The position numbers and the translations under genes were made by a program. The notes beneath the pieces were generated by a model. It was not told where the DNA came from. It ran no database searches and worked only from the letters and a program-made list of their open reading frames with translations. 32,000 bases of DNA from assembly GCF_000368925.1 (NCBI RefSeq), contig NZ_KB849756.1, positions 1 through 32,000 of the forward strand, written 5' to 3'. Within the stretch, counting starts at the first letter, position 1; each line of letters opens with the position of its first letter. The stretch comes from Acinetobacter bereziniae LMG 1003 = CIP 70.12 (GTDB lineage: Bacteria; Pseudomonadota; Gammaproteobacteria; Pseudomonadales; Moraxellaceae). This document shows, one piece after another, positions 1 to 32,000 of the stretch.

Positions 1-7470: not shown

Positions 7471-7722
7471 TCACTCTTCCCCAAATGCTTCGATCAATTC
7501 TGAATTTGATTCTTTATAAAGATTTGCATACGTGTCGATAACGGTCGGATCGTATGACCACTCATGACATACAAAAGCTAAATGACTTAAACATCTTTGA
7601 GTTGATATCGCAGGTGTCATTGCATCTAAAGCAATCTGCCCTTGGTCAGATACGATCTTCGCCACAGTTTCAAAAGCGCACTGGATGAATTCTTGTTTTG
7701 TATGAAATGATAGTGTAGTCAT
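7471..7722 (-). CDS. Hypothetical 83-aa protein, first gene of the leftward phage operon
   Basis: ORF track. Located immediately downstream of the operator-like repeats. Confidence 0.5.
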   Translation of the reverse strand: MTTLSFHTKQEFIQCAFETVAKIVSDQGQIALDAMTPAISTQRCLSHLAFVCHEWSYDPTVIDTYANLYKESNSELIEAFGEE

Positions 7723-7726
7723 GATT

Positions 7727-7794
7727 CATGTATACATGTTTCTATTTGAGCAAAAGATAACAAATTTACATGTATCATGTAAAGCATGTATACA
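7727..7794. promoter_or_regulatory. Three operator-like repeats CATGTAT(A/C)CA in the divergent phage control region
   Basis: Perfect 12-bp palindrome catgtatacatg at 7727-7738. Near-palindrome tacatgtatcatgta at 7767-7781. catgtataca at 7785-7794. Confidence 0.6.
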
Positions 7795-7820
7795 AGTTTA
7801 TATAGAATTAGGTGGATTTT

Positions 7821-8033
7821 ATGGTTCGGAATCAAAAGCAAATGGCGCAAATGTTAAGATTAAGCAACAAAGAAAAAGAATTGTTGAGAAACAAGGCTGT
7901 AGAAATTAACAAGACTCTAATAAATAAAAGATTAGAACCTGTTAAAGATACAGAGCTTGCGCACATTGTTTTAGAGCAAGGAATTGATTTAATAGAAATT
8001 ACAGAATCAGGGAAATTAATTATCCCAAAATAA
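7821..8033 (+). CDS. Small divergent phage regulator (candidate repressor, possibly ribbon-helix-helix-like)
   Basis: The ORF track starts at GTG 7812. The ATG at 7821 has SD AGGTGGA 5 nt upstream. It is the only plus-strand gene facing the rep operon, analogous to rstR in CTXphi. The fold assignment is tentative. Confidence 0.55.
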   Translation: MVRNQKQMAQMLRLSNKEKELLRNKAVEINKTLINKRLEPVKDTELAHIVLEQGIDLIEITESGKLIIPK

Positions 8034-8051
8034 TTGTTTTTTCAAATAAAA

Positions 8052-8072
8052 AAGAGCGAGTTAATCGCTCTT
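8052..8072 (-). terminator. Stem-loop aagagcga-gttaa-tcgctctt with a T-run on the minus strand
   Basis: 8-bp stem. The A-run at 8046-8053 reads as TTTTTATTTG after the hairpin on the minus strand. The plus-strand side is only weakly T-rich. Confidence 0.5.
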
Positions 8073-8103
8073 CTACTTAAGAAAGATAAAATAAGGAATA
8101 AAA

Positions 8104-8286
8104 ATGAAAAATTTTCTAAACGAAATGACTTGTGAAATTAGTAGACAAATATATTGGAGTGGATTTGCAAATGGGGCATCAATAATAATTTCAATTTGGA
8201 TTGGTTGGGTAGTATATAAGTATTTTAAAAATAAAGATTGCAATATAAAAATTGAAATAAGTGAAAGAAAAGAACCAAAAATGTAA
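8104..8286 (+). CDS. Small membrane protein, 60 aa, at the prophage end
   Basis: ORF track. SD AAGGA. One transmembrane segment (ASIIISIWIGWVVY). Confidence 0.45.
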   Translation: MKNFLNEMTCEISRQIYWSGFANGASIIISIWIGWVVYKYFKNKDCNIKIEISERKEPKM

Positions 8287-8316
8287 AAAGCTAAATAGCC
8301 TTTCCTCTTAGCTTGG

Positions 8317-8346
8317 AAGTCGCATAACGAACCTATTATGTTAAAT
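8317..8346 (+). other. dif-like site with an 8-nt spacer: AAGTCGCATAA-CGAACCTA-TTATGTTAAAT
   Basis: The XerC-arm core CGCATAA and the XerD arm are identical to the dif consensus. The spacer is 2 nt longer than the canonical 6. Confidence 0.7.
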
Positions 8347-8467
8347 AGGATACCATAGGCTGTGGCTACACAACGCTATTGTTGCTACAGCTCAGTAACT
8401 TGAATCTCTACGATCATAATTCACGTTGCTGAGTATTCCAATTAACATGATATAAGTTATGCAGAAT
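8336..8467. repeat. Second copy of the XerD-arm / stem-loop / inverted dif-like module
   Basis: Aligns with 3-134. The stems are retained with changed sequence (ctcagtaacttgaat ... attcacgttgctgag). Inverted site AATTAACATGA-TATAAG-TTATGCAGAAT at 8440-8467. Confidence 0.75.
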
Positions 8468-8483
8468 TCAGATCGCTCCTCAA

Positions 8484-8520
8484 AAGGCTTATGCAATCAT
8501 GGCTTTGATGCATAAGCCTT
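8484..8520. repeat. 12-bp perfect inverted repeat aaggcttatgca / tgcataagcctt with a 13-nt loop
   Basis: Read directly from the sequence. Lies upstream of the DUF2132-like gene. Function unknown. Confidence 0.6.
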
Positions 8521-8587
8521 GTGATGCTGACCTATTTCAACTAGTTCAGGTTATAATGATGGACTCCCCGAATATGGTTGATCTATT

Positions 8588-8824
8588 ATGAACACCTCCA
8601 ATGACCCTTTACATGGCAAAAAACTTGCTGACATTTTGGATGAGTTATTGGATTACTACGGTGGCTTTGAGAGCTTAAGTCGTAAAATTGAAATTAGATG
8701 TTTTTGTATAGATCCAAGTGTTAAATCATCATTGCGATTCTTACGTACCACACCATGGGCACGTGAAAAAGTAGAAAGCTTATATTTGTATGTCTTACGC
8801 CAAAAAGCCAAACAGAAATCTTAA
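8588..8824 (+). CDS. DUF2132 (VF530-like) small conserved protein
   Basis: DPLHGKKLADIL..., CFCIDPSVKSSLRFLRTTPWAREKVESLYLY matches my recollection of the VF530/DUF2132 signature. Confidence 0.7.
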   Translation: MNTSNDPLHGKKLADILDELLDYYGGFESLSRKIEIRCFCIDPSVKSSLRFLRTTPWAREKVESLYLYVLRQKAKQKS

Positions 8825-9044
8825 CTATCAAAACCCTAGCCCCATCATTTTAATTGGTGGTGAACTGCCACCAATCTCCTAGATAAATTTAGTCTATTCT
8901 TAAGGCTTTTTTAGTAGGAAAATATGTATTCATCGCTAGGTTCATAAACAAAATATTTTATAAATCATAATTTTAATTCTCTAAGTAATTAAATTTATTG
9001 TTTATTTAACATAAATTTAATTGTGAATTAGGTTCTAGATAAAC

Positions 9045-9125
9045 ATAAGTTAAATAAGATATCCAAGACTGTGGCACAATGCTGTTGTTTTTTAGGTAAT
9101 CAACATAACATAGTCTAAGACTACA
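9045..9125. repeat. Third, degenerate copy of the XerD-arm module
   Basis: ATAAGTTAAAT (9/11 to the XerD arm) is followed by aagatatccaagactgtggc, identical to 14-33. The similarity then decays and there is no XerC arm upstream. Confidence 0.65.
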
Positions 9126-9167
9126 TCCCATGTAACCTTGATGATTCAAAAAAAGAAATTCTTTTTA

Positions 9168-9407
9168 CTAACATTTTTTATAGAGATAAGATTTGATCAT
9201 TTCATTTGCTTGTATGTCTAATAATTCATCAGCCACCCAAAATACAAAAGACTGATCTTGGACAAACACTTTTTTCTTTATATATGTTGTCACCAAGTTA
9301 GATGAAGCATTCTTCACTTTAAAAGATTTTTTATAATTTACTTTTCCAAGCAGCTTACTGCCATTCCAAGGTCCACCGATACAAAAGTTCATAGTATTTT
9401 TTATCAA
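9168..9407 (-). CDS. Hypothetical 79-aa protein (GGPWNG motif near the N-terminus)
   Basis: ORF track only. An alternative start is MNFCIGGPWNG. Confidence 0.4.
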   Translation of the reverse strand: MIKNTMNFCIGGPWNGSKLLGKVNYKKSFKVKNASSNLVTTYIKKKVFVQDQSFVFWVADELLDIQANEMIKSYLYKKC

Positions 9408-9472
9408 TTATTCACGTAATAAATGTAATATATTTTGTTTAATTTTTAACTAATACTTTGGTCTAAGTATCC

Positions 9473-9498
9473 AATAAACCTCTGAAAAGAGGTTTATT
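9473..9498. terminator. Hairpin aataaacctct-gaaa-agaggtttatt between two minus-strand genes
   Basis: 11-bp stem and 4-nt loop, 12 nt downstream of the 9510 stop. Confidence 0.45.
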
Positions 9499-9509
9499 TA
9501 TTTCATATT

Positions 9510-9962
9510 TTAAGGAATAGAAAATTTAAGTGGCTGATCTTTTTGCTGTAAAGGTGCATTATTTTGCTTTAAAATTTGCTTTTGGTAGTCTTGCTCTGAG
9601 ATCACTCCCCTATTTCTTGCCTGTTGAATAGATTTTAATTGTTGCTCATAAGTATGTGCGTTCAAAGCCTGAGTATCATTGTTTTTAAGTAAATATTGAG
9701 ATCTTTCAAATGGACTCATATTTGAAGTATTGGCGCGATTTTCATTTATTCGGAGTACATTTGCATCACGTTGATTGATCTGATCTTTTTCTTGTTGTCT
9801 TGAAAGCTCAAAAAAATCAACTTGGTTATCATTGTTATTTTCATGTTGCGTTTCATTTTGCAGAAACACATAAGACTGAGGCTTCTTAAAGATATCTTCA
9901 GCACTATACACTGAACATGCAATTATTGATGTTATTAAGGTAGTTAAGAGTTTGTTCATCAT
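9510..9962 (-). CDS. Secreted Q/N-rich hypothetical protein with a SHOCT-like C-terminal motif
   Basis: Signal peptide MMNKLLTTLITSIIACSVYSA. ARNRGVISEQDYQKQILK resembles the SHOCT motif. Confidence 0.55.
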   Translation of the reverse strand: MMNKLLTTLITSIIACSVYSAEDIFKKPQSYVFLQNETQHENNNDNQVDFFELSRQQEKDQINQRDANVLRINENRANTSNMSPFERSQYLLKNNDTQALNAHTYEQQLKSIQQARNRGVISEQDYQKQILKQNNAPLQQKDQPLKFSIP

Positions 9963-10060
9963 AGATGTAAAATTTCAAATAAAAAAAGCAATCTTTATAT
10001 TTTATAATGGTGCTATTATATTTTCAAAGCTTAAAAAATTAACTTGAATAACAATTATTT

Positions 10061-10115
10061 GTCTAAATTTATCACAGATTTAGACTGCATAAAAACTCAC
10101 ACTAAGTGAGTTTTT
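10061..10115. terminator. Two adjacent hairpins; the second is a strong bidirectional rho-independent terminator
   Basis: gtctaaat/atttagac at 10061-10085. aaaaactcac-actaa-gtgagttttt at 10091-10115, a 10-bp stem flanked by A and T runs. Confidence 0.65.
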
Positions 10116-10161
10116 ATTTGTTGAATTTTCATTAATCATAGAAAATTACCATAGATACTGA

Positions 10162-10257
10162 TTAAAGATAATCTAAAGCTAACACCAAAAATAATAGAAT
10201 AATGGATAAAATTAAATATGTATTGATGTTATGAAAGCTCTTAAGATAGTCTAACAT
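10162..10257 (-). CDS. 31-aa hydrophobic peptide (MLDYLKSFHNINTYLILSIILLFLVLALDYL), type-I-toxin-like
   Basis: Hand translation. SD GGGAGA lies 6 nt upstream of the ATG. The terminator at 10091-10115 lies 47 nt downstream of the stop. Confidence 0.35.
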   Translation of the reverse strand: MLDYLKSFHNINTYLILSIILLFLVLALDYL

Positions 10258-10485
10258 TCGTTATCTCCCATAAGAATTTAATAAAATGCTACACGGGTGA
10301 TCATTTTTTAAAAGTTCAGGAAAACAAAACTAGACAAAAAAATACTCAATGAAATTCACTAATCGACTGATGAAACATTCATATAGATGTGATTGATAAC
10401 TATGCTAACTTACAGCACTCTATTTTTACTGAAAAAACAACAACTTGATCAAATGTTTATTCTAGAGTGCATTAACTAATCACCA

Positions 10486-10743
10486 TTAAACGATAAATTT
10501 AAATTCAAATTTTCCTTGATAATCAATTTGATCCAAATAATCTTTAATTTCATGAGCGATATTTCTAAATACTTCTAAAACATCGCTGGGTGGATCTATT
10601 AGTACTTCAATCTTAAAATTTTCATCATCTTTTTTTGTATGGTGTATATAAGTACCATCACAACTCATTTTTAACGTCAGATAATCTTCAATTGTGTCAG
10701 TAAACTGTTGTGTTACTAACTCAATTTTTGAAAACTTGTGCAT
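10486..10743 (-). CDS. Hypothetical acidic 85-aa protein
   Basis: ORF track only. Confidence 0.4.
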   Translation of the reverse strand: MHKFSKIELVTQQFTDTIEDYLTLKMSCDGTYIHHTKKDDENFKIEVLIDPPSDVLEVFRNIAHEIKDYLDQIDYQGKFEFKFIV

Positions 10744-10824
10744 TTGTATTTTTTCCTCAATCTTATTTCGCGATCTGATAAAGAATCTCGTCTAGAGTCC
10801 TTTTGGGCTATAAGATCGATCTGT

Positions 10825-10872
10825 TATAGAGACGATGGCGCTTAAGCTACGGGTCTCTATATCGTATTTTTT
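10825..10872 (+). terminator. Orphan hairpin tatagagac ... gtctctata followed by tcgtatttttt
   Basis: 9-bp stem (10825-10833 / 10853-10861) and 19-nt loop containing the palindrome gcttaagc. T-run on the plus strand. No plus-strand ORF lies upstream. Confidence 0.3.
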
Positions 10873-11070
10873 AGATATATTAATTTAAAATTAGCTAAAC
10901 AATCAACTTAAAATTTTAAAAGAATTATACCAATTTGAGATTTTGTATGACTTAATCAGCATTTTGTTCGTTTTTTTCTATTTAATTCTTATTTTTAATC
11001 TATATTGATGAAACCAAATTAACTGATTGAAAGCTGTAATTATTATTAAATTTAACCATCTGAGTAACGA

Positions 11071-11394
11071 TCAAGTATTCGATGATTTAAAAATTTTTTC
11101 AACAATATGCTCATGCGTAGGGATGAGCCCAGCTTTTAATCCAAGGGGTTTAAACACTTTATCAACAACAGATTGAGTAAGTTTTCCTTTATCTTGCTCG
11201 ATATCGCTCAGTGTACGTCGACTAATACCGACCAGTGTTGCATATTGTTCTTGTGACATACTTAATAGATTTTTCCGAAGATAAGCCAACAATTGCCCCA
11301 TGCTTATTTCATTCATTAAGTACTTTGTATACAAATCAATCAGAACTTGCTGGCGATCTTGTGGTTGTTTTTTAATATTCATAAAAGTTCCCAT
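11071..11394 (-). CDS. XRE-family HTH protein (candidate antitoxin of the HipA-like kinase)
   Basis: HTH_3-like MSQEQYATLVGISRRTLSDIEQDKGKLTQSVVDKVFKPLGL. The alternative ATG at 11382 overlaps the kinase stop as ATGA. Confidence 0.8.
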   Translation of the reverse strand: MGTFMNIKKQPQDRQQVLIDLYTKYLMNEISMGQLLAYLRKNLLSMSQEQYATLVGISRRTLSDIEQDKGKLTQSVVDKVFKPLGLKAGLIPTHEHIVEKIFKSSNT

Positions 11395-12710
11395 CGCTTT
11401 AATTTAGCTTCAATGTAGTCGAATGAGAGTACAGGCATTTCAATGATCTGTTTGGGTACGCCCTTGTCTATTAATCTTTGTTTGAGTCCAAGTAATTTAT
11501 TCGCCAATGATTTTAGCGTCTCCAAAGATATATCAGGATCACACCACGGCGCCAATTTCTGTGAAATTTGAATCCATTGGTATTCACCACCTTCTTCATA
11601 AGGACTTCCCCATGTTGTTGACCTAATCACATGCTCTGGGTCTGCTTTCATAGGAGCAAAATCATAAATCGGAGAAAGAAAAACATTTCCAGTCTTTTTT
11701 AAAAATGAAGTATTACGCCCATGATTATCTGAATTACCAAAAATGATATTAAGTAAATCTCGTTGTAGCCACTCGCAAACAAATTGAGTCGAATTAAACT
11801 TAGTATCTATGGTTTTAAGTAAAATACAAAGACTGTCAATCACTTCAAAATGATTAAGATGGCTCCCTGCTGACTTATTTAAAATTGAATACACTGATTC
11901 GAGTCCATATCGATGCCATCGTTGATCACGCCATTCAGTATCAAATCTTGGCAACCACAATGAAGGATACCTTTCACCTTCAATAAGCCGCATATTGGCA
12001 GTATCAATTGTACTAAAACCCAGTTCATTCAATTCATGGTAATAATAATATTCAGCTCTTAGAATGTTACAGTCAATTTCACTGCGATTATTTCTCGGAA
12101 ATTTAACCAAGTAATGCTGATCAGGAGTATCAAAGCTTTGTTGATAAGTATCAATCCAGACTTTTTGATCCGCTGTGTAACGCACAAGCAGTTTTGGTGC
12201 TTCACCACCTGCACCGGTTGCTCCCCCGCTGATAGCTCCCATTTGCTGTGCATACTCTAAAAAATCTGCATTACGATCAGCAACATCTGCCGTACTAAAT
12301 TTACGTAAATGTAAAGTAGACTCAGGATTTATGGGAGGAATTGATTCTTTAATTCGTAAATTTCCAACAGGTGCAATCACTCCTTTTTCTAATAAAATAC
12401 TGTCTTGTTCTGCATGTGAGAATTTTTGTAAGTTGAGATAGTTAATCCAATAACGTCGTGCAGCACCTGAAGGAATAATATCATCTAAAAAGCCAAACCA
12501 TGTTTTGGCTTCATGTTTAATAATCAGTTGCACTGGAAGCGATAAACTACAAGCATGTTCATCCCTTTTGTCTAAATATGAAATGGCGTATTCAATTTGG
12601 TACTCTAGTTCACAGGGACTCGCCGATCCCTTTTCAGGATCTAATATTTTAAGTTCTGCTATATCTAACCAGTGCGTATCAAATAATGCCTGTATTGTAA
12701 ATTTCTTCAT
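11379..12710 (-). CDS. HipA-family Ser/Thr kinase-like protein
   Basis: N-terminal IPSGAARRYW (LPEG-like). Glycine-rich loop ISGGATGAGGEAPKLLV. Catalytic FGNSDNHGRNTSF. Downstream PIYDFAP. Length 443 aa. Confidence 0.8.
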   Translation of the reverse strand: MKKFTIQALFDTHWLDIAELKILDPEKGSASPCELEYQIEYAISYLDKRDEHACSLSLPVQLIIKHEAKTWFGFLDDIIPSGAARRYWINYLNLQKFSHAEQDSILLEKGVIAPVGNLRIKESIPPINPESTLHLRKFSTADVADRNADFLEYAQQMGAISGGATGAGGEAPKLLVRYTADQKVWIDTYQQSFDTPDQHYLVKFPRNNRSEIDCNILRAEYYYYHELNELGFSTIDTANMRLIEGERYPSLWLPRFDTEWRDQRWHRYGLESVYSILNKSAGSHLNHFEVIDSLCILLKTIDTKFNSTQFVCEWLQRDLLNIIFGNSDNHGRNTSFLKKTGNVFLSPIYDFAPMKADPEHVIRSTTWGSPYEEGGEYQWIQISQKLAPWCDPDISLETLKSLANKLLGLKQRLIDKGVPKQIIEMPVLSFDYIEAKLKRWELL

Positions 12711-12719
12711 AAATAGAAA

Positions 12720-12819
12720 TGAGCAGTAATTTGCTCAAAATTAGCATGAAAAATAATAAATGTGAATATATTTGCTCATAATTATTCGTCTAAAGAATTT
12801 TTGTGCATATTTTTGCTCA
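12720..12819. promoter_or_regulatory. Three TTTGCTCA boxes spaced exactly 41 bp apart; the first is part of the palindrome TGAGCA-N6-TGCTCA
   Basis: Boxes at 12730-12737, 12771-12778 and 12812-12819. Palindrome at 12720-12737. Located directly upstream of the kinase start at 12710. Confidence 0.55.
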
Positions 12820-12874
12820 ATTATTTCAATAACTACAACCAATGTTCTCTGAACTTCTATACCAAAATTTCAAA

Positions 12875-13339
12875 CTAATTTTCTGGGTTAACGACATCCA
12901 AAGACACTTTAACCCGATCTAATACCACAGTTGTTTTAAACCATTCAACATTCGAATTGCAATGAAATAGCTCATCACACAGTGCTTGAAATCGACTCAT
13001 ACTAGGAACAAGAAGGATTAAGATAAAATCTGCCTCACCTGTCACATAGTAACATTGTTGTACTTCTGGTCTAGAAAAGCTTTGTTTTAATAGATCAAGA
13101 TCAGCTATATGGGTTTTATTGACACGAACCTCGACCATGATCGTGATCACTTGATTGAGCTTATCGGGATCTAAAATTGCGGTGTGTCCAGTAATATAGC
13201 CATGCTCTCGTAATTTCTGAATACGGCGCTGTACAGATGCAGTGGATAAATGTACAGCATCTGCCAATTCACGTAAGGGCGTTAAGCAGTCCTTTTGCAA
13301 GTGCATGAGTAACGCATAATCAAACTTGTCTAAGATCAT
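12875..13339 (-). CDS. Lrp/AsnC-family transcriptional regulator
   Basis: N-terminal HTH (LDKFDYALLMHLQKDCLTPLRELADAVHLSTASVQRRIQKLREHGYI) plus a RAM-like C-terminal domain. The ORF track extends to 13405, but the start at 13339 gives the family-typical 154 aa. Confidence 0.85.
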   Translation of the reverse strand: MILDKFDYALLMHLQKDCLTPLRELADAVHLSTASVQRRIQKLREHGYITGHTAILDPDKLNQVITIMVEVRVNKTHIADLDLLKQSFSRPEVQQCYYVTGEADFILILLVPSMSRFQALCDELFHCNSNVEWFKTTVVLDRVKVSLDVVNPEN

Positions 13340-13451
13340 ATCAATTGATTGAATATCGTGAGAAATTTTCTCATTTATAATAAAAATTTTCAGCAAATTT
13401 ATCAATCAAGCTGAAATAAAATATCGTTTTCAATTCAAATCGCTCACTCAG

Positions 13452-14359
13452 ATGTCACATCAATCCAATACCGCTTTAGGTATCACCCTCAATGTCATCG
13501 CTTCAATACTGTTTGCAATTATGTTTGCCTACACCGCCTTATTGGGTGCATTAGAGGGAAATGAAATATATGGTTGGCGAATTTTACTTACCTTACCCTG
13601 TTTGACACTTTTCATCATTGCTCAGGGAAATTGGTCACAGGTCAGACAGATTTATGAGCGCTTATATAAAGAACGTCTTTTTTTATATTCACTCGTCTGA
13701 TTTCTTCATTTCTAATTGGATTACAACTTTGGTTATTTATGTGGGCGCCTCAGCATGGATATGGATTAGATGTTTCCCTCGGTTACTTTATGATGCCCAT
13801 CACAATGGTTATTTTGGGAAGAGTTGCGTTTAAAGATAAAATGTCAGGTTGGCAAAAGTTATCCTGTCTTTTTGCAATATTCGGCGTGATTCATATGTTG
13901 TTTGTATCATCAACCCTTACATGGCCAACACTACTGATTTGTTTGGGCTACCCAATTTATTTTTGGCTAAGGCAGAAAACCAATACCAATAATATCGGTG
14001 GGGTTTGGTTCGATATGATACTCAGTCTGCCTTTGAGTATTTTCTTTATTCTCAAAGGTGGTGTTTTAACAGGTGCTTTAGGCTCACCTTCTTATACATT
14101 CACGTTAATTTTAGGGCTAGGCTTAATTAGTGCCCTTGCATTAGGATTTCAGTCTCTTTCAGCGCCACATCTGAATTTGAGCTTGTTTGGACTTTTGGTC
14201 TATGTTGAACCTGTTTTGCTATTTATTGTTGCAATCATATTCGGTGAGACAATTCATGCAACTGAATGGCCAACCTATATCGCGATTTGGATGGCAGTCT
14301 GTGTATTGGTTATTGAAGGTCTCATAAGTCTAAAGAAAAAAAGCAGTACTCAAGTATAA
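13452..14359 (+). pseudogene. rarD: rarD-like EamA/DMT transporter interrupted by a frameshift in a T7 run
   Basis: Frame 1 (13452-13700) and frame 3 (open from 13670, to 14359) together read as one RarD-like protein (...LIG-LQLWLFMWAPQHGYGLDVSLGYF...). One extra T in the run at 13678-13684 would give a continuous 302-aa ORF. Confidence 0.75.
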
Positions 14360-14427
14360 TTTATATATTCGTCTTTTTGCTATTGAGATTGTTGAGTTCG
14401 TTCAGGCTCATTTTTTATAGTAGAACC

Positions 14428-14458
14428 CATCTGCTGAATCTACAGGATTCAGCAGATG
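14428..14458. terminator. Bidirectional terminator hairpin between convergent genes
   Basis: 13-bp perfect stem catctgctgaatc / gattcagcagatg with a 5-nt loop. Confidence 0.7.
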
Positions 14459-14506
14459 CTTAGCTCTATAAGTCTATCTTTACAAGTTGTTGATTACAGC
14501 ATCCAA

Positions 14507-15295
14507 TCAATTAAATTGGGGCTTTCTTTTTTCCATAAAAGCAGCCACACCTTCTTTATAATTGTCTGAATGTCCAGCAATACGCTGAAATTGACGTTCT
14601 AGTTGCAATTGATCCGCTAAAGTATTCTGTGGTGCATGATTGAATGCTTGTTTAATCAGTGAAATTGAACTGCTGGGTTGGTTTGCTAATCTTTCGGCAA
14701 GTTCAATGACATTCTGCTCGAAAGCTTCATCCTCATAAACCTCCCAAATCAAGCCCCAATTTAAAGCCTGCTGTGCAGATAATTGATCGCCTAACATCGC
14801 CAAACCTTTGGCTCTGGCTAATCCGACTAGATGGGGTAAATGCCAAGTTCCCCCTGCATCAGGAACCAACCCAACTTTGCAAAATGACTGTATGAACCTC
14901 GCTGACTGCTTGGCCACCACCATATCGCAGGACAAAGCCAGATTTGCGCCTGCTCCAGCAGCTACCCCATTTACCGCAGCAATGACAAGTTTGGACATCT
15001 GAGTAATTTTTAAGATCAGAGGATTATAAAATTTTTCCAAGGCTGCGCCTGCATCATAGTCTGGGGCGCTAATCACCTCATTATTTCTTGTTGTTAAATC
15101 CTGTCCTGCACAAAATCCTTTACCTGCTCCTGAAATCACGATGGTGTGAATATCTTGACTAAAGGACCATTGGTCTAAAATTAAAATAATTTCTTGATGC
15201 ATCTGTTCGTTAAAACTATTTAGTACTTCTGGTCGGTTTAAGGTTAAGTAACCTACTTTATTGTGTTGACGAACTAAAATATGTTGGAAATTCAT
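14507..15295 (-). CDS. Enoyl-CoA hydratase/isomerase (crotonase family)
   Basis: 262 aa. GYLTLNRPEVLNSF, GAGKGFCAGQDL, AAVNGVAAGAGANLAL. Confidence 0.9.
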   Translation of the reverse strand: MNFQHILVRQHNKVGYLTLNRPEVLNSFNEQMHQEIILILDQWSFSQDIHTIVISGAGKGFCAGQDLTTRNNEVISAPDYDAGAALEKFYNPLILKITQMSKLVIAAVNGVAAGAGANLALSCDMVVAKQSARFIQSFCKVGLVPDAGGTWHLPHLVGLARAKGLAMLGDQLSAQQALNWGLIWEVYEDEAFEQNVIELAERLANQPSSSISLIKQAFNHAPQNTLADQLQLERQFQRIAGHSDNYKEGVAAFMEKRKPQFN

Positions 15296-15334
15296 TGATC
15301 TCTACCCCTTCAAATATATATGACGTAATTTTGC

Positions 15335-17137
15335 TTAAAATGCAAAATCATCAGGATCGAGTTGCATAACGGCTTTCGCACCTGATTGGATCGAAGCAGC
15401 ATGGCTTTTGGTACGATGAAGTAGTTTTTCAAAGAAAAATTGAGCAGTGGCTAATTTGGCACGATAAAATTTTTCTTCTTGTGTTCCATCATTTAACTTT
15501 TGCTCTGCGACTTGCGCCATACGAGCCCAAAGGTAAGCAAATACGACATAACTTGAAAAGTACAGATAATCGACTGACGCAGCACCAATTTCTTCTGGAT
15601 TTTGCTGGGCTTGAACCGAGATATGCTGAGTGATGGACAACCATTGTTGTTTCAATTCAGTCAAAGTTGTTATATAGGTTACAAGTGCAGGATTTGATTG
15701 ATGGGTTGCAATAAATTGATCAATCAGATCAATCATATTGTTTAACAGTTTACCTTCTGACTTTAATACTTTGCGTGCCAATAAGTCTAAAGATTGAATC
15801 TCTGTTGTACCTTCATACAAAGTAGAAATACGTGCATCACGAGCAATTTGTTCCATGCCATGTTCGACAATAAATCCATGTCCACCAAAGATCTGTACAC
15901 CATGTTTAGCAGACTCATTACCAGATTCGGTTAAAAAAGCTTTGGCAATTGGAGTCAAAAAAGCCAGTAATTCATCTGAGTGTATCTTTTGCTCTGGATT
16001 GTGAGTGTTTTCAACAATATCGACATGTTGCGCTAAGAAATATGCCAGTGCACGCCCTCCTTCAGAAAATGCTTTTTGAGTCATTAACATTGAACGTACT
16101 GCAGGATGTACGATGATTGGATCCGCATTTTTTTCTGGGTATTTTGCACCAGTCAAAGCACGCATGGCTAAACGTTCCTTAGCGTAGTTCAAGGCACCTT
16201 GAAATGAAATTTCAGAGGCTGCAAGTCCTTGTACTGCTGTACCAATACGTGCGGTATTCATAAAGGTGAACATGCAATTTAAACCTCGGTTTTCAGATCC
16301 AATTAAGAAACCTTTTGCACCATCAAAATTCAACACACAAGTTGCATTACCATGAATTCCCATTTTATGTTCAATCGCACTACAAACGACTTTATTTCGA
16401 TCTTGAAGATTGCCAGAATCATCTACATTAAATTTGGGTACGATAAATAGTGAAATTCCTTTCGTTCCAGCAGGTGCTTGAGGAAGACGAGCGAGGACGA
16501 TATGGATAATATTTTCTGCCAAATCATGTTCCCCAGCAGATATAAAGATTTTCTCGCCAGTAATGGCATAACTTCCATCCGCATTCGGTTCAGCTTTTGT
16601 GCGAATCAATCCTAAATCTGAGCCAGCATGTGACTCGGTTAGGCACATGGTTCCAGTCCAAATTCCACTAATCAATTTGGATAAGTAGATTTGCTTCTGT
16701 TGTTCTGTTCCATGATGCTCAATCGTACGCATTGCGCCATGCGATAAGCCTGGATACATTGCCCAAGCCCAATTCGCACCACATAACATTTCTGAAATTG
16801 CAATCCTTAATAACGTAGGTAAACCTTGTCCACCGTATTCAGGATCAGCTGTAAGTGAGGTAAATCCTAACGCTGTATATTTTTGATAAGCCTCTTTAAA
16901 GCCTTTCGGTGTTGTTACTTTGCCATGATCAAATAGGCAACCTTGCTGATCGCCATTTTGATTGATAGGTGCAAGTTCATTTTCACAAAAGTCTGCACCA
17001 GCCTGTAAATATTGGTTGATCAATTCACGACTCAGTTCATTCTGATCATTCAAAAATTGCTGATAAGTTTCTTCTGTATTCAACATTTCATGAAGTACAA
17101 ACTGCATATCACGTAATGGTGCTTTATATAAAGGCAT
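15335..17137 (-). CDS. Long (600-aa) acyl-CoA dehydrogenase with a C-terminal extension domain
   Basis: ACAD N, middle and C-terminal motifs (TESHAGSDL, IFGGHGF, YEGTTEIQ) plus a C-terminal extension of about 150 aa. SD AAGGA. Confidence 0.9.
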   Translation of the reverse strand: MPLYKAPLRDMQFVLHEMLNTEETYQQFLNDQNELSRELINQYLQAGADFCENELAPINQNGDQQGCLFDHGKVTTPKGFKEAYQKYTALGFTSLTADPEYGGQGLPTLLRIAISEMLCGANWAWAMYPGLSHGAMRTIEHHGTEQQKQIYLSKLISGIWTGTMCLTESHAGSDLGLIRTKAEPNADGSYAITGEKIFISAGEHDLAENIIHIVLARLPQAPAGTKGISLFIVPKFNVDDSGNLQDRNKVVCSAIEHKMGIHGNATCVLNFDGAKGFLIGSENRGLNCMFTFMNTARIGTAVQGLAASEISFQGALNYAKERLAMRALTGAKYPEKNADPIIVHPAVRSMLMTQKAFSEGGRALAYFLAQHVDIVENTHNPEQKIHSDELLAFLTPIAKAFLTESGNESAKHGVQIFGGHGFIVEHGMEQIARDARISTLYEGTTEIQSLDLLARKVLKSEGKLLNNMIDLIDQFIATHQSNPALVTYITTLTELKQQWLSITQHISVQAQQNPEEIGAASVDYLYFSSYVVFAYLWARMAQVAEQKLNDGTQEEKFYRAKLATAQFFFEKLLHRTKSHAASIQSGAKAVMQLDPDDFAF

Positions 17138-17234
17138 ACGTTATTCCTTTTTCAATTGCGCTTCCTATGCTGTAGGGAAAAGCGGTTTCCTTTTAATGAA
17201 CTTTATTCTCGAATGAATTAAAAATATCAAATAA

Positions 17235-17251
17235 ATTTCATATTGCAAAAT
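17235..17251. promoter_or_regulatory. 17-bp operator-like site ATTTCATATTGCAAAAT
   Basis: Member of the ATTTyG-N5-CrAAAT family seen in the dca control regions. Lies in the divergent 313-bp AT-rich gap. Confidence 0.35.
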
Positions 17252-17383
17252 TTATTTTCATTATTTTGGTATAAAATCAAATTATCAAATACGTGTATAT
17301 GTTTAAATGTCGATTAGCTCATTGTATTTAAATATTTTATTTAAATTTTAAATTAAAATTGCTTCAATAATATTATAAATTTA

Positions 17384-17400
17384 ATTTTGTATTGCAAAAT
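17384..17400. promoter_or_regulatory. 17-bp near-perfect palindrome ATTTTGTATTGCAAAAT
   Basis: 7 of 8 arm positions are complementary. Same family as 24561-24577 and 29157-29173. Confidence 0.45.
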
Positions 17401-17465
17401 AATATTCCGTAAATTTGAAATTTATAGTATGTTAATGCCATCGCTTAACATTGCAAGGAAGATTT

Positions 17466-17900
17466 ATGGATAGCCCTCAATACACTGGTCTTGAGTTCCT
17501 AACTGCTTTAAAGAATGGAGAAATTTCAGCATCTCCGATGGCACATACCATTCCGATGCAGTTAGTTGAAGTTGCTAAAGGAAAAGCAACATATAAGGTT
17601 ACGCCAAGTCAAGCACATCGAAATATACAAGGGACAATCCATGGTGGTTTTTGTGCAACTGCTTTAGATACAGCAACAGGAAGTGCCGCCCATACATTAC
17701 TTGAACATGGCGTTGGTTATGGCACGATAGACCTGAACGTAAAAATGATTCGCCCCATGCAAATAGATACAACCTATTATGCACAAGCAGAATTGATTAA
17801 TGCAGGACGTAATATCATCACCACTGAAGGAAAAATTATCGATGACCATGGCAAAATTTATGCATTTGCAACAGCAATATTGATGGTCATACGTAAGTAA
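17466..17900 (+). CDS. PaaI-family hotdog-fold thioesterase
   Basis: IHGGFCATALDTATGSAAH motif. The ORF track starts at TTG 17451, but the ATG at 17466 has SD AGGAAG. Confidence 0.8.
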   Translation: MDSPQYTGLEFLTALKNGEISASPMAHTIPMQLVEVAKGKATYKVTPSQAHRNIQGTIHGGFCATALDTATGSAAHTLLEHGVGYGTIDLNVKMIRPMQIDTTYYAQAELINAGRNIITTEGKIIDDHGKIYAFATAILMVIRK

Positions 17901-17933
17901 GGCTTTAAATAAATACCTTAAGTAGCATTTGCT

Positions 17934-17960
17934 TTAAGCTCCTGATGGAGCTTAATTTTT
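17934..17960 (+). terminator. Rho-independent terminator shared by convergent genes
   Basis: ttaagctcc-tgat-ggagcttaa followed by ttttt. Overlaps the stop of the minus-strand MFS gene. Confidence 0.65.
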
Positions 17961-19160
17961 GATCTGCTGTTTTTTCATCGTGTAAAAGTCAATCCGGTCT
18001 ATCGCCAAGCTCACTAATGCCATAGTAAAGCCCAATATCACACATGCCACCCATCCCCAATGTTTCCAAGCATAAACTGCGACAAAAGAACCTAATGCAG
18101 CACCACCAAAATACAAGGTCATATAGATAGAATTAATCCGAGAACGTGCCTGTGCCGAAATGCGATAGACCAAATTCTGATTGAGAACATGAAATGCAGA
18201 TAAGCCAAAATAAGCTAAAATGACGCCAAATGCATAAGCAAATAAAGAGCGTTGTGCAAAAAATAGTGGAATCCATGCAATCAACAGCAATGACATACAA
18301 ATGATAGCAACTTTATTCTCTAAGCCTTTGGCGATTTGTTTTCCAGCCCAAGGCGTTGCGAAAACTCCTGCTAAACCCACTATGCCAAATAAACCAATTT
18401 GAAAATCGTTAAAATAATAAGGTGCATTGGCAAGAATAAACGTCATGGTGGTAAAGATCAGCGCTAAAATACCAAAACCAATCCCACCCGCTATGCCACG
18501 GCGAATTAAATGCGGTTGGTCAACAGCCAAAGTAAATAATGAGCGATAAATCTGTAAAACAGTGAGTTGATGTGACTTTCGAGCAACAGGTAACTTGATC
18601 CACATTACCATAGCGAAAGCTAAAATGACGATGCCACTCAGTAAATATACGGCATGCCAAGACCATATGGTGGATAGTAAACCTGCGATTGATCTTGCCA
18701 ATAGAATACCGAGGAACAGCCCACTCATCAGTGTTCCAACCACCTGAGGGCTTTTTTTCGGACTAGCTAGACCTGCTGCAAAGGGAACCAACACTTGTGT
18801 GGTGATTGAGAAAAAGGTCGCCAAAAAGGTAAAGCTATACAATGTGTGTAAGGATTGACTGAAAGAGAGTCCAATTTGTGCAAAACCTGTGCAACACATT
18901 AGCAAACAAATGTAGCTCCGTTTTTCAAAAAAATCACCAAGTGGTACTAAAACGAATAGACCAACTGCATAAGAGAGTTGGCCGATAACAATAGTGAATG
19001 CGACTTGTTCAACATGAACCTGCAAGGCATTGGCAATAGAATAAATTATAGGTTGATTATAATAGTTTGAACCTGCACAAATTCCACAAGCCATAGCCAT
19101 GATGAAAATAAAGCTTTTTGACAAGATTTGTGTTGTTTCAGGTCGAACTACGCTTTGCAT
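17952..19160 (-). CDS. MFS transporter (12-TM type), 20 bp downstream of dcaP
   Basis: 402 aa, hydrophobic throughout, LGDFFEKR loop motif. SD GGTGAGG. Paralogue of 30127..31296. Confidence 0.85.
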   Translation of the reverse strand: MQSVVRPETTQILSKSFIFIMAMACGICAGSNYYNQPIIYSIANALQVHVEQVAFTIVIGQLSYAVGLFVLVPLGDFFEKRSYICLLMCCTGFAQIGLSFSQSLHTLYSFTFLATFFSITTQVLVPFAAGLASPKKSPQVVGTLMSGLFLGILLARSIAGLLSTIWSWHAVYLLSGIVILAFAMVMWIKLPVARKSHQLTVLQIYRSLFTLAVDQPHLIRRGIAGGIGFGILALIFTTMTFILANAPYYFNDFQIGLFGIVGLAGVFATPWAGKQIAKGLENKVAIICMSLLLIAWIPLFFAQRSLFAYAFGVILAYFGLSAFHVLNQNLVYRISAQARSRINSIYMTLYFGGAALGSFVAVYAWKHWGWVACVILGFTMALVSLAIDRIDFYTMKKQQIKN

Positions 19161-19180
19161 TGCCTTAACCTCACCTGTAG

Positions 19181-20497
19181 TTAAAATTTATACATCGACA
19201 CAAAATTAATGCGAGACACATTCGCTGTTCTTCCATCAAACACTTCCCGTTTGCCTTGGTGATATTCCATGCCAATATCAATTTGTTCCGCAGGCGAATA
19301 GAACAGGTTTGCTGCATAATCTGTCAGACGTTTGTTTGCATCAGGGTTAAGCTTTGCATAGGCTGAATCATCATCAAAAGCAAAAATAGAGGCCGACAAA
19401 TTGGCACGCCATTGTGGATTAAATTTATAGGAATAGCCGACATTTAAACTATTGAGCTTATTCATCAGTAATTCATTTTTTTCTGTATTTAACGAAAAAT
19501 CACCTGCTGCACTCAAGTTAGTCGCATTTGTTAAACCACTCTGGGTGGTGTAAGGCATGAATTTTTGATCACCTACAATATATTGATAATTGGCTTGGAG
19601 GGATTGTTGTGGTGTCAGTTGGTATTTTAATCCAGCACCGAGTCCCCAACTTACTTTCTTCACCGTATCTTTTGCGACATCGACAGACTTTTCATTGATA
19701 AAACCTTGAGCTAAAGCTGTCAAAGCTCCTTGTTTAACCGTATAGCGACTGGTCAATGTCGGGAATGCTGAAACTCGAGATCCTGTATATTCCAATGCAA
19801 CTTTTAAATCACTATTTCCATTTACTTTCCAATCGTAACGCACTTGAGGCGTACGGGTATAGGATGTTCCCATAAATTGGGTATAGTCCACGGATTCTGT
19901 TCGAGTTTCCATATTTGACATCAATGACCAAGTTTGACCAAAGGTCCAGTCTTTATACGTAAAGAAGGCATGACGAATACGGAACTTACCATCACCTGTC
20001 CCCATATTTGAACTGTCAAAAAAATCTGCTTCAATATTTCCTGTAACAGCCTTATCTGGACTATTGAAATACACTCCTATTCGACTGGCATTGATCATGG
20101 CATCCGAACGAGCATGATCAGAACGTTTGTCACTTTCAAATGGGGTGCGGTTCAAACTATTTGTGGTTCTTCCCCCAGTGTCGGGTGAAGACTTGAAATC
20201 AACTGCTGCATCCAGTCGAGCAATCCCATAGACTTTGACATTATCTGTCCATGTCACCCACGAAGGTGCGATGGGTTTTGAGCTTTCACTGGTCTTATTT
20301 TTTTCTACATTTTCTTCAATTTTTGCTTGCTGGACCTGCAAATTATTTTGCGCACTTTTCTGGGCTTCCAGTTCTGCTTTCAGTTTTTGCAACTCAGCTT
20401 CTAATACATTAATTCGTTGTTCTACTGTGTTCGGAGAATTTGCAAAAATAGTCCCTGAAGCCACAGCACAAGCTGTAGCCAAAATTAATTTTTTCAT
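19181..20497 (-). CDS. dcaP: DcaP-family outer-membrane porin with an N-terminal coiled coil
   Basis: Signal peptide, then VEQRINVLEAELQKLKAELEAQK, then beta-barrel-like alternating sequence ending in YKF. Last position in the dcaAKIJP order. Confidence 0.85.
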   Translation of the reverse strand: MKKLILATACAVASGTIFANSPNTVEQRINVLEAELQKLKAELEAQKSAQNNLQVQQAKIEENVEKNKTSESSKPIAPSWVTWTDNVKVYGIARLDAAVDFKSSPDTGGRTTNSLNRTPFESDKRSDHARSDAMINASRIGVYFNSPDKAVTGNIEADFFDSSNMGTGDGKFRIRHAFFTYKDWTFGQTWSLMSNMETRTESVDYTQFMGTSYTRTPQVRYDWKVNGNSDLKVALEYTGSRVSAFPTLTSRYTVKQGALTALAQGFINEKSVDVAKDTVKKVSWGLGAGLKYQLTPQQSLQANYQYIVGDQKFMPYTTQSGLTNATNLSAAGDFSLNTEKNELLMNKLNSLNVGYSYKFNPQWRANLSASIFAFDDDSAYAKLNPDANKRLTDYAANLFYSPAEQIDIGMEYHQGKREVFDGRTANVSRINFVSMYKF

Positions 20498-20536
20498 CTT
20501 TTAATCCTTAAAGAAGCGTTTTTCCATATGGGTCAA

Positions 20537-21190
20537 TTAATTGACACGGGCATCTATCAGTGGGCAATCCGTTAGTGCTTGTAATTCATCAAAACTCAGC
20601 CCTTGAACAACTTCTGTGACATAAGCCTTGTGATCTTTCAGTTCGATAATGCATAAATCGGTGTATATACGATTGACACATTGTTCTCCAGTCACTGGAT
20701 AGCTGAGTGTATTGACGATTTTTGCTTCGCCATGTTTGGTCACATGTTCCATATAGACATAAATTGATTTTGCACCCACCGCCAAATCCATCGCACCACC
20801 AACTGCTGGTACATCATCTACTTTTCCTGTATGCCAATTGGCAAGATCGCCATTCACCGCAACTTGAAATGCACCAATCACACAAATATCAAGATGACCG
20901 CCACGCATAATGTCAAAGGAATCACCATGATGCATGAAACAGCCACCATCTAATAATGTGACTAACTCCTTTCCTGCATTGACTAAGTCTTGATCTTCTT
21001 CGCCTGCTTTTGGCGGTGGTCCAAATGCCAAAACCCCATTTTCTGAATGCAGGAAGATTTCTTTATCTTGAGGTAAATACTTGGCCACGTTGGTCGGTAA
21101 GCCAATACCTAAATTGACATAAGAACCTTCAGGAATATCCAAAGCAATCAATTGAGCGATATCTTCACGTGAGCGTTTTTGAACTGACAT
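20537..21190 (-). CDS. dcaJ: CoA-transferase subunit B
   Basis: SENG catalytic motif (FLHSENGVLAFGP). Its start overlaps the subunit A stop (TAATG). Confidence 0.85.
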   Translation of the reverse strand: MSVQKRSREDIAQLIALDIPEGSYVNLGIGLPTNVAKYLPQDKEIFLHSENGVLAFGPPPKAGEEDQDLVNAGKELVTLLDGGCFMHHGDSFDIMRGGHLDICVIGAFQVAVNGDLANWHTGKVDDVPAVGGAMDLAVGAKSIYVYMEHVTKHGEAKIVNTLSYPVTGEQCVNRIYTDLCIIELKDHKAYVTEVVQGLSFDELQALTDCPLIDARVN

Positions 21191-21858
21191 TAGATATCTC
21201 CTACTTTAACGACATGCTGTACAAAAATTCCGGGTGTAATAATGCATTCAGGATCAAGACTCCCCAACTCAACAGTATGATTGACTTGAACAATTGTTGT
21301 TTTTGCAGCCTTTGCCATGATCGGACCAAAGTTTCGTGCAGCTTTACGATAAGTTAAATTGCCCCAACGATCTGCTTGGTCAGCATAAATCAAAGCAAAA
21401 TCAGCTTCGAGTGGATACTCAAGTACATAGTTTCGACCATGAATCGTTCTGGTTTCTTTACCTTCTGCGACTTTTGTGCCATAGCCTGTTGGTGTAAATA
21501 TTGCACCGAGACCAGCACCTGCCGCCTGAATACGACATGCCAAATTACCTTGAGGCACCAGTTCCAATTCAATTTTTCCTGTACGATATAAATCTTGAAA
21601 AACGCTAGAACCGGCTGACTTTGGAAAAGAGCAGATCATTTTTCTGACACAACCTGCAATGATAAGTTGGGTTAAACCACGATCACCAGAAGCAGCATTG
21701 TTATTCACGATGGTTAGCTCTTTTTTACCTAAATCAATCAAGGCTTCAATGAGTTCTGCTGGCTGACCTGTGACACCAAAACCACTGGTCATGATGGTTG
21801 CACCATCGGGAATCGCCTTTAAAATGGGTTCAATATCACTGGTGATTTTATTGATCAT
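21190..21858 (-). CDS. dcaI: CoA-transferase subunit A
   Basis: AIPDGATIMTSGFGVTGQPAELIEAL is typical of 3-oxoacid CoA-transferase A subunits. Confidence 0.85.
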   Translation of the reverse strand: MINKITSDIEPILKAIPDGATIMTSGFGVTGQPAELIEALIDLGKKELTIVNNNAASGDRGLTQLIIAGCVRKMICSFPKSAGSSVFQDLYRTGKIELELVPQGNLACRIQAAGAGLGAIFTPTGYGTKVAEGKETRTIHGRNYVLEYPLEADFALIYADQADRWGNLTYRKAARNFGPIMAKAAKTTIVQVNHTVELGSLDPECIITPGIFVQHVVKVGDI

Positions 21859-21904
21859 TTCCCTTGTCCCTGTATATGCTTGAATTCAACTGGCAGCTTA
21901 AACA

Positions 21905-23230
21905 TCACTCTGCCTTTTGTGGATTAAATAGTCTGTCTTTGATAAATAACAATGGAATTACCCCACAGATAAAGTAAGCGCCTGCCATGACCAATAGCCC
22001 TAAGCCAATCGAACCATTTTGTGACAGAAAACCAATCGTGAGTGGTGAAAAAATCGAAAGCACTTTACCAATGTTATATGCCCCGCCTACAGCAGAACCG
22101 CGGATGGAGGTAGGAAAACTTTCCGTCATATAAGTGGCATTAATGGCATACGGTATGCCGTATAAGAAACCAAAGAACAACATGAGCCATAGAATATTTG
22201 CTGGCGTATTCAGATAAACAATCACGGGAATAAACAGCGCAGTACCAATTGTTCCAAATGCAAATACAGCACGGCGACCCAATTTATCGGCAATGATTCC
22301 TGCAATGATCTTAGCGAACATCATGATTAAGAAAGTACCCACCATATACATGGCCATTTCTTTAAACTTGATTCCTAGATCTGACTCTAAATAGGCAGGC
22401 AACCAATTACTTACGCCGTAGTAGCCAAATTGCAAAGCACCTGTACTGAGAATCCACAACACAAACATAGTGCCATGTTTTTTATCACGTAAGATTTCCC
22501 AATATGGATTTTGACGTTTAACCGCTTGTGTACTTTGAGGCGTAGCCAGCATTTTTAATTGGCGTGCTTTTTTCCATGACTCTGGCTCAGGAACAATAAA
22601 ATGCATCAGTACAGATAATATAATCGGTGTTATAGCGAGCCAGTAAAGAAAGCGCCAACCATGTTCTGGAATAATATGACCTGCCAATAATGTGGCAAGT
22701 AAAGAACCGAGGGTATAACCCGTCATCAGTGTTGCTAAAACAGTTGAACGGTGTTTAGTTGGCACCATCTCAGACATTAAAATATTGCAGGCAATATAGA
22801 GTGCCCCCAAGCCCATTGCTCCAACTGTTCTCAAGATGGCAAATTGCATATAAGAATGGGTAAAACCCAATGCACAGGTGAGTACTGAAGAAAAAGCGAT
22901 GAAAAATACAATAATTCTGACTCGACCAAACCGATCGCAAGCCCAACCGCCAATTAAACCGCCTACGGCTGAACCGAGTAGTGTTAAACTCCCCAATGTA
23001 CCAGCTTGTACACCGGTCAGATGAAATTCAGTTTTTAAACTGGTCAAACTCAAGGCTAAAAAGCCTAAATCTGCGCCGTCGAATAACAATGTAAAAAATG
23101 CAAATATAAATGCAGTAATCCAAATCTTCTTAGGCGTTTGAATGGCTTCCCCAGCATCCAATTGACCACCATTATTTTGTGTAACAGTTTCCGTTGTCAT
23201 GTCCATATCCTCAGAAAGAATATGAGGCAT
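21905..23230 (-). CDS. dcaK: MFS dicarboxylate/aromatic-acid:H+ symporter-type transporter
   Basis: MFS motifs (DRFGRVR, ADKLGRR). The ORF track starts at TTG 23242, but the ATG at 23230 has GAGG 6 nt upstream. Confidence 0.8.
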   Translation of the reverse strand: MPHILSEDMDMTTETVTQNNGGQLDAGEAIQTPKKIWITAFIFAFFTLLFDGADLGFLALSLTSLKTEFHLTGVQAGTLGSLTLLGSAVGGLIGGWACDRFGRVRIIVFFIAFSSVLTCALGFTHSYMQFAILRTVGAMGLGALYIACNILMSEMVPTKHRSTVLATLMTGYTLGSLLATLLAGHIIPEHGWRFLYWLAITPIILSVLMHFIVPEPESWKKARQLKMLATPQSTQAVKRQNPYWEILRDKKHGTMFVLWILSTGALQFGYYGVSNWLPAYLESDLGIKFKEMAMYMVGTFLIMMFAKIIAGIIADKLGRRAVFAFGTIGTALFIPVIVYLNTPANILWLMLFFGFLYGIPYAINATYMTESFPTSIRGSAVGGAYNIGKVLSIFSPLTIGFLSQNGSIGLGLLVMAGAYFICGVIPLLFIKDRLFNPQKAE

Positions 23231-23257
23231 CCCCTGCCTCAAGCGATATATGCTTTA

Positions 23258-32000: not shown

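Follow-up and report, generated by a model that had tools for sequence, protein, structure and literature searches.

Described Hip systems and the place of the pair

In the canonical hipBA operon of E. coli the antitoxin gene comes first. HipA of E. coli K-12 phosphorylates GltX and is autophosphorylated on Ser150, and HipB binds TATCC-N8-GGATA operators. The known targets of HipA and HipT kinases are the aminoacyl-tRNA synthetases GltX, TrpS and LysS.

Modules with the kinase gene first were catalogued by Gerdes, Baerentsen and Brodersen (2021, PMC8262856), who describe a deep-branching and wholly reversed group, HipE/hipEB (clade IX), together with reversed hipAB subclades; no HipE or reversed hipAB module is listed there as experimentally analysed. 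According to the same authors HipH is monocistronic and carries an HTH fused at its N-terminus. A hipAB-like module with overlapping hipA and hipB ORFs and an XRE partner is present on the ICE R391, where deletion of hipA raised ICE loss 12-fold (Carraro et al. 2015, PMC4489591). The closest described system is the hipAB pair of Shewanella putrefaciens CN-32, Sputcn32_2916/2915, located on genomic island GI21 (Zhao et al. 2022, PMC8978831). Its HipA is toxic in E. coli and is neutralised by HipB; the promoter is repressed 2.1-fold by HipB and 2.9-fold by HipA/HipB; and the module stabilises the genomic island and a plasmid. No kinase activity, target or operator is demonstrated in that study, which is the one previous test of the reverse-order family.

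We analysed a gene pair of this type in a 32,000-nucleotide stretch of the Acinetobacter bereziniae genome (hereafter the window). The initial annotation had described a HipA-family kinase gene ahead of an XRE HTH gene and coupled to it through ATGA, an order reversed with respect to E. coli hipBA, and the ORFs, the sequence and Pfam all agree with it. It had also called such arrangements largely uncharacterised, which has to be corrected: the CN-32 pair, 53% identical in its kinase, is a functional reversed hipAB toxin-antitoxin module. Our reading, to which we give a probability of about 0.8, is that hipA and hipB, in this reversed order, form a two-gene type II toxin-antitoxin operon on the A. 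bereziniae chromosome. The NCBI name of the kinase is in line with this ("type II toxin-antitoxin system HipA family toxin"). The pair opens no new system category and is fairly ordinary but real: it adds a chromosomal, species-fixed Acinetobacter example to the family of reverse-order HipA-kinase toxin-antitoxin systems, and it is a candidate for a part in persistence or antibiotic tolerance in Acinetobacter. What is new here is a phased candidate operator, the combination of a HipA fold with a sequence nearer to HipH, and the alignment of Thr165 with HipA Ser150.

The kinase and its HTH partner

The hipA-like Ser/Thr kinase gene, a putative toxin gene of 443 aa, lies at 11379..12710 on the minus strand, and the hipB-like XRE HTH gene, encoding a putative antitoxin and autorepressor of 103 aa, at 11071..11382 on the same strand (both from the ORF list and the sequence). 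They overlap by ATGA at 11379..11382, as read from the minus-strand sequence: the ATG of the HTH gene (11382..11380) runs into the TGA of the kinase gene (11381..11379). An alternative upstream ATG at 11394 would give an HTH ORF of 107 aa (11394..11071, minus strand). The 103-aa form is the likely product, because 9 family HTH partners align from the Met at the overlap, and the ATG at 11394 arises incidentally where the codons of a conserved Arg-Trp pair (CGA TGG) meet, close to the C-terminal end of the kinase. Ten further A. bereziniae contigs carry both genes intact; among them the kinase has a pN/pS of about 0.1 and the HTH protein shows no amino-acid change at all; they are thus real genes under purifying selection and not chance ORFs. 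No clear Shine-Dalgarno sequence was seen ahead of the kinase ATG and no convincing terminator downstream of hipB, and an Rfam search of the whole window gave no match.

The kinase matches Pfam HipA_C at 84.1 bits (cutoff 30.5, E 1.4e-23). The motifs quoted in the initial annotation are found at residues 162-173 (the glycine-rich loop GGATGAGGEAPK) and 325-333 (the catalytic GNSDNHGRN). Residues K203, D328, N333 and D350 are the equivalents of K181, D309, N314 and D332 of E. coli HipA, and are invariant both in 33 family members and in an 8-sequence alignment with HipA and HipH. Thr165, within the invariant glycine-rich loop, aligns with HipA Ser150. The HTH protein has an XRE-type HTH as its only domain (Pfam HTH_3, 39.2 bits, cutoff 23); its match to NCBIfam couple_hipB, at 34.8 bits, is below the cutoff of that model. 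A core of about 90 aa is conserved across the 9 family HTH partners, which are mutually homologous.

An AF2 model of the kinase (pLDDT 88.4, pTM 0.90) aligns by Foldseek to E. coli HipA over its full length (3DNU and 3DNT, TM 0.65-0.72). About 470 columns are aligned to 3DNU, 3DNT and 4PU5, and HipT structures match the core only. In this model the kinase has the complete HipA fold, N-subdomain 1 included. The relation to solved structures is taken from the predicted fold, since a phmmer search of the kinase against PDB sequences gave no match and a family profile against solved structures reached only E 2e-3, on the catalytic loop. At the level of sequence the family is nearer to HipH/YjjJ (hhalign E 3.7e-12) than to HipA (E 5.6e-5). 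Its best NCBIfam match is the YjjJ model PRK09775, at 41.2 bits against a cutoff of 401 and over the core only. The closest characterised kinase core is likewise that of E. coli HipH/YjjJ (27% identity over 205 residues, E 1e-10), with a loop SSAGGEQPKF facing TGAGGEAPKL in the window and a catalytic motif NSDMHAGN facing NSDNHGRN. Unlike HipH, the window kinase has a HipA-type N-terminal subdomain in the model, and its HTH is a separate downstream gene. The family thus combines a HipA fold with HipH-like active-site motifs.

With E. coli HipBA the pair shares the full-length fold, the catalytic Lys/Asp/Asn/Asp residues, an XRE HTH partner and several phased operators at the promoter, candidate ones in the window. 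It differs in gene order, in kinase sequence (just 25% identity over 175 residues), in operator sequence, in the C-terminal tail of HipB, which is not conserved, and in the glycine-rich loop, which by alignment is SVAGAQEK in HipA; a difference in this loop had been suspected from the outset. By published description the pair resembles HipE/hipEB in its reversed order, its downstream HTH gene and its HipA-sized kinase with N-subdomain 1, and the family may be called HipE-like and set beside clade IX on these features. HipBST is excluded, as the 443-aa kinase has the N-subdomain and no HipS-like gene is found nearby. The R391 module is similar in its overlapping hipA and hipB genes, its XRE partner and its location on a mobile element. 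None of the Proteus and Vibrio loci through which a link to R391 was sought lies in an SXT/R391 element.

For a closer comparison with CN-32 we used protein P0172 and its locus L017 as a near-allele of CN-32 hipAB. They were reached by a protein search seeded with an Ewingella plasmid homologue, followed by mapping of the CN-32 primers (Table 3 of PMC8978831). Primers hipA-F, hipA-R and down-F map to the locus without mismatch, hipB-F and hipB-R with 1 mismatch each, all at the expected positions, and the neighbouring genes are the same as those of GI21. A scan of genome contigs with hipA-F also returned a match in a Treponema MAG; being in an unrelated 382-aa ORF, it was discarded as a chance match. 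Against P0172 the window kinase shows 53% identity, with 443 of 448 residues aligned (E 2e-153); the window HTH protein shows 40% identity to the L017 HipB over 80 residues (E 4e-24). Both partners are therefore homologous, the kinase gene is first, the ATGA overlap is present, and the glycine-rich loop (GGATGAGGEAPKLL) and the catalytic FGNSDNHGRNT are identical. The two pairs differ in that the window HipB, at 103 aa, is without the N-terminal extension of about 50-70 aa of the 152-aa CN-32 HipB, so that the mode of neutralisation might differ. They also differ in location: a fixed chromosomal place next to the gene of an AsnC-family regulator for the window pair, an excisable island for the CN-32 pair.

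Upstream region and proposed mechanism

Upstream of the kinase gene is a 164-bp intergenic region, then the gene of an AsnC-family regulator on the same strand. Three candidate operators were identified in this region, all on the minus strand: O1 (12720..12737), a perfect palindrome TGAGCA-AATTAC-TGCTCA ending 10 nt before the kinase ATG; O2 (12761..12778), TGAGCA-AATATA-TTCACA, 41 bp from O1; and O3 (12802..12819), TGAGCA-AAAATA-TGCACA, 41 bp from O2. In the 32-kb window every match to TGAGYA-N6-TRCWCA (at most 1 mismatch) falls within one 100-bp stretch upstream of the kinase, for a chance expectation of 1.35 strand-matches per 32 kb. Loci of Shewanella, A. towneri and Vibrio have this motif ahead of hipA as well, with the same 41-bp phasing; the CN-32 type has palindromes of the same kind, TGAGTA-N6-TACTCA with 41-bp spacing, in two copies against three in the window. 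These comparisons point to a new 18-bp palindromic candidate operator, TGAG(C/T)A-N6-T(G/A)CTCA, present three times at 41-bp spacing and conserved across genera. A terminator-like match at 12737..12720 is the O1 palindrome itself; since the position and phasing of this site are conserved, we take it for an operator and have dropped the terminator reading. The E. coli HipB operator TATCC-N8-GGATA is absent from 12711-12874 (at most 2 mismatches). A sigma-70-type promoter, TTTAGA-18-TATATT, is predicted at 12765..12794 on the minus strand (9/12 consensus match), and O2 overlaps its -10 hexamer. As promoter-like sites in the region are no more frequent than in shuffled sequence, the one argument for this promoter is its position between and within the operators.

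In the mechanism that we propose, both genes would be transcribed from one promoter ahead of the kinase gene, and hipB would be translated by coupling at the ATGA overlap. Free kinase would phosphorylate an essential cellular protein, leading to growth arrest; judging from HipA and HipT, this target would most likely belong to the translation apparatus. The 103-aa XRE protein would bind and neutralise the kinase and, alone or in complex, bind the three phased palindromes over the -10 region and leader, thereby repressing the operon. Thr165, by its alignment with the autophosphorylated Ser150 of HipA, may allow the kinase to limit itself. Sequence comparison and structure prediction show the homology, the predicted HipA fold, the full set of catalytic residues, a gene order conserved together with its overlap, and a conserved candidate operator architecture. 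Toxicity, neutralisation, promoter repression and stabilisation of mobile DNA are experimental results for the 53%-identical relative only and would extend to the A. bereziniae proteins by analogy, this level of identity to a toxic kinase being no guarantee of toxicity. A further proposal, tentative and with the odds somewhat against it, gives the clade a phosphorylation target beyond the known aminoacyl-tRNA synthetase set and a HipB that acts through distinct phased operators; the kinase would then be a toxin with a mechanism of its own and not part of a rearranged HipBA. The initial annotation had already speculated, from the glycine-rich loop, that the substrate may differ from GltX or TrpS.

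Genomic context and alternative roles

All 10 sampled contigs with an identical AsnC neighbour have the pair at the same place. A strain-variable accessory gene is therefore not what is seen in A. bereziniae, no empty site being found beside the identical AsnC gene. The accessory character initially attributed to the locus applies to other taxa, where relatives are carried by plasmids and by islands with many integrases and further toxin-antitoxin pairs, and not within this species, where the pair is fixed. The proximity to a dif/prophage region was found as announced: a filamentous prophage (Zot, DUF2523, Rep_trans) lies between two dif-like sites, 2.6 kb from the pair. In Proteus and one Shewanella lineage the family pair is located among housekeeping genes.

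It is hardly credible that the two genes adjoin without being related and that the HTH gene has a transcription unit of its own. A weak promoter-like match does exist in the 3' end of the kinase gene (11470..11443, minus strand), but all the family loci that we examined keep the kinase-first order, over kinase identities of 100% to 32% and in at least 6 genera, and the HTH partners are homologous to one another. The 4-nt overlap is found in 9/9 close loci, spanning Acinetobacter, Shewanella, Ewingella, Proteus and Vibrio: eight have it directly (L008, L015, L016, L017, L019, L021, L024 and L039), and L026 has it if the internal Met aligned with the start of the other partners is used, its called start giving an overlap of 16 nt. 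At 32-38% kinase identity the order is kept on plasmids of Pseudomonas, Marinobacter and A. baumannii. It is also quite improbable, on balance, that the pair is a domesticated, non-toxic HipH-like signalling kinase with its own transcription factor, tuning physiology. The nearness of the family to HipH/YjjJ, with the YjjJ model as best NCBIfam match, agrees with such a role, as do purifying selection and the housekeeping surroundings in Proteus and Shewanella; a single species-fixed chromosomal site is no less compatible with a domesticated function than with an addiction module. Yet CN-32 has a toxic kinase, 53% identical, that its partner neutralises, HipH itself is termed a toxin in the title of PMC9948734, many family members lie on plasmids or islands beside other toxin-antitoxin pairs, and two overlapping genes behind phased operators are a classic arrangement for toxin-antitoxin autoregulation.

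An anti-phage function by abortive infection concerns the biological role of the pair and not its mechanism, and could coexist with the toxin-antitoxin reading. In this scenario infection would lower the amount of available HipB, by depletion or sequestration, and the kinase so released would switch off the infected cell. Defence roles for Hip modules are proposed by Gerdes et al. (PMC8262856), and HipAD (DS-6), a system with a HipA-family kinase, is a validated defence that needs its catalytic residue (PMC13092281); the partner of HipAD, however, is DUF3037/DUF1829, whereas that of the window kinase has an XRE-type HTH only. The dif site occupied by a filamentous prophage 2.6 kb away speaks for a role of this kind, as do AAA_15/AAA_21 ATPase genes present, in some strains, in the variable region beyond the pair. 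Against it, the direct neighbours are metabolic and regulatory genes and do not form a defence island, a tblastn search of 50,697 phage records returned no homologue, and PADLOC gave only weak and non-specific matches (PDC-M03A, local, E 4.9e-6 over 54 residues). The sole experimental data for the family concern stabilisation of mobile DNA. We consider abortive infection unlikely as the main role, and retain the reverse-order toxin-antitoxin operon as the preferred reading of the pair. The AT-rich character of the stretch, also pointed out initially, was recovered: GC content is 35% at the pair, 26-29% just beside it and about 40% further on.

The gene pair and its family

The upstream ORF of the pair encodes a 443-aa kinase on the minus strand (12710..11379). 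It carries a HipA_C domain (84.1 bits against a Pfam cutoff of 30.5) and its product is identical to ENV96663.1 (F938_02067) of A. bereziniae LMG 1003 = CIP 70.12. The identical kinase occurs in many A. bereziniae assemblies, under the NCBI name "type II toxin-antitoxin system HipA family toxin". Directly after it on the same strand comes an ORF with an HTH_3 domain (39.2 bits against 23), which ends at 11071 and may start at 11394 (107 aa) or at 11382 (103 aa), the second start overlapping the kinase stop codon as ATGA (11382..11379, minus). ORFs, sequence and Pfam domains confirm the initial annotation of a HipA-like kinase followed by an XRE-HTH gene with an ATGA overlap, and the motifs it quoted are found in the kinase. 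The 103-aa form is the likely HTH product, because the alignment of nine HTH partners of the family begins at the Met of the ATGA overlap and the upstream ATG (11383-11394, minus) arises from conserved kinase Arg-Trp codons (CGA TGG) near the C-terminus. Gene callers are divided between 103 and 107 aa. The same upstream-ATG artefact (MGASM...) is seen on the HTH ORF of Vibrio locus L026.

Full-length kinase homologues (about 441-451 aa) show 70-86% identity in other Acinetobacter species, 54-62% in Marinomonas, Shewanella, Halomonas and Zobellella, and about 50% in Enterobacterales, Vibrio and Proteus. Others are encoded on plasmids of A. towneri (77%), Ewingella and Rahnella (51%), Pseudomonas (38%), Marinobacter (35%) and A. 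baumannii (32%). The clade is moderate in size: of 1.84 billion cluster representatives, searched exhaustively, 177 reach E <= 1e-30. Every locus inspected has the kinase gene ahead of a homologous XRE gene, usually with a 4-nt overlap; the kinase-first order is a trait of the whole clade and not a local rearrangement. The Pseudomonas, A. baumannii and Marinobacter plasmid kinases (L039, L040 and L041; 32-38% identity) retain this order together with a DNHGRNT-type catalytic motif; a simple pattern search found no GGATGAGGEAPK-type loop in them. A possible further member of this distant branch is the "hipA/B" described from plasmid pAbe229-114 of A. bereziniae (PMC6863613).

Kinase architecture and the CN-32 relative

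By BLASTP the kinase is 25% identical to E. coli HipA over 175 residues (E 9e-6) and 27% identical to HipH/YjjJ over 205 residues (E 1e-10). The family profile likewise aligns better with HipH (hhalign E 3.7e-12) than with HipA (5.6e-5), and YjjJ is the top NCBIfam model, far under its cutoff (41 bits vs 401). No PDB sequence was matched by phmmer, and the family profile reached E 2e-3 at most against PDB, confined to the catalytic loop. The AlphaFold2 model (pLDDT 88.4, pTM 0.90) superposes full-length on E. coli and S. oneidensis HipA (TM 0.61-0.73 across entries, about 15% identity), whereas HipT structures match just its core. The kinase thus combines a HipA architecture, as modelled and including N-subdomain 1, with HipH-like active-site motifs. 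Residues K203, D328, N333 and D350, equivalent to K181, D309, N314 and D332 of E. coli HipA, are invariant in the family. So is the loop GGATGAGGEAPK (residues 162-173), except for Gly168, which is at least 90% conserved; this loop is the sole low-confidence segment of the model, and in the alignment its Thr165 stands opposite Ser150, the autophosphorylation site of HipA. These features fit HipE/hipEB (clade IX), a deep clade that is reverse-ordered throughout and numbered just ahead of the HipH clade (X) (Gerdes et al. 2021, PMC8262856), an assignment inferred from the description of that clade.

A reversed hipA-hipB pair of this kind has been tested by Zhao et al. (2022, PMC8978831) in the island GI21 of S. 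putrefaciens CN-32 (Sputcn32_2916, 448 aa, and Sputcn32_2915, 152 aa). There the kinase proved toxic to E. coli and was neutralised by HipB, the promoter was repressed by HipB and by HipA/HipB, and hipAB stabilised both the island and a plasmid; no operator, target or kinase activity is described. A scan of genome contigs with the CN-32 primer hipA-F gave a chance match only. As a proxy we used P0172, the 448-aa S. xiamenensis kinase encoded in locus L017. In that locus the published primers match at the expected positions, hipA-F, hipA-R and down-F perfectly and hipB-F and hipB-R with one mismatch each, and the downstream neighbours are those of GI21, namely a protein of 218 aa and an XRE protein of 141 aa. 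The kinase of the window is 53% identical to P0172 across its entire length (E 2e-153), with identical Gly-rich loop and catalytic motif, and its HTH partner is 40% identical to the L017 HipB over 80 residues (E 4e-24). By this homology the pair belongs to the reversed HipAB family already tested in CN-32; the view that such reversed arrangements are largely uncharacterised does not hold for this family.

Upstream palindromes and the role of the pair

The AsnC-family regulator gene and the kinase gene are separated by 164 bp, which contain three operator-like 18-bp sites on the minus strand: O1 (12737..12720; TGAGCA-AATTAC-TGCTCA, a perfect palindrome), O2 (12778..12761; TGAGCA-AATATA-TTCACA) and O3 (12819..12802; TGAGCA-AAAATA-TGCACA). 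They are spaced by exactly 41 bp. All matches to TGAGYA-N6-TRCWCA with at most one mismatch in the 32-kb window fall in this region (5 strand-matches vs 1.35 expected over 32 kb). Other family loci also have this palindrome upstream of hipA, in the form TGAGCA...TGCTCA or TGAGTA...TACTCA. Copies lie 41 bp apart in Shewanella L008, which has four, on the A. towneri plasmid, which has three, and in Vibrio L026 and the CN-32-type loci L017 and L019, which have two each; A. pittii L024 has two, 82 bp apart, and Proteus L021 one. The E. coli HipB operator TATCC-N8-GGATA was not found upstream of the kinase. A consensus promoter, TTTAGA-18-TATATT (12794..12765, minus), would place its -10 hexamer within O2 and O1 between promoter and start codon; this is a positional argument only, since promoter-like matches near the pair are no more frequent than in shuffled sequence. 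We propose the phased palindromes as a candidate operator, which is new and testable.

The best-supported reading, to which we give about four chances in five, is a reverse-order type II toxin-antitoxin operon. A single promoter would drive the operon, with hipB translationally coupled to hipA; the kinase would be a toxin acting on an essential target, and HipB would neutralise it and repress the operon via the phased palindromes. The pair adds one more member to a known kind of system that has already been tested. With order and overlap shared across the family, two unrelated neighbouring genes are an unlikely explanation, and so, beside a toxic relative, is a domesticated regulatory kinase. 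Stabilisation of mobile DNA is the sole role demonstrated in the family (PMC8978831); the hipAB-like module of ICE R391 also stabilises its element (PMC4489591). Phage defence is possible by analogy with HipAD, a HipA-family system that defends (PMC13092281), but PADLOC and phage-record searches gave it no direct support at the pair, and no kinase homologue was found in phage records. The initial observation stands, and its interpretation is supported in part.

Genomic surroundings

On one side the pair is flanked by the AsnC/Lrp regulator gene, a rarD/EamA-type gene and fatty-acid degradation genes, and on the other by three small conserved ORFs without Pfam match, then a variable region. In all ten sampled contigs with an identical AsnC protein the pair occupies the same position; the kinase has a pN/pS of about 0.1, and HipB is free of amino-acid changes. 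Within A. bereziniae, as sampled in these contigs, the pair is therefore fixed and not strain-variable, so that the earlier label of an accessory stretch is half right. In other taxa the family is clearly mobile: it is found on a mobilizable A. towneri plasmid, on an island in A. pittii and on a Vibrio island that also carries integrases and the modules RelE, CcdAB and ParE. The A. pittii insert (L024, CP066124.1, 5266-13266; about 7 kb) holds the orthologous pair together with a YoeB toxin gene and UmuC-like (IMS) genes and is flanked by two copies of a 146-aa HD_4 gene; it resembles an island that duplicated its target on insertion.

The 9000-11000 segment of the window is very AT-rich (26-29% GC). 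It holds two ORFs without Pfam match, one of 85 aa (10486-10743) and one of 150 aa with a signal-peptide-like N-terminus (9510-9962), which are conserved next to the pair in every A. bereziniae contig seen; further out, most of these contigs have a called ORF of 74 aa. None of the three was found beside family members in other genera. In L003 and L007 the variable region further downstream encodes proteins of 340 and 270 aa and an AAA_15/AAA_21 ATPase (363 aa), adjoining a transposase fragment, possibly a defence-type cassette. The rarD/EamA-type permease, a single 301-aa gene in other strains (L003, L029-L033), is split in the window into ORFs of 82 aa (13452-13700, +) and 206 aa (13739-14359, +); a frameshift or nonsense mutation has probably made it a pseudogene in LMG 1003.

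The dif/prophage context noted earlier is borne out by a filamentous (inovirus-like) prophage at 987-7406, which occupies the variable region in this window, with Zot-like (489 aa), DUF2523, coiled-coil (561 aa) and Rep_trans initiator (507 aa) proteins. A dif-like XerC/D 28-mer lies on either side of it, both on the minus strand (107-134 and 8440-8467); they differ from the Acinetobacter dif pattern at 2 and 3 positions, for a chance expectation of 0.01. Among other A. bereziniae strains, L029, L030 and L037 lack this prophage, and L033 has a different one (Phage_CRI). In L002 (GCA_037028945.1, 12384-15764) small prophage ORFs (147, 68, 81 and 69 aa) are duplicated in tandem, which suggests an array of filamentous prophage genomes at dif.
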